Shown one piece after another: positions 1 to 64,000 of a stretch of 64,000 nucleotides of DNA. The stretch is taken from the NCBI GenBank assembly GCA_963848295.1, contig CAWKDB010000010.1:128001-192000 (forward strand), in the 5' to 3' direction. Numbering within the stretch: position 1 is the first letter of the stretch; every line of letters begins with the position of its first letter. Source of the DNA: an uncultured delta proteobacterium. GTDB taxonomy: Bacteria > Myxococcota_A > Polyangia > Haliangiales > Haliangiaceae. Made by a program: the position numbers and the translations under genes. Under the pieces are notes generated by a model. That model did no database searches. It was given only the letters and a program-made list of their open reading frames with translations, and was not told where the DNA came from.

Positions 1-1
1 C

Positions 2-505
2 GCGTTCAAGGCGAAGTTCAAGCCGAAGGCCTGGCATCCGATCTACATCTCGTATCCGCCTGACAAGCGCGGCATCGTCGCGCTGTTCGATACGCTGACC
101 GCGTTCGCCCGCGGCGGGCTGCTCCGCTTCGGGCTCGAGACCTTGCTTCGAGGTCCCGCGGTCGTCGTGCGCGCGCTCGCCGCGGTGCTGGTCGCCTGGA
201 CGTGCTTGCTCGCGCTACCGACCAGCGCGACGTATTTCCCGACGGCCGCTTGCCAGTGGGGTTGGGTCGGGTTCGACGTGCTGCTCGCGGTCGCGCTGTT
301 CGCGCTGGCTCGACGATGGCGGCAACCCCTCGCCGACGTGGTGGCGACCGCGGTGACGATCGACGCCGCCGTGACGATCACGCAGGGCTTCGCGTACGAC
401 CTACCGAGGCATTCGGCACCGGTCGACGTGATCGTGATCGCGATCGCGATGCTGGCGCCTTGCCTCGCGGCGCTTCTGCTGTGGAATGCGCGAGTTCACC
501 GATGA
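2..505 (+). CDS. 3' part of DUF2156 / MprF-type (aminoacyl-phosphatidylglycerol synthase C-terminal domain) protein with membrane tail; truncated by window start
   Basis: Frame of the 143..505 ORF is open back to base 2 and reads AFKAKFKPKAWHPIYISYP, matching the FKxKFxPxxWxPxY C-terminal motif of DUF2156; hydrophobic helices follow. Confidence 0.7.
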   Translation, partial: AFKAKFKPKAWHPIYISYPPDKRGIVALFDTLTAFARGGLLRFGLETLLRGPAVVVRALAAVLVAWTCLLALPTSATYFPTAACQWGWVGFDVLLAVALFALARRWRQPLADVVATAVTIDAAVTITQGFAYDLPRHSAPVDVIVIAIAMLAPCLAALLLWNARVHR

Positions 506-532
506 GCCTCTAAACCAGTCCGGAGACTCCAG

Positions 533-1669
533 ATGACCCGAACGAACGCTTGGTCACCGTGGCGCGCGGTTCTCGTTCTCTCGGTTACCGCGTGCAGCGG
601 AGCCGGGGCGGTCGAGTACGTCAATGGCAAGTGCCTGATCCGCGGCGTCGTCTCCACCCTGCCCCAGGTGGAAGCCCGCCAGGCGGAGCTCACCCAGCAC
701 ATTCTGTCGCGCCAGCCGATCCTCACCGGGATCGCGGTCGCCGCGGTCGTGATCGCGGGTGCGAGCTACGCCCAGCGCCTGTTCTCCGTGCTCGCGGCGC
801 GGCGAGCGTCCGCGACGACGTTCGCGGAGCGTCTGCGCGCCCGCATGGAACGCTACAGCGCGCATCCGGTCCGTTACTTCTCGATCCTCGGCGGGATGCT
901 CGCGATCCTGCTCGCCGCCGGCACCGCGTACATCCAGCTCGACGCCGACAAGCGGACGAGCGAGCGGGCTCTGACCACGCTCCAGTTCTGCCACCTCGCA
1001 CTGCGCACCGCGGACGAGCAGCGCGTGCTGACCCAGCAGCGCGACAACCTCGCGGCGATCCAATCGACCGCGGGTGACATCCGGGTGCTGGTCGACAAGC
1101 TGCCGCCGGCCGAGCAACAGAAGGCGCACGAGATCGTCAACTCGCTCACCGCTTCGCTCGGCCAACAGCGGGCGCTGGTGACCCGCTATGCCGCGCAAGC
1201 GGATGAATCGACCCGCGCGGTCCAGGAGCGCCAGGCCGATGTCGAGCGCGGCCTGTCGAAGCTCGACGGCGACGTCGGAACGCTGAAGGCCGTGCCCGAT
1301 CAGCTCGGGCGAATCGACGGTGCGCTACACGACGTCGGCGCCCGCAGCGATGATCTCGCCGGCAAGGTGGACTCCAACGGCGACCACCTCGAGACCATCG
1401 AGCGCATCGTCACCGACCTCGCGGCGCGGCCGGCACCCGTGTGCAACTGCGCGCCGCCGCCAATCGCCTCGGCGCCCGCGCCGGCCGAAGCGCACGCAGG
1501 ATCGGCGCACGTCACGGCGACACCCGCGAAGACGAGCGGGTCGCACGTCGCCGCGCCCGCGGTGGCCGCGCCGCCCGATCCGCCGGCGAAAGGCTCTGCA
1601 GCGCCCGCCGCGCCCGCCGTGCCGTCGGCGCCGAGCGGGCCACCGACGCCGGCCTCGTCGTCGCCGTGA
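533..1669 (+). CDS. Hypothetical membrane protein with coiled coil and Pro/Ala-rich tail
   Basis: GGAG RBS upstream, possible lipobox VTAC, two TM segments, heptad-rich centre. Confidence 0.65.
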   Translation: MTRTNAWSPWRAVLVLSVTACSGAGAVEYVNGKCLIRGVVSTLPQVEARQAELTQHILSRQPILTGIAVAAVVIAGASYAQRLFSVLAARRASATTFAERLRARMERYSAHPVRYFSILGGMLAILLAAGTAYIQLDADKRTSERALTTLQFCHLALRTADEQRVLTQQRDNLAAIQSTAGDIRVLVDKLPPAEQQKAHEIVNSLTASLGQQRALVTRYAAQADESTRAVQERQADVERGLSKLDGDVGTLKAVPDQLGRIDGALHDVGARSDDLAGKVDSNGDHLETIERIVTDLAARPAPVCNCAPPPIASAPAPAEAHAGSAHVTATPAKTSGSHVAAPAVAAPPDPPAKGSAAPAAPAVPSAPSGPPTPASSSP

Positions 1670-1681
1670 CCGGCGGTCGTG

Positions 1682-2488
1682 CTACTGCAAGAACGCGAGC
1701 GGCAGCGAGTCGGTGATCAGGGGCTCGTAAGGCGCGAGCGCGGCCGCGACATCGGCGGTCCCGTCGCACGCGTCGTGGAAGTCGAACAGGACCCAGCCAC
1801 CGCCGCGCGTGCCGGCGCGCTGGACCGCGGCGATGCCCGAGCTCGGATTCTTGCGACAGCCGGCCTTGAACGTCGCGGCGGCGACCGCGACCTGCGTCAG
1901 GTCGGCATCCGGTGTTTCGCTGCCGACCGCGAGCAGGCTCTGGTCGCCGCCCGAGACCGCGATCGTGTCGTCGGTCGGATCGGCGGTGCCGGCGGTGTCG
2001 ACGTCGACGACCCAGGCGACCTCGTCGAGGCCCGCGCCGACCACGTCGCCGGTGCCGACCATGATGTCCTCTTCGCCGTACGCGATCGTCAGGTGGTCCG
2101 TGTTCCCCGGCGTGACCGTGAGCGCGCCGATCCCGACGACGAGCATCGGCTGCCCGCCCGAGGTCACGCCGGTGAAGTCCATCACGAACGTCGCGAGCTG
2201 TGGCGTCCACGCGCCGGTCACGACGACGGTGCCGGCGTCATCCGCGCCGAACATCGGCGGACAGCCCGCGCCCAGGTCGATCTCGACGCGCGCGGCGGCC
2301 CCCGGCGCGACCACGTTCGCGCACGGCGACGAGTCACCACCGAGCGCGGACATCGCGACCGCGGCGAAGTAGGCGGTGGGCACCGCGGCGCCGAGCGTGC
2401 TCTCGAGCGGCTGGACGATCTCGGTCGCGTCCGGCTTCGTACAACCGCCGAGCAGGGAGACCAACGCGATCGCTCGCAGCGCGTGCAT
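1682..2488 (-). CDS. Hypothetical lipoprotein
   Basis: Lipobox LLGGC; beta-strand-like acidic composition. Confidence 0.7.
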   Translation of the reverse strand: MHALRAIALVSLLGGCTKPDATEIVQPLESTLGAAVPTAYFAAVAMSALGGDSSPCANVVAPGAAARVEIDLGAGCPPMFGADDAGTVVVTGAWTPQLATFVMDFTGVTSGGQPMLVVGIGALTVTPGNTDHLTIAYGEEDIMVGTGDVVGAGLDEVAWVVDVDTAGTADPTDDTIAVSGGDQSLLAVGSETPDADLTQVAVAAATFKAGCRKNPSSGIAAVQRAGTRGGGWVLFDFHDACDGTADVAAALAPYEPLITDSLPLAFLQ

Positions 2489-2578
2489 CGCACCATCCTT
2501 GCACGCCCGAGCTCCGAGCCAGAGACTTATCGCGACGGAGCCCAGACTTCGCCGGCCCGCGTGACCGCTTTCACACGG

Positions 2579-3592
2579 CTAGAAACTGCCGGTGTACGCG
2601 AGGCCGGTGTCATCGTGGCCGACGTGCAGCGTGACGTGAGAGCTCTCCTTGTGATGCGGCGCGAGCAGCAGGTACGCACCCGCGACGATCAGCACGCCGC
2701 TGCCGATGCCCATGCCGATCGCGACCCCGCGCAGCGTGTGGCCATCCGACAGCTGTGACCTGGCCTTCGTGAGGTCCGCTGCGGTCGCGCACTTCGAGTC
2801 GGGGCACAGCGTGTGCTCGTCGTCGAACTTGCCCGCCGAGAGCTCGTAGACCACCGCGGTCCCGATCAGCGCCGCGACGCCGACGCCGCCCGCGATCACA
2901 CCGTAGCGCTTGCGATGGTCGGTGGGCTCGGTGTCGGTCAGCCTCGGCGCCGGCGCAGGCGTCGCGGCTGGCTCGGTCGTGTCCGGCGGCGCAGGCGGCG
3001 GTGCAGGCGCTGGCGTCGGAGCCGGCGCGGGTTCGGCGCGCGGTTGCATGCGGATGATGACGTCGACCGTGCCGTGCGGGCGATCGACCGGCGCCGACGC
3101 GTGGCCCTCGTAGCCCGGCGCGGTCGCGGTGACCTCGTGCGGGCCGACATCGACCCGAATATCGCCGGTGCTCGCGACCTCGACGCCGTCGACCTTGATG
3201 ACGAGGCCCTCGGGCCGCGGGTTGATCGCGAACCGCAGCTTCGGCGCGAGCGTCTCGAGCCGCGCCGCTTTCTCGCTCGAGGTCTTGGCCCGGCCCGCGT
3301 TCGAGTCCTTCTCGGCCGCCGCGCGATAGAGCCGCGCCGCCGCCATCAGCTTGCCGTCTTGCTCGTAGCAGTCGGCGAGATCGAGCTCGGTGGCGATCTT
3401 CGCGTCGAGCTTCTCGCTCGCTTCGAATGCCTGACACGCCTCGTGAACTCGACCGGCGCGCAGCGCGATCTGGCCGTGCTCGAGCGCCCCGGCCGCGGTG
3501 TCGTCCGGATCGGCGCCGGCGACGCTCGCGTCGGCGAGCAGCGTGGCCGCGAGCAGCAGTCGGGTCGTGGTCTTGATCGATAGCTTGGTCAT
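2579..3592 (-). CDS. Secreted TPR + PEGA domain protein with C-terminal membrane segments
   Basis: Likely start MTKLSIK; signal peptide, TPR-like LADCYEQDGK, PEGA-like VGPHEVTATAPGY. Confidence 0.75.
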   Translation of the reverse strand: MTKLSIKTTTRLLLAATLLADASVAGADPDDTAAGALEHGQIALRAGRVHEACQAFEASEKLDAKIATELDLADCYEQDGKLMAAARLYRAAAEKDSNAGRAKTSSEKAARLETLAPKLRFAINPRPEGLVIKVDGVEVASTGDIRVDVGPHEVTATAPGYEGHASAPVDRPHGTVDVIIRMQPRAEPAPAPTPAPAPPPAPPDTTEPAATPAPAPRLTDTEPTDHRKRYGVIAGGVGVAALIGTAVVYELSAGKFDDEHTLCPDSKCATAADLTKARSQLSDGHTLRGVAIGMGIGSGVLIVAGAYLLLAPHHKESSHVTLHVGHDDTGLAYTGSF

Positions 3593-3596
3593 GGGC

Positions 3597-4985
3597 CTAT
3601 TCCTTGGCGATCGGCTGGCGCGAGTTGCCGAACTTGTCCTTGCTCGGGCCGCGCTCGGCGTCGCCCTTGACGTCGAAGTTGATGTTGTTGACGCCCGCCT
3701 TGATCGTGATCTCGGACTCGGCGGGCTCCGCGCTGCGCTCGCTCCACACCCGCGCCTTGTACTTCCCGGGCGCGAGGCTGCGGAAGTCGAACGGGTTCGG
3801 GCCCTCGACCGGAACGTACGCGGGCGCATCGATGACGAAGATGAACGACGCCATCTTCGCGTGGACGTTGCAGCCGAGCCGGACCATGCCGGTCTTGTCG
3901 AACTTCATCTCGCGCGACTGGCCGTTCTTGTAGAGGCCGAGGTCGAACGATTGGGTCGGCGAGAGCGAGAACACGTTGTGATAGAAGTCGTCGTAGTTCG
4001 GGAACGCGACGGTCGAGCCCGGCGGCACCGCGAGCAGGTGCGGCGAGAACGTCTTGTTGCGCTGCTCGACGACGCGATGCTTCGCGGTGCGCTTCGCGTA
4101 CTTCTTGTGTTCCGGGTACAGCATGACCAGGCCGACGCCGTCGAGCGGCTTGCCGTCGACCGTGATCGAGCCTTGCAGCGAGCCCGGCAGCTTCGTCGCC
4201 GACGGATCATCCTCGTCGGAGCTCCCGACGATCTTCGGCTGCGGCGGCGTGTCCTTCGGCATCTGCGTGATCGGCGAGTCGATGCGCTTCGGTGCGCCTT
4301 CGCGGAACGTCGACGCCGCGGACGCGACGACGTCGGGGCCCATGATGATCTCGACGCGGCTGAACAGCTGGTCCGCGTAGTTGCGCTGGCCGCGCTTGGC
4401 CGCGATGATCGCGGCCTTCATCAGCTCGAGCGCGGTCTTGTCGGTGACCTTCCCGAGCACCGCGGTCGCCTTCGCGAGCTGCGCGTCGCTGACCGGCTTC
4501 AGCCGATTCTTCGGCGTCACGATCGACGGCTCGAGCGGACCGAGCGCGCCGAGCAGCTCGCCCTTCTCCTTCGCGGGCACCTTGAACTTGTCGAGCGTCG
4601 CGGCGAGGTCTTCGACCAGCGCGGTGAACTCTTCATCGACCAGCTCCATCCCGGCGTGCGAGGTCTCCATGTCTTGCCCGCTGTACTTGCACGGGCCGCC
4701 GGTCGCCATGCACACGAACTCGACGAGCAGGCTCTTGAGCCGCGGGATGTCGGTGTTGATGAAGCGGAGCTTGATCCGATCGTCGGCCGCGACGCGACCG
4801 ATGAAGTCGTCGACCACCGCGACGATCGCTCGTTGCCCGCCCAGCCGATCGTAGAGCTCGGGCTGAGCCGCGGCGGGTTTAGCGCTCGCCGGAGCGGTCG
4901 TCGCTGTCGTCGTCGACCTCGGTGCCGCCTTGGCGCCACCACAGGCCATCATCACCACGCACGAGAGTGCTGCGAGCTTCGTCAC
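3597..4985 (-). CDS. Lipoprotein: group I truncated haemoglobin fused to cupredoxin (MauL-like) domain
   Basis: GTG start after GAGGAG; lipobox MMAC; LYDRLGG...TGGPCKYSG..M..SHAGM globin motifs; HNVFS...GCNVHAKM type-1 Cu ligands. Confidence 0.85.
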   Translation of the reverse strand: MTKLAALSCVVMMACGGAKAAPRSTTTATTAPASAKPAAAQPELYDRLGGQRAIVAVVDDFIGRVAADDRIKLRFINTDIPRLKSLLVEFVCMATGGPCKYSGQDMETSHAGMELVDEEFTALVEDLAATLDKFKVPAKEKGELLGALGPLEPSIVTPKNRLKPVSDAQLAKATAVLGKVTDKTALELMKAAIIAAKRGQRNYADQLFSRVEIIMGPDVVASAASTFREGAPKRIDSPITQMPKDTPPQPKIVGSSDEDDPSATKLPGSLQGSITVDGKPLDGVGLVMLYPEHKKYAKRTAKHRVVEQRNKTFSPHLLAVPPGSTVAFPNYDDFYHNVFSLSPTQSFDLGLYKNGQSREMKFDKTGMVRLGCNVHAKMASFIFVIDAPAYVPVEGPNPFDFRSLAPGKYKARVWSERSAEPAESEITIKAGVNNINFDVKGDAERGPSKDKFGNSRQPIAKE

Positions 4986-5004
4986 GATGCCTCCTCGGTC
5001 CTGG

Positions 5005-5298
5005 TTACTGGAACAGCACGCTGTAGGCGGCCGCGTTGTTGTCGTCGCCATCCGGATCCGGCAACGCCGAGAACGTGGAGTAGTCGGCGGGCGTCGGATC
5101 GCTGCTGTGGTTCTTGATCAGGTCGATCACGAACGACGTCAGCGTCGGGTTCGGCATCGAGCCGTCCGAGCCGGTCGTCAGCGCGTCCCCCGCGAGCGAG
5201 GGGTTGTCGTCGCCGCAGCCGGTAGATGCGAGCCCGAGCCCGACAGCGATAGCGATGCCAAAGCTCGCGCGGGCGAGCTGATTCCTCAATAACCTCAT
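5005..5298 (-). CDS. Small acidic lipoprotein
   Basis: RBS GAGGGAG, lipobox STGC, first gene of the globin operon. Confidence 0.65.
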   Translation of the reverse strand: MRLLRNQLARASFGIAIAVGLGLASTGCGDDNPSLAGDALTTGSDGSMPNPTLTSFVIDLIKNHSSDPTPADYSTFSALPDPDGDDNNAAAYSVLFQ

Positions 5299-5405
5299 GC
5301 GGTCTCCCTCGAGTAGTGGTGGACCCTCCAACTACGACCGTCCCCGCCAGGTGGATCGGTGGTTGGAGCGACTACTCGGAGGCGTCGAGGCCGGTGGCCC
5401 CTCCG

Positions 5406-6134
5406 CTACTCGGTGACGGTGGTGTTCGTGAACGCGTTCGCGTGGGCGTTGATCACGTGCGACTTGAACGAAGCGCCGGCCATCGCCGCGCTGACCGTGA
5501 CGTCCCCGGGCGGGACGTTGATGCAGAACCCGGCGCCGTCGGTGCCGGTCGAGATCTTGCCACTGGGCGTGCCGCCGGCGGTGTAGCGGTACAAGCCCGA
5601 CGCGGGGTCGCTCTGCACCGTCGCGCCTGTGATCGCGTCGCCAGCCGCGTCCGTGATCTCCACGACGATGAAGCCATTGGTCGCGGTCTGGCCGGTGATG
5701 ATGCCGAGCAGCCCGAAGTCTCCCGTGCTGATGAGGTCGAGGTCGGTCGACGTGTCGGCCTGAAACGGCTTGGCCGGGTAGACGTAGTTGTCGACGTAGC
5801 CCGACAGCGTCGCCTTGATGAACGCATCGACGACCAGGCCGTCGGTCGTGACCGAGAACGAGTACGTGCCGTCCGCGGCCGACGTGGTCGACGCGATCGG
5901 CGTGGTGTCGTCGCCGACCTTGTACAAGCCGATCGCGACGTTCGCGAGCGGGCTGCTGCCGCTCTGCCCCTGGTCGGTCGCGGTGCCCGACATCGTGATC
6001 ATCGGCGGAACGAACGGCGGCGCATCGAGGAACACCCGCGCATCGATCGGTTTGCTATCGGGCGGACCCGCGTCCGTGGTGGCGTGGCTGGAGCCGCAAG
6101 CCGCGAGAATCACGAACGACGCGTACAACTTCAT
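5406..6134 (-). CDS. Lipoprotein with carboxypeptidase-regulatory-like beta-sandwich domains
   Basis: Lipobox LAAC; TSAADGTYSF and TDGAGFCINVPPG motifs. Confidence 0.7.
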   Translation of the reverse strand: MKLYASFVILAACGSSHATTDAGPPDSKPIDARVFLDAPPFVPPMITMSGTATDQGQSGSSPLANVAIGLYKVGDDTTPIASTTSAADGTYSFSVTTDGLVVDAFIKATLSGYVDNYVYPAKPFQADTSTDLDLISTGDFGLLGIITGQTATNGFIVVEITDAAGDAITGATVQSDPASGLYRYTAGGTPSGKISTGTDGAGFCINVPPGDVTVSAAMAGASFKSHVINAHANAFTNTTVTE

Positions 6135-6241
6135 GCGCGGCAGCGTGCACCCGGTCCGGCCCGCCAATTCTCACATTTCGCTAACATCGACTGGGACGGC
6201 GCCGTGCGTCTGACAGCACTGGCGGTTAAGCTGCCGCCGCA

Positions 6242-8209
6242 ATGAGCGAACTTGCCGCGGTCACGATCACCCTTCCCGACGGAGCCCAGAAGACCGTGGC
6301 GGCCGGGACGACGATCGCCGACTTCGTGCGCGAGCAGATCGGGCCCGGGCTCGCGAAGGCCGCGCTCGCCGCAAAGCTCGATGGCGTCGAGGTCGATCTC
6401 AGCCGCACGCTCGATCGCTCGGGCCAGCTCGCGATCGTCACGGCGAAGAACCCCGAGGCGCTCGACCTCGTGCGCCACGATGCCGCGCACATCGTCGCGA
6501 GCGTCGTCCAGAAGCTGTTCCCCGGCACCCAGGTCACGATCGGCCCGACCACCGAAGACGGCTTCTACTACGACTTCGCGCGCGACAAGCCGTTCACGCC
6601 GGAGGATCTCGAGCTGATCGAGAAGGCCGCGAACGAGGAGGTCCGCGCCGATCACAAGTTCGTGCGCAAAGAGGTCACGAAGGACGAGGCGCTCGCTCTG
6701 TTCGGCAAGCTCGGCGAGAAGTTCAAGCTCGAGATCATCGAGGACATCTTCGGCAAGGGCGCGACCACGCTGACCTTGTACTCGCACGGCGATTGGACCG
6801 ACTTCTGCCTCGGGCCGCACGGGCCGTCGACCGGTCGGGTCGGCGTCATCAAGCTGCTGTCGGTCGCCGGCGCCTACTGGCGCGGCGATCATCGCAACGC
6901 GCAGCTCCAGCGGATCTACGGCACCGCGTTCTTCACGCAGAAAGAGCTCGATGCGTGGACGACCCAGCAAGAAGAGGCGCGCAAGCGCGATCACCGCAAG
7001 CTCGGCAAGGAGCTCGATCTGTTCGCGTTCCATCCCGCGGCGCCCGGTGCGGTGTTCTGGATGGCGCACGGCACGGTGATCTTCACGCAGCTCCAGACCG
7101 CGATGCGCCGGATGTGCCTCGCGAACGGCTACGTCGAGGTCAAGACGCCGCTGCTCTACAACAAGTCGCTGTGGGAGAAGAGCGGCCACTGGGGCAAGTA
7201 CCGCGAGAACATGTTCCTCATCCTCGATCCCGAGGCGCCGCCCGACGCTTCGCTCGACGACCGCGCGAGCTTTTCGTTGAAGCCGATGAATTGCCCCTCG
7301 CATCACCTGTTGTTCGAGATGAAGCGCAGGTCGTATCGCGAGCTGCCGCTGCGCCTGCATAGCCAAGACGTCTTGCATCGCAACGAGCCGACCGGCGTGC
7401 TGTCGGGGCTCACGCGCGTGCGCCAGTTCCAGCAAGACGACGCACACATCTACCTGATGGAGTCGCAGATCACCGACGAGGTGAAGCGGCTCACCCAGCT
7501 GATCGCGAAGGTCTACGGCGCGTTCGACCTCGAGTTCACCGCGAAGTTCGCGACCCGGCCGCCGAACAAGCTCGGCGATGACGCGCTGTGGGACAAGGCC
7601 GAAGGCGCGCTCAAGGCCGCGCTGGTCGAGACCGGCCTGCCGTACGAGGAGAAGCCGGGCGACGGCGCTTTCTATGGCCCGAAGATCGACTTCGACGTCG
7701 CCGATTCGATCGGGCGCAAGTGGCAGCTCGGGACGATCCAGCTCGACTACCTCGCGCCCGAGCGGTTCAATCTCGGCTACATCGGGCCCGACAACGTCGA
7801 GCACCGGCCGGTCGTGATCCATCGCGCGATCTACGGATCGTTCGAGCGGTTCATCGGCATCTTGATCGAGCACTACGCCGGCAACTTCCCGGTCTGGCTC
7901 GCGCCCGAGCAAGCGCGCATCCTGCCGGTCGCCGAGCGCCACCACGGGTGGGCCGAACACGTCGCCGAGACGATGCGCGCCCAGGGGCTGCGCGTCGAGA
8001 TCGACCGCTCGCAGAGCAAGCTCGGCGCGATGATCCGCGATGCGCAGCTCGCGAAGATCCCCTACGCGCTGGTCGTCGGCGACAAAGAGGTCGAGGCGAA
8101 GGGCGTGTCGCCGCGCAAGCACGGCACGGGAAAAGAAGCCGACCTCGGGTTGTTGGCCCTCGAGGCCTTTGTCACGCGGATCGCGGCCGAAGCGGCGATT
8201 CCGTTCTGA
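6242..8209 (+). CDS. thrS: Threonine--tRNA ligase
   Basis: TGS N-terminus, DFCLGPH editing motif, [41 protein letters not shown]. Confidence 0.99.
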
Positions 8210-8217
8210 CCTCGCAA

Positions 8218-8859
8218 TCAGCCGCGGCTCGCGCCCGGCGGAACTCCGCCGACGAGCTCGTCGTCGCGCAGCGCGCCGCGCGACCACAACGTGCGGCTGA
8301 CCATGACGCGAAACACGTCGAGCATCGCCGCCTCGACGCGCTCGCCCGCGTCGCCCTCGAGCACGCGCAACGCTCGCGCGATCGCTTCGAGCGTCGCGAG
8401 CCCACCCTGCTTCGGCTCGGCGCGCAGTCGATATTCGGTCGCGCGCGGATCGTCGAGCGTGACCTGGCGCGCGCGTTCGAGCCCGGGCACGCGCTTGGCC
8501 ATCTTCGCGGCCTGGCGCCAGTTGCCGTCCGGAACGATCAGCATCCAGCGCTCGGCCGGCGCCTCTGCGATCGCGTGCGCGAGTGGCACGGCATCGTCGC
8601 CGGGATAGAGCAGCAACGCGCGCGCGGTCGCAGGCACCGTCACCGGCCGATCGCGCTCGCCGATGATCGCGACGCGACTGTCGACGACGCAGCGCGCGGC
8701 GAGCACGCCGGTGTTCGTCGGCTTGCGCGCCTCGCGATAGTGCAAGAGCACGACGAGCTGGGTCCGCGTCACGAGCCGCGGGATCAGCGTGCACACGCAC
8801 AAGCCGGCGAGCATCCGGCACTCGGGACAACGCGCATCGCGGTGAGCGCGCCGACTCAT
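8218..8859 (-). CDS. DTW-domain tRNA-uridine aminocarboxypropyltransferase (TapT/YfiP family)
   Basis: RCPEC..LCVC, HYREARKPTNTG, PDGNWRQA, YRLR...LATLEA. Confidence 0.9.
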   Translation of the reverse strand: MSRRAHRDARCPECRMLAGLCVCTLIPRLVTRTQLVVLLHYREARKPTNTGVLAARCVVDSRVAIIGERDRPVTVPATARALLLYPGDDAVPLAHAIAEAPAERWMLIVPDGNWRQAAKMAKRVPGLERARQVTLDDPRATEYRLRAEPKQGGLATLEAIARALRVLEGDAGERVEAAMLDVFRVMVSRTLWSRGALRDDELVGGVPPGASRG

Positions 8860-8881
8860 CGCCGCAATGATATATGAACGC

Positions 8882-9229
8882 ATGATGCTGCGCTGGCTCG
8901 TGCTCTCGGTCGCCGTCGCTTGCGGCTCTACCCGCGTCGCGACTCCGCCCGCGCCGCCACCGCACGAGCCGCCCGCCGAGCCACCGCCGTCGTGCCCGCC
9001 GGGCCAGTTCGTCGACGACGTCACGGACGGCATGGTGAATCCCGACGGGACGCAGACTCGGAGCACCAACTGCCGGTCCTTCCCGGAACCCTGCGCCGCG
9101 ACGCCGACCTGCGACTGCATGAAGACGCTCGGCTACTCGATGTGCAGTGACGACGGCCATGGCCTGCTCAAGATCATCGAGCTGCGGCCGTCGGTGGCAC
9201 CTGCCCCGCCGGGACCACCTCGGCGGTGA
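8882..9229 (+). CDS. Small Cys/Pro-rich lipoprotein
   Basis: Lipobox VAC; six Cys in mature part. Confidence 0.6.
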   Translation: MMLRWLVLSVAVACGSTRVATPPAPPPHEPPAEPPPSCPPGQFVDDVTDGMVNPDGTQTRSTNCRSFPEPCAATPTCDCMKTLGYSMCSDDGHGLLKIIELRPSVAPAPPGPPRR

Positions 9230-9299
9230 CTTGTTCGGCGGGCGATCGCCGCGGCGATTGTCGATCCGCGCCAGCCGGGACCGCGCCATACTCCGAGAC

Positions 9300-10406
9300 G
9301 TGCGTGGCGTTCTCATGTTGTTGGTCGCAGGCGCCGGCTGTGGACATCCGGCACCCGCCGGCGGTGATGGCTCCGGCAGTGAGATCGACGGCGGGATTCC
9401 GATCGACGTGCCGTTCCACGGTCCGATGGGCCCGGCCGGTCACTCGCAGCTCACGGTGAGCGGGCTCACCGCCGGTGCTGCGCTCGTCGATTTTCCGCTG
9501 CTCGTCGTGCTCGACGACGCGCGCGCAGACCTCGCGGCGATGGCATCGGATGCGTCGGACGTGCGGTTCTACGACGACGGTGGCAACGTGCTGGCGAGCG
9601 AGATCGAGCAAGCGGGCGATCCGGGCGTCGCGCCGCTCGTCGCGTGGGTGCGGATGCCCTCGCTCGTCGCGGGTACGACGCTGACCGTGAGCTATGGCGC
9701 GCCCGCGACCGACACCTCGGCGAGCTCGGTGTGGAGCGACGCGTACCTCGCAGTGTGGCACCTGTCTGACTCCGGCGTGGCGCACGATTCGACGAGCCAT
9801 CACTTCGATGGCACGCCGAACGGGACGAAGCGAGCCACCGGTCAGATCGGCGGCGGCCGCGCGTTCGCGAGCGCGAGCCCGGATTGGATCACGGTCACGA
9901 GCGGCACGGCGCTGACGACGGCGGTGCTCACGATGTCGGCGTGGATCGACCCGAAGATCGCACCGCCGACCTACTTCGTCGCGGTGTCGCGCGAGGCCGG
10001 CAGCGGGGACGACAACGCGCTGTGGCTCGGCGAGGGCAATGGCGCGCTCGCCGAGGCCTCGACCTCGAACAGCGGCGATGTGTCGATCGAAGGACCGGCG
10101 ATCGCGACGTCGCACTGGACACATCTCGCCGCGACGGTCGACGGCACGACCGGCGTGTTGTATGTCGATGCGACCTCGGTCGGCTCCGCTTCACTCGTCG
10201 GCTCGCTGATCAACGACCCGCTGCCGATCTTTCTCGGCGCCGCGCGCGATGGCGACGCTGCTGCGGGCATGCCCGACCACGACTTCGTCGACGGCACGCT
10301 CGACGAGATCCGGCTCGAGAACGTGGTGCGCCCGGCCGCCTGGCTGGTCGCCGACGACGCCGCGCAGCGCGATCGGTTGATCACGTACGGCGCGATCGAG
10401 CACTGA
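9300..10406 (+). CDS. DUF2341 + LamG/ConA-like domain lipoprotein
   Basis: DFPLLV, SDVRFYD, AWVRMP, AVWHL (DUF2341); WTHLAATVDG, GTLDEIRL (LamG); start chosen at GTG before signal peptide. Confidence 0.85.
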   Translation: MRGVLMLLVAGAGCGHPAPAGGDGSGSEIDGGIPIDVPFHGPMGPAGHSQLTVSGLTAGAALVDFPLLVVLDDARADLAAMASDASDVRFYDDGGNVLASEIEQAGDPGVAPLVAWVRMPSLVAGTTLTVSYGAPATDTSASSVWSDAYLAVWHLSDSGVAHDSTSHHFDGTPNGTKRATGQIGGGRAFASASPDWITVTSGTALTTAVLTMSAWIDPKIAPPTYFVAVSREAGSGDDNALWLGEGNGALAEASTSNSGDVSIEGPAIATSHWTHLAATVDGTTGVLYVDATSVGSASLVGSLINDPLPIFLGAARDGDAAAGMPDHDFVDGTLDEIRLENVVRPAAWLVADDAAQRDRLITYGAIEH

Positions 10407-10520
10407 CCTGCGGATTGCGCTACGCCGTGCGCGCGCGCTCGCTGCGCGATCACGCCACGAGCCGGCCGGGAATTTTGCCAGGGCTCGCGGAGGTCTAGCG
10501 GGTGCACAAGGAGGTCTGCC

Positions 10521-11078
10521 ATGCGACGACGAATGCTCGGACTGTTACTAGCCGGGTTGACGGCGGCGCCGCTCGTAGCTGTTGCTGGTCCCAATCCAGC
10601 GCCGAGCGACACACCGACCCGACATGAATTTCATTGGTCGTATACCTCGGAGCGCGGGCGACTCGGGGTCGCCCTGATCGGCATCACCGGCGAGCTGCGC
10701 GCCCACTATGGTGCACCGGCCGATCGCGGCTTGCTCGTCGGCCGCGTCGTCCGCGACTCGGCCGCCGCGCGCGCCGGACTTCACGTCGGCGATGTCATCA
10801 CCGCGGTCGCGAATCGACCGACCCACGATGCGGGAGACGTGCTCGCGGTCGTAGAGCACGCGCCGAAAGGCAACAAGATCGCGATCGACATCATGCGCGA
10901 CGGCAAGCCGCTCCAGCTCGAAGCGACGCTGACCGACGATCCGATCGCCGGGGCTGCCACATTCGACTCGTCGATTCCGGACATGCAGGGCATGTGGCGC
11001 GACCTGATGAAGGACATGCCGGGCTGGATGAGCCCGTGGTCGGCCACGCCGCCGCGGCCCGCTGGCCACCGTACCTAG
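10521..11078 (+). CDS. Secreted PDZ domain protein
   Basis: AGGAGG RBS, signal peptide, RLGV...SAAARAGLHVGDVI. Confidence 0.85.
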   Translation: MRRRMLGLLLAGLTAAPLVAVAGPNPAPSDTPTRHEFHWSYTSERGRLGVALIGITGELRAHYGAPADRGLLVGRVVRDSAAARAGLHVGDVITAVANRPTHDAGDVLAVVEHAPKGNKIAIDIMRDGKPLQLEATLTDDPIAGAATFDSSIPDMQGMWRDLMKDMPGWMSPWSATPPRPAGHRT

Positions 11079-12115
11079 TACGCGCCGGCCAGCAACTCGC
11101 GAATCGCCGCGCGATCGAACGCGCGCGGGTTGCGATACGGCGATGCGACGACCAACTCCGCAGCGCGATCGAGCGCGTCTTCGGCGAGCCCGAGCGCGCG
11201 TAGCCGCGTCGGTGCGCCGAGCCGCCGGGCGAGGTCCGCGAGCCCGGTCGCTGGATCGGCGGTGCCGAGTGCGCGAGCGATCCGCGCCATCGCATCGGGC
11301 GCCGCCGCGGCGTTGAACGCCACGACGTGCGGCAAGACCACCGCGTGGGTCTCGGCGTGCGGCAAGCCGAAGCTCCCGCCGAGCACGTGACACAGCTGGT
11401 GGTGCAGCCCCATCGCGACCGTACCGAGCACGGTGCCGCATGCCCACGCGCCGAACAGCGCGTCACCGCGCGCGTCGCGATCGTCGAGCCGTCGCGCGAT
11501 CGCGGGGAGCGAACGGGCGAGCGCCGCGATGCCCTGCTCGGCGAGCGCCGCGGTCACCGGATTGCCATCGTGCGCGTACAGCCCTTCGACCGCGTGCGCG
11601 ATCGCGTTGAGCCCGGAGGTCGCGCTCAGCGCGCGCGGCAAGGTCAGGGTCAGCACCACGTCGTAGACGATCGTCTCGGGTAGGACCTTCGGATCGCGCA
11701 GCGTCGTCTTGCGCCCAGCTTCGCTCTGACCGAGCACCGAGGTCGCCTCTGACCCCGCGTACGTCGTCGGCACCGCGACCTGCGCCAGATCGGTGCGATA
11801 GGCGATCGCCTTGCCGAGCCCGATCGTCGAGCCGCCGCCGAGCGCGACCAGACAATCGCCGCCGCGTTCGCGCACGTAGCCGACCGCTCGTTCGGTGACC
11901 TCGACCGGCGTGTGCATCACGGCCTCGGCGAACAGGCCGGCCCCGCCGATCTGCGTGCACAACGCCGCGCCCGCCTCGCGCTGTTGCGCGGTCGCCAGCA
12001 CGATCGGCCGCACGCCGCCGAGCCGCGTGACCTCGTCGCCGACCTGCGCGAGCGTGCCTTCGCCGAACACGACGCGCGCCGGCGAGCCGGCATACGTGAA
12101 CGCGGGCGTCGTCAC
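11075..12115 (-). CDS. Maleylacetate reductase (Fe-containing alcohol dehydrogenase family)
   Basis: AVMHTP, GGGSTIGLGKA, PTTYAGSE, NAIAHAVE, LHHQLCHVLGG, PHAETH. Confidence 0.92.
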   Translation of the reverse strand: MTTPAFTYAGSPARVVFGEGTLAQVGDEVTRLGGVRPIVLATAQQREAGAALCTQIGGAGLFAEAVMHTPVEVTERAVGYVRERGGDCLVALGGGSTIGLGKAIAYRTDLAQVAVPTTYAGSEATSVLGQSEAGRKTTLRDPKVLPETIVYDVVLTLTLPRALSATSGLNAIAHAVEGLYAHDGNPVTAALAEQGIAALARSLPAIARRLDDRDARGDALFGAWACGTVLGTVAMGLHHQLCHVLGGSFGLPHAETHAVVLPHVVAFNAAAAPDAMARIARALGTADPATGLADLARRLGAPTRLRALGLAEDALDRAAELVVASPYRNPRAFDRAAIRELLAGAY

Positions 12116-12144
12116 GAGCGCAGCTTACCGGACACCGCGATCGG

Positions 12145-13746
12145 TTACTTGCCCGAGATCGAGCTCAGCAGCGTCGCGTATTGGGTCGAGTACGCGCCGG
12201 GCGGCGTCGAGCACGCGCTGCCGGTGACCGGATTCGGATCGAACGCGTAGAACAGGTCGCACAGATAGATCTCGAACGCGGTCGCGCGATGGGCGATGCC
12301 GAACGGCACGGTCGTCGGCAAGAAGTCCGGCGTGCGCGCGCTGCCCGTGGTCGCGGTCGTCGTGGTCGTGGACGCGAACTGGAACGACGTCGGCGACACG
12401 ACCTTGATCGCGTACGAGCCATCATAACCGCCGGTGCCGCGAATCTCCGTCCAGCCACTGTTGCCGGGGTACAGGTCGAGCGCCCCGCCACACGCCGCGC
12501 CGCCGTCGAGCGCGGTGCAGTTGCCGACGCACGTCGCGGTCGCGACGTGGCCGTCGCCGGTGATCGACATCAGTCGATAGTCCGGCGTCGTGGTCGGACA
12601 CGTCGTTTGCAACACGAGAGGAACATGCGCCGGAGCGCGCTCGAACTGACCGCACCAGTCGTCTCCACACAGGTTGCCGGCTGCAAGCTTCGCCGGGTCG
12701 GCGATGCTGAGCGACTCCATCCCGATGCCGACGCCCTCGGCGACTGCCGCCGCACCTTCGGCATCGGCGAGCGTGAAGTCGGTTTCGTCCGGCGGGCCGT
12801 TGTGCGCGTTGATCTCGAGACCGATGGTCGGGTGAGCACCGGCCATCGTCGCGACCATCGGGGCGATGTAGTCCGTCACGAAGATGTCCTTCGTGTAGCC
12901 GCCCGGATCCGCGGCGAGTCCATTGGGGCCCGGCCACACGTCTTGGCAGAACAACTGGGTCTCGCCGCCCGCGGTCATGCCAAATCGCGCGTACCCGACG
13001 TGCGGCGCAAGCGTCGGACCATCGCCGTCGCCAGCCGGCGAATAGTGCCTGATCACGTTGGCGACGAAGTTCTCGTACGCGGTCATGTACGGCTTCTCGT
13101 AGACGATGGGAAATCCGCTGTGGTCGGTCGAGGCCGCGCAGGTCCCGGCGGAGGCGGTGCAGCTGGTGCTGTTCCACACCGCGCTGACCGTCGCCGACCC
13201 ATGCACCGGGGCGTTCGCTCCGCCCGGCCATAGCCCGCACACGGAGAAGTCTTGCGGCGGCGAACCGAGGCTCGCTGCGTAGCTCGCCTCGAACACGTAG
13301 TCCGGCGTGCCGTCGTTGCCGTGACCGCCTTCGGGAACTCCGATCACGACGAGGTTGACGGTCAGGCCATGACTAGCGAGGTCGGCGACGCGCGCGTCGA
13401 ACGCCTGCCAGTCGCATGGCGTGCTCGAGCCTTCGACGCACGGTGCATCCCCGTGGTCGATCTGACTCCACAGCAAGAAGATGCTGACGCCGTTGACGTG
13501 AGGCGCTACGTACTTGATGAAGTCGCAGTACTGCGACGCACCATCGGCGACACCGATGCAGCCACCATCGGGCGCGACCAGGTTTGGCGCGAGCGCGTTG
13601 ATCGCGACGCCGCCGCTAGCGAGCCCCCCATCGATCGGACCATCTCCAGGCGGCGCGATGTCGACCGAGCCGCCATCTGGCTGACCGTGATGGAGATCGT
13701 TCTGCGAGCACGCGACGAGTGCGATGAGCGCGGCGGCTTTGTGCAT
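12145..13746 (-). CDS. Lipoprotein with putative clan GH-A (beta-galactosidase-like) TIM barrel
   Basis: Start MHKAAAL, lipobox LVAC; WSQID...DWQAFD...TPDYV...GGE pattern. Confidence 0.55.
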   Translation of the reverse strand: MHKAAALIALVACSQNDLHHGQPDGGSVDIAPPGDGPIDGGLASGGVAINALAPNLVAPDGGCIGVADGASQYCDFIKYVAPHVNGVSIFLLWSQIDHGDAPCVEGSSTPCDWQAFDARVADLASHGLTVNLVVIGVPEGGHGNDGTPDYVFEASYAASLGSPPQDFSVCGLWPGGANAPVHGSATVSAVWNSTSCTASAGTCAASTDHSGFPIVYEKPYMTAYENFVANVIRHYSPAGDGDGPTLAPHVGYARFGMTAGGETQLFCQDVWPGPNGLAADPGGYTKDIFVTDYIAPMVATMAGAHPTIGLEINAHNGPPDETDFTLADAEGAAAVAEGVGIGMESLSIADPAKLAAGNLCGDDWCGQFERAPAHVPLVLQTTCPTTTPDYRLMSITGDGHVATATCVGNCTALDGGAACGGALDLYPGNSGWTEIRGTGGYDGSYAIKVVSPTSFQFASTTTTTATTGSARTPDFLPTTVPFGIAHRATAFEIYLCDLFYAFDPNPVTGSACSTPPGAYSTQYATLLSSISGK

Positions 13747-13758
13747 CCGCGATGTACG

Positions 13759-13775
13759 AGCAAGTGGCAGGCCGA
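13759..13775 (-). promoter_or_regulatory. Sigma-54 (-24/-12) promoter
   Basis: Minus strand TCGGCCTGCCACTTGCT: GG-N10-GC with TTGCT; GC ends 13 nt before ATG at 13746. Confidence 0.6.
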
Positions 13776-13853
13776 GCGGGCGCGCCCTGCGATCGCGGAC
13801 GTAGCGCGCCCGATCGTCCGCTGGACCGGACAGGTGACGGCGCTGCCGGACGG

Positions 13854-15446
13854 CTATGGGCTGAGCCGAAGCGGGGTCGCGCTCGTGTCGTGCTCTGCGA
13901 CGTCGATGTCCACCGTCGACGTCGTGTTGTCGCTCCGCACCACCGTCAGCTTGTGGTGCCCGGTGGCGACCTCGATCTTGTTCGGCGCGTAGCCGCGTGA
14001 CTTTCCGTCGATCAGGATCTCGGCTCGGAGATCTGCGTCGCCGACCACTTGGACATAGCCGGTGGTCTGCGGTGGAGCGACGACCGGGGCATCGATGACG
14101 GCGATCGCGCGGCCGCCATCGCGACGATGATGGATCGCGGCATCGCGCAAGACGGCGGCATCGATCGCCACAGCCTGCGCGTCGGGCTCCGGCGTCGCAT
14201 CGACCGGCGGCGCGGGCAGATCGGTCAGCGCGAGATCGAGCGGCGCGCTGTCGCGGCCGGCGATCGCAAGCGGCGCGTGCGAGCCGTTGTTCGACGCGAC
14301 GAAGCGCCACCCGGCGTAGCCACCGGAGGCCGCGATCGCGACCGCGGCGAGCGCGATCAACCCGCGCGCACGACGCCGCAGAATCGGGCGAGCTCGCGAG
14401 GTCGCGGCATCTGGCGACGACCCGATCGCGGGTGGCAAGCCATCGGCTTTGGGCGGAGCAAGCTCGGTCTTGCGAAGCTCGTAGTGGGGCTCGGCTTCGC
14501 TGCCGCTGGTGGCGACGACCTCGAGGCCGAGGAGCTGATCGAGTGCGCCAGGCCTGGGTCGCTTGTCGTGCAGTGGCTCGAGAAACGTCCTCAGGCAGCT
14601 CCGCGGATCGCGGGTCAGCCGCGGCGCGAGCGCGGTACCGATCGCATCGGCGAGCTCTTCGGCGGTCGGGCGTGCCCGGCGCTCGGGTGCGACCGCGCGT
14701 GCGATCAGCGCCCTGATGTCGGGAGGGAGCTCGGCGTCGAGCGGCACCGGGACGCCGGCGAGCAGCTGGATCTCGACCGTGATGTCCTGCAGCGGCGTGT
14801 AACCGGCGATCAGCGCGTGCAGCATCAGCCCGAGCGCGAACACGTCGGCCCGGCCGTCGACCTCGGAGCGCGTACGTTGCTCGGGGGCAATGAACCCAGC
14901 GGTGCCCGGCACGATGCCAGCTTCGGTCACCGCGGCGCGATCGCGAGCGAGCGCGATGCCGAAGTCAGTGAGCTTGACGTCGCCGCCCCATGACACGAGC
15001 ACGTTCGATGGCTTGACGTCGCGATGCACGATACCGAGCGCGATCCCGGCGTCATCGCGAGCGGCGTGCGCGTGATCGAGTGCGTGCGCGACATCGGCCG
15101 CGATGATCAACGCGATCTCGAGCGGCAACTTCCCGCCCGCGGCGCTCTGCAGCTGTCGTGCGTCGATGCCGTCAACGAGCTCGAGCACCTGGAACGGCAG
15201 GCCATCGAGCAACCCGACATCGGTGATCGCGACGATGTTCGCGTGATGTAACCTGCTCGCGATCCTCGCCTCGTCGAGAAAGCGCCGCGCGGCCGAGACG
15301 TCGGTCGCCGCCTCCCCGAGCATGCGCTTGATCGCGACCTTGCGCGCGAACCCCAGCTCGCCGACGAGCTCGGCCTCGAACACCTCGGCCATCCCGCCTT
15401 GGCCGAGACGGCGGGAGATCCGGTATCGGGCATTCCCGCTAGACAC
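13854..15446 (-). CDS. Hanks-type Ser/Thr kinase, TM helix, C-terminal PEGA domain
   Basis: LGQGGMAEV, VAIK, HRDVKPSN, DFG, APE. Confidence 0.95.
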   Translation of the reverse strand: MSSGNARYRISRRLGQGGMAEVFEAELVGELGFARKVAIKRMLGEAATDVSAARRFLDEARIASRLHHANIVAITDVGLLDGLPFQVLELVDGIDARQLQSAAGGKLPLEIALIIAADVAHALDHAHAARDDAGIALGIVHRDVKPSNVLVSWGGDVKLTDFGIALARDRAAVTEAGIVPGTAGFIAPEQRTRSEVDGRADVFALGLMLHALIAGYTPLQDITVEIQLLAGVPVPLDAELPPDIRALIARAVAPERRARPTAEELADAIGTALAPRLTRDPRSCLRTFLEPLHDKRPRPGALDQLLGLEVVATSGSEAEPHYELRKTELAPPKADGLPPAIGSSPDAATSRARPILRRRARGLIALAAVAIAASGGYAGWRFVASNNGSHAPLAIAGRDSAPLDLALTDLPAPPVDATPEPDAQAVAIDAAVLRDAAIHHRRDGGRAIAVIDAPVVAPPQTTGYVQVVGDADLRAEILIDGKSRGYAPNKIEVATGHHKLTVVRSDNTTSTVDIDVAEHDTSATPLRLSP

Positions 15447-15480
15447 GTCGCGCTCAGGCTATCATCAGACCCGATCTGCG

Positions 15481-16524
15481 ATGACCACGCTCCGCGCTGC
15501 CGTAGTCTCGCTCCTGATCGCCGCGTGCGGGGCGAGCTCCGCGCATCCGATTCCGATCGCCGTGGTGGTCGACGGCGATCCGGCCGCGGTCGGCGACTTG
15601 CCGAGGGTCGATGGCCTCGAGTTACGGCGCGTCGCCCTGCCCGCGCCGGCGCAAGCCGGGACTCACGACAGCGAACCGACCGTCGCGCTCGCGCGCAAAG
15701 CCTACGTCGCGGGCGACTTCGCGACCTGCCGGACCATACTCGCCGCGATCGACATTCCCGCCGAGCTTGCCGCAGGCGAACGCTCGCTCGCATCACGGGC
15801 ACTGACGCTCGCGACCGCGTGTGCGTTCGGGGCCGCTGCGAAATCCGATGCGATGACGACCGCAGCGCAGCTCGCGAGCTACGGGCTCGAGTTGCCGAGC
15901 GCCACGGTTTCGCCCGATGTCGAGACCCTGATCGGTAACGCGATCGAAGCCGCCGGCTCCGCCGCGCGCGGTCAGCTCGCGGTCAGTGGCGTGGTCGGCG
16001 CGCGACTTTCGGTCGATGGGTTGCCGGCCTGCGCGCTGCCCTGCACGATCCCGCTCGCCCGCGGTGACCATGTCGTCGCGGTCGCCGCCGACGGTTATGC
16101 GCCGGCAACACGGACTGTCCGGATCCCGGACGAAACCACCATCGCGATCGCGCAAGCCGTCGCGTCACCCGAGCTCGCGGCGAATCAATGGCGCGCGCGC
16201 ATGGCTCGCGGTGCGCCGGTGGGCGACCCGGTCGGCGCGGCCCTGCTCGGCGCGATCGGTCGCGATCGCCGCGTCGCGTACGTCCACGGCGATCGCGTGT
16301 TGACCGGCGAGCTCGTTGTCGATGGCAAGCTCGCCGCGACGGCCGAAGCGGGCCACGGGCGCAGCGCAGCGCTCGTGAGAGAGCTCGCGTACGACGCGCG
16401 CGTCTTGCATCGCCCGCCGGTCTGGCAACGACCATGGTTCCTGATCGCGGTGACCGGCGTCGCGCTCGCCGCGGTCGCCGCGACCCTGTACGTCAACCGG
16501 CCGACCGAGATCGTGGTGCGATGA
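15481..16524 (+). CDS. PEGA domain lipoprotein with C-terminal TM anchor
   Basis: Lipobox IAAC; LSVDG...GDHVVAVAADGY; PVWQRPWF before TM. Confidence 0.75.
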   Translation: MTTLRAAVVSLLIAACGASSAHPIPIAVVVDGDPAAVGDLPRVDGLELRRVALPAPAQAGTHDSEPTVALARKAYVAGDFATCRTILAAIDIPAELAAGERSLASRALTLATACAFGAAAKSDAMTTAAQLASYGLELPSATVSPDVETLIGNAIEAAGSAARGQLAVSGVVGARLSVDGLPACALPCTIPLARGDHVVAVAADGYAPATRTVRIPDETTIAIAQAVASPELAANQWRARMARGAPVGDPVGAALLGAIGRDRRVAYVHGDRVLTGELVVDGKLAATAEAGHGRSAALVRELAYDARVLHRPPVWQRPWFLIAVTGVALAAVAATLYVNRPTEIVVR

Positions 16525-17135
16525 GGCGAATCCTCGTGTTCGCTCTGCTCGCTGCGTGCTCGCGCGACCACGACGTGACGCTCGAGATCGTCGCATCGAA
16601 CGGCAACGTCGACCCGGGATACACCTGCACCGATCCCACGGGCGTACCAATCTTCGCGCATTCGATGCAGAGCGATGGCGACTACCACTTCCAGGTGTTG
16701 CTCGACGTGTTCGAGATCCCGGATGCGAGAGGCCAGTGCCTCGCACAGACCCTTGCCGACGCCTGTGCGGAGACGGGCTGCCCGAATGTGGCGTCGAGCT
16801 GCATCGACCTCGTCGTCAGCTCGCCGACCACCGTGGAATACGACGTCGGTAACGCGATCGATGCCGCGCTGGCGGCCAAGAGCCCGCTGTTTAGTGACCT
16901 GCCCGATTCGGTCGTGTCGATCCGCGCGGTGTTCGCCCTCGGCAACTGCGGAGATCCGGCCGCGCTCACCGTGTTGGGTTGCGGCTACACCTGTCCCCAG
17001 AGCCTGGAGAATGCACCGTCCACGCTCGATCTCGAATACGAGGATGCACTCGGCCTCGAAGGCAGCGGTAGCTCGGCAGCCTGTCGCACCAAGATCGGCG
17101 ACTGCGCCGATTTCACCGGCGCGGAGACGAACTAG
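16521..17135 (+). CDS. Cys-rich hypothetical lipoprotein
   Basis: ATGA overlap with upstream stop; lipobox LAAC. Confidence 0.7.
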   Translation: MRRILVFALLAACSRDHDVTLEIVASNGNVDPGYTCTDPTGVPIFAHSMQSDGDYHFQVLLDVFEIPDARGQCLAQTLADACAETGCPNVASSCIDLVVSSPTTVEYDVGNAIDAALAAKSPLFSDLPDSVVSIRAVFALGNCGDPAALTVLGCGYTCPQSLENAPSTLDLEYEDALGLEGSGSSAACRTKIGDCADFTGAETN

Positions 17136-18451
17136 CTCCGGCGCTTCGCGATCAAGTCGTTGAGATACGAGCGCGTCATCCGCGCCATCCGCGCGGCGGC
17201 CGAGACGTTGCCCCCGGCGCGCTGCAGCAACGCATCGAGGTAGCGTGCCTCGAATGCGTCGAGCACCTGCGCGCGCGCGTCCTTGTATGGCAGTGACAGA
17301 TCGGCCGCTACGGCGAGCTCGGCGCGGTCAGTGGTGGTGGGCGCGGGCGCGCCGATCGATGGCGCCTCGCCCATCGCGACCGCGGCGTCGACGAGGTTGC
17401 GCAGCTCGCGGACGTTGCCCGCGAAGTGGTAACCGGACAGCGCGTCCATCGCCTGCGGCGAGATCAGCGCCGCGACCGGCTGGTCCCATCCGGCGTCGCG
17501 CAAGAAATGCTCGACCAGCGCCGGGATATCGTCAGGCCGCTCACGCAACGGCGGCAGCCACAACGTCACGACCGCGAGCCGGTAGAACAGGTCGAGGCGA
17601 AATCCGCCGCGGTTGACCTCGGCGCGCAGGTCGCGATGGGTCGCCGCGACGACGCGGACATCGACCGGGAGCTCGTTGCGGCTGCCGAGCCGACGCACGC
17701 GCCGGCGCTCGAGCACACCGAGTAACGTCGATTGCACCGCCGGTTGCAGCTCGCCGATCTCGTCGAGAAACAGCGTGCCGCCCTGCGCCGCTTCGAACGC
17801 GCCTACGTGCTGGCGATCCGCGCCGGTAAACGCTCCGCGCTCGTGACCGAACAGCTCGCTCGCGATCAACGTCGGTGGCAGCGAACCGCAATCGACCGTG
17901 ACGAACGGCTTACCCGCGCGCGGGCCGAGGTCGTGCAACGCACGCGCGACGAGCTCTTTGCCCGTGCCGCTCTCGCCGGTCACCAGCACCGACACGTCGC
18001 TGCGCGCGGCCCTCGCGACTTGCGCCATCAACCGGCGCATCCCGGGCGATCGGCCGATGAGGCCTGCGAGCGATTCGCCGCCGTGGATCTCGACCTCGAC
18101 CGGCGCGGCGTCGCCGACCCGCAGCGTGGAGTCGCCGACGCGCAGCAGCGTCCCCGGCGGCACGATCGCGCGCTCGATCCGCAACGTCCCGAAGAACGTG
18201 CCGTTCGTCGAGCCGTGGTCGACGACCGCGATCCCGCCGACCGCCGGGCGGAGCTCGACGTGGAACCGCGAGACCGCTGGATCGGTGAGCCGCAACCCGC
18301 TGCCCTCCGCGGTGCCGATCGTGACCTCGTCGCCGGAGGCGCGCTGGCCAGCGTCCGGGCCGGCCTCGATCTCGACCATGACACTGCGCACGGGCAGGTG
18401 CGCGATCTCGCGACGAACCGTCTCATCCACCGGCCGGTTGTACCGCATCAC
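17132..18451 (-). CDS. FHA-domain sigma-54 enhancer-binding protein (Fis-type HTH)
   Basis: [13 protein letters not shown] (FHA), [27 protein letters not shown]; true start may be GTG at 18430. Confidence 0.95.
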
Positions 18452-18531
18452 GTGCCCGGGCCGGCGGTCGCTGTCCGGGGGACCGGACAGCTCGAGCGAC
18501 CGGCAGCCGGCTTCATTCGCCCACCTAGGCG

Positions 18532-18547
18532 CGGCACGGCGGTCGCA
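18532..18547 (+). promoter_or_regulatory. Sigma-54 (-24/-12) promoter
   Basis: CGGCACGGCGGTCGCA: GG-N10-GC with GGCACG; GC ends 13 nt before ATG at 18560. Confidence 0.6.
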
Positions 18548-18559
18548 ACAACGGTCGCC

Positions 18560-19453
18560 ATGTTCAAGCTCATCGCGATCACCGCGTGTCTCGCAGGCTG
18601 CGGGGTCGAACCGGGATCGGGTGGATCGGGAACCGGGTTGGGCTCGGGATCGGGCTCCGATGCAGACGGCTTCACGACGCTCGTCAGCTCGTCATGGACA
18701 CTACCTGCATCGACCGAGCAATACCTGTGCGTGCGGCTGACCATACAGGCGGACACGTACATCAGCGCGATCAAGCCGATGTCGCCGGCTGGCACGCATC
18801 ACTCGGTCTTGATGGCTGGTCCGTCGGACGGCCAGCCGGATGGCACGACGCAATGCGATAGCACGCTCAGCCGACCGTCGATCTATGCCTCGGGCGTCGG
18901 GACCGACGAGCTCGACTTGCCCGACGGCGTCGCGATTCACCTCACGCCGGGCGAGCAGCTCTTGCTCAACCTCCACTTGTTCAACGCCACCGACGGCGAA
19001 ATGACCGGCACATCCGGCATTCAGATCGCCGAGGTCGATGCATCCGATGTCCAGCATGTCGCCGGCGTCTTGCTCGCGGGCAAGGCGAAGGGCTTGGTCG
19101 TCGTTCCGGACGCGAGCACGCAGACCGGGACATGCACGACCCCCGACGGCATGACGATGTTCGCCGCGGCGCCGCACATGCACTTGCTCGGCACGTACTT
19201 GACCGCGACGTACACGCCGCCCGGTGGGCAACCGCAGACATTGATCGATCAGAGCTACTCGTTCGATGCTCAGAAGTACGTCATGCAAACGCCCGAGGTC
19301 GTGACCCAGGCCGGAGGCCAATACGCGATCACGTGCAGCTACTTCAACCCGTCGCCCGAAAACGTGTACTTCGGCGAATCGACGACCGACGAAATGTGCT
19401 TCGCGCTGACGATGGTCTACCCGGTACAACCGAACGACGAGTGCACGAACTAG
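18560..19453 (+). CDS. Copper type II ascorbate-dependent monooxygenase-like (PHM/DBH-like) lipoprotein
   Basis: Lipobox LAGC; THH, NLH, PHMH, GESTTDEMC Cu-ligand motifs. Confidence 0.85.
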   Translation: MFKLIAITACLAGCGVEPGSGGSGTGLGSGSGSDADGFTTLVSSSWTLPASTEQYLCVRLTIQADTYISAIKPMSPAGTHHSVLMAGPSDGQPDGTTQCDSTLSRPSIYASGVGTDELDLPDGVAIHLTPGEQLLLNLHLFNATDGEMTGTSGIQIAEVDASDVQHVAGVLLAGKAKGLVVVPDASTQTGTCTTPDGMTMFAAAPHMHLLGTYLTATYTPPGGQPQTLIDQSYSFDAQKYVMQTPEVVTQAGGQYAITCSYFNPSPENVYFGESTTDEMCFALTMVYPVQPNDECTN

Positions 19454-19557
19454 CGACGGTCGGACCCAGCGCTGACCGAGGAGTACGCGACGCTGCTGTG
19501 AGACGCGTTTTCGACCCGGACGGCCGCATTGCGATCGCCGGCAGCGTACCGTAGGCC

Positions 19558-22254
19558 ATGCCTCGTTCGATCTGGGTCGCATGCATGTTGGCCGCGTGCG
19601 CGAGCTCGCCGCCGCCGACTCGCCCGGTGCCCGCGACCGCGCCGGTAGCCGCGCTTGATCCGACGATGCCGGCGCTCCGGTTGCCGCGGTATTTCACGCC
19701 GACTCGCTACGTCGCGACGCTCGCGATCGATCCCGCGGCGCCGACGTTTCACGGCCACATCGAGATCACCGGCGCGCTGGCGCAACGCGCCGCCGTGATC
19801 TGGCTGCACGGCGAGCACCTCGCGATCGCGGATGCGACGATCTCGAACGGACGCGATCGGGTGGCGGCGACGGTGACGGCGCGCGGCGACGATCTGCTCG
19901 AGGTCCGGCCCGCGACGCCGCTCGAAGCCGGGCCGTGGACGGTCGCGATCACCTATGACGGCACGATCGTCGACCCCGGCTACGTCGGCGCATTCCGCTC
20001 GCGCATCGGCAACGACGCGTACGTCGCGACCCAGTTCGAGTCGACGACCGCGCGCCTGGTGTTTCCGTGCATCGACGAGCCCGATCGCAAGACCGTGTGG
20101 CAGCTCTCGCTCGACGTGCCCGCGAGCCTCGTCGCGGTGTCGAACACGCACATCGTCGCGCGCACCCCGCTCGGCGACGGCAAGGTCCACGTCGAGTTCG
20201 CGCCGACCCGGCCGCTGCCGAGTTACCTCGTCGCCTTCGCGGTCGGCCCGTACGACGTCGTCGACGCCGGCAGGAGCAAGAGCGGGCTACCGATCCACGT
20301 CTACGCGATGCGCGGCGAGGCCGCGCGCGTGGCGGTGATGGTCGAGGTCATGCCGAAGATCGTCGACGCGCTCGAGGCGTGGTTCGGCACGAAGTTCCCG
20401 TACGACAAGCTCGATCTCGTCCCGGTCCCGTCGCTGCGCGGTGCGGCGATGGAGAACGCCGGGATGATCGTCGCGGACTGGCGCGACTTCGAGACCGATC
20501 CTGCGCATCCGTCTGCGCTCGCCCGGCACGACATCGTGAACCTGTTCGGCCACGAGACCGCGCACCAGTGGTTCGGTGATCTCGTCACCGCCGCGTGGTG
20601 GGACGACCTCTGGCTCAACGAGAGCTTCGCGACGTGGATGGAACCGAAGGTCGAAGAGGCGATCGATCCGTCTTGGCACTCGGTCGACGAGTACGTCGTC
20701 ATGCGTAACAACGCGTTCAACCTCGACCGGCTCGTCAGCGCGCGCAAGATTCGCCAACCGATCGTCAGCGCCGCCGACATCCACAACGCGTTCGACGCGA
20801 TCACGTACCCCAAGGGCGGCGCCGTCTTGCGGATGTTCGAGCTCGCGATCGGCCCGGACGTCTTCCAGCGGGGCATTCGCGCCTATCTCGCGAGTCACGC
20901 CGATGGCAACGCGACGGTCGTCGATCTCATCGCCTCGCTCGAGCATGCCGCCGGCGCTCCGATCGGCCCGGCGCTGTCGACGTTCGTCGATCAACCCGGC
21001 GTGCCCACGCTCGAGATGACGCTCGCATGCGGCGACGGACCGCCGAAGCTGCGCATCACGCAGCATCGCGACCTGCTCGCCGGGTCTCCCGCGCCGAGCT
21101 CGCCGAGTGTGCCGTGGCAAGTCCCGGTGTGCGTCGCGTTCCCGCGCGCCGACCATTCGCGCGGTCGCAGTTGTACGACGTTGACCGGACCGAGCGGTGA
21201 GCTCGCGCTCGATACGACGGGCTGCCCGGCGTGGATCCTGCCGAACGCCGCGAATGGCTACTACCGATCTGCGCTCGCCCCTGCGCTGGTCACGGCGCTC
21301 CGCGATCTGGCGTGGCCGCAGCTGACGATGCCCGAGAAGCTGATCGTGCTCGAAGATGCGCGCGCCGCAGCGCTCGACGGCACGCTGCCCGTCGCAGTGC
21401 TCGGCTCGTTGGTGCCCAAGATGCTCGAGACTCGCGACCGGTTTGCGGTGGCGGCGGCGTTGGGCGACGTCGAGCTGCTCGGCTGGGTCCGCGGCCTACC
21501 CGCCGGCCTCGCCGAAGCGACTCCAGATGACCTGCGAGCTGTGCAGCGTGCGAAGGTGCGCGCGTCGATCGCGCCCCTGGTCAAGCAACTCGGCCTGGTC
21601 GCCTCGGCTCACGACGATGTCGACGCCGAGATGAACCGGCGCAGCGTGCTCGCGACCGCCTTGCTCGTGGGCGAACCGGCGAGCGAAGCGGCCGCGACCC
21701 GACGGATCGAGCACTATCGCGAGCTGCCGCACTCGAGCCGCGCGATCATCCTCGGCCTCGCCGCGAACGCGAGCCCGGCGATCGATGCGCGCCTGCGCGC
21801 CGACGCGGTCCACGAGACCGACCCGCTCGTGCGCCAAGATCTGTGGATGGCGGTGGGCGCGGTGCGCGACCCGAAGCGACGCGCCACGTTGCTCGCGCTC
21901 GTGCTCGGTCCCGACACGACCTCGGAGGATAGCTACCCGCTGTTGTTCGACCGCGATCCCGACGTCCGTGCCGAGACGGCCGCGTGGTTGCGCGCTCACG
22001 TCGCGGAGGTCTTGAAGCGGTTCCCGGCGAGCGCGGATGAAGACTTCCCGAGAGCACCGGGGCTGGCGGAGATCTTCACCCGAGCCTGCGACGCGGCACA
22101 TCGCGACGACATCGCGCGCTACGTGACAGCGACCTTCGGTTCGCTCGCGAACGGCGCACGGCCGGTCGCCCAGTTCGTCGAGCAGATGGACCAATGCATC
22201 GCGACCAAGCGCCGGCTCGACGCGAGCTTCCGCGCCTGGCTCGGAGCCAAGTGA
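19558..22254 (+). CDS. M1 family aminopeptidase, lipoprotein, ERAP1-like C-terminal domain
   Basis: TQFE, AAMENAG, HETAHQWFG-LWLNES, YPKGG. Confidence 0.95.
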   Translation: MPRSIWVACMLAACASSPPPTRPVPATAPVAALDPTMPALRLPRYFTPTRYVATLAIDPAAPTFHGHIEITGALAQRAAVIWLHGEHLAIADATISNGRDRVAATVTARGDDLLEVRPATPLEAGPWTVAITYDGTIVDPGYVGAFRSRIGNDAYVATQFESTTARLVFPCIDEPDRKTVWQLSLDVPASLVAVSNTHIVARTPLGDGKVHVEFAPTRPLPSYLVAFAVGPYDVVDAGRSKSGLPIHVYAMRGEAARVAVMVEVMPKIVDALEAWFGTKFPYDKLDLVPVPSLRGAAMENAGMIVADWRDFETDPAHPSALARHDIVNLFGHETAHQWFGDLVTAAWWDDLWLNESFATWMEPKVEEAIDPSWHSVDEYVVMRNNAFNLDRLVSARKIRQPIVSAADIHNAFDAITYPKGGAVLRMFELAIGPDVFQRGIRAYLASHADGNATVVDLIASLEHAAGAPIGPALSTFVDQPGVPTLEMTLACGDGPPKLRITQHRDLLAGSPAPSSPSVPWQVPVCVAFPRADHSRGRSCTTLTGPSGELALDTTGCPAWILPNAANGYYRSALAPALVTALRDLAWPQLTMPEKLIVLEDARAAALDGTLPVAVLGSLVPKMLETRDRFAVAAALGDVELLGWVRGLPAGLAEATPDDLRAVQRAKVRASIAPLVKQLGLVASAHDDVDAEMNRRSVLATALLVGEPASEAAATRRIEHYRELPHSSRAIILGLAANASPAIDARLRADAVHETDPLVRQDLWMAVGAVRDPKRRATLLALVLGPDTTSEDSYPLLFDRDPDVRAETAAWLRAHVAEVLKRFPASADEDFPRAPGLAEIFTRACDAAHRDDIARYVTATFGSLANGARPVAQFVEQMDQCIATKRRLDASFRAWLGAK

Positions 22255-22842
22255 TCACGGCGGAGCCAGCACCGTCACGAGCGTCGGGCCGAGCCGATCG
22301 ATCGCGACCGGTAGCTCGAGCTCGAATGCAGTCGCGAGCCCGAGCGCGGTGACGACGAGCAGATCGCCGAGGGCGCGACTGTCGAGATCAGCGCGCAATG
22401 TCCCGGCCTCTCGATCGTGCTCGAGCGCGAGCGCGAGCCGATCGCGCGCGTGCAACAGCAGGCCGCGATACGCGTCGCCGACCTTGGTCGACCGCCGACA
22501 CGCATCGAGCACGTGCTGCATGCGCAAGCCGCGGCCTCCGAAGACCACAGGCGAACGCGCGCTCGCCGCCGCGAAGTACAGCTGGATCACGCGCTGGATC
22601 CCGGCGGTCGGCACCGCGGTGAGCGCCGCGACGAACCCGGTCAACAACTGATCCATCACCGCGATGATGAAGTCGTTGCGATCGGCGAAGTGGACATAGA
22701 ACGCGCCTCGCGTCACCCCGGCCCGCTCGCAGATCGCATCCAGGCTGACATCGAGCCCCTCGCCGTCGAACGCCGCGATGCCCGCGCGGATCAGCGCCGC
22801 ACGCGTGGCGGCCTTGGCCTCGTCGCGCGACGGCTTGGCCAT
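22255..22842 (-). CDS. TetR/AcrR family transcriptional regulator
   Basis: SLDAICERAGVTRGAFYVHF HTH; start chosen at MAKPSR (22878 possible). Confidence 0.92.
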   Translation of the reverse strand: MAKPSRDEAKAATRAALIRAGIAAFDGEGLDVSLDAICERAGVTRGAFYVHFADRNDFIIAVMDQLLTGFVAALTAVPTAGIQRVIQLYFAAASARSPVVFGGRGLRMQHVLDACRRSTKVGDAYRGLLLHARDRLALALEHDREAGTLRADLDSRALGDLLVVTALGLATAFELELPVAIDRLGPTLVTVLAPP

Positions 22843-22871
22843 GGACTTGCGGGGGCGGCTGCGCATTTCGT

Positions 22872-22924
22872 TTGACATACCACTTCGTATGTGGGAATCC
22901 AAGCCCACATACGAAGCCGTATGT
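22872..22924. promoter_or_regulatory. Twin palindromic operators in tetR/SDR divergent promoter
   Basis: ACATAC-N6-GTATGT at 22875-22892 and 22907-22924; TTGACA at 22872-22877 overlaps the first. Confidence 0.85.
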
Positions 22925-22942
22925 GAGATCAGGAGCCGGTAC

Positions 22943-23824
22943 ATGACCTCGTTCATCCTCGTCACTGGAGCCAGCTCGGGCATCGGCCGCGACGCCACGC
23001 TCGCGCTCGCCCGCCTGGGTCACCACGTCATCGCCACCGGTCGCCGTATCGCGGCGGTCGAGGCGTTGTGCGCGCGGGCCGCGCCCGGCCGGATCACGCC
23101 GCTTCATCTCGACCTCGACGATCCGGCGAGCATCGCGGCTGCGGCGACCGAGGTCGAGCGGATCACCGCCGGCTACGGGCTCGACGTGCTCGTCAACAAC
23201 GCGGGGTTCGCGACCGCCGGCGCGCTCGCCGAGCTGTGCGATGCGGATCTGCGCAAGCAGTTCGAGACCAACGTGTTCGGGCTGATGGCGATCACGCGCG
23301 CGATATTGCCGGCGATGATCGCGCGCGGCCGCGGGCGCGTGATCAACGTGTCGAGTGTGAGCGGCCTCATCCCGGCGCCGGTGCTCGGCGCGTATCACGC
23401 GAGCAAGTACGCGCTCGAAGCGCTCTCGGATGCGCTGCGCATGGAGCTCCACCCGTTCGGTGTTCAGGTCGCGATCGTCGAGCCGGGGACGATCCGGACC
23501 GAGTTCGCGTCGCGGACGCTCGGCGAGGCCACGCGATCGCGCACCGCTGGTAGCCGCTACGCCGCGGTCTACGCGCGCGCGGGCTCGATCGAAGCGAAGT
23601 TCGATCGGATCGCGAGCACGACCGCGCCGGTCGTTCGCGCGATCGTCCATGCGGCGACCACGCGCCGCGCGCGTCGTCGCTACATCGCGCCGCGACGGTT
23701 CGCGCTCGGCGTCGCGCTCGTCCGGATCTTGCCGATGTGCTGGTTCGACGCCGCGATGCGCCGGATCTTTGGCCTGACGCGCGCGGGCTTGCTGCCGCCG
23801 CCTACGCCGCGCCAGCTCGTGTGA
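22943..23824 (+). CDS. SDR family oxidoreductase
   Basis: AGGAG RBS; TGASSGIG, NNAG, YHASK. Confidence 0.95.
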   Translation: MTSFILVTGASSGIGRDATLALARLGHHVIATGRRIAAVEALCARAAPGRITPLHLDLDDPASIAAAATEVERITAGYGLDVLVNNAGFATAGALAELCDADLRKQFETNVFGLMAITRAILPAMIARGRGRVINVSSVSGLIPAPVLGAYHASKYALEALSDALRMELHPFGVQVAIVEPGTIRTEFASRTLGEATRSRTAGSRYAAVYARAGSIEAKFDRIASTTAPVVRAIVHAATTRRARRRYIAPRRFALGVALVRILPMCWFDAAMRRIFGLTRAGLLPPPTPRQLV

Positions 23825-23887
23825 TCTCGGCCCGAATCCGGCGCAGGCTCGGCTCGAGCTCGACCGACGCTGTTACCATCGCCGGCG

Positions 23888-24478
23888 ATGAACCGGTGGC
23901 TCGTTCCGATCGTGCTCGCGCTCGCGAGCTGTGCTTCGACCATGACCCGCGGCGGCGGCGGCGGCGGCTACACCGACGTCACGGTCGGCGGAGGTCCGAC
24001 CGTCCCGTCCGACACCCAGATCGTCATGCCGAACCTGGTCGGCAAGACCTTCGACGAGGCGGTCAAGCTCTGCAAAGCGGCCGGCTTCGTGCTGCCGCCG
24101 GAGACCGGTCGGGCGCCCGATTGCGACGAGAGCGCACCGAAGGTCGACGGCAAGATTCGCTGCCAAGATCCCGACGCCGGAGCCAAGGTCGGATCGCACG
24201 CGCTGATCGAGCTCAGCATCTACAAGACTCCGCCGCGCACCAACATCTCCGCGGAGGAGGCTGATTCGCTGATCGGCAAGATGCCCGACGTCGGCAAGAA
24301 GATGCTCGCCGGCTGGGGCTTCCGCGGAAAGATCCGCACGCAGAGCGCGGGCACCGGCAACCGCCGCTGTAGCGCCGGCCAGATCTGCGAGATCATGCCG
24401 TCCGCGCCGTTCGGCCTCGATGAAGAAATCTCGTTCGCCATCGCAGACGCGCTCAAGATCACCGCGCCCCCGCCATAA
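23888..24478 (+). CDS. PASTA domain lipoprotein
   Basis: Lipobox LASC; MPNLVGKTFDEA...QDPDAG and a second SLIGKM repeat. Confidence 0.8.
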   Translation: MNRWLVPIVLALASCASTMTRGGGGGGYTDVTVGGGPTVPSDTQIVMPNLVGKTFDEAVKLCKAAGFVLPPETGRAPDCDESAPKVDGKIRCQDPDAGAKVGSHALIELSIYKTPPRTNISAEEADSLIGKMPDVGKKMLAGWGFRGKIRTQSAGTGNRRCSAGQICEIMPSAPFGLDEEISFAIADALKITAPPP

Positions 24479-24493
24479 TTTCAGCTACCTACC

Positions 24494-24545
24494 TGGGGAC
24501 GGTGTTCACTTTGACAACCGGTTGTCAAAGTGAACACCGTCCCCA
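24494..24545. repeat. Perfect 52-bp palindrome, REP/REPIN-like copy 1
   Basis: TGGGGACGGTGTTCACTTTGACAACC immediately followed by its exact reverse complement. Confidence 0.9.
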
Positions 24546-24593
24546 CCGTAACCGATCAGGCGTCAGGCTCGTAGTACAGGGCAGGAGGTCGTC

Positions 24594-25142
24594 ATGTTGT
24601 CTCGGCTCACCATCGCTACCCTCGCCGCCCTTGGTTTCGCGTGTGGTTCGCCATACGCCGACGCGGACACCAGCAAGGCCGCCCTGACCGTGCATCCGAT
24701 GCGCACGCAGAAGCCGTCCGATGAGGTGATCCGCAGGGAGCTCAACGACCTGCAATACGACGTCACGCAACGCGATGGCACCGAGCCGCCGTTTCACAAC
24801 GCGTATTGGGATAACCACGCCGCCGGCATCTACGTCGACATCGTGACCGGCGAGCCGCTGTTCAGCTCGACGAACAAGTTCGACTCGGGGACCGGGTGGC
24901 CGAGCTTCTATCAAACGATCGGCCCGAACGTGCTGCAAGAGAAGCACGACGGCACGCACGGCATGGATCGCGAAGAGGTCCGCAGCAAGATCGGCAACTC
25001 GCACCTCGGCCACGTGTTCGACGACGGCCCGCGACCGACCGGGTTGCGCTACTGCATCAACTCGGCGGCGATCCGGTTCGTGCCAGTCGACCAGCTCGCG
25101 GCGCAGGGCTACTCGCAGTACGCGTCGCTGTTCAAGAAGTAA
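24594..25142 (+). CDS. msrB: Peptide-methionine (R)-S-oxide reductase, exported
   Basis: [44 protein letters not shown]-terminal signal with LGFAC. Confidence 0.97.
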
Positions 25143-25203
25143 GCAACCGACCGGTGGGCGGCCGCGCGCAACCCGCCGCGCCCGGCTACAATCAGGGTCG
25201 GAG

Positions 25204-26982
25204 ATGGGCCGCGCGAATGACTCGGGCGCTTCCGACAGGGATGCCGGGTCGCGCCGTCCGGCGACCGCAGACCCGACGGTCCACGATCGCCCCGCAAGCG
25301 AGCTCGGCGCGACCGATGCAGATGCCGTCGTGCCCGATCGCGAGACGATCGTCGACCGACCTCGCAGCACCGCGCCGATCACGCCGTCCTCGGCCGCTGC
25401 GAGCTCGCGCGCGAGCCCAGTGCCGGCGACCGCGATCGCGACCGCCGCGGATGCGATGCACGACGAAGAGGTGTTTCGGCTCCGCCTGTTCATCCGCATC
25501 GGTTGGCTCGCGAGCATCGCCGGCCTCGCCGCGGTTCCGTTCGTCGCGGGCGAGCCTCACGTCACGGTCGCGTACATCGCGGCGCTCGTGATCGGCATGA
25601 TCGTCAGCTTCTACTACCACCAGGCGTTTCGCGATCCGCGGCGCTACACCGACCGGTCGATGGGCGTGCTCGGTGTCATGTCGATGTTCAACTCGCACGT
25701 CGCGATCCTGTTCTTCGGCGCATTCACGATGGCGCCGCTGCTCGGCGTCGTCGGCTTGCACTTCATCGGGCGCAGCGAGCTCGCGTCGCGACGAGCGGTG
25801 TACCTGACCGCCGCGTTGTCACACGGCGCGATCGCGATCGGCCTGATCGTGTTCGCGTTGCCCGATCCCGGGGTGTTCGCGACCGCGCGGCCGCTCGGGG
25901 CGAGCAGCTACTTGATCGCCGCGCTCTACGTCCAAGCCGCGTACGCGCTCGCCTACGCGACCGGCAAGATCCAGCGCCAGGTCTCGTTGCGATCGATCGG
26001 CCAGCTGCAACGAGCGACTCGGATCGCGTCGCAACGCGCCGCCTTGCTCGATGAGCTGCGCGCGGATCTCGAGCGCGCGCAGCATGCCGACGCGGGCCGC
26101 TATACCGGCCAGATCCTCGGCGGCTACAAGCTCGGGAGCATCATCGGCCGCGGCGCGCACGGCGAGGTCTACGACGCGCTCCACGTGGACACCGACGCGC
26201 CTGCCGCGGTCAAGCTGCTGCACCGCGAGCACCTCGCCGACCCGACGACGGTGGCGCGCTTCGTTCGCGAGGTTCGCGCGACCGCCGCGGTCAGCTCTCC
26301 GCACATCGTGCGCGTGCTCGCGACGAGCGAGGCCGAGGCCGCGCTGCCGTTCCTCGCGATGGAGAAGCTCGACGGCGCGACGCTCGCCGAGAAGTTACGC
26401 CGCACCCCCACGCTCCCCGCCGACGACGTGCTCGCGCTCGTCACGCAGGTCGGCGCCGCGATCGACGACGCCACCGCCACCGGGGTCGTTCACCGCGATC
26501 TCAAGCCGCAGAACCTGTTCGTCGCCGGCACGAGCTGGAAGGTGCTCGACTTTGGCGTCGCCGCGCTCGGCGAGCAGACCGGTACGCTGACTCGCGGCGG
26601 CATCGTCGGCACGCCTCACTACATGGCGCCCGAGCAAGCGCGCGGCGCCGCCGTCGACTACCGCGCCGACCTCTACGCGCTCGGCGCGATCGCGTATCGC
26701 GCGCTCACCGGTCGCAACCCGTTCGCGGGCAGCGACACGCCGACGATCCTCTACGCGGTGGTCCACACGATGCCGGTCGCGCCGTCGACGCTCGCCGAGC
26801 TGCCCGCCGATGTCGATCGCTGGGCCGCACTCGCACTCGCGAAGAATCCCGCCGATCGGTGGCAATCGGGCGCCGCGCTCGCGACTCATCTCCGCGCCGC
26901 GCTCGCCGGCACCCTCGATGCGGAGTCGATCGCCGCGGCCGCGCGCGTGCTGGCGGCGGCGCCGTGGCGGAGCGCGACGTGA
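25204..26982 (+). CDS. Multi-TM membrane protein with C-terminal Ser/Thr kinase (paralog 1)
   Basis: About 6 TM segments, then IGRGAHGEV, HRDLKPQN, DFG, MAPE. Confidence 0.93.
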   Translation: MGRANDSGASDRDAGSRRPATADPTVHDRPASELGATDADAVVPDRETIVDRPRSTAPITPSSAAASSRASPVPATAIATAADAMHDEEVFRLRLFIRIGWLASIAGLAAVPFVAGEPHVTVAYIAALVIGMIVSFYYHQAFRDPRRYTDRSMGVLGVMSMFNSHVAILFFGAFTMAPLLGVVGLHFIGRSELASRRAVYLTAALSHGAIAIGLIVFALPDPGVFATARPLGASSYLIAALYVQAAYALAYATGKIQRQVSLRSIGQLQRATRIASQRAALLDELRADLERAQHADAGRYTGQILGGYKLGSIIGRGAHGEVYDALHVDTDAPAAVKLLHREHLADPTTVARFVREVRATAAVSSPHIVRVLATSEAEAALPFLAMEKLDGATLAEKLRRTPTLPADDVLALVTQVGAAIDDATATGVVHRDLKPQNLFVAGTSWKVLDFGVAALGEQTGTLTRGGIVGTPHYMAPEQARGAAVDYRADLYALGAIAYRALTGRNPFAGSDTPTILYAVVHTMPVAPSTLAELPADVDRWAALALAKNPADRWQSGAALATHLRAALAGTLDAESIAAAARVLAAAPWRSAT

Positions 26983-27016
26983 GGTCGCCGCTCGAACGAT
27001 TCGCGGAGATCGCGTA

Positions 27017-28633
27017 GTGGCAACCGGGGTCACGAGCGAGCGCAGCGTCATCACGCCGCAGCGCACGACCGCGCTGACGACCGCCGCGGATGCGCTGCGC
27101 GACGAGGAGGTCGATCGCACGCGCGGCTTCATCCGGCTCGGCTGGGCGATCGCGGCGTGCTCGATCCTCGCGACGCTCGCGCTTCCCGGAGATCCGCACC
27201 TCGGCCATGCGCTCGCGCTCGCGATCACCGCGACCGCCGTCGCTTCGGTCGGGGTCTACGTCCGGTTGCGCGATGCCAGCTCGCTCAGCTCTCCGCTGAT
27301 GAGCGCGCTCGCGCTCGCGTGCTGTGGCTGCGGCTTCCTCGCGGTGCTGTACACCGGCCTGTTCGGCGGCGCCCCGCTGATGATCGCGCTCGGCGTGTAC
27401 TTCTTCTGCCGGACCGAGAACCGCGTCGCGGCGATCGCGATCTACGTCGTCGTCATCGCGAGCTACGCCGGGTTCGCCGCGCTCGTCATCTCCGGCGCCG
27501 TGCGCGACCCGGGCCTCGCGCCGATCAAGCCCACCGTCAGCGTGGAGGCGATGATCGCCGGCCATCTGTGCGCGCAGGTCGGCTACGCGATGGCGTTCTG
27601 GCTCGCACGCTCGACTCGCGCGGCGTCGTTGCGCTCGATCGACCAGCTCCAGCAGGCGACCCGGCTCGCCGCGATGCGCCTCGCCCAGCTCGACGAAGCG
27701 CGCGACGACCTCGACCGCGCGCTCAAGGTCGGTGGCCCCGGTCAGTTCACCGGCGCCGTGGTCGGCAGCTGGGAGCTCGGCTACGTGCTCGGTCGCGGCG
27801 GCATGGGCGAGGTCTACGAAGCGACGAACGTAGACAACTCCGCGCCGGCCGCGGTCAAGCTGTTGCGCCGCGAGCTGATGATCGATCGCATGCACGTCGA
27901 GCGGTTCTTGCGCGAGGTGCGCGCCGCGAGTGCGCTCGATTCGCCGAACGTCGTCCGCGTGCTCGAGGCCTCGCGCCCGGATGATCTCGTCGCGTTTCTC
28001 GCGATGGAGCACCTGCGCGGCGACACGCTCGCGGGCCTGTTGCGCGGCGCCGGCACGCTCGCGCCGGACATGATCGTCGGCTTGGTCGACCAGCTCGCGT
28101 CGGTGCTCGAGCTCGCCCGGGCCGCCGACATGGTTCATCGCGACGTCAAGCCGCCGAACATCTTCCGCACCCAAGACGGCACGTGGAAGCTGCTCGACTT
28201 CGGCGTCGCCGCGCTCGGCGACACGACCGGCACGCTGACCCACGGCGGCGTGATCGGGACGCCCGGCTACATGGCTCCCGAGCAAGCGAAGGGCGAGACC
28301 GTCGACTACCGCGCGGATCTCTACGCGCTCGGCGCGGTCGTCTATCGCTGCCTGACCGGCCGCCAACCGTTCACCGGCAGCGATCCGGCCGCGATGCTGT
28401 ACGCGATGGTCCACGACATGCCGCCGCAGCCGAGCACGCTCGCGCGGGTCGGTCGCGACGTCGAGCGCTGGCTCGCGATCGCGCTCGCGAAGAAGCGCAC
28501 CGATCGGTTCCAGAGCGCCGCCGCGTTTGCGACCGCGTTGCGACTCGCGCTCGCGAACAAGCTGCCCGCCGGGGAACGGGCGGCGGCCGACGCTTTGCTC
28601 CGCGCGGCGCCATGGCATGCTGCGCGCACATGA
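27017..28633 (+). CDS. Multi-TM membrane protein with C-terminal Ser/Thr kinase (paralog 2)
   Basis: Same architecture; LGRGGMGEV, HRDVKPPN, DFG, MAPE; GGAGA RBS before GTG. Confidence 0.92.
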   Translation: MATGVTSERSVITPQRTTALTTAADALRDEEVDRTRGFIRLGWAIAACSILATLALPGDPHLGHALALAITATAVASVGVYVRLRDASSLSSPLMSALALACCGCGFLAVLYTGLFGGAPLMIALGVYFFCRTENRVAAIAIYVVVIASYAGFAALVISGAVRDPGLAPIKPTVSVEAMIAGHLCAQVGYAMAFWLARSTRAASLRSIDQLQQATRLAAMRLAQLDEARDDLDRALKVGGPGQFTGAVVGSWELGYVLGRGGMGEVYEATNVDNSAPAAVKLLRRELMIDRMHVERFLREVRAASALDSPNVVRVLEASRPDDLVAFLAMEHLRGDTLAGLLRGAGTLAPDMIVGLVDQLASVLELARAADMVHRDVKPPNIFRTQDGTWKLLDFGVAALGDTTGTLTHGGVIGTPGYMAPEQAKGETVDYRADLYALGAVVYRCLTGRQPFTGSDPAAMLYAMVHDMPPQPSTLARVGRDVERWLAIALAKKRTDRFQSAAAFATALRLALANKLPAGERAAADALLRAAPWHAART

Positions 28634-29865
28634 AGACCGTCGCCGTCGTTTCGTATTGCCGGACCGGGATCGCGAAGGCGCAGCGCGGTGCGCTCAACCA
28701 GACCCACGGCATCCCGCTCGCCGCGCACGTGATGCGACACGCGGTCGCGCGCGCCGGTGTCGATCCCGCGGAGATCGAGGACGTCGTGCTCGGGTGCGGC
28801 TTGCCCGAAGGCGCGACCGGCCACAACGTCGCGCGCAACGCCGCGCTCGAAGCTGGATTCGGCGACGGCTGCCCGGGGATCACGATCAATCGCTACTGCG
28901 GCTCGGGCCTGTCGGCGGCGTCGATCGTCGCGAATCGGATCGCGGCGGGCGAGATGACCTGCGGGATCGCGGGCGGGGTCGAGAGCATCTCGCTCGTCCA
29001 GTTCCACCTCAACCTCAACAACTTCTTCTACGCGCCGCTGCAACAGCGAATGCCCGCGGTGTGGTGGACGATGAACCAGACCGCGGACTTCGTCGCGAAG
29101 AAGTACAACATCACGCGCGAAGCGCAGGACGAGTACGTCGTCCGCAGCCAGCAGCGCGTCGCGAAAGCCGCGGCCGCCGGCGTCTACGCCGAGGAGATCG
29201 TGCCGTTCAAGACCGTGATGAAGGTGACCCACAAGTCGGGCGAACGCCCGACGCGTAGCGCCGCCGAAGGCGGTGCGGAGATATTAGACAAGGCGACGAA
29301 GGAATCGCACGATCAAGAGGTCACGCTCGAGCGCGACGAAGGCCCGCGGCCGGACACGACGCTCGCCGCGCTCGCCGCGCTGAAGCCGGTGTTCGCCGGC
29401 GGCACGACGACGGCCGGCAACGCCTCGCAGCTGTCCGACGGCGCGGCGGCGGTGATCCTGATGGACGCCGACCTCGCGGCCAAGCGCGGCTTGCCGATCG
29501 TCGGGCTGTTTCGCGGCATGCAGCTCGCGGCGGTGCCGCCCGAGGAGATGTCGATCGCGATCGCGCCGGCGATCAAGAAGCTGATGAAGCACCACGGCCT
29601 CGCGATGGCGGACATCGATCTGTGGGAGCTGCACGAGGCCTACGCGACGACGACGCTCTACAACCAGGCGCAGCTCGAGACCCCGTGGGACCTCACGAAC
29701 GTCAACGGCGGCGCCGTCGCGCTCGGTCATCCGTACGGCATGTCCGGGATTCGCTACCTCGGCACCTCGCTGTTCGAGCTCCGCCGGCGCGCCAAGCACA
29801 AGGCGATCGTCGGCGTCTGCACCGCCGGTGGCATGGCCACCGCGGCGTATCTCGAACGCCCCTAA
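28630..29865 (+). CDS. Thiolase (acetyl-CoA C-acyltransferase) carrying a 19-aa insertion
   Basis: INRYCGSG, TAGNASQLSDGA, HEAY, GHPYG, CTAGG; ATGA overlap with kinase. Confidence 0.95.
   Translation: MKTVAVVSYCRTGIAKAQRGALNQTHGIPLAAHVMRHAVARAGVDPAEIEDVVLGCGLPEGATGHNVARNAALEAGFGDGCPGITINRYCGSGLSAASIVANRIAAGEMTCGIAGGVESISLVQFHLNLNNFFYAPLQQRMPAVWWTMNQTADFVAKKYNITREAQDEYVVRSQQRVAKAAAAGVYAEEIVPFKTVMKVTHKSGERPTRSAAEGGAEILDKATKESHDQEVTLERDEGPRPDTTLAALAALKPVFAGGTTTAGNASQLSDGAAAVILMDADLAAKRGLPIVGLFRGMQLAAVPPEEMSIAIAPAIKKLMKHHGLAMADIDLWELHEAYATTTLYNQAQLETPWDLTNVNGGAVALGHPYGMSGIRYLGTSLFELRRRAKHKAIVGVCTAGGMATAAYLERP
29231..29292. repeat. 57-bp in-frame double-hairpin insert in thiolase, bounded by ACAAG direct repeats
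   Basis: GTCGGGCG-AA-CGCCCGAC and GCGCCGCC-GAA-GGCGGTGC; ACAAG at 29231-35 and 29288-92; rare ATA TTA codons. Confidence 0.65.
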
Positions 29866-29867
29866 CG

Positions 29868-29952
29868 GGGGACGGTGTTCACGATGACAACCGCGTCATA
29901 ACGATTCCGCTGCGTTGCGTCGGTTCTGGTTGTCAAAGTGAACACCGTCCCC
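29868..29952. repeat. REP/REPIN-like copy 2: 25-bp inverted arms around a 35-bp spacer
   Basis: GGGGACGGTGTTCACGATGACAACC ... GGTTGTCAAAGTGAACACCGTCCCC; right arm identical to copy 1, left arm has 2 mismatches. Confidence 0.9.
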
Positions 29953-30025
29953 AGTGAGGCATGACGCCTCGAAATATTTCTGGAGCTGTCGATTCATCGG
30001 TAGCGGCCGAATGACTAGGCACGCC

Positions 30026-30508
30026 ATGACGATCACGTCTGTCTCCAGCACGACCTCGACCCCTTCGATCGCGCAGCTCGGCCCGCCGCCACAACCGGCA
30101 CCGGAAGACGCCGCGATCGCGACCGGCCAAGACACCACGCAGCTGTCCGGGCCCGCGCAGTTCTTCAACAAGCTGCAAGGCCTCGAGCAGAGCGATCCGA
30201 GCAAAGCCAAGCAGGTGCTGAGCGACATCGCGAACAAGCTGTCCGATCAGGCGACCAAGGTCGGCGGCGACCGCGGCAAGCAGCTATCGGCGCTCGCCGA
30301 CAAGTTCACGCAAGCGGCGCAGACCGGCGATCTCGGCGGCCTGCAATCGCCGGCCGCGGCGCAAGGCGCGCAAGGCGGTGGCCATCACGGCGGCCATCAC
30401 GGGCACCATCACGCGACCCAGAGCTACAGCCAAGCGCAGAGCGCCGACGGCTCGGACTCGACCGACCCGGCGCAGATGATGATGGACACACTCGGCGCCG
30501 CGACCTAA
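30026..30508 (+). CDS. Hypothetical protein, Ser/Thr-rich N-terminus and Gly/His-rich tract
   Basis: MTITSVSSTT start; GHHGGHHGHHH; typical codon usage. Confidence 0.7.
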   Translation: MTITSVSSTTSTPSIAQLGPPPQPAPEDAAIATGQDTTQLSGPAQFFNKLQGLEQSDPSKAKQVLSDIANKLSDQATKVGGDRGKQLSALADKFTQAAQTGDLGGLQSPAAAQGAQGGGHHGGHHGHHHATQSYSQAQSADGSDSTDPAQMMMDTLGAAT

Positions 30509-30518
30509 CCTTCCCGGC

Positions 30519-30824
30519 GTGGGCCGGCTCGACGACATCGTGACGCGAAACCGCGGCGAGAAAGGCCCGCGCGAACGCACGATCGTGTCGATCGCACTCG
30601 GCTTCGGCCTGCTGCTGATCATCGCGCTCGTCCTGTTCACGAACCTCGGCTTGCCCGACAGCATGCGGCACCCGACCGCCGGTTCCGGGTCCGCCGCGCC
30701 GGCGAACCACCGCGCCGACGGCGTGACGCTCGCGGCGCCGCCGAGCCACGCGCCGGTCGTGCCATCGCATCCCGTTCCCGCGATCGATGCCGGGACTAGC
30801 GATCGAGCATCGCGAGCGCCTTGA
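30519..30824 (+). CDS. Small single-TM hypothetical protein
   Basis: One clear TM helix; TAACCT 7 nt before GTG. Confidence 0.6.
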   Translation: MGRLDDIVTRNRGEKGPRERTIVSIALGFGLLLIIALVLFTNLGLPDSMRHPTAGSGSAAPANHRADGVTLAAPPSHAPVVPSHPVPAIDAGTSDRASRAP

Positions 30825-33465
30825 ACACCGCCTCGCGCGTGCGCGCGAACCCGCCGGTGCGCGCGCCTTCGAGACGCTTGCGCCCGGTCGAGCCGGCGCG
30901 CTTGGCGCCGAGCATGCCGATGCCGATCGCCGCGTTGACCTGCACGTTCTCCGCCGGGCTGTCGAACGCGTCGGTCAGGATCTCGAGCGGCTCGGGCAGC
31001 GCGTTGATCAGCTCGAGGATCCGCCGGCCGTGCGCTTCGTCGTCGGTCTCCAGGCCCTTGACGAGCGCGACCTGGACCTTGGACTTGCGCGGCCCGAGCA
31101 CCTTGGCGACCGCCGCGGCGACCTCGGCGTCACCGCGCAACGCGCCGACGAGATAGTCGCCGACCTCGCGCACCGCATCGTCGCCGAGCTTGTCGAGCGC
31201 ACCGGCCGCGCAGATCCGCACGCGCGAATCGTCGTCGCGCATCAACACGCCGAGCGCGAGCGCCGAGCCGCGCGCCGCCGGGCCGAGCGCGCCGAGCGCG
31301 ACCGCCGCGTTGCCCCGGACGAGCGCGCGGCCGTCTTGCAGATACGGCGCGAGCGCCTCGACCGACAGCTTCGCCGGATCCGCGAACGCCTCGGGGCCGA
31401 GCGGCTTGGTCTCGAACCCGTCGATCGCGATCGCAGCCGGCCCACTGCGGCGCGGACCGTCGAGCAGCTCGAGCGCTTCACGCACGGCTTGCCGCGTGCG
31501 CGCGTCGCCACCGGTGCGCGCCCCTTCGAGCGCACGGCGACCGCGGCCGACGCGATCGGGACCGAGCAGCGCGAGCCCGAGCGCCGCGTTGACCTGGACG
31601 TTGACCGCCGGGCTGTCGAACGCGTCGCACAAGATGTCGAGCGCATCGGGCAACGCGCCGATCACGAGCGCGATCCGCCGGCCGCCCGCGGGCTTGTCCG
31701 TCTCCATCCCACGGACGAGGGCGCCGACCATCCGGCCTTTGCGCGCGCGCACGACGCCCGCGGCCGCATCGGCGACGCCCGCGTCGCTATCGCCGAGCGC
31801 GCCGACGAGATCATCGGCGGTCTCGACCACCGCGGCATCGCCGAGCTTGTCGAGCGCTTGCGCCGCGGACAGCCGCACTCGCGCCGCGTCATCGCGCAAA
31901 CGCACGCCGAGCGCACGCGCCGCCGACACCGCTGCCGGGCCGAGCGCGCCGAGCGCGATCGCCGCGTTGCCGCGGACGTGATCGCGGCCATCTTGCAGGA
32001 ACGTCACGAGCGCGGCGGCGCCGACCTTCTCGAGCGCGGCCTTGTGCTTGTCGAGCTCCGCCGCGGTCATCGCACCATCCTCGAACCCGGCGATCGCGAC
32101 GACCGGCGCGGCCTCGGCTTTCGGCGCGAGCCGCTCGAGCGCGTTGCGGACCGCCTCGCGCGTGCGCGCATCGCCGCCGGTGCGCGCGCCGTGCAGCACG
32201 GCGAGCCCGGCACCGACCTTGCCACCGAGCAGCCCGAGGCCGACCGCGGCGTTGACTTGGACGTTGACCGCCGGGCTGCCGAACGCTTCGACCAGGATCG
32301 CCGAGGCGCGCGGCAGCTTCGCGATCAGCTCGGCGACCCGACGGCCGTGCGCCGGCTCGCCCGCTTCGAGCCCTTTGACGAGCGCCGGTTGCGCCGCGTC
32401 GCCGAAGCCCGCGAGCACGTCTTGCGCCGCCTCGGCGACGTCATCCTCGGCGTCGCCGAGCGCACCGACTAGATCGGCGGCCGCCGCGAGCCCGTCGGGC
32501 CCGAGCTTGCCAATCGCGACCGCAGCTTCACGCCGGACCGCGGGCGCGCTGTCGCGCATGAGCAAGCCGATCGCCGGTGCCGCGCGCCCGGCCTTCGCGC
32601 CCTTGACCGCGAGGCCGCGCGCCGCGTTGATCCGCACGTGGTTGCGACCGTCGCTCAGCGCGTAGATCATCTCGTCGACATCGATCGCCGCCTCTTGCTC
32701 GGCGAGCTCGCTCGTCGATAGCTTGCGCGCTTCGAAGTCCGGCAGCTTCGGCAGATGATCGACCGCGACTTGCTTGTCGCGCGCGATCACCGCGAGCGAC
32801 GCCTGCTTCGCCGCGCCGCGCACGTCGGGCACTGGATCGTTCGCTTCGATCTCGCCGAGCACCGCGAGCGCCGCCGCCGCGTCGGCCTTGCCGAACCGCT
32901 CGAGCCCGCCGATGCCGTTGACGCGGATCCGCGTGCGCTCGCTGCGCGCCGCCTTGATCAGCACGCCGACGCCGCGCGCGCCAAGCCGACCGCACGCCGC
33001 GATGATCGTCTTGTGCGCGACGTCGAACGGCTGATCGAGCGCCGCGATCAGCTCGTCATCGCAACTGCCGACGAGGTCGGCGAGCGCGGCGACGATCGCA
33101 TCGGTGACCTCGGGCTGCGCACCCGCGGCCGCTTGCGCGAGCGGAGCCAGCACCGCGCGCACGCGCGCGCCGAGGCGCTTGATCGCGTCGGCGGCGGCGA
33201 GCGCGACCGATGGCTCGCTGTCGCGCACGAGCGCGACGAGCTCGGGCTCGGCCTTGCCGCACGCGGCGAGCGCGAGCGCAGCGTTCGCCCGCACGAGCGC
33301 GCGGCCATCGCGCAATTCTCCGACGAGCTGGCGCGCCCACGCGTCCGCATCGCGACCGGCCGCGAGCTGCTCGAGCTCGGTGAAGGTCAGCCGGCGCTCG
33401 TCGAGCACCGCCGGTTTCGAGTCGCCGGGGGATTTCGTTTTCGGTTTTGATGGTTCGTCGGGCAC
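30796..33465 (-). CDS. HEAT repeat protein built of four super-repeats
   Basis: Recurrent LxDGRxxVRxNAAxxL (x4) and AFxSPAxNVQVNAA / GARTGG (x3). Confidence 0.9.
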   Translation of the reverse strand: MPDEPSKPKTKSPGDSKPAVLDERRLTFTELEQLAAGRDADAWARQLVGELRDGRALVRANAALALAACGKAEPELVALVRDSEPSVALAAADAIKRLGARVRAVLAPLAQAAAGAQPEVTDAIVAALADLVGSCDDELIAALDQPFDVAHKTIIAACGRLGARGVGVLIKAARSERTRIRVNGIGGLERFGKADAAAALAVLGEIEANDPVPDVRGAAKQASLAVIARDKQVAVDHLPKLPDFEARKLSTSELAEQEAAIDVDEMIYALSDGRNHVRINAARGLAVKGAKAGRAAPAIGLLMRDSAPAVRREAAVAIGKLGPDGLAAAADLVGALGDAEDDVAEAAQDVLAGFGDAAQPALVKGLEAGEPAHGRRVAELIAKLPRASAILVEAFGSPAVNVQVNAAVGLGLLGGKVGAGLAVLHGARTGGDARTREAVRNALERLAPKAEAAPVVAIAGFEDGAMTAAELDKHKAALEKVGAAALVTFLQDGRDHVRGNAAIALGALGPAAVSAARALGVRLRDDAARVRLSAAQALDKLGDAAVVETADDLVGALGDSDAGVADAAAGVVRARKGRMVGALVRGMETDKPAGGRRIALVIGALPDALDILCDAFDSPAVNVQVNAALGLALLGPDRVGRGRRALEGARTGGDARTRQAVREALELLDGPRRSGPAAIAIDGFETKPLGPEAFADPAKLSVEALAPYLQDGRALVRGNAAVALGALGPAARGSALALGVLMRDDDSRVRICAAGALDKLGDDAVREVGDYLVGALRGDAEVAAAVAKVLGPRKSKVQVALVKGLETDDEAHGRRILELINALPEPLEILTDAFDSPAENVQVNAAIGIGMLGAKRAGSTGRKRLEGARTGGFARTREAVFKALAMLDR

Positions 33466-33554
33466 GTCGCCGCGTATCACAACACATCCGCTGCTCTCGC
33501 TGGCGGCTTGGTGATCACGAAGCAACTGCTGTGTCGATCGGTTGTCTCGGCCGT

Positions 33555-35006
33555 ATGTGTCACCACCATCGTCGTTCCGTCATCTCGATCTGGTTTCTCG
33601 TCGCTGCGGCAGGCTGTCCCGATCGAACGATCGCGAAGCTCGACCCGCAGCAGCAAGGCGAGGTGACCAAGCGAATCCCCGTCTCGGCCAACATCGATCT
33701 GCTGTTCGTGATCGACAACTCGGCGTCGACCCAGGACAAGCAGACGGTGTTCGCGCAGAACTTCACGAGCTTCGTCTCGAAGCTGCAGGGCTTCCCCGGC
33801 GGACTGCCGAACCTCCACATGGGCGTCGTGTCGTCGACGGTGAAGATCGGCAGCCAGGACGTCACCGACTTTACGAACCCGTGCGTCAACGCGCCGGGCG
33901 ACGACGGCCTGTTGCACGTCACGCCGAACGGCAGCTGCACCGCGCCGAGCGACGCCGCGAACGATCGCTTCATCGTCGATGTCGCCGCGAGCGGCGGCAC
34001 GCGCACGACGAACTACGATCCGGCGCAAGGTCTCGCCGCGACGTTCGCGTGCATCGCGCAGATCGGCAGCGAGGGCTGCGGCTTCGAGGCGCCGCTCGAG
34101 GGCATGAAGCGCGCGCTCGACGGCACGAACCCGGGCAACGCCGGGTTCATTCGCGACGACGCGTTCCTCGCGGTGATCATCCTCACCGACGAAGACGACG
34201 CCTCGGTCGCCGATCCGTCGGTGTTCGCGTTGCCGACCTCGCAGGTCGGGACCGAAGACTTCCGGCTCCAGCCGCTCTACGCCTATCAGTGCGACCAACC
34301 GATCACGGCGGCGCCGCCGGGCGCTAACTACACCGACTGCGTGCCGGTCGTCGGCTCGTACTTGCAGGACACCGCGTACTACACGTCGTTCCTCGCGAGC
34401 ATCAAGGATCCGTCGCAGCTCGTCGTCGCGCTGATCGCCGGCGGCCAACAAGATGGATCGCCGCCGTCGTCCTCGATCGCGACCGGCCCGCTGATGATCG
34501 GCACCGCCTCGCAGCCGATGGCGCTGCAGCCGTCGTGCAATGCGATGATCAACGGCGAGAACGCGATCGCGCGACCGGCGATCCGGCTGTTCGACTTCGT
34601 GTCGCAGTTCTCCGATCACGGGCTGTATCAAACGATCTGCACCGGCGACTACACGCCCGCGCTCACCGCGATCGGCGATCTGTTGGCGACCGCGATCAGC
34701 CCGTGCCTCGAGGGCGCGATCGACACCACCGACGGCGATCCGAACAATCCCGGCACGCAGCTGCAATGCACGGTGTCCGAGGTCGCCGGCGATGGCAGCG
34801 AGACCGTGCTCGCTCCATGCGCGATGCAAGATGCGATGACGCCGGCGGCCGGAACCGCGACGCCGTGCTGGTACGTCGTCGAGGACGACGCGCAGTGCTC
34901 GTCGACGCAGTCGCACCTGACGCTGAAGACCGATCCGGAACAGATGACGCTGCCGCCCGATAGCTCGACGGTCGTCAGCTGCGCCACCCTGCCCCAAGGT
35001 TCGTGA
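33555..35006 (+). CDS. Cys-rich vWA-type lipoprotein, paralog 1
   Basis: Lipobox AAGC; DLLFVIDNSAS (MIDAS DxSxS), GCGFEAPLE, ILTDEDD. Confidence 0.85.
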   Translation: MCHHHRRSVISIWFLVAAAGCPDRTIAKLDPQQQGEVTKRIPVSANIDLLFVIDNSASTQDKQTVFAQNFTSFVSKLQGFPGGLPNLHMGVVSSTVKIGSQDVTDFTNPCVNAPGDDGLLHVTPNGSCTAPSDAANDRFIVDVAASGGTRTTNYDPAQGLAATFACIAQIGSEGCGFEAPLEGMKRALDGTNPGNAGFIRDDAFLAVIILTDEDDASVADPSVFALPTSQVGTEDFRLQPLYAYQCDQPITAAPPGANYTDCVPVVGSYLQDTAYYTSFLASIKDPSQLVVALIAGGQQDGSPPSSSIATGPLMIGTASQPMALQPSCNAMINGENAIARPAIRLFDFVSQFSDHGLYQTICTGDYTPALTAIGDLLATAISPCLEGAIDTTDGDPNNPGTQLQCTVSEVAGDGSETVLAPCAMQDAMTPAAGTATPCWYVVEDDAQCSSTQSHLTLKTDPEQMTLPPDSSTVVSCATLPQGS

Positions 35007-35121
35007 TCCCGCGGGGATCCGCACAGTTGCGCAGCCAACCCGGCCGAGAAATCGCCAACGAAGTTGGCGGCTTGACGCGGTACGATGGAAACCAAGCATT
35101 TGAAACTGCTGCGCCTTCAAA

Positions 35122-35138
35122 TTGGCGGGCTACTTGCT
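35122..35138 (+). promoter_or_regulatory. Sigma-54 promoter of vWA paralog 2
   Basis: TTGGCGGGCTACTTGCT (GG-N10-GC); upstream dyads CGCCAAC-GAA-GTTGGCG and ATTTGAA-N11-TTCAAAT. Confidence 0.65.
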
Positions 35139-35167
35139 CTATGCTGCGCCAGTCCTTGGGAGGTTCT

Positions 35168-36631
35168 ATGCGTAACGTCTTGGCCACACTGACCACCTCG
35201 GTCGCGCTGCTCGCCACGCTGGCGGGTTGTCCGGACCGCACCATCTCCAAGCTCGACCCGCAGCAGCAGGGCGAGGTGACCAAGCACATCCCGGTGTCGA
35301 CCGACATCGACATCTTGTTCGTGATCGACAACTCGGCGTCGACCCAGGACAAGCAGACCGCGTTCCTCGCGAACTTCGCGAACTTCGTGACCGCGCTCGA
35401 TGCGTTCCCGACCGGCCGCCCGAACATCCACATGGGCGTCGTCTCGTCGTCGGTCAAGATCGGTAGCCAGGACACCGCGTCGTACGGGTCCGCCTGTGTC
35501 ACCGCCTCGGGCGACAACGGCCTGCTTCACAACACCGCGGGCGGCGTGCCCGCCGGTTGTACCGCGCCGAACGGCCGGTTCATCTCGGACATCGCGCAGC
35601 CCGACGGCACGCGCCAGACCAACTACACCGGCACGTTGCAAGACACGTTCGGCTGCATCGCCAACATCGGGACCGGCGGCTGCGGCTTCGAAGCGCCGCT
35701 CGAGGGCATGAAGCGCGCGCTCGACGGCACGAACCCGGAGAACACCGGCTTCCTGCGCGACGGCGCGTTCCTCGCGATCATCATCCTCACCGATGAAGAC
35801 GACGCCTCGGTCAAGGACCCGTCGGTGTTCGATCTGCCGACGTCGCAGGTCGGCGCCGGCGACTTCCGGGTGCAGCCGCTCTATGCCTACGGTTGCGACA
35901 CCGCGATCACGGTCGGAACGGGCACGTACAACGACTGCAAGCCGCTCACCGGCGCGGCCGATCTCTACCTGCAAGACACCGACTTCTATACATCGTTCCT
36001 GTCGGGCGTGAAGGATCCGTCACAGCTCGTCGTCGCGTTGATCGCGGGTGGCCAGCAAGACGGCTCGCCGCCGAGCTCGACGATCATGACCGGCCCGCTG
36101 ACGATCGGCGCGAACGTCCAGAACCCCGCGCTCGAGCCGTCGTGCAACGCGACGATCAACGGCAACATGGCGATCGCGCGCCCGGCGATCCGGCTCTACG
36201 ACTTCCTTACCCAGTTCGGCGACCACGGCCTGTACCAGACGGTGTGCACCGGCGACTACTCGCCCGCGCTCACCGCGATCGGCCAGCTGCTGTTCAAGAC
36301 GGTCAGCCCGTGCCTCGAGGGCGACATCGACACGACCGACGGCGATCCGAACAACCCCGGCACCCAGCTGCAGTGCTCGGTGTCCGAAGTTCAGAACGAC
36401 GGCACACCGCAGGCGACCGAGCAGCTGCTGCCGGCGTGCACGATGCAGGACGCGATGACGCCGTCGCCGACGAGCGTGCAGCCGTGCTGGTACGTCGTGA
36501 CCGACGCGACGGGCTGCGCGACGACGCCGAGCCACCTGACGTTGAAGACGCTGCCGGCGATGATGGATCTGCCGGCCGGGACGTCGACCGACATCAGCTG
36601 CGCGACCACGCCGCAGGGCGGCTCGAACTAA
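35168..36631 (+). CDS. Cys-rich vWA-type lipoprotein, paralog 2
   Basis: GGAGG RBS; lipobox LAGC; DILFVIDNSAS, ILTDEDD. Confidence 0.87.
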   Translation: MRNVLATLTTSVALLATLAGCPDRTISKLDPQQQGEVTKHIPVSTDIDILFVIDNSASTQDKQTAFLANFANFVTALDAFPTGRPNIHMGVVSSSVKIGSQDTASYGSACVTASGDNGLLHNTAGGVPAGCTAPNGRFISDIAQPDGTRQTNYTGTLQDTFGCIANIGTGGCGFEAPLEGMKRALDGTNPENTGFLRDGAFLAIIILTDEDDASVKDPSVFDLPTSQVGAGDFRVQPLYAYGCDTAITVGTGTYNDCKPLTGAADLYLQDTDFYTSFLSGVKDPSQLVVALIAGGQQDGSPPSSTIMTGPLTIGANVQNPALEPSCNATINGNMAIARPAIRLYDFLTQFGDHGLYQTVCTGDYSPALTAIGQLLFKTVSPCLEGDIDTTDGDPNNPGTQLQCSVSEVQNDGTPQATEQLLPACTMQDAMTPSPTSVQPCWYVVTDATGCATTPSHLTLKTLPAMMDLPAGTSTDISCATTPQGGSN

Positions 36632-36666
36632 CACAAGGCCGGCAGCGAGCCGGCGCGGGAGGCGGG

Positions 36667-38040
36667 ATGCGAACGAGCTCGGTGTTCGCTGGAGTCATCG
36701 CGGTTGCAGCCTGCGGATCTCCGACGGTCGGAGGGTTCTCCGGCGGCCAGGTCGAGCAGGCGTTTCCGCTCGCGCCCGACCTCGATCTGCTGTTCGTGAT
36801 CGACAACTCGGCGTCGACCCAGGACGAGCAGACCGCGCTCCTCGCGAGCTTCTCGAGCTTCGTGACCGCGCTCGATGCGTTCCCGAGCGGCCAACCGAAC
36901 CTCCACCTCGGCGTCGTGTCGTCGACCGTGAAGATCGGCGGCCAAGACGTCGCGTCGTACGGCGCCGCGTGCGTCGAGGCGGTCGGCGACAATGGCCTGC
37001 TCCACAACACCGCCGGGGGAGTGCCCGCAGGTTGCACCGCGCCGAACGGCCGGTTCATCTCCGACACCGCGCTGCCCGACGGCACGCGACAAACCAACTA
37101 CACCGGCAGGCTCGCCGACACGTTCTCGTGCATCGCCGATCTCGGCGACGGCGGCTGCGCGTTCGCGTCGCCGCTCGAAGGCATGAAGCGCGCGCTCGAT
37201 GGCTCGAACCCGGAGAACACGGGCTTCGTGCGCGACAACGCGGTGCTCGGCGTCGTGTTCCTGGCGCCCGACGACGACGGCTCGATCCTCGACCCGTCGT
37301 TCCTGGATCCGCCGCAACCCGGCGGCAGCTTCGTCGACGTACCGCTCGCCGCGTACACGTGCGATCAGCCGATCTCGTCGACCACGCCGGGCTCGTACAA
37401 CGATTGCGCGCCGACGACCGGCGGCTACCTCCAAGACACGGCGTTCTACGCGTCGTTCTTGACGTCGCTCAAGGATCCGTCGCTGCTCCGCGTCGCGGTG
37501 ATCGGCGGTGGCGCGCAGGATGGAGGGCCGCCGAGCTCGACGATCACGACCGAAGCGCCGGCGCAGACGCTCGCCCTGCAGCCGAGCTGCACCGCGACGA
37601 TCAACGGCAACATGACTGGCGCCGATCCGGCGATCCGGCTCTACGACTTCATGTCTCAGCTCGGCGGCCACGGCTCGTGGCAGACGATCTGCACCGGCGA
37701 CTACACGCCCGCGCTCACCGCGATCGCGAGCTCGCTGACCAGCGCGCTCAGCTCCTGCCTCGACGATCACATCGATCCCACCGACGCCGATCCGAACAAT
37801 CCGGGCGCGCAGCTACAGTGCGACGCAGAGCTCTCGACCGTCGATACGACCGGGCCGCTGCCCGCGTGCACGATGCAAGACGCATCGACGCCGGCGAGCG
37901 ATACCGCGACGCCCTGCTACTACTTCGTCGCCGATGCCGCCGCGTGTCCAACCGCGCCGTCGAACCTGCGCCTCGTGATCGACGGCTCGCTCGATCCGAA
38001 TGCGGGGCTGACGCTGACGTGCGCGATGTCCGAGTCGTAG
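36667..38040 (+). CDS. Cys-rich vWA-type lipoprotein, paralog 3
   Basis: GGAGG RBS; lipobox VAAC; DLLFVIDNSAS but FASPLE and LAPDDD variants. Confidence 0.85.
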   Translation: MRTSSVFAGVIAVAACGSPTVGGFSGGQVEQAFPLAPDLDLLFVIDNSASTQDEQTALLASFSSFVTALDAFPSGQPNLHLGVVSSTVKIGGQDVASYGAACVEAVGDNGLLHNTAGGVPAGCTAPNGRFISDTALPDGTRQTNYTGRLADTFSCIADLGDGGCAFASPLEGMKRALDGSNPENTGFVRDNAVLGVVFLAPDDDGSILDPSFLDPPQPGGSFVDVPLAAYTCDQPISSTTPGSYNDCAPTTGGYLQDTAFYASFLTSLKDPSLLRVAVIGGGAQDGGPPSSTITTEAPAQTLALQPSCTATINGNMTGADPAIRLYDFMSQLGGHGSWQTICTGDYTPALTAIASSLTSALSSCLDDHIDPTDADPNNPGAQLQCDAELSTVDTTGPLPACTMQDASTPASDTATPCYYFVADAAACPTAPSNLRLVIDGSLDPNAGLTLTCAMSES

Positions 38041-38748
38041 CTAGCGAAACCGCGAGTACTCGACCGCGGTGCGCAGCACGCCCAAGCCGTAGGTCACGCT
38101 ACGGCGAAAGCTGATCGACGACGCCTCGTCGAAGTAGCGGGTCGGGCACGACAGCTCGCCGACGCGAAAGCCCGCCTTGATCGCGGCGCACAGCATCTGG
38201 TTGTCGAACACGAAGTCGTCGGAGAACGAGTCGAGCGGCAGGCCCTCGAGCACGCGGCGTGTGAACGCGCGATAGCCGGTGTGGTACTCGGACAGCTTCT
38301 GGCCCATCAAGAAGTTCTGGACCGCGGTCAGCCCGCGATTCGCGACGTACTTGTACAGCGGCATGCCGCCCGCGACCGCGCTCTGGCCGAGGATGCGCGA
38401 GCCGAGCGCGAGATCGTAGTGCCCCGAGACCAGCATCGACGCCATCGCGCCGACGAGCCGCGGCGAGTACTGGTAGTCGGGGTGCAGCATCACGACGATG
38501 TCGGCGCCGAGCGCGAGCGCTTCGCGGTAGCACGTCTTCTGGTTGCCGCCGTAACCGCGGTTCTGCGGATGGACGAACGTGCGCAGCCCGAGCCGCTCGC
38601 CGACCGCGACCGTGTCGTCGACGCTGGCGTCGTCGACCAGGATGATGTCGTCGACGATGTCGCGCGGGATCTCCGCGACGGTTCGTTCGAGCGTCTTGCC
38701 CGCGTGGTACGCGGGGAGCACGACGACGAGGCGGGATCCTTCGATCAC
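38041..38748 (-). CDS. GT2 glycosyltransferase (polyprenol-phosphate glycosyltransferase-like)
   Basis: [35 protein letters not shown]. Confidence 0.93.
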
Positions 38749-40310
38749 GGCGCGACTCTACGGTAAATGACCGCACCTTGTACAACGGCGACGCGCTGGT
38801 AGCGCTCGGCGACGAAGTCTGCCAGCTGGGGATATCTGGACAGCGGGTAGCGCCTCCAGTGGTGAAGGTCGCCCGGCGCGGTGTCGACGATCAAGGCCGG
38901 GCGATACTCACGCAGATCGGCGAGCAGCGTCGTGAATCCGCCGGGGACGCCGAGCTTGTCCTCGATCGCCGCCGGCAGATCCTGAGCGAGCCCGATCGCG
39001 GCATAACCGGTGAGGTAGTGACAACCGACGAACCGGGTCGCGGCGAGCCGATCGGCGGCGACGTAGATCAGCGGGTAATAGCCCCACACGAACACGCGAT
39101 CGGTCGGCTCGGTGTGAGCGTCGATGTAGGCGGCGATCTCGTCGTACGGTTTTCGGTCGTCGCCGAGCCAGCGCATCGTGGTCGCGAACTGCCAGGCGCC
39201 GAGCCAGCACACCACGACCGGGACGATCGCGCCGATCGCGAGGCCGCGCCGCCAGCGCACCCGATCGCGCACCGACCAAGCGCCGATCGCAGCGAGCGTC
39301 GCGAGCGGCGTCACCGGCGCGGGAAAGTAATGATCGAAGAACCGGCCGCCGAGGAACGTCATCGCGGTCGCGGCGGCGGTCCACGCGACGAGCAGCCACA
39401 CGACCTGCGCGCCGGGCTCGCGCCGCACGCGCGCATCGCGGATCGCGAACGCCGCGGCGATCCACAGCGCGGTGGTCAGCGCGACCCACACGACGAAGCC
39501 GGCGAGAAACCGAGTCAGCCACGGCGAGTGCGACGAGCCGGTCGGGATGTACGTGCCGAGCGTCCAGCGAAACGCCCAGTAGATCAGGTCGTCCCACACG
39601 CCGAGGTGCGAGAAGTACGCGGCGGCCGCGAGCCACGCGAGCGCGAACCCGAGCCAGATCAGCGCGGCGCGCGTGACATCGCGCCGCCACGGATCGGGCC
39701 CGCCGAACAGCTTGCGGCGCACCACGAGCCAGCCCGCCGCCGCGACCGGCAGCGACACCGCGGTCGGCTTGATCAGCGTCCCGGCCCCGCACAACACGCC
39801 GGCGGCGACGAGCGCGAGCACGCCGCGCCATCCCCGCGCTTCGAGCCCGCGCAGGATCAAGTACGCCGCGCCGGCGAGCGGCAGCGAGAACATCAGCTCG
39901 CATTGGGTCGCGAGCACCGCCGGTTCTTGCACGATCGTGAACCCGGCGTAGAGCAGCGACGCGAGCACGCCAACGTCGAACGCCCGGCCCTTGTCGCGCT
40001 TGATCGCGCGCCGCGCGATCGCGCCGACGAGCAGCGCCGTGCCGAGCACCCACAGCATGGTCAGCGCATGCAACGCGCGCATGTCGTAGCGGCCGACGAG
40101 CGCGAACCCCGCCTCGTAGATGTAGAAGATGCCGGGCGGCTTGCTCTCGACGCCAGCGCGATACGGCGGCTCGCCGGTCGCCATCGCCGCGGCGGTCGTC
40201 GCGTACAGCGCCTCATCCTCGTTGAGGATGTCGACCCGCAGGCTCGGCGCGCGGATCACCGCGATCGCGGCGATCACGATCGCGAGGGCGATGGCAGCCG
40301 GGCGGGTCAC
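38745..40310 (-). CDS. ArnT/PMT-like GT-C fold membrane glycosyltransferase
   Basis: NEDEALY, ESKPPG, many TM helices, FDHYF, DRVFVWG. Confidence 0.88.
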
Positions 40311-40339
40311 CGCCGAGCGCTGTAACACGAGTTGCCGCG

Positions 40340-41746
40340 CTAGGCGCGCCGGCGACGCCGGTACGCGAGCCCGAGGCCGAGCACGAGCGGCAACAGCCCG
40401 CCCGCGTGATTGCTCGCCGCACAACCGCCGGTCACTTCTTGCGGTCCGGTCGCGCTGCCGCCACCACTCGGTGCACCGCCGCCGCCGACGCCGGCATCGG
40501 CCATCCCGACCACCGCCTCGGGAATCAACAGCTGTGCGTTCGGCGTGCCGTAGCCGGTCGGGCCGTCCCAGCCGACCCCGGCGGTGCACAGGATGTTGCC
40601 GCACGTGCCGTTGGATCCCGACACCACGTCGTTGAGCAGCGCGGCGTGTTGCCGGACGAAGTCGCCCGAGGTCTGCGCGCCGTTGCCGGTCGCCGCGAAG
40701 ATCGCCGCGACGATCGGGGCCGCGACGCTCGTGCCGCCGACCGAGCCGAACTTGCCGGCGTTGTAGTAGACGACCCCGGTCTGCGGATCGCCGACCGCGG
40801 CGAGATCGGTGGTCGCCTTGAACGCGCACGTCGGATCGGTCTGGTACGCCGGCTTCGGGATCGACAAGCTGCAACCGCTGCCGCCCGAGCTCCACGCGGT
40901 CTCGGTCCAGCCGCGCGCGCTGGCGTCGGCGACGAGGTGCGTGCCACCCACCGAGATCACGTGCGCCGACGTGGCGGGATAGTACGGGCCGGCGCCGCCG
41001 TCGTCGTAGCCGGTGTCGCCGCCCGCCGCGAACACCGCGATGCCCGGTTGATCGAAGTAGCTCTCCAGCGTGAGCGCATCGTTGCCGGACTCGGAGCCGC
41101 CCCAGCTGTCGTTGATCACGGTCGCGCCGAGCGACGCCGCGATCGCTTGTGACGTGTAGAGCCCGTCGCTCGTGTCGTCGTTCGCCTGGACGACGATGAT
41201 CTTGCACGACGGACACACCGCGCTGACCATGTCGATGTCGAGCGCGGTCTCGATCGTCCAGTCGTCGGTCGGCGGCGGCGGCCCGGGCAACGGCGACGTC
41301 GCGCCGGTCTGGTTGACGATCTGCAAGCAGCCGTTCGCGGTCGTGCACGCGGGCAAGCCGTACTGCGTGCGATACACCGCGAGATCCGCCTCGAGCGCCG
41401 CGTAACCGTAGGCGTCGACCACCGCGACCTTCGCGGCCGGGATATCGGTCGTCGGAACGTTGTAGGCTTTGCGCAGATCCTCCGCGCCAAACGCGGTCGC
41501 TGCGGCCGGGCCGACCTCGCCGGCTGGAGTCGCTGGCACATGCGCCAGACACCGGAACCGACCGCCCGAGCACACCGCGCCGGTCTGGAGCTCGCCCGGC
41601 CGGACCGGATCGAGCCTGACCCGCGTCGCGCTCGCCGGGTTTGCACCGGCTGAGGTGGCGAGCCCCAGCGACAACCCCAGCGCACACGGTGCGATGCGGC
41701 CCAAGTAGGCGATCCGACTGAACACGTCGCGCACTGTAGCGATCAC
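40340..41746 (-). CDS. S53 (sedolisin/kumamolisin) peptidase with MYXO-CTERM-like tail
   Basis: ETALDID, AGGDTG, GGTSVAAP, GWDGPTGYGTP; GGCAAS-TM-RRRRR C-terminus; start uncertain. Confidence 0.9.
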   Translation of the reverse strand: MIATVRDVFSRIAYLGRIAPCALGLSLGLATSAGANPASATRVRLDPVRPGELQTGAVCSGGRFRCLAHVPATPAGEVGPAAATAFGAEDLRKAYNVPTTDIPAAKVAVVDAYGYAALEADLAVYRTQYGLPACTTANGCLQIVNQTGATSPLPGPPPPTDDWTIETALDIDMVSAVCPSCKIIVVQANDDTSDGLYTSQAIAASLGATVINDSWGGSESGNDALTLESYFDQPGIAVFAAGGDTGYDDGGAGPYYPATSAHVISVGGTHLVADASARGWTETAWSSGGSGCSLSIPKPAYQTDPTCAFKATTDLAAVGDPQTGVVYYNAGKFGSVGGTSVAAPIVAAIFAATGNGAQTSGDFVRQHAALLNDVVSGSNGTCGNILCTAGVGWDGPTGYGTPNAQLLIPEAVVGMADAGVGGGGAPSGGGSATGPQEVTGGCAASNHAGGLLPLVLGLGLAYRRRRRA

Positions 41747-41788
41747 ACTCCGAGATACGTGCCAGGTCGCTATTCAGCTCGGGCCTTG

Positions 41789-43567
41789 TCAGCGCGCCTT
41801 GAGCCAGGCGTCGGCCGCGAGCTTGACGTCTGCGGCCTTGGCACCGACGTCGATCGCGACCGGGTCGCCGGTGATGTTCTGCAACGCGCGCTGCGCGAAG
41901 TAACGCACGAGCGGATATTGATGGGACAGCATCGGCACGATCGCGGCGACCGCATCCTGGGTCTTCGCTTCGCCGTACGTCGCGATCGCGACCGCTTGCT
42001 CGTGTGGCTTGCCGAGGATCAGCGTCGCGCGCATCGCGTTGACGCCGAGGTCATCGCCGTAGAGTTTCTTCAACGCACCGCGATCGTAGTGCTTGCCCCA
42101 CCAGGTCTCCATCGTCGACGCGAGCTGCTCGACGCTCTTGTCGACGTGACACAGCGCGCACTCGAGCGGGCGATCGCGCTCGACCCGCGCCGGGTCGTCG
42201 GGCGAGCCGATCCGATGGTAGCGATTCAACGAGTATTCGAGCCCCATGTTCTTCTTCGCCATGTGGCACGCGATGCACGACGTGCCGGCGCCGCCGAGCT
42301 GGTGATGACTGTGGCGCGCGAGCGCGTCGTCGGGCGCGTACTGCGCGTGGCACGTCGTGCACAGGTGATTGCCGGCCGGGGTCGCCATCGCACGCAAGGC
42401 GTCGCGCGAATCCTCGGTATGCGGATCGTGGCAGGTCGTGCACGCCATCTGCGTCGCGCAGCCGCCGAGCTGAAAGTCGCGGCCTTCGCCCGAGCTGATC
42501 GAGCTGCCACCGGGTTCGAGCTCGCGCCGCTTGTGGCCTTCCCACGTCCACGGATACTGCGAGAACAGCACGGTGTGGCACTTCGCGCACGTGTGGTTGA
42601 TCAGCTGCGCCCTCGTGCCGGTCATGCCTTTCGGCGGCTCGACCTCGATGACCGGGCTGAGCGCCGCGAACGACGGCTTCACGCTCGGATCCTCGGCATG
42701 CGCGCGCGCGCCGTTGTGGCAGGCCTCGCAGCCGATGCCGAGCTCGACGAGATGAGCGGCGTCGAGCTTGGCCTCGGTCGTCGTCGCGGCGGCGGCGAGC
42801 GTGGCCTTCAGCACCTGCGGCGTCGGATGGGCGGGCGGCGTCCCGCCGAGGAACGTGATCTCGGTCGACAGCGCCTCGACCAGCGCGACCGGATCGCGCG
42901 GGGTCGCCGACCACGTCCGGGTCTTCGGCAAGATTCGCTCGGCGGTGCGGCCTTGATACGGCGGACCGCCGGGGCCGTAGAGATCGTCGAACAACATCGT
43001 CGCGAGCGGCAGCGTGTTGTGGCAGGTGATGCACTCCTTCGACCACTGGCCCGAGTACGACATCCGCGGCCGCTCCGGCACCATCACCGAGTAGCCTTTG
43101 TAGCGCCACGTCTTGGTCGAGAACACGTAGGTCGCGGGCAGCACGCGCTCGACCCCGGTCACGGTCGACGGATCAGGCGCGCCGGTGACGTCGACGCCGA
43201 CGAAGTCCTCGCGGTAGCGACCGCCGACCACCTTCGTGATGCGGAACTGGTGATCGCCTCTCGGCGAGGTCAGCTCCATGTAGCGCGCGCGGGCTCGGGT
43301 CACCATCGTGACGCGATCGTCGCCGACCGAGAGCTGGGCGCCATCGAACGGCGCGCGGATCGTCGCGGTCGCCGCGTCGCGCGTCATGTCGCGCATCGGC
43401 GACGTGGCCCAGGTCGCGTAGATCGTGCCGTGGCAGTCGGCGCACGCGGCCGAGCCCGCATAGTCGGCGCGCATCACGTTGCTCGCGAGCGCGGGTCGCG
43501 GTGTGGGCGCCGGCGCCGGGTGGCAGCCGGTCACGACGATCGCGGCGGCGACGGCGACGGATCTCAC
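41789..43567 (-). CDS. Octaheme c-type cytochrome lipoprotein with HEAT-like C-terminus
   Basis: Eight CxxCH: CADCH, CITCH, CEACH, CAKCH, CTTCH, CTTCH, CIACH, CALCH; lipobox VTGC. Confidence 0.9.
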   Translation of the reverse strand: MRSVAVAAAIVVTGCHPAPAPTPRPALASNVMRADYAGSAACADCHGTIYATWATSPMRDMTRDAATATIRAPFDGAQLSVGDDRVTMVTRARARYMELTSPRGDHQFRITKVVGGRYREDFVGVDVTGAPDPSTVTGVERVLPATYVFSTKTWRYKGYSVMVPERPRMSYSGQWSKECITCHNTLPLATMLFDDLYGPGGPPYQGRTAERILPKTRTWSATPRDPVALVEALSTEITFLGGTPPAHPTPQVLKATLAAAATTTEAKLDAAHLVELGIGCEACHNGARAHAEDPSVKPSFAALSPVIEVEPPKGMTGTRAQLINHTCAKCHTVLFSQYPWTWEGHKRRELEPGGSSISSGEGRDFQLGGCATQMACTTCHDPHTEDSRDALRAMATPAGNHLCTTCHAQYAPDDALARHSHHQLGGAGTSCIACHMAKKNMGLEYSLNRYHRIGSPDDPARVERDRPLECALCHVDKSVEQLASTMETWWGKHYDRGALKKLYGDDLGVNAMRATLILGKPHEQAVAIATYGEAKTQDAVAAIVPMLSHQYPLVRYFAQRALQNITGDPVAIDVGAKAADVKLAADAWLKAR

Positions 43568-43600
43568 GTCGCGGTTGTACCAGTCGGCGAGCGGCGGCGG

Positions 43601-43885
43601 CTAGCGCGCCATCGCGACGAGGTAGCGCTCGATGTACGCGCGATCGACCGGGCCGAGGTTCGCGCGCGCCGACATCTCGTCGAGCTTCCTCGGCCAATCG
43701 ATCGCTGAGTGCTGGCTCGGCAGCGGGGCCATATGGCAATTGCTGCACTTTTCGATCAACAGCGAGCGCCCGCGCTCGAGCTCGGCCAGCTGCACGTGCG
43801 TCCGACTCGCGTCGCTCGCGGTCACCAGAGGCGGCGCACCGGCGCTGCATGCCGCGAGAGCGAGGGCAGCTACGGCGAGCTTCAT
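43601..43885 (-). CDS. Small monoheme cytochrome c lipoprotein
   Basis: Lipobox LAAC; KCSNCH; W...LDEM distal Met pattern. Confidence 0.85.
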   Translation of the reverse strand: MKLAVAALALAACSAGAPPLVTASDASRTHVQLAELERGRSLLIEKCSNCHMAPLPSQHSAIDWPRKLDEMSARANLGPVDRAYIERYLVAMAR

Positions 43886-43890
43886 CGACT

Positions 43891-43922
43891 TTGAAAGTAA
43901 TATTCAATTCCCTCGAAGTCAA
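43891..43922 (-). promoter_or_regulatory. Sigma-70 promoter with overlapping AT-rich dyad (Fur-like operator candidate)
   Basis: Minus strand TTGACT-N17-TACTTT, 8 nt before ATG; TTGAA-N7-TTCAA at 43891-43907. Confidence 0.7.
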
Positions 43923-43941
43923 CGCAAAGCTCTCACCCCCT

Positions 43942-44042
43942 AAGTTGACAATAGCGACAGCGTCACCAACATTATGCTAACGATTCTGGACACTTCGACT
44001 CGGATCGAAAACGGCGAAGTTGACAAAAGAGACAGCGTCACC
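43942..44042. repeat. Two 26-bp direct repeats separated by 49 bp
   Basis: AAGTTGACAATAGCGACAGCGTCACC (43942-67) and AAGTTGACAAAAGAGACAGCGTCACC (44017-42). Confidence 0.85.
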
Positions 44043-44052
44043 TTCGATCCCT

Positions 44053-45794
44053 TCAGATCGAGATCGAGCCTTTGCGGAAGTCGGTGCGCCGGAGATGGAC
44101 GTTGATGCAGACGGGGCGGCCGGCCTTGGCGATCGCCTTGGCTTCGGCGAGGGTCGCGTCGATGCGCGCCGGATCGGTGAGGACGAGGCCGACGCCGCCG
44201 TAGCCTTCGGCGACTTTGTGATAGTCGGTGCGCCGGAGCTCGGTGCCGAGCGCGGTGCCGAGCATCTCGACTTGCTCGCGCGCGATCTGGGCCCACGATG
44301 CGTCGTTGCCGATCACCGCGATCGGCGAGACGCCGTGGCGGACGTAGCTGTCGAACTCGGCGAGGGTGTAGCCGCTCGATCCGTCGCCCCATAGCAACCA
44401 GATCTCGCGACCTGGCCGGACCATGCTCGCGCCGAGCGCGAAGCCGCCGCCGACGCCGAGCGTGCCGAACACGCCGGGATCGAGCCAAGACAGCGGCGCG
44501 CGCGGCCGCACGATGTAGCTCGCGGTCGCGACGAAGTCGCCGCCGTCGACGACGAGCACGGAGTCGTCGGCCATCGCCTCGTCGACTCGCATGAAGAAGT
44601 GCACCGGATCGATGAGCTCGCCGGTCGGCGCGGCCTTGCTCGCGATCTCGGCGTCGCGCTTGGCTTCGCGCGCGCGCAGCTCGCCGAGCCAGGGCTGCCA
44701 GCGCGCGGTGTCGCGCGTCCCGCCGGCGTCGGCGAGGGCGATCAGGAACTCGCCCGCGTGCATCTCGACCGCGATGTCGGGCTTGCGATTCTTCTTGAGC
44801 TCGGTCGCCGAGAGGTTTGCCGCGACGAGCGTGCCACCGCGGTTGATGCCGCGCCCGTAACCGAGCCGAAAGTCGAACGGGAACCCGCACACGATGACGA
44901 GGTCGGAGTCCTTGAGCGCGGCGCCGCGATTGTGGCGAAATTGGAGCTCGTGACTGCGCCCGAGGAGACCGCGCGCGGTGCCTCCGAGATAGACCGGTGC
45001 GCCGAGCGTGCCGAGCGCGCGCGCGAGCCGGCCCGCATCCTTGACGCCGACCAGCGCCTGACTGCCGACGACGATCACCGGCTTCTCCGCCTGCGCGAGC
45101 GCGGCGTTGACCTTCGCGATCGAGCCGTTGCCGCGCAGCTGCGGCAGCGCCGGGAGATGAACCTCGGGGAGCGCGGGCGCATGGAATTGCCGGTACAGAT
45201 GGCCCTTGATGTAGAGCTCGAGCGCCTTCGCGCCGATCCCCTTGGCTTTGCCGACGCCCGCCTCTTTGGCGTACAGCTCGCGCACGATCGCCTCGGGATA
45301 CAGCAAGTCGAGCGGCACCTCGATGAACACCGGCCCCGGCACGCCCTCGGTCGCGATCGCGAACGCGCGCTCGACGATCGGCCCGAGCGACGGCACGGTC
45401 TTGACCGCGGTCGCCCACTTCGTGATCGGCTTCATCACCGACAGCTGATCGATGTCTTGCAGCGAGCCGCGGCCCTTGAGCAGCGTCGCCGTCGCACCGC
45501 CGAAGATCACGAGCGGGGTCTGCGCCATCTGCGCGTTCTTGATCGCGGTGATCGTGTTGGTCACGCCCGGGCCCGGCGGTCACCGCGGCGACCCCGACGG
45601 TGCCGGTCATGCGCGCGACCGCGTCGGCCGCGAACACCGCGTTCGCTTCGTCGCGAACGTCGACGACGCGGATCCCTTGCGGCCTCCGCGCCGGTCAGGA
45701 TCGGCGAGATATGACCGCCGCATAGCGTGAACAAGTGGGTCACGCCGTGACGCGCGAGCACCTCGGCGATGATGTCTCCGCCATGTTGCGACAT
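44053..45794 (-). CDS. Thiamine pyrophosphate-binding enzyme (acetolactate synthase / 2-hydroxyacyl-CoA lyase-like), frameshifted near 45570 and 45680
   Basis: [38 protein letters not shown]...GND spread over three frames. Confidence 0.9.
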
Positions 45795-45840
45795 GGCGCG
45801 TACAATAGACTGCAATCGTCGCTAAGGTGCTCGCGGCAAC

Positions 45841-46702
45841 GTGTCGAACCTCGTTCTCTATTCGATTCCCGCGTTCTTGATCTCGATGGTGCTCGAGATC
45901 GTTCTGGGCGCGGCGCCATTCCGAGGTGCGCGGCTACGCCAAGAAAGACACGCTCGCGAGCCTGTCGATGGGGCTGCTCAACGTCGGGATCTCGGTGATC
46001 GCGAAGCTGGGCTCGTTCGCGTTGTTCGTGTGGGCGTACGAACATCGCGTCGCCGATCTTGGCCAGCCGTCGAAGTGGTGGTCGTGGCTGATCATCTTGT
46101 TCGCCGAAGACCTTTGCTACTACTGGTTCCATCGCATGCACCACGGCGTCCGGTTGCTATGGGCGGCTCACGTCAACCACCACTCGAGTCAGTACTTCAA
46201 TTTCTCGACGGCACTGCGCCAGCCGCTGTTGACGCCGTTCACCGGCCCGCTGTTCTGGACGCCGCTCGCGCTCCTCGGGTTTCCCCCGGTCATGATCTTC
46301 ACCGCACAGGCGTGGTCGCTGATCTATCAGTTCTTTCTCCACACCGAAGCGGTCGACAAGCTCGGCCCGCTCGAGTGGGTGATGAACACGCCCTCGCATC
46401 ACCGCGTGCACCACGGCAAGAACGTGCCGTACCTCGACCGCAATCACGCCGGCGTGTTCATCATCTGGGACCGGATGTTCGGCACGTTCGCTCCGGAGCG
46501 AGAGCGCGTCGTGTACGGCCTGACGAAGGACATCCACACCTATCGACCACTCCGCATCGGCTTTCACGAGGTCGCCGCGATCGCTCGCGACGTCGCGCGC
46601 GCACCCGATCTGGGTGCGAAGCTCGGCTACCTGCTGGCGCCGCCCGGTTGGTCGCACGATGGCAGCTCGAAGACCGCGCGCGAGCTCCAGCGCGAGCTGT
46701 GA
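45841..46702 (+). CDS. Sterol desaturase / alkylglycerol monooxygenase family protein, frameshift near 45910
   Basis: YYWFHRMHH, HVNHHS, PSHHRVHH, IWDRMFGTF; N-terminus MSNLVLYSIP in another frame. Confidence 0.9.
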
Positions 46703-47201
46703 CCGGGATTCCGCACGGCTCTGACTTGGAGGCGGACCTCGATCCGCTCCGATTTTCGGCTCCTTGTTCCCTGTTTTCTGATCGTCAGGTTCTGCGACCC
46801 ATCCGATTGGTCCGACCATGCTCACGGCCTCCAGCGCGGCGCCACTCCCGGTCTCCGATGCCCTGTCTTCCTATCTCCGATACCCGGGAACCCTGGACCC
46901 CGCCCCCGCGATGTCCCCCCATCTCAGCTGTGACTCATCGCAACTAGCTTGAATTGGTGCGCAAACCGCTGCACAACGCGTCGCGATCTCGATCGAGCCG
47001 GATCTATATGAAGGGGCGCTCGAAACCTCCAGAACGCGTAAGTAGTTGATCGTGCACTTCGCGTCCTCGCATTTTCACCCGTTTAGGCCCTGGGCACCCG
47101 AGGCCCCATCTGGGGGTTAAGCCCTCAGCTTGGGGTGGGACATTGGATCCTAATACCTCATGTTTTCATGAGGTTGAAATCGTGGGGGCCGCGATCCCTG
47201 G

Positions 47202-47217
47202 CGGCACAACGGTTGCT
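47202..47217 (+). promoter_or_regulatory. Sigma-54 promoter of cytochrome/Tat operon
   Basis: CGGCACAACGGTTGCT (GG-N10-GC); dyad ACCTCATG-TTTT-CATGAGGT at 47155-47174. Confidence 0.75.
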
Positions 47218-47249
47218 GTACGATTGCTCGCATGCTCGTTGGAACTCAC

Positions 47250-48545
47250 ATGAGAGCCCAGCTGTCGCCGCTGAAGTCGCGTCGGGCAATGCTCGATACG
47301 CTGCTGAAGCACCTCGACATGGTTCGCCTGTCTGTTGGCGCGCTTGCGATCGTCATGCTCACCCTCACCGCCTGCAACGGCCTGATCACGGCGCCGGGCG
47401 GCGGCGGCGATGACGACGGCCTGACCCCGGAAGAGCGCATGGCCCAGCAGCTGTGGCTGTCGGGCGCGCTACCGGTGTTCAAGCAGCCGGCGCCCGCGGG
47501 CGGCGACTGCGCGAGCTGCCATGACGGCGGCCCCGCCGCCCCGACCGCCGCGCTGCCCTATGCGTTCCTCGCCGGCGACTCGGACCTCGCGATTCACGAC
47601 ACCATCGTCGCGTTCAGCCCCGCGGTGGTCGACCTCGATGCGCCGTCCTCGAGCCGCGTGATCGTCAAGGGCGCCCACGAAGGCCCCGCGATGACGACCG
47701 ACCAGCAGACGCCGGTCCTCGCGTGGCTCATGGCCGAGCAGGCCGCGCAGGCAGCTGGCAGCAGCACCACCGTGCTGCTTCCGAAGTTCACCCCCGCGAT
47801 CTGCCCGTCGGGCACCGACGCCTCGGCGTGCCCCGTCAACACGATGACGCTCGACGCCGTCGGCGGCACGGGCGCGACTGTCACGTTCATCGCCTACGCG
47901 CTGAACGACACGCTGTACGTGATGAACCTGTCGATCAACGGCGGCCCGAATGGCGTCTACGTCGAGCACCCGCTGTTCGTGTCGTATCCCGCCGACCCGA
48001 CGGCCGACCCGATCCCCGACAACCTCGATCGGTTCTTCGCCATCCAGGATGATCAGGCCGCGACGACCTCGACCCTGCTCGGCACCGCGGCGTTCGTCGG
48101 CTTCGACCCGACGCTCCAGATCTCGATTCAGTTCAAGACGGTCGGCGCTTACCAGCCGGACATGGGCGGCACGATGCCGCCGAGCGGCTGCCAGCAGCTC
48201 GCCGACTTCAAGGCCGACGCGCAGGGCCCGATGACCACGAACTGCCAGACCTGCCACTCGAGCAAGGGCGCGACGAAGAACGCGAGCGCGATGGCGTCGA
48301 TGGACATCACCGGCATCGAAGCCACCGACGACCCGACCATCCTCACGGCGTGCAACCAGGTCCGCACGCAGATCAACTTCCAGCAAGTCGCGATGAGCGG
48401 CTTCTTCATCTCGCCGAACCCGTCGGATGCCGACGGTCACCCCTTTAAGTTCGGTAACAACCAAGGGAACTTCAACACGTTCCAAATCGGCGTTGATGCC
48501 TTGGGTTACCGCGGAAGCCACGTCCCCGTAAAAGGAGCCCCATGA
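47250..48545 (+). CDS. Diheme c-type cytochrome-like lipoprotein
   Basis: LTAC lipobox; CASCH and CQTCH; start uncertain; a probable indel near 48500 would move the stop to 48531. Confidence 0.7.
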   Translation: MRAQLSPLKSRRAMLDTLLKHLDMVRLSVGALAIVMLTLTACNGLITAPGGGGDDDGLTPEERMAQQLWLSGALPVFKQPAPAGGDCASCHDGGPAAPTAALPYAFLAGDSDLAIHDTIVAFSPAVVDLDAPSSSRVIVKGAHEGPAMTTDQQTPVLAWLMAEQAAQAAGSSTTVLLPKFTPAICPSGTDASACPVNTMTLDAVGGTGATVTFIAYALNDTLYVMNLSINGGPNGVYVEHPLFVSYPADPTADPIPDNLDRFFAIQDDQAATTSTLLGTAAFVGFDPTLQISIQFKTVGAYQPDMGGTMPPSGCQQLADFKADAQGPMTTNCQTCHSSKGATKNASAMASMDITGIEATDDPTILTACNQVRTQINFQQVAMSGFFISPNPSDADGHPFKFGNNQGNFNTFQIGVDALGYRGSHVPVKGAP

Positions 48546-49724
48546 AGAGGATCTCATTTCTACTCTTGGCTACTGCGCTAGCGGCGCCTGCCTGTACCGG
48601 CAGCGTCGGAGATGGCTCGGGCTCCAACGGCTCGGACGGGTCCGACGGATCCGGAAGTGCCGATCAGTACCAACAGGTGCTGAACAGCCGCGTCGTCGAT
48701 TACAACGCCGCGCTGCGCATCGCAGCTCTGCGTTTGACCGGTGACCTGCCGACGATGGCAGAGATCAACTCGATCGCGAACGCGCCGGATGCGGCGACGC
48801 AAGCGACGACCTACCAGGGCCTCATCCAGCAGTACATGAGCCGCCCGGCGTTCGCCCAGCAGATGTTCTACTGGTGGCGCGACACGATGAAGATGGGCGG
48901 CACCGCCGTCCTCGACACCGCGCCGGCGTTCGCCGCCGAGCTCGCCGTGAACAACGGGTCGTATATGGACCTGTTCACCGCGACGAGCGGTAACTGCCCG
49001 ACGTTCGACGGCGTGTCGACGTTCACCCCGGCGACCTGCACCAACGGCGGCCCGGTCTCCGGCATCTTGACGAACCCCGGCGTGCACATGCAGTACGTCT
49101 CGAACTTCGCGTTCCGCCGAGTTCGCTTCGTCCAAGAGGTGTTCGACTGCTTGAAGTTCCCGGCGGAGGTCACCGCGACCCCGACGGACCTCGGCGCCGG
49201 TATCGCGCCGTACACCAGCCCGTGGGACTTCGGCAGCATCGCCGGCACCAACGCGGCGCTCAACATCAACAACGGCGGCACGATCAACTTCCTCGATACG
49301 TCGGCCGTCATCTGCGCGAACTGCCACACGACGATCAACCACATCGCGCCGCTGTTCGCGTACTACGACGCGAACGGCATGTACCAGACGTCGATTGCAG
49401 TGACGACGCCGGCTGTCGGCTCGCCGCTCGCGAAGATGACTGACTACCTGCCGGCCGGACAAGCGACCGCGTGGCGCTACCAAGTGCCCGCGGCCGGACA
49501 TCCCGGGCCTCGGCGCTGACATGGCGGCTGACCCCGCCGTCGCAGCCTGCGGTGTCGCCCGCGTTTGGAACTGGGCGCTCGGCAAGACCGACATCGTCGA
49601 CGCGCTCGAGACCGTGCCGAACGACACCATCCAAGCCCAGATCGACGCGTTCACCTCGGGCGGCTACAAGATGAAAGACCTCATCTACGCCGTCTACACC
49701 AGTGACGACTTCGTCAAGTTCTAA
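48542..49724 (+). CDS. Monoheme lipoprotein, DUF1549/DUF1592-like; frameshift near 49495
   Basis: AAGGAG RBS; ALRIAALRLTGDLPT, GILT, CANCH; C-terminus ACGVARVWNWALG...DDFVKF in the next frame. Confidence 0.65.
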
Positions 49725-49734
49725 GGAGGCCACC

Positions 49735-50409
49735 ATGACCAAAATTGGATACACCCTGGCGATCCTGGTCGCGTCCGTGGCCCCTGCTTGCACGGACGAT
49801 CTGACCCCACCCAATCTCCCGCCCCGCGGGGTCGACGTCCGGCGGAACCGGAACCACGTTCGACCACGACAACGACGGAATCTCTCCGTGGGACCTACTC
49901 CAACGCATCGAAGTGGAAGGCCCGCCGAGCTTCACCTCGCACATGCATAGCTGCCCCAAAGTTAGGGTCGCTACGCTCGGCAACATGCTCACCTCGCTCG
50001 GTATGAACCGCGCGAACACGACGTCGCTGTCGGCCGGTGAGCTCTACAACGACGGTCAAATCGCGCTCGGCGATCGCGAACTTCCCGAACCGCATTCGAG
50101 AGAACCTCGACATCACGACGTCGGGCGCCTCGAAGGAGTTCGACATCTTCGCGGCCGGCGCACCCGAGACGATGGCGTCTATCACGGCGGCCACCGGCGC
50201 TATCGCGGCTCGCTGCCCCGGTGTTCGAGCTGTTTGACGCCAGCGGCAACTGCACGCCGAGCGGCGTCACGCTGCATCATCGGTGTGCCGGCGATCAGCG
50301 ACCGAGCTGGACCTTTGCAACCTGACGGTTCAACGCGCGTCGACCCCGGCTACTCGGACAACAGCTAGCCGTCGCAGCCATGCTGGCTGCGGCTTACACC
50401 TGCGAGTAG
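49735..50409 (+). CDS. Hypothetical Cys-containing lipoprotein, several frameshifts
   Basis: AAGGAGG RBS; MTKIGYTLAIL..PAC; fragments EGPPSFTSHMHSC, NRIRENLDITTSGASK, AAAYTCE-stop. Confidence 0.6.
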
Positions 50410-50421
50410 GAGACACCCACC

Positions 50422-51822
50422 ATGGCTAAATCACCTTTTGCTAAGCGCGAAGAGCGCACGGAGCTCACCCGCCGTGCCCTCATCAAGTGGAGCGTGGCTG
50501 CAGGTGCAGCGCTGGGCGTCTCGCGCTCGAAGATCTTCGATATCCTCGAGAAGACGGCCGGGAAAAGCGTAGCCGAAGCGGCTTCGGCTGCCCTCACCCA
50601 CCGCTACGTCGGCATCGCTGCCGGCAACGGCGGTCTCGCATGGTTCACCTCGTTCTGGCCGCAGAACGCTGTGGCCGCGGCGAACAACGCGAACTACGCG
50701 GTCATTAGCCGGGCTCGTCGCTGCTCGCCGGGACGGCCAAGCCGCTGACGGTCACCGCGAACACGCCGTGGATGAGCATCCCGGCGGCGAATCAGGTGAG
50801 CGTGTTCCAAGCCGGCAACAACGAGACGCACACCCAGCAGATGGTCTCGCCGGTGAGCCTCAACGGCTCGAACATCTGGTCGGTCGTCAGTGCGTTGCAG
50901 GCTCGGCGCGTCGGCGGTCATCCCGCTGATTACCATCGGCAACGTCGACGTCGGCACCGCGGCAGGCGCGGCCCGTCCGTCGAACGTGAACAACGGCGAC
51001 GGCATCGTCGGGTCTGTTCAACAGCGCGGCCTCGCGCGCTGGCGGCTTGCTGTCGAACCCCGCGGATGCGGCACTGTACAAAGCGCACTACGATGCGTTC
51101 ACGCAGCTCAACCGCGCGGCGAACCGGTCGACGACGAAGATCAGCTACACGCGGCCTCGGGCGCGGCTGGCTTCCTCGGTACGAACCTGTCGGCGGCCCT
51201 GTCGATCACCGCCGCTGACCTCACGCGGTACGGCATCAACGGCAACACGCGGACGAACGTGTCGGATATCGGCCGCGCGCTGATCGTGACGGTCAAGGCG
51301 TTCAAGATGGGCTTGACCAACGCGGTCATCCTCCCGGCGATGGACGACGACCCGCACGGCGCGTTCGACGGCGGCGACATCAACATCGTCCCTGGCCAGC
51401 TGAAGGGCGTGTTCGACGGCTTCATGAACGACCTCGCGGCTACGGTCGACGACTCGTCGCAACTCGCGCTGTCGGCGGACACCGTGATCTCGATCCACGG
51501 CGATACGAACAAGGACCCGATGACGAAGGCGGGCTGGCCCGACGGCACCGCGAACAACAGCAACACCGTGTTCGTGTACAGCGCGGGCGAGCTGAACTCC
51601 GGTTGGTACGGCGGTTACACGATCGCCAACAACAAGGGAACGGCGATGGGCTTCGACAACACCGGCGCCACCACGACGTACAACGGCACGATGGCGGCCA
51701 CGTACGCGACGTCTGCAATCGCGTATGCGGTGGCGAAGCGAGATGATCGCGCGGTCGGTGCATTCGAGAACGGTCTGATCACCGTCTCGGCAGGCATCGG
51801 TAAGCCGCCGACCGGCACCTGA
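50422..51822 (+). CDS. Tat-exported protein (DUF1501/DUF1552-like), several frameshifts
   Basis: AGGAG RBS; LTRRALIK twin-arginine signal; DDDPHGAF, ISIHGDT..P, GWPD. Confidence 0.65.
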
Positions 51823-51843
51823 TCGACGGTCGGATTCTCGACC

Positions 51844-51885
51844 GACGGCGCCAGCTGGACCACCAGCGGCGCCGTTTTGTTTTTT
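51844..51885 (+). terminator. Rho-independent terminator
   Basis: GACGGCGCC-A-GCTGG-ACCA-CCAGC-GGCGCCGTT followed by a T run. Confidence 0.88.
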
Positions 51886-51901
51886 CGGCTACGCTGCGAT
51901 C

Positions 51902-52534
51902 GTGCGCGGTTTGCTGTTCGTCGCCTGCCTGACCGCGTGGGCGTGCGGCCACCACGACGAGCCAAAGCCGAAGCCGTCGGCTTCGGTCGACGACGAGGCT
52001 CGCGAACAGGCTCGGTTCGACGCCGAACGCCACCCGGAGAAGGTGGTCGAGGCACTCGCGCTGCATCCGGGCTCGCGGGTCGCGGACGTCGGCGCTGGCT
52101 CGGGCCTGTTGACCATCCATCTCGCGCGGGCGGTGGCGCCGAACGGCAAGGTGATCGCGACCGACATCGACGGTGCGGTGCTCGACTTGCTCGCCCATCG
52201 GCTCGAGGTCGCCGGGTTATCGAACGTCGTCGAGCGCCGGGTCGTCGCTGCGGACACGCCCGACCTCGAGCCGAACAGCTACGACGCGATCCTGCTCGCC
52301 GAGGTCGACCACTACTTCAAGGATCCCGTGGCGTGGCTCGCATCGGCACAGACCGCGCTCAAGCCAGGTGGGCGAATTGTCATCTCGAACCGGATCTACC
52401 ACCGCGTGCAATCGCTGGACGCCGCGCGCAAGGCAGGGCTCGTGCTACTTTCTGAATCGACGCCGGTCCCGACCCACTTCATCGCGGTGTTCGTTCGCCC
52501 CGACGCCGCGGCCCATCCGGGAGACCACAAATGA
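51902..52534 (+). CDS. Class I SAM-dependent methyltransferase with lipoprotein signal
   Basis: VADVGAGSG, VIATDID, SYDAI, LKPGG; AWAC lipobox. Confidence 0.9.
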   Translation: MRGLLFVACLTAWACGHHDEPKPKPSASVDDEAREQARFDAERHPEKVVEALALHPGSRVADVGAGSGLLTIHLARAVAPNGKVIATDIDGAVLDLLAHRLEVAGLSNVVERRVVAADTPDLEPNSYDAILLAEVDHYFKDPVAWLASAQTALKPGGRIVISNRIYHRVQSLDAARKAGLVLLSESTPVPTHFIAVFVRPDAAAHPGDHK

Positions 52535-53058
52535 CGACCTCGAACGCGCTACTCCTCGTCGGCACCGCCGCGCTGCTCTCGGGTTGCCCGAGCTCCGGCA
52601 ATCCCAAGGTGTTGTGGCTCGCGCCCGACGCCGCCGAGACCAAGGTCAAGCTCGTCGATTCCGACCCTGGCCCTTATTGAGCGCCAGGCGTGGGGTCCGG
52701 CGGATCCCAGGAAGCTCCATTCGACCTCGAGGCTAGCGTTGCCGCTGGCACGTACCACCTCGTGCTCGATAGCGTCATCGTCGCGTCGGTCGACGTGACC
52801 TACGATCTGATCTGGCGGCGCGGCAGCACCGACACGACGCTCGCGGAGTGGACGATGCACTTCGACCCGAAGGGTGGCGATGACTACTCCGCGACCGCGT
52901 ACGAAGTCGATGAGACCGCGCAAGCGATCGATTTCGAGAGCGGCGACCAGCTCGTGTTTCGCTACACCGGCGCGAACACGACGAGCAACGAGGCTTACAT
53001 CCCGAACGGCGATGGCGCGTTGTCGCAGGGCCGCGACCCGAACATCACGCTGCCCTGA
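52531..53058 (+). CDS. Lipoprotein interrupted by in-frame TGA (52678-80): either one 175-aa recoded protein or 49-aa + 122-aa ORFs
   Basis: MTTSNALLLVGTAALLSGC...DPGPY-TGA-APGVGSGG; the 52690..53058 ORF is in the same frame. Confidence 0.6.
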
Positions 53059-53064
53059 GCTCGA

Positions 53065-54333
53065 TCACGACTCGACGTAGTCGAGGTCGACTGCGAACGT
53101 CTCGCGCATCTTCGCGAGGCCCGCGAACCCGATGCCGAACGCGAGCACGCCGACCCCGATCGCGGCACCGACGGCGGTGAGCCCGGCGTGCTTCTGCAAC
53201 AGCTCGTAGCCGGTCGTGAGGATCACGCAGCGAGCCGCGCACGAAGTTCGGCGTGGTCGTCGCGACGGTCGCCCGCAAGTTCGTGCCGAACTGTTCCGCC
53301 GCGGCGGTGACGAACACCGCCCAATAGCCGGTAGACAGGCCGATCGCAGCGCAGATCGCGTAGAACGCGACGAATGACGTGCCGCCGATCGTGAAGTAAA
53401 GGATCGTCGTGAGCGCGGTCGCCGCCATGAAGATCGCGATCGCTCGTCGTCGCGACCGAAGCTTTTGGCTGACCAGGCCGGCGATGAACCCACCGATCGC
53501 GCCGGAGGCGTAGCAGTAGAACAGCCCGGTCGCCGGGCTCGGCTCCGCCGGCAAGCCCAGGCCCTTGGGCCCACCGATCTCCTTGCCGAGCATGATGAGG
53601 ATGCCGATGCCGTACCAGATCGGCACGCCGACGGCGATCCCCGCGACGTAGCGCAGCAAGCGCTCGCGATCCGAGAACAGCTTGAAGAAGTTGCCGCGGG
53701 AGACCGTCTTGTCCGCGACCGCGGTGCGGAACATCCCCGACTCGGCGACGCCGAGCCGGAGCGCGAGCAACCCGATGCCCATGCCGCCGCCGATGTAGTA
53801 CGCGGTGCGCCAGTTCGTCGCCGGGATGCCGGGAATCGCGCCGCCGATGATGCCGGCGACCACCCCGCCGAGGATGCCGGTCGCGGCGACGATCGTCGTG
53901 CCGAGGCCGCGCCGCTCTTTGTCCATCAGCTCGCTGACCAGCGTGATGCCGGCGCCGAGCTCGCCGGCCAGGCCGATGCCCGCGATCACGCGGCAGATCG
54001 CGTAGCCGGTCAGCGTGTCGACCGTGCCGTTGACGAGGTTCGCGCCCGAATACAGGATGATCGATCCGAACAGCACGGACAGCCGGCCGCGGCGGTCGCC
54101 GATGATGCCCCACAGGATGCCACCGACGAGCATCCCGCCCATCTGCATCTGGAGCAGCAAGATGCCCTTGTCTTGGACGCTCGCGCCGGGCTCAGCCCGA
54201 GCGCGTGCAGGCTCGGGCCGCGGACCGCGCCGAACAGGATCAGGTCATAGATGTCGACGAAGTAGCCGAGCGCCGCCACCACCACGGCGAGCGACACGGC
54301 GCGGCGGGTGGGTCCAGACACTTCGCGCATCAT
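53065..54333 (-). CDS. MFS transporter, frameshifts near 54170-54200 and 53225
   Basis: LGYFVDIYDL, GDRRGR, GIGLAGELG, AEQFGTNLRAT. Confidence 0.9.
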
Positions 54334-54351
54334 ACGCGTTATAGATCAGGC

Positions 54352-56256
54352 ATGAGACAACTCGCGCTCGGCGCTGGCGATCGCGCTCGCTCTCACCGCA
54401 ACCGCATCGGCGGGCGAGCAACACACGTGGGTCAAGGCGATCCCCGATGCGGCGACGTGGAAGGCGTACTCGAAGACGGTCGGCTCCGACGAGCTCGGCA
54501 AGTGCATCATCGACGTCAAGACGAACGACATCTACTACTTCGACGTCAATCTCTTCAACATCCACGCCGACTTCGTGTTCAGGGTGTTGTTGAAGCAGGC
54601 GTGGACCGGCGACAACGTCCGCGAGTTCAACCTCAACTACGAGCGCCAGAAGCCGAAGTTCATCCTGTGCTACCTGACCCATCACCTCAAGGTCGACAAG
54701 TGGACGTTCTCGTATCTGGGAGGGCGACAAGATCGCGGTCGACGACGTGATGCGGACACGGCAGAAGCTCGCGACGACGTTCTTCATCCGGGACTTGCTG
54801 TTCCGACCCGACTCGCCGATGCAGGCGAAGGTCGCCGGCGAGGTCGCGACGCCGCGGCCAGAAGACGATCACGAACGACGAGATCTACAAGGCGGCCGAG
54901 TTCCAGGCGTTCACGAAGGGCCATGCGGTCGGGCGGCTCCGGGTCGTTCCGATCGGCACGCCGTACGAATCGCTCAACTACGATCGCCACGACATCGTGC
55001 TCTTGCAAGAAAGCTATCCGGACATCACGCCGGTCGCCGGGATCCTCGCGACGCAGTTCTCGACGCCGCTGTCGCACGTCAACTTGCGCGCCGGCGCGTG
55101 GGGTATCCCGAACGCGGGCGACAAGAAAGCTCGCGCGAAGTACGGCGCGCTCGACGGCAAGTACGTGTACTACGAGGTCACCGACACCGGCATCACGCTG
55201 CGCGAGGCGACCGCCGCCGAAGTTCAGAAGATGAAGGACGACATCGAGGTCGCCAGGCACGTCGAGCTGCCGAAGGCCGACCTCGTCAACGCGCCGGTTC
55301 GCGATGCTCGATCGGATGCGCGCGAAGGACGTCATCATCTACGGCACGAAGGCCGCGAACCTCGGCGAGATCGTCAGCGCGAACCTGCCGGGCGTCCGCG
55401 TGCCCGATGGGTTTGGCGTGCCGTACTTCTATTATCGAGCAGCACATCCTGCGCAATCACCTCGACGTCAAGATCAACGCGATGCTCGACGATCCGCGAT
55501 TCAAGACCGACGCGGCGTTGGCGCAAGACATCGCTCGAGACGTTGCGCGAAGCGATCATGAAGGCGCCGATCGATCCGGACACGCTCGATGCGATCTACA
55601 AGCGGATCCGGGTCAAGCTCGGCGGCAAGGGCGTGTTCGTGCGCAGCTCGTCGAACTCCGAGGATCTGCCCGGGTTCAACGGCGCCGGCCTCTACGACAC
55701 GCAGCGGCAACGTCGTCGGCAAAAGCCCAGCTCGCGGACGCGTTGCGCTACGTGTGGGCGTCGATCTGGAACCTGCGCGCGGTCGACGAACGCGCGGCGT
55801 TCGGCATCGACCACCGCCAGGTCTACATGGGCGTGCTCGTGCAGATCGGCGTCAACGCGACCGCCGCGGGCGTGCTCGTCACCCAAGAATCTATGGGATC
55901 CGACCGACGAGAACGGCTTCACGATCAACGCGAAGTGGGGCCTGGGAGAGCGCGTCGTGCAGGGCCAGATCAACCCGGAACAAGTCATCTTCGATCCGAC
56001 GAACGACGGCACGAAGATCATCACGCGGTCCGATGACACGGTGATGCTGAAGTTCGATCCGCAGGGCGGCACGAAAGAACAGCCGGTTCCGCCTGGCGCG
56101 AGCGTGATCCTGACCGAGGAACGTGCGAAGAAGCTGTGCACGATGGTGAAGCAGTTCATTCCGGTGTTCACGGACGGCCACGCGCTCGATGTCGAGTGGG
56201 TGCTCGAAGGCGAAGACTTCTGGATCGTCCAAGCTCGCCCGTACGTGGGGTCGTGA
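54352..56256 (+). CDS. PEP/pyruvate-binding (PPDK/PPS N-terminal ATP-grasp) domain protein with signal peptide, several frameshifts
   Basis: YGTKAANLGE, VPDGF, VRSSSNSEDLPGFNGAGLY, VWASIW, DVEW..IVQARP; N-terminal ALALTATASA. Confidence 0.85.
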
Positions 56257-56727
56257 TGAGACGCATCGCCGTGTTCGCGCTCCTCGCCGCCTGCGATCTG
56301 CAACCCGCGCCCAAGCCGGCCCCGCCGGTCGCCAAGCCGGTCGAGGTCGCTCCGCCTCCCGCGCCGACGCCGGCGCCACCCGCCGTGCCGACCCCGCCGC
56401 CGGCACCTGCTCCGCCGCCGGCCGTCGAACCCGCGATCGCCGCCGAGGCGCGCGCCCACGACGCGAGCTGCCTCGAGGCCGCCGCCCATACGGTCGACCT
56501 GCGCGACGCGGCCGCGACCGACCAAGCGCAGGCCAAGCGCGACCGAGCCCGGCGACATCAAGCGGATGGATCAATCGTGCATCAGCGAAGCGTGGAACCC
56601 CAAGACCGTCGAGTGCTACCTCGCAGCGAAGTCGGCCAGGGGCCTCAGGCACTGCGACAAGGCCCAGCAGAGAACGACGAATCCCGACGGCGCCGAAGCG
56701 GATCTAACGACCGCTACATTCGACTGA
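56256..56727 (+). CDS. Pro-rich lipoprotein with small Cys-helical domain, frameshifted; end approximate
   Basis: MRRIAVFALLAAC, Pro-rich linker, SCISEAW..VECY...HC in shifted frame. Confidence 0.6.
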
Positions 56728-59700
56728 CCAGCGGCGAGCGATACGACGCGTCGGCCGCGCGACGGGCGCGTTCACCCAGGACCCGGCACACTGCCGAGGC
56801 GAGGCCGGGGACGTCATCCACGAGCTCCTCGAAATCGCCGCGCGGTAGCCGGATCAGCCGAGTCGCCCGCGTGACGACCAAGATCGCCGGCCGCCGCGAT
56901 CGGCGCGACGCAGGCGAGCTCGTCGACGACCTCGCCCGCCGCGATGATGCGATCGGCGATGCGCAGCTCGCCATCGTCGACGACGATCAGCGTGTCGATC
57001 GGATCGCCGGCGCTGATGATGACGTCGCCGACCTTGGCATGTCGACCAACGAGCGCGCTCGGCGACATCCGCGAGCTGCCGGGTGGTCAGCGCGGCGAGC
57101 ATCGGCACGCGTCCCAGCGCGATCAGGGTCTCGACTCGGCTCGGCATATCCATCGCTCCTTCGTCATCGGTGTCTTCGTCGGTCAGCGCTTCGGTCATCC
57201 GGCGAACCAGGTCGTGCGGGCTCGCGGCGGACGCCTCGGCTTCGGCCGCCTTCGCGATCGCATCGCGATGCGCCCCTCGCCCGGCGGCCCCGAGCGCGTG
57301 CAAGACGAGCGCGCGGCCGAGCCGGTCGCGACCGCCGAGCTCGGCTTTGATCGCGGCATCGCGGCTCGGCGGCACGCCGCCGGCGCGCCGCACCGCAGCG
57401 GCGCGATCTGCGGGCGACAGATCATCGACCGCGTCGACGAGCCGGCCGACCAGCATGCGCGGCAACGCGGCCTCGACGACCGCGAGCGTGCGGGCGCGCT
57501 CGAGCCCGCCGCGAGCGCGGCGCCACTCGGCCGCGGCGCGGGCGATCGCGGGCGATCGGCGGCGCGCGGCGACGAGCAGCAACACGGTATGGGCGACCTC
57601 GCGCAGGCGCTCGTCGAGGCGCTTGACGACGAGCGCATCGTTGATCGCATCCGGCGGGATCCGCGAACGCCGCGATCGCGGCGGCGGTCTGATCGAGGGC
57701 GTCGAGCTCGGCGTCGATCAGGCGATCGACGGTGACCGGCGTCACCGGCAGATCGGCGAGCAACGCGGCCGCGCGATCGCGAGCGAGCCGGCGGCCCCAC
57801 GCGGCGGCGGTGATCAGCTCGCCGGCCGCGGCGGTTCCGAGTCGCGCCATCGCGGCTTCGGCGGCGCCGCGCACATCGTCGTCGCGCTCGCCGAGGCCGG
57901 CGGCGAGCCGGCGCAGGTCGTCGCCGTCGATCGCGTCGGCGCCGTCGAGCAGCGCGCCGACCAGCCGGATCGCGCCGGCGACCTCGGCCGGATCGCGCGC
58001 GACGTCGCTCGCCGCACGTGCGGTGGATCGCTGTCTCGCGCGCGAGCTCGAGCAAGTCGGCGCGCACGAGCGACAGCTCGCCGCTGCGGTGATCGCGAGT
58101 CGCCTCGACGACGCGCGCCAGAGCCGCGTACGCGGTGGTGCGGCCAGCCCGATCGCCGCGACCGCGCCGCAGCGCGCGCACGAGATGACGCGCGGGCTCG
58201 AGCACCGGTTCGGTCTTCGCCGTCGCGAGGTCCCGAGCGACCTCGACCACGAGCTCGTCGACCGCGACGCGCGACACCTCGACCGGCCTCGCGCACCGCG
58301 TCGCCGAGGATCGCGATCACGCCCTCGCGATCGGCCGCGATGCGAGCGCGCGCGACCTCGATCGCGAGCTGTAGCCCCGGCGGCGCATCATCGGTCGCCC
58401 ACGTCGCGAACGCATCGGGTACCGCGCCGGCGCGACGACCCGCCGCGGACAGGCCGACCGCGCGCACCGCGAGCTCGACCGTCCGAGGGCGCGCGCGCCG
58501 GGCCGCCGCCGCGATCGCCGCAGCGTGGGCCTCCGCCGGCGCCGCGAGCACCGTGACGAGCGCGCGCCACACCGCCGGCCGATCCATGCTCGGTTGCCGA
58601 CGCGACGAGCGGCGCGATCGCGTCGACGCGACCGCGCTCGTGCAGGCGAGCGAGCACCTCGGCTGCGCGGTCGGCGATGCGGGGCTCGCCGAGATCGCGA
58701 ACGAGCACCGCGATCGCGCGATCGTCGACGACGGCGTCGGCATCACTCGCGCCCTGCGCCGACGACCTGCTCGACCGCGAGCGCGGGCAACTCGCGCGCG
58801 ATCCGCCGCGCCGCGACGAGCCAGATCGCCGCCGCCGCGGCGGTGACCACGTAGAACGCGTGCGGCACACCGGCGAGCACCGCCGCGATCAGGCCGCCAG
58901 CGATCGCGCCGAGTCGCTTCGCGGTCCCGTCGAGAAAACCGCCGATCCGGCCGCGCACCGCGGTCGGCAACAGCGTCTGCGCGAGCTTCTCGGCCGGCGT
59001 CTCGACGCCGGAATCGAGCACGCGCGCCGAGATCTGCGTCGCGATCGCGATCGCGAGGATCGGCGCGACGACGAGCCCGACGCCGGCGCACAACGCGATC
59101 GCCGGGGCGACGAGCAGCGCGGTCCCCGTGCCCGCTCGCGCGAGCAACCGCGGTGCGATCGCGAGCTGGACGATCACGGTCAAGATCTGGCCGCGCGCCG
59201 CGCACACTACCGAGCAGCTCGGCGAGCCCCGTCGCGTCGCTGCCGCGCGCCGTGACCGCGACGCCGAGCGCGAAGTACGCGAGCGAGCCGAACACGCCGG
59301 CCGCGGCGACCACGACCGCGAGGTGGCGCGCGAGGGGATGGCGCCGGACCGCCCGTGCACCGTCGCGCCACGACCGGCCGATCAAGCGAACCAGCGCGCC
59401 GGCCCCCGCGCCGCGGGTCGGCGTCGGCGCAGCGACCCGTCGCGTCGCTGCGAGCCGCGCCGTGGCGAGGCCCGCGAGCGCGAGCAGCACGGCCGCCGCG
59501 ACGAGCACGCCGCGCGCGCCCGCCGCGTGCGCGATCGGCACGACCAGCAGCGCGCCGACCGTCGCGCCGATGCCGCCGAGCGCCGCGAGCAGCGGCAGCA
59601 GGCGCTGGCTGCGCCGCGCGTCGATCCGCTCCGCGATCGTGACCCAGAACGCGAGGTCGGTCGCCGCCGCGAGCTGCTTGCCGCCGATCAAGGCGCCGAT

Positions 59701-60054
59701 CGCCGCCGCGCGCGGCGCGAACCCGGCGACGATCGCGAGCCCGGCGATCGCGACCGCCGAGCCCACCGCGAGCGCGCCGAGCACCCGGCGGCGCTCGAGC
59801 CGATCGGACAACCCACCGACGACCGCGAGCACGACCGCGAGCAACGCGCTCGATGCCGCGACCGCGTGGCCGAGCCATTTCGGCCCGACCTCGGACAAGA
59901 ACAGCGCATCGGCGGCGGCTCCGGTCATCGCCGCTCCCGCACTGGCGAGGGCGAACACCGCCCCGGCCGCCGCGACCAGCGCGCGCTCCACAGGGCGCAC
60001 CACCGCGCCACCGGCGACCCGTCCGGCGGTCGCGCTCGCGGCGCTGATCCCCAT
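56714..60054 (-). CDS. Npt/TLC-like (MFS) transporter domain + HEAT repeats + cyclic-nucleotide-binding domain, many frameshifts
   Basis: ADALFLS, FW..IAERID...QRLLP, ISARVLD; RVETLIALGRVPML, GDVIISAGD, GEVVDEL cNMP-like fragments. Confidence 0.7.
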
Positions 60055-60106
60055 CGCGGCCATCGTACCGCGGGTGCATCGGCGCTCGCCGTGTCATGAT
60101 GTGGCG

Positions 60107-61795
60107 ATGCGCGGGCGCACGGTCACGGCCCTCATCGTTGTCGCAGCCAGCGCCGCGGGTCTGGCGGTCGCCCAGTCGCCGCATCCGATGCTGCACGAGG
60201 ACTTTCTGCCGGCAGGCGCGACGCCGACGCCGACGATCGGCGGCACGACGCCCGGCTCGAACCCGCAGGCGATCATCACCGGCGACAAGCGGCTGCCCAA
60301 ACCGTCGCTGTCGCCCGATCCCGATACCAGCGGCCCGAAGCCGGAGCCGGTGCTGGGCAAAGGTGGGTTCGCGACCGATCGCGACACGACGCTCGCGCTC
60401 GACAACAACACCGGCCCCGATTCGACGCTGCACTACGCGAGCGTGTTCAACCCCGATGTGCTGCCGTTCAAGCGCATGTCGGCGCTCGACGGCGTCACCC
60501 CCGATTACACGATGGTGATCAGCCACGACGCGCGGGTCAGTGTCCCGGTCGGCGGCACGACCGACAAGAGCCGCGACCGATTCTGGGGCTCGGTGCTCGT
60601 CGATCTCGAGCCGGGCGTCGAAGTGGCGCTGCCGAGCGTCGCCCCCGACATGCGCATCCTATCGTACGAGACCAGCCCGAAGGTCCCGGTGCAGTTCGAC
60701 AAGGATGGCGCCGACAACTTCTATGTCCGCTCCGACGAGTCTTACGCGCACGGCACGTATCGCCTCGTGTTCTACGTCGACGCCGACGCCGGTTACTTCG
60801 CGCCATCGCTGCCGCAGACGCCGATGCGCGTGCGCGATGTCGCCAAGGCCGCCCCGCCCGAGCTCCAGGTCACGCTGCCGCCCGAGGTCGAGCGCGAAGC
60901 GAACGTGACGCTCGGCAAGCTCGGGGTCGATCGCGATATGGACCTCGGCGTCGTGTTCAACCGCCTCGTCGGATACTTCCGCGGGTTCACGCCGAAGACG
61001 ATCATCAACCCGAGCGGCAACACGTATCGGGACCTGTGTGACAACCAGGCCGGCGTGTGCCGCCATCGTTCGTTTGCTTTCATGATCACCGCGAACCAGC
61101 TCGGGATCCCGACGCGATTCGTCAGCAACGAAGCGCACGCGTTCGTCGAGGTCTGGTTCCCCGAGCGCGGCTGGCAGCGCATCGATCTCGGCGGCGCGTC
61201 GCCGAGGCTCGAGGTCCAGAACGGCAAGGACAAGACCCTGCATCGCCCGCGCGCCGCCGACCCGTTCGCGAAGCCGGACTCGTATCGCAACACGCACACC
61301 CAGCTCGCCGGCGATATCACCGGTCAGCAAGTCGCCGACCGCGATCGGCCGCTCGACCAGGCGCCGCCTAGTGGCGCGTTCGGTCCTGGCCCGGGATCGG
61401 GCTCGAGCTCGTTCGCCGGCGCCGGCAGCGACGATCCGAACAACCGGATCTCGCCGAATCCGGGCTTGCCGGCGATCGCGCCGGACCCCGCGAAGCCGAC
61501 GCCGCGCGTCGCGATCACGCTCGCCGACGGGCACGCGTATCGCGGGGACGCGATCCACGTCGAGGGCATCGCGACCGTCGGGGGCAAGCCGCTCGCCGAC
61601 CACCTCGTCGATATCTACATCGCCCCCGCCGGCGGCCACGGCCGCCAGGAGGTGTCCCTCGGCTACGCGAAGACCGGCGCCGACGGCACGTTCCGCGTCG
61701 AGCTCGCGGTGCCGGCCGAGCTCAAGCTCCAGACGTACGAGCTCTACGTGTCGAGCCGCGCCGATGCCTACTACAACGGCGCCCTGAGCGACTGA
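60107..61795 (+). CDS. Secreted transglutaminase-like domain protein
   Basis: Signal peptide; GVCRHRS, HAFVEV, GWQRIDLGG Cys-His-Asp triad. Confidence 0.88.
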   Translation: MRGRTVTALIVVAASAAGLAVAQSPHPMLHEDFLPAGATPTPTIGGTTPGSNPQAIITGDKRLPKPSLSPDPDTSGPKPEPVLGKGGFATDRDTTLALDNNTGPDSTLHYASVFNPDVLPFKRMSALDGVTPDYTMVISHDARVSVPVGGTTDKSRDRFWGSVLVDLEPGVEVALPSVAPDMRILSYETSPKVPVQFDKDGADNFYVRSDESYAHGTYRLVFYVDADAGYFAPSLPQTPMRVRDVAKAAPPELQVTLPPEVEREANVTLGKLGVDRDMDLGVVFNRLVGYFRGFTPKTIINPSGNTYRDLCDNQAGVCRHRSFAFMITANQLGIPTRFVSNEAHAFVEVWFPERGWQRIDLGGASPRLEVQNGKDKTLHRPRAADPFAKPDSYRNTHTQLAGDITGQQVADRDRPLDQAPPSGAFGPGPGSGSSSFAGAGSDDPNNRISPNPGLPAIAPDPAKPTPRVAITLADGHAYRGDAIHVEGIATVGGKPLADHLVDIYIAPAGGHGRQEVSLGYAKTGADGTFRVELAVPAELKLQTYELYVSSRADAYYNGALSD

Positions 61796-61810
61796 GCCGC
61801 CAGACGATCG

Positions 61811-61840
61811 CATCGCGTCCGGCGAAGCAAGGACGCGATG
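61811..61840. terminator. GC-rich hairpin between convergent genes (possible terminator)
   Basis: CATCGCGTCC-N10-GGACGCGATG; no T run. Confidence 0.45.
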
Positions 61841-61856
61841 TCCTTACGGCGAAGGA

Positions 61857-63063
61857 GGCGGTCTCAACCCGTCAGAGCAACACCAATCGATGAGGATGGT
61901 GATGCATGGCGCGACCGACACTTCTGACACGTCTTGGGCCTGGGCTTATCGCGCAGTTGTGGAAGCTTAGGAGGGAAGGCCACACCCTGCGCAGGATCGG
62001 CGAAGCCATAGGCGTCGGCCAGCAGAGTGTATGGGAGCAGATTGCCAAGCTTGGTGGGGTGGCACCTCGGCTTCGCCAACGAAGGACGCAATCGTTGCGA
62101 CCCGAGGAACGTGAGGAGATCTCGAGATGGCTTGCGCGCCGGAAATCGGTCCGCTTCATCGCCGAGCAGCTTCACCGCGCACCGTCGACAATCTGTCGGG
62201 AGGTGAAGCGAAACGGCGGGGTGTTCCGATATCGCGCCGCAGCGGCTGAACGACGCGCCGCTCGGCAGCTGGCTCGACCGCAGGTATGCAAGCTAGCGCG
62301 GCGCCCTCGGCTTCAGAATTGGGTCATTCGAAAACTCCAGGAGCGCTGGTCTCCGCAGCAAATCGCCCACTGGTTACAGGTGACCTTCGCCGATGATGCA
62401 GGAATGCAGGTCTCGCACGAGACGATCTACCGAACCTTGTACGTGCAAACGCGAGGAGCGTTGCGCAAGGAGTTCACGCAGTACCTGCGGACACGCAGGA
62501 AGTTGCGGCAGCCGCGAACTGGGAGTTCGTCAGCCTCCGTCGTGGACGGCATTTCGATTAGTGAGCGTCCCGCATCGGTCGAGGACCGAGCAGTTCCAGG
62601 TCATTGGGAAGGCGATTTGGTGTTTGGAACGCCGTCGAACTGCATCGTCACACTCGTCGAGCGCAAGACCCGATTCGTGATGCTCATCAGGATCCCGTCG
62701 AAGGACACCAAGACCGTGACAACGGCGCTCAAGAAGCACATCCAGCGTTTGCCGAGCGAGCTCCGCAAGTCATTGACCTGGGACCGAGGCAGCGAGCTCA
62801 GCGCTCACAAACAGCTCTCCATCGATGCTGACATCGATATCTATTTCTGCGACCCGCATAGCCCCTGGCAGCGCGGCAGCAACGAGAACACCAACGGGTT
62901 GCTTCGCCAATACTTTCCGCGGGGCGAAGACATTGGGCGCCACGATCAGCGCCACCTCGACAAGGTTGCGAGGCAGCTCAACGGCCGCCCACGGCAAACG
63001 CTTGGCTGGCGTAGTCCTGCCGAGGTATTAGCGGAAGTGTTGCGCTGACGGGTTGATGCCGCC
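61857..63063 (+). mobile_element. IS30 family insertion sequence
   Basis: 27-bp IRs (61857-83; 63037-63; 3 mismatches), GGA duplicated on both flanks, visibly lower GC. Confidence 0.93.
61906..63048 (+). CDS. IS30 family transposase
   Basis: RAPSTICREVKRN, WSPQQI, SHETIY, GHWEGDL, LTWDRG, PWQRGSNENTNGLLRQYFP. Confidence 0.97.
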   Translation: MARPTLLTRLGPGLIAQLWKLRREGHTLRRIGEAIGVGQQSVWEQIAKLGGVAPRLRQRRTQSLRPEEREEISRWLARRKSVRFIAEQLHRAPSTICREVKRNGGVFRYRAAAAERRAARQLARPQVCKLARRPRLQNWVIRKLQERWSPQQIAHWLQVTFADDAGMQVSHETIYRTLYVQTRGALRKEFTQYLRTRRKLRQPRTGSSSASVVDGISISERPASVEDRAVPGHWEGDLVFGTPSNCIVTLVERKTRFVMLIRIPSKDTKTVTTALKKHIQRLPSELRKSLTWDRGSELSAHKQLSIDADIDIYFCDPHSPWQRGSNENTNGLLRQYFPRGEDIGRHDQRHLDKVARQLNGRPRQTLGWRSPAEVLAEVLR

Positions 63064-63088
63064 GGAATCCCTTTAGGGGGACTGAGCG

Positions 63089-63745
63089 TTAGTTCGTCAC
63101 GGTCAGCTCGATCGGCATCGTCACGAGCGTCGCCGCGCCGGTCGACGGGAAGTGCATCTTGCCGAGCGCGCGCTGCGAGCACGCGAGCACGCCGTGATCG
63201 AACAGGTACTTCGGGGCCTGCAGCTTGCTCTTCGTGACGCGACCGGAGCCGTCGACGATCATCCGCACGGTGATCGTGCCTTTGAGATCGGTGTTGGTCG
63301 CGGCCTGCACGACGCAGCCACCCACGCCGCCCGACTGGCTCGAGATAACGCCCTGAATCTCTTCTTGGCTGAGCGAGCGCGCGTCGCTGGACATGTCGAT
63401 CTTCTGCGCCGGCGGTGCGGTGTTATCGCCGCGCCACTCGAGCGCGCGATCGCTCGCCGACAGCTGCACGAGCTGCGGCGCGACGTCGGTGACCGTGTCG
63501 CCGCCACCCCAGCCCGGGTCGTCGCCGGTCTGCGGCGCGCCACCGGCGTTGGGGTAGCGCCCGCCCGAGTGATGGCGACGCGGCCGGGGCTTCTTGACGC
63601 CACCGTCGGTCTGCGCCGACGCGACCACCGCGGCGTCGCTCGGTCCGGGCGCGCTCGAGTGTCCGGCCCACGGCGGGCGCAGCGCGAGATACATTGCACC
63701 TGCTCCGACGCCGAGGCCGATGACGATCCCGAGCGAGCCACGCAC
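63089..63745 (-). CDS. Membrane-anchored AgmX/PglI (TonB-C-like) domain protein
   Basis: N-terminal TM; LSQEEIQGVI...GC...GTITVRMIVDGSGRV...AC...FP. Confidence 0.8.
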   Translation of the reverse strand: MRGSLGIVIGLGVGAGAMYLALRPPWAGHSSAPGPSDAAVVASAQTDGGVKKPRPRRHHSGGRYPNAGGAPQTGDDPGWGGGDTVTDVAPQLVQLSASDRALEWRGDNTAPPAQKIDMSSDARSLSQEEIQGVISSQSGGVGGCVVQAATNTDLKGTITVRMIVDGSGRVTKSKLQAPKYLFDHGVLACSQRALGKMHFPSTGAATLVTMPIELTVTN

Positions 63746-63749
63746 ACCG

Positions 63750-64000
63750 TTGTCTTATCACGAGCCGCAGCGCGGGGCCTTCCCGCCGATCGCCGCGCTC
63801 GCGGTCGTCGCGATCGCGATGGGGAGCTTCTACGCGGTCCAGATCGTCGGGCCCCTGATCGGCGCGCCCGAGCTCGTCGGGCTGGTCGTCAGCTTCGCGG
63901 CGCTGGTCGGGATCCCGGTCGTCGCGATGCGGGGCGCCGGACTGTCGGTGCGCGCGCTCGGGCTTGGCCGGCCGGGGCTGCGGCATTCGATCGCGGCGCT
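63750..64000 (+). CDS. 5' part of a membrane protein, possibly CPBP (CAAX/Abi) intramembrane protease
   Basis: Open frame with two TM helices then RALGLGRP; catalytic motifs would lie beyond the window. Confidence 0.4.
   Translation, partial: MSYHEPQRGAFPPIAALAVVAIAMGSFYAVQIVGPLIGAPELVGLVVSFAALVGIPVVAMRGAGLSVRALGLGRPGLRHSIAA

Follow-up and report, generated by a model that had tools for sequence, protein, structure and literature searches.

A single UGA codon separates two apparent open reading frames that follow one another in the same frame within a 64,000-nucleotide stretch of DNA (hereafter the window) from an uncultured member of the Haliangiaceae, and the question raised by this arrangement is whether they are two genes or one, and, if one, how its UGA is read. 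A preliminary description of the locus, made without database searches, proposed one exported protein of 175 residues in which the UGA is read through as selenocysteine (Sec) or by another recoding. All of its claims about the frame are seen in the sequence: an open reading frame missed by the gene track starts at 52531 in an ATGA overlap, has an LSGC lipobox (residues 16-19), reaches TGA at codon 50 and then stays open to the TGA at 53056-53058. It is likewise correct that the downstream frame has neither a signal peptide nor a strong ribosome-binding site, and that the protein has no CxxU or other redox motif and belongs to no recognised selenoprotein family, in so far as NCBIfam and Pfam give no match. 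The lipobox cysteine is invariant in 30/30 members and nearly invariant in a wider set, and the product is predicted to be lipidated and exported. The consensus around the UGA is P-x-P-[FYW]-UGA-[AGP]-P-G-[VL]-[GR], and homologs in the databases have Kofleriaceae and Myxococcales as their source labels. The features of the locus are collected in Table 1.

Table 1. Features of the UGA-containing locus (positions in the window)
Feature	Positions	Strand	Remarks
UGA-read-through gene	52531..53058	+	predicted 175-residue lipoprotein, Sec at position 50; relatives full-length with one TGA
Signal peptide II and lipobox LSGC	52531..52587	+	lipidation predicted at Cys19; start and preceding stop overlap as ATGA
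In-frame UGA, inferred Sec codon	52678..52680	+	TGA in 93/93 distinct junctions; short-read contigs agree
SECIS-type hairpin, 8-bp stem, GGC loop at 52699-52701	52691..52709	+	covariation, synonymous-codon null, SelD/Prx-like geometry
Predicted single jelly-roll (galactose-binding-like) domain, residues 24-175	52600..53055	+	two strands before the UGA, the rest after it
Class I SAM-dependent methyltransferase	51902..52534	+	upstream neighbour; lipoprotein-type N-terminus; Pfam Methyltransf_12/31/11/25
GC-rich hairpin with T-tract, likely terminator	51846..51885	+	sequence and fold

An assembly error does not account for the UGA at 52678, since two short-read contigs, X1 (52511-52725) and X2 (52565-52770), bridge it with 0 differences, although both come from one study that is possibly the source of the window itself. 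The preliminary description had cautioned that the codon lies in an error-rich region, and that reads with TGG or TGC in its place would overturn the proposal; this caveat is resolved by the TGA in both contigs and by its retention in more than 100 other genomes.

The in-frame UGA is conserved in all full-length copies found in genomes. With the read-through protein as query, 39/61 genomes matched and 40/40 matches have one TGA, and with a profile of 30 sequences 93/401 genomes drawn from the class matched, 95 of the 97 matches having one TGA and the remaining two being a frameshifted piece and a contig-edge piece, neither of which spans the UGA site. These class-wide carriers fall in families f1, f3, f4, f12, f13, f22 and f30, four being outside the order. 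A wider profile identified 117 carriers among 147 genomes of the order, each of the 124 matches having exactly one in-frame TGA. The gene is present in 85/90 genomes of the genus, and a draw of 401 genomes from the phylum gave 8 real matches, all inside the class; the sole match beyond it, in G546, was rejected as a chance match in a non-coding frame. The two halves lie in one frame throughout 93 distinct junctions, and the recoded site is TGA in all 93, never TAA or TAG (either of which, like halves in different frames, the preliminary description had held to speak against its reading), whereas at their 3' ends these genes stop with TAG in 45, TGA in 32 and TAA in 16 cases. These counts, alignments and junctions include the unpublished genomes G010 and G385 (L022, L078, L068), and the conclusions hold without both.

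Duplicated and diverged copies follow the same rule. UGA and hairpin are kept in divergent paralogs of about 25% identity, L044 (G025) and L120 (G235), in the second copies L156 and L157 and in the tandem copies of G022 and G404. Duplicates, tandem or dispersed, were observed as L052 (G022) and L059 (G404) and in G749, G763, G767, G768 and G774, with UGA in all matches; no paralog was found in G000, the genome of the window. In L044 and L120 the N-terminal hairpin region contains two Cys, and the C-terminal PNGDG motif is missing. Both halves of the gene are under purifying selection (pN < pS), and the three codons between the UGA and the downstream GTG have a pN of 0.00 against a pS of 0.57, as calculated for 25 genus members, 5/30 with nearby indels having been excluded.

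The stem-loop noted in the preliminary description is present as described, TGGGGTCC-GGC-GGATCCCA at 52691-52709; its loop G lies 18 nt past the UGA, and its folding energy is -12.2 kcal/mol. On its own it is only weakly more stable than chance (z -2.1 when 23 nt are picked by hand, z -0.2 over 53 nt), and its significance rests on conservation and covariation, both of which are pronounced. RNAalifold folds 30 genus sequences into a 6-bp stem in which 97.8% of cells pair and 23 cells are changed on both sides, a covariation reached by 0/500 shuffles and by no slid register. In a separate, gap-free alignment of 29 more distant sequences 94.8% of cells are paired and 25 are double-changed, and covariation in the wider set likewise beats 500/500 shuffles and all slid registers. 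All five core stem pairs are intact in 84/93 junctions, whereas 1000 rounds of synonymous-codon resampling for the same proteins left on average 2.5, and never more than 9, junctions intact; the protein sequence thus does not explain the stem. Pair 16:24 takes all four Watson-Crick forms (GC 45, CG 18, UA 12, AU 10), a variation that alters the encoded amino acid (Ala, Val, Pro, Ser, Thr); on a quick version of the tree, in which P0125 and P0126 join on long branches, these forms require 5-8 changes each, of which 2-3 are forced by strongly supported branches. The preliminary description had held that the lack of a conserved hairpin would speak against its reading; the hairpin is conserved, with compensatory changes.

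The geometry of the hairpin is that of bacterial SECIS elements. The loop opens with GG in 87/93 junctions at a fixed register, mostly with a spacing of 18 nt, and a single junction, L118, has no good hairpin. The bSECIS model outlined in PMC13188914 comprises a loop of 3-9 nt with G in its first two positions, a stem of 4-16 bp, a spacing of 16-37 nt and an MFE of at most -7.5 kcal/mol; a hairpin of this consensus lies at 17-20 nt in 92/93 junctions and is, taken alone, at or below -7.5 in 91/93. An identical GGC loop, with equal C-GGN-G geometry, lies at +18 in the SelD gene of G007, and among ten Prx-like UxxC TGA loci that were fetched, five have a C-GGN-G loop (GGC or GGU) at +21, one has a GUC loop at +21, two have a different hairpin and two were missed by the filter. 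The element was considered as a terminator and rejected, as it has no T-tract and is absent from the terminator scan; Rfam gave no match over it.

The genome of the window has the machinery for Sec insertion that the preliminary description had proposed to look for, i.e. selA, full-length selB with its winged-helix domain, selD and tRNA-Sec, the last being the only UCA-anticodon tRNA found in G000. Among 106 gene-bearing relatives (further carriers from the 147-genome order search are outside this count), selA was found in 102 and another Sec marker in each of the other four, namely selB over the cut-off in G001, G007 and G385 and tRNA-Sec in G413, which is 67% complete. In the 401-genome class draw, where selA is present in 225/401, 90 of the 93 carriers have selA, and the gene occurs in 3 of the other 176 genomes, with selB and/or tRNA-Sec. 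Family f12 has selA in 8/71 and the gene in 5/71 genomes, the carriers being four with selA and one with tRNA-Sec. Sec-positive genomes are often without the gene, as in f14 (selA 58/71, gene 0/71). Because the carriers are kin, the co-occurrence is to be read as a pattern rather than as a statistical test.

Other Sec genes of the group were seen in passing. The SelD match of G000 (G000:C10:3584927-3585883, +) has no internal TGA and the SelD of G007 and G054 has one, so that Sec and non-Sec SelD seem to be mixed in the group. Two likely selenoproteins of G000 have GG-loop hairpins at +20/+21, a rhodanese-like lipoprotein with YCHNES-UGA-HAC (G000:C2:299280, -) and a Prx-like protein with YRGYW-UGA-PWC (G000:C10:807164, -). 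In a genome-wide scan of G000 for recoded UGA codons the gene ranks 4th of 22, behind these two, a ranking that is illustrative only, the coding-score cut-off having been loosened after a first scan missed the gene. The codon before the UGA is TTT in 45, TAT in 34, TTC in 10, TGG in 4 and TAC in 0 of the 93 junctions, whereas codons further downstream prefer C (TTC 461/TTT 67, TAC 287/TAT 48). The avoidance of C at the third position before the UGA is real, and the non-C trend is common to the SelD, Prx-like and rhodanese-like Sec genes inspected.

Modelling of the read-through protein by AF2, with Cys in place of Sec, predicts one all-beta domain (pLDDT 90, pTM 0.82). The predicted strands 27-32 and 39-42 precede the UGA and residue 50 is in a long, well-predicted loop, which in the model appears ordered and Pro/Gly-rich, linking the N-terminal beta-hairpin to the sandwich core. 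The best structural match of model residues 24-175 is 8yzn_A 363-553 (VIA Z 13.8, rmsd 2.8, 145 aligned), i.e. the C-terminal jelly roll of CocE/PepX-type hydrolases, with carbohydrate-binding modules next; Foldseek gave cocaine esterase (E 2e-4). The C-terminal half alone matches 8yzn_A at 393-553 (Z 10.2), and the full model extends colinearly to 363 through the strands before the UGA, as expected for a single chain. The C-terminal half is, however, modelled confidently by itself (pLDDT 96.6), and the model therefore gives no proof that it needs the N-terminal half.

Assignment to a known family did not follow from any comparison made. At E 0.01 the window protein and the homologs P0125 and P0126 matched no family in NCBIfam or Pfam, 30 members gave only two chance-level, single-member matches to Pfam, a PDB sequence search gave no match at E 10, and matches in the ESM Atlas were to unnamed clusters only. 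None of the 119 prokaryotic selenoprotein families catalogued in Table 1 of PMC13188914 fits by HMM or motif, a few families without an HMM in the libraries having been compared by motif and description only. With respect to the CocE/NonD/PepX hydrolases, the predicted model has their C-terminal jelly-roll fold, but the alpha/beta-hydrolase domain is absent and there is no PDB (E 10) or Pfam sequence match; sharing the CocE/PepX jelly roll does not show a function.

No Cys form was found in the genome searches (61, 401 and 147 genomes) or among the best-listed protein matches. A scan of species genomes for a pattern with Cys at the site, which could not detect TGA copies, returned 21 stretches, only one of which passed, weakly, and that one is a chance match on the antisense strand. 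When metagenomes were scanned with a pattern admitting sense codons other than those ending in A, 15 stretches came back, none of them a homolog; being exact, the pattern would overlook forms as diverged as P0125. The absence of a Cys form holds within the reach of these searches; nearly all selenoproteins have Cys homologs, as stated in PMC13188914 and PMC12013277. Two intact, stop-free, single-chain homologs were found, P0125 with Ser and P0126 with Gln at the site; at the residues constrained by the hairpin, both have diverged. Each is a singleton on a short contig (761 and 1170 bases, respectively) with a long branch nested within the UGA clade, and as such both look like diverged derivatives of UGA genes. 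That they have Ser and Gln shows that the fold does not need a chalcogen at this site.

A methyltransferase gene lies within 1.1 kb upstream in 75/94 loci, its stop often overlapping the start codon, and the arrangement suggests that the two genes are likely translationally coupled. It is not upstream in 19/94 loci, mostly of family f13; two of the 94 are second tandem copies and in one the methyltransferase is further off. The lipoprotein signal of the methyltransferase is conserved across the class, which would be odd for a SAM-dependent enzyme if it were exported. Complex prediction for the methyltransferase with the two halves scored 0.00 and speaks neither for nor against an interaction. 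Judged by its sequence and fold, the hairpin preceding the methyltransferase gene likely terminates an upstream cytochrome operon and sets off the two-gene unit, although the consensus terminator scan did not pick it up. Linkage of the cytochrome operon to the gene is largely confined to the genus; in the window, 47232-51822 (+) encodes CxxCH lipoproteins (DUF1549/DUF1588-like) together with a Tat-signal protein, with frameshifts interrupting the sequence. On the other side, an MFS transporter gene (53045-54333, -) and the next gene (54353-56256, +) are split by frameshifts, which look like long-read indel errors.

Two separate genes in one frame, the first for a lipoprotein of 49 residues and the second, re-initiated at the GTG 9 nt past the stop, for a protein of 122 residues, with the products associating, would agree with database annotation, which is split: the 326 proteins retrieved comprise 289 C-terminal halves, 31 N-terminal halves (each with F, Y or W as its last residue) and 6 that span the junction, 3 of these being frameshift artefacts and one unrelated. 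P0085, P0154, P0249 and P0271 were set aside as frameshifted artefacts, and P0211 as the unrelated protein. The protein lists consist of the best 120 of 296, 120 of 644 and 150 of 231 matches, at the top of which close full-length, stop-free forms would have ranked. The confident model of the C-terminal half alone and a potential start at the fourth codon after the UGA in 71/93 junctions (GTG 69, TTG 2) also fit two genes. However, this codon is never ATG and is a non-start in 22/93 (GTC, CTG, ATC, GTT, Ala, CTC). Where Val is encoded by GTC the opposite stem base often turns G, the choice of GTG or GTC being compensated across the stem, which argues that the codon follows RNA structure. Shine-Dalgarno pairing before it is weak (median -1.9 kcal/mol, 12/94 at or below -5) compared with that before the N-terminal start (-6.45, 21/30 at or below -5), the start would fall partly within the stem, the three intervening codons are conserved as protein and the C-terminal half has no export signal while the N-terminal half is a lipoprotein. 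By these sequence comparisons the downstream GTG is not a conserved independent start, and we regard two genes as very improbable. A TTG/GTG start overlapping the UGA in the -1 frame was also considered and rejected, the resulting frames ranging from 10 to 223 codons with no conservation. A sequencing error or a pseudogene might be suspected from the frameshifts in flanking genes of the assembly, but is hardly credible given short-read contigs that are identical across the TGA, the same TGA in more than 100 other genomes and a pN below pS on both halves.

We favour the reading of the two apparent frames as one gene, the conserved UGA of which would be decoded as Sec by SelB bound to the covarying downstream hairpin, giving a membrane-anchored, exported protein of 175 residues with a single jelly-roll domain. 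SelB-dependent insertion of Sec, whatever purpose it serves, appears highly probable. The preliminary description had allowed for Sec or another recoding in its single protein; the conserved TGA, covarying hairpin and Sec genes support the single protein and the first of these, and make the second unlikely. The Sec reading has points against it, including the lack of a Cys homolog, unlike nearly all selenoproteins, with Ser or Gln in the stop-free homologs; the lack of a redox motif, in a fold with no selenoprotein precedent in the PMC13188914 catalogue; the ability of the C-terminal half to be modelled alone (pLDDT 96.6); the missing hairpin of L118 (1/93 junctions); the relatedness of carriers, by which co-occurrence overstates independence; and the missing methyltransferase in 19/94 loci. 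Non-Sec read-through, in which the hairpin would stimulate near-cognate decoding (as Trp, Cys or Arg, or as Ser on tRNA-Sec), accounts for the missing Cys homologs and for Ser and Gln in their place, and conserved UGA read-through without Sec has a precedent in insect SPS1-UGA, as described in PMC4561486. It is nevertheless improbable, as the gene was found only in genomes with Sec markers, even in the selA-poor family f12 and opposite to SPS1-UGA, the stop is always TGA, the spacing and GG loop fit a SelB-type SECIS, and tRNA-Sec is the only UCA-anticodon tRNA found in G000. A selenium-gated switch, in which Sec is inserted but its chemistry is incidental, and the UGA ties the full-length protein to selenium or sets its ratio to a 31-residue lipopeptide, is a less improbable alternative, though we still consider it unlikely. 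It remains under consideration because the replacements seen are Ser and Gln, not Cys, and is in keeping with a site in a linker loop without a partner Cys, with the conservation of the terminated piece as a lipopeptide whose last residue is invariably F, Y or W, and with a skewed -1 codon suggestive of tuned decoding. The stop-free homologs are, however, rare, on short contigs and long branches, and look derived; the non-C codon at -1 is also present in ordinary SelD, Prx-like and rhodanese-like selenoprotein genes; and a precedent for such a switch was not found in the literature. Sec insertion with a chemical role for a lone selenolate is the reading we consider reasonably probable, because a residue of no importance should sometimes have lost its inefficient UGA in more than 100 genomes. 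As the mature protein has no conserved partner Cys, the selenolate would act alone, perhaps as a nucleophile or as a soft-metal or redox ligand outside the cytoplasm, in a manner for which a thiolate could not substitute. The protein may work with the coupled lipoprotein methyltransferase, e.g. as a methyl acceptor.

The gene thus likely represents a new family of exported selenoproteins without Cys homologs. What is likely novel is the missing Cys forms and the non-redox fold, the Sec decoding route itself being of a known kind. We found no description of the family in the literature, although unvalidated candidates in references 64 and 66 of PMC13188914 or in supplements could include it, and the main text of PMC13326102 (BSepDB) gave no term match. 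At odds slightly better than even, we would see here a near-core soil-myxobacterial gene in which Sec is not exchangeable for Cys, being either the first lectin-like jelly-roll selenoprotein with selenium-only chemistry or a UGA- and SECIS-based switch that senses selenium and selects between a short lipopeptide and the full-length surface protein, and the type member of a class hidden from pipelines built on Sec/Cys pairs. Most selenoprotein discovery pipelines require a Cys homolog; the new family is invisible to standard pipelines, which implies a class of selenoproteins that is filtered out by the method of discovery. The family directly tests the rule, put forward in 2025 in PMC12013277, that every known selenoprotein seems to have a Cys homolog. 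It also offers a system for studying why Sec is kept over Cys, being a small single domain with one Sec, no partner Cys and natural Ser/Gln variants, and it corrects the annotation of hundreds of split database entries, each pair consisting of a tiny lipoprotein and a hypothetical protein.

With regard to known systems, the predicted fold is like that of the CocE/NonD/PepX hydrolases (8yzn PaL, 6nff, 4pf1, 3i2f) and of CBM4/6/16/35-type modules, but here it is a stand-alone domain on a lipid anchor, without a hydrolase domain and with 8-14% identity. SaoX, SaoB and SaoC and the ExtKL/MccSep-type cytochromes (NF040886) are likewise exported or lipoprotein selenoproteins, although of other folds, and the window protein has no NCBIfam match; for SaoC, Haft and Gwadz (bioRxiv 10.1101/2022.07.06.499078) reported a stem of 7 bp and a GGU loop, and according to PMC13188914 it was the alignment of UGA with Cys that led to the Sao families. 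Insect SPS1-UGA has a comparably conserved UGA with RNA structure and non-Cys residues in homologs, but, as described in PMC4561486, persists without Sec machinery or a SECIS, whereas the new gene is found only with Sec markers and a bSECIS-type hairpin. Glycine reductase selenoprotein A (GrdA) and the Geobacter cytochrome candidate described by Fujita et al. in 2007 (PMC1914089), both cited earlier as without Cys forms, are like the new family in having been proposed as selenoproteins without non-Sec homologs; Cys forms of GrdA were reported later, and all known selenoproteins seem to have Cys homologs, as put in PMC12013277. For the Geobacter candidate no SECIS was detected at the time (PMC1914089), whereas the new family has a covarying one. 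Canonical selenoproteins differ from the new family, in which no thioredoxin or other redox fold, CxxU/UxxC motif or Cys homolog was found; their SelB/SECIS genes, including those for SelD, Prx-like UxxC (PF00578) and rhodanese-like proteins, nonetheless have the same UGA with a small, GG-starting loop 18-21 nt downstream, in the same genomes that carry selA, selB, selD and tRNA-Sec.
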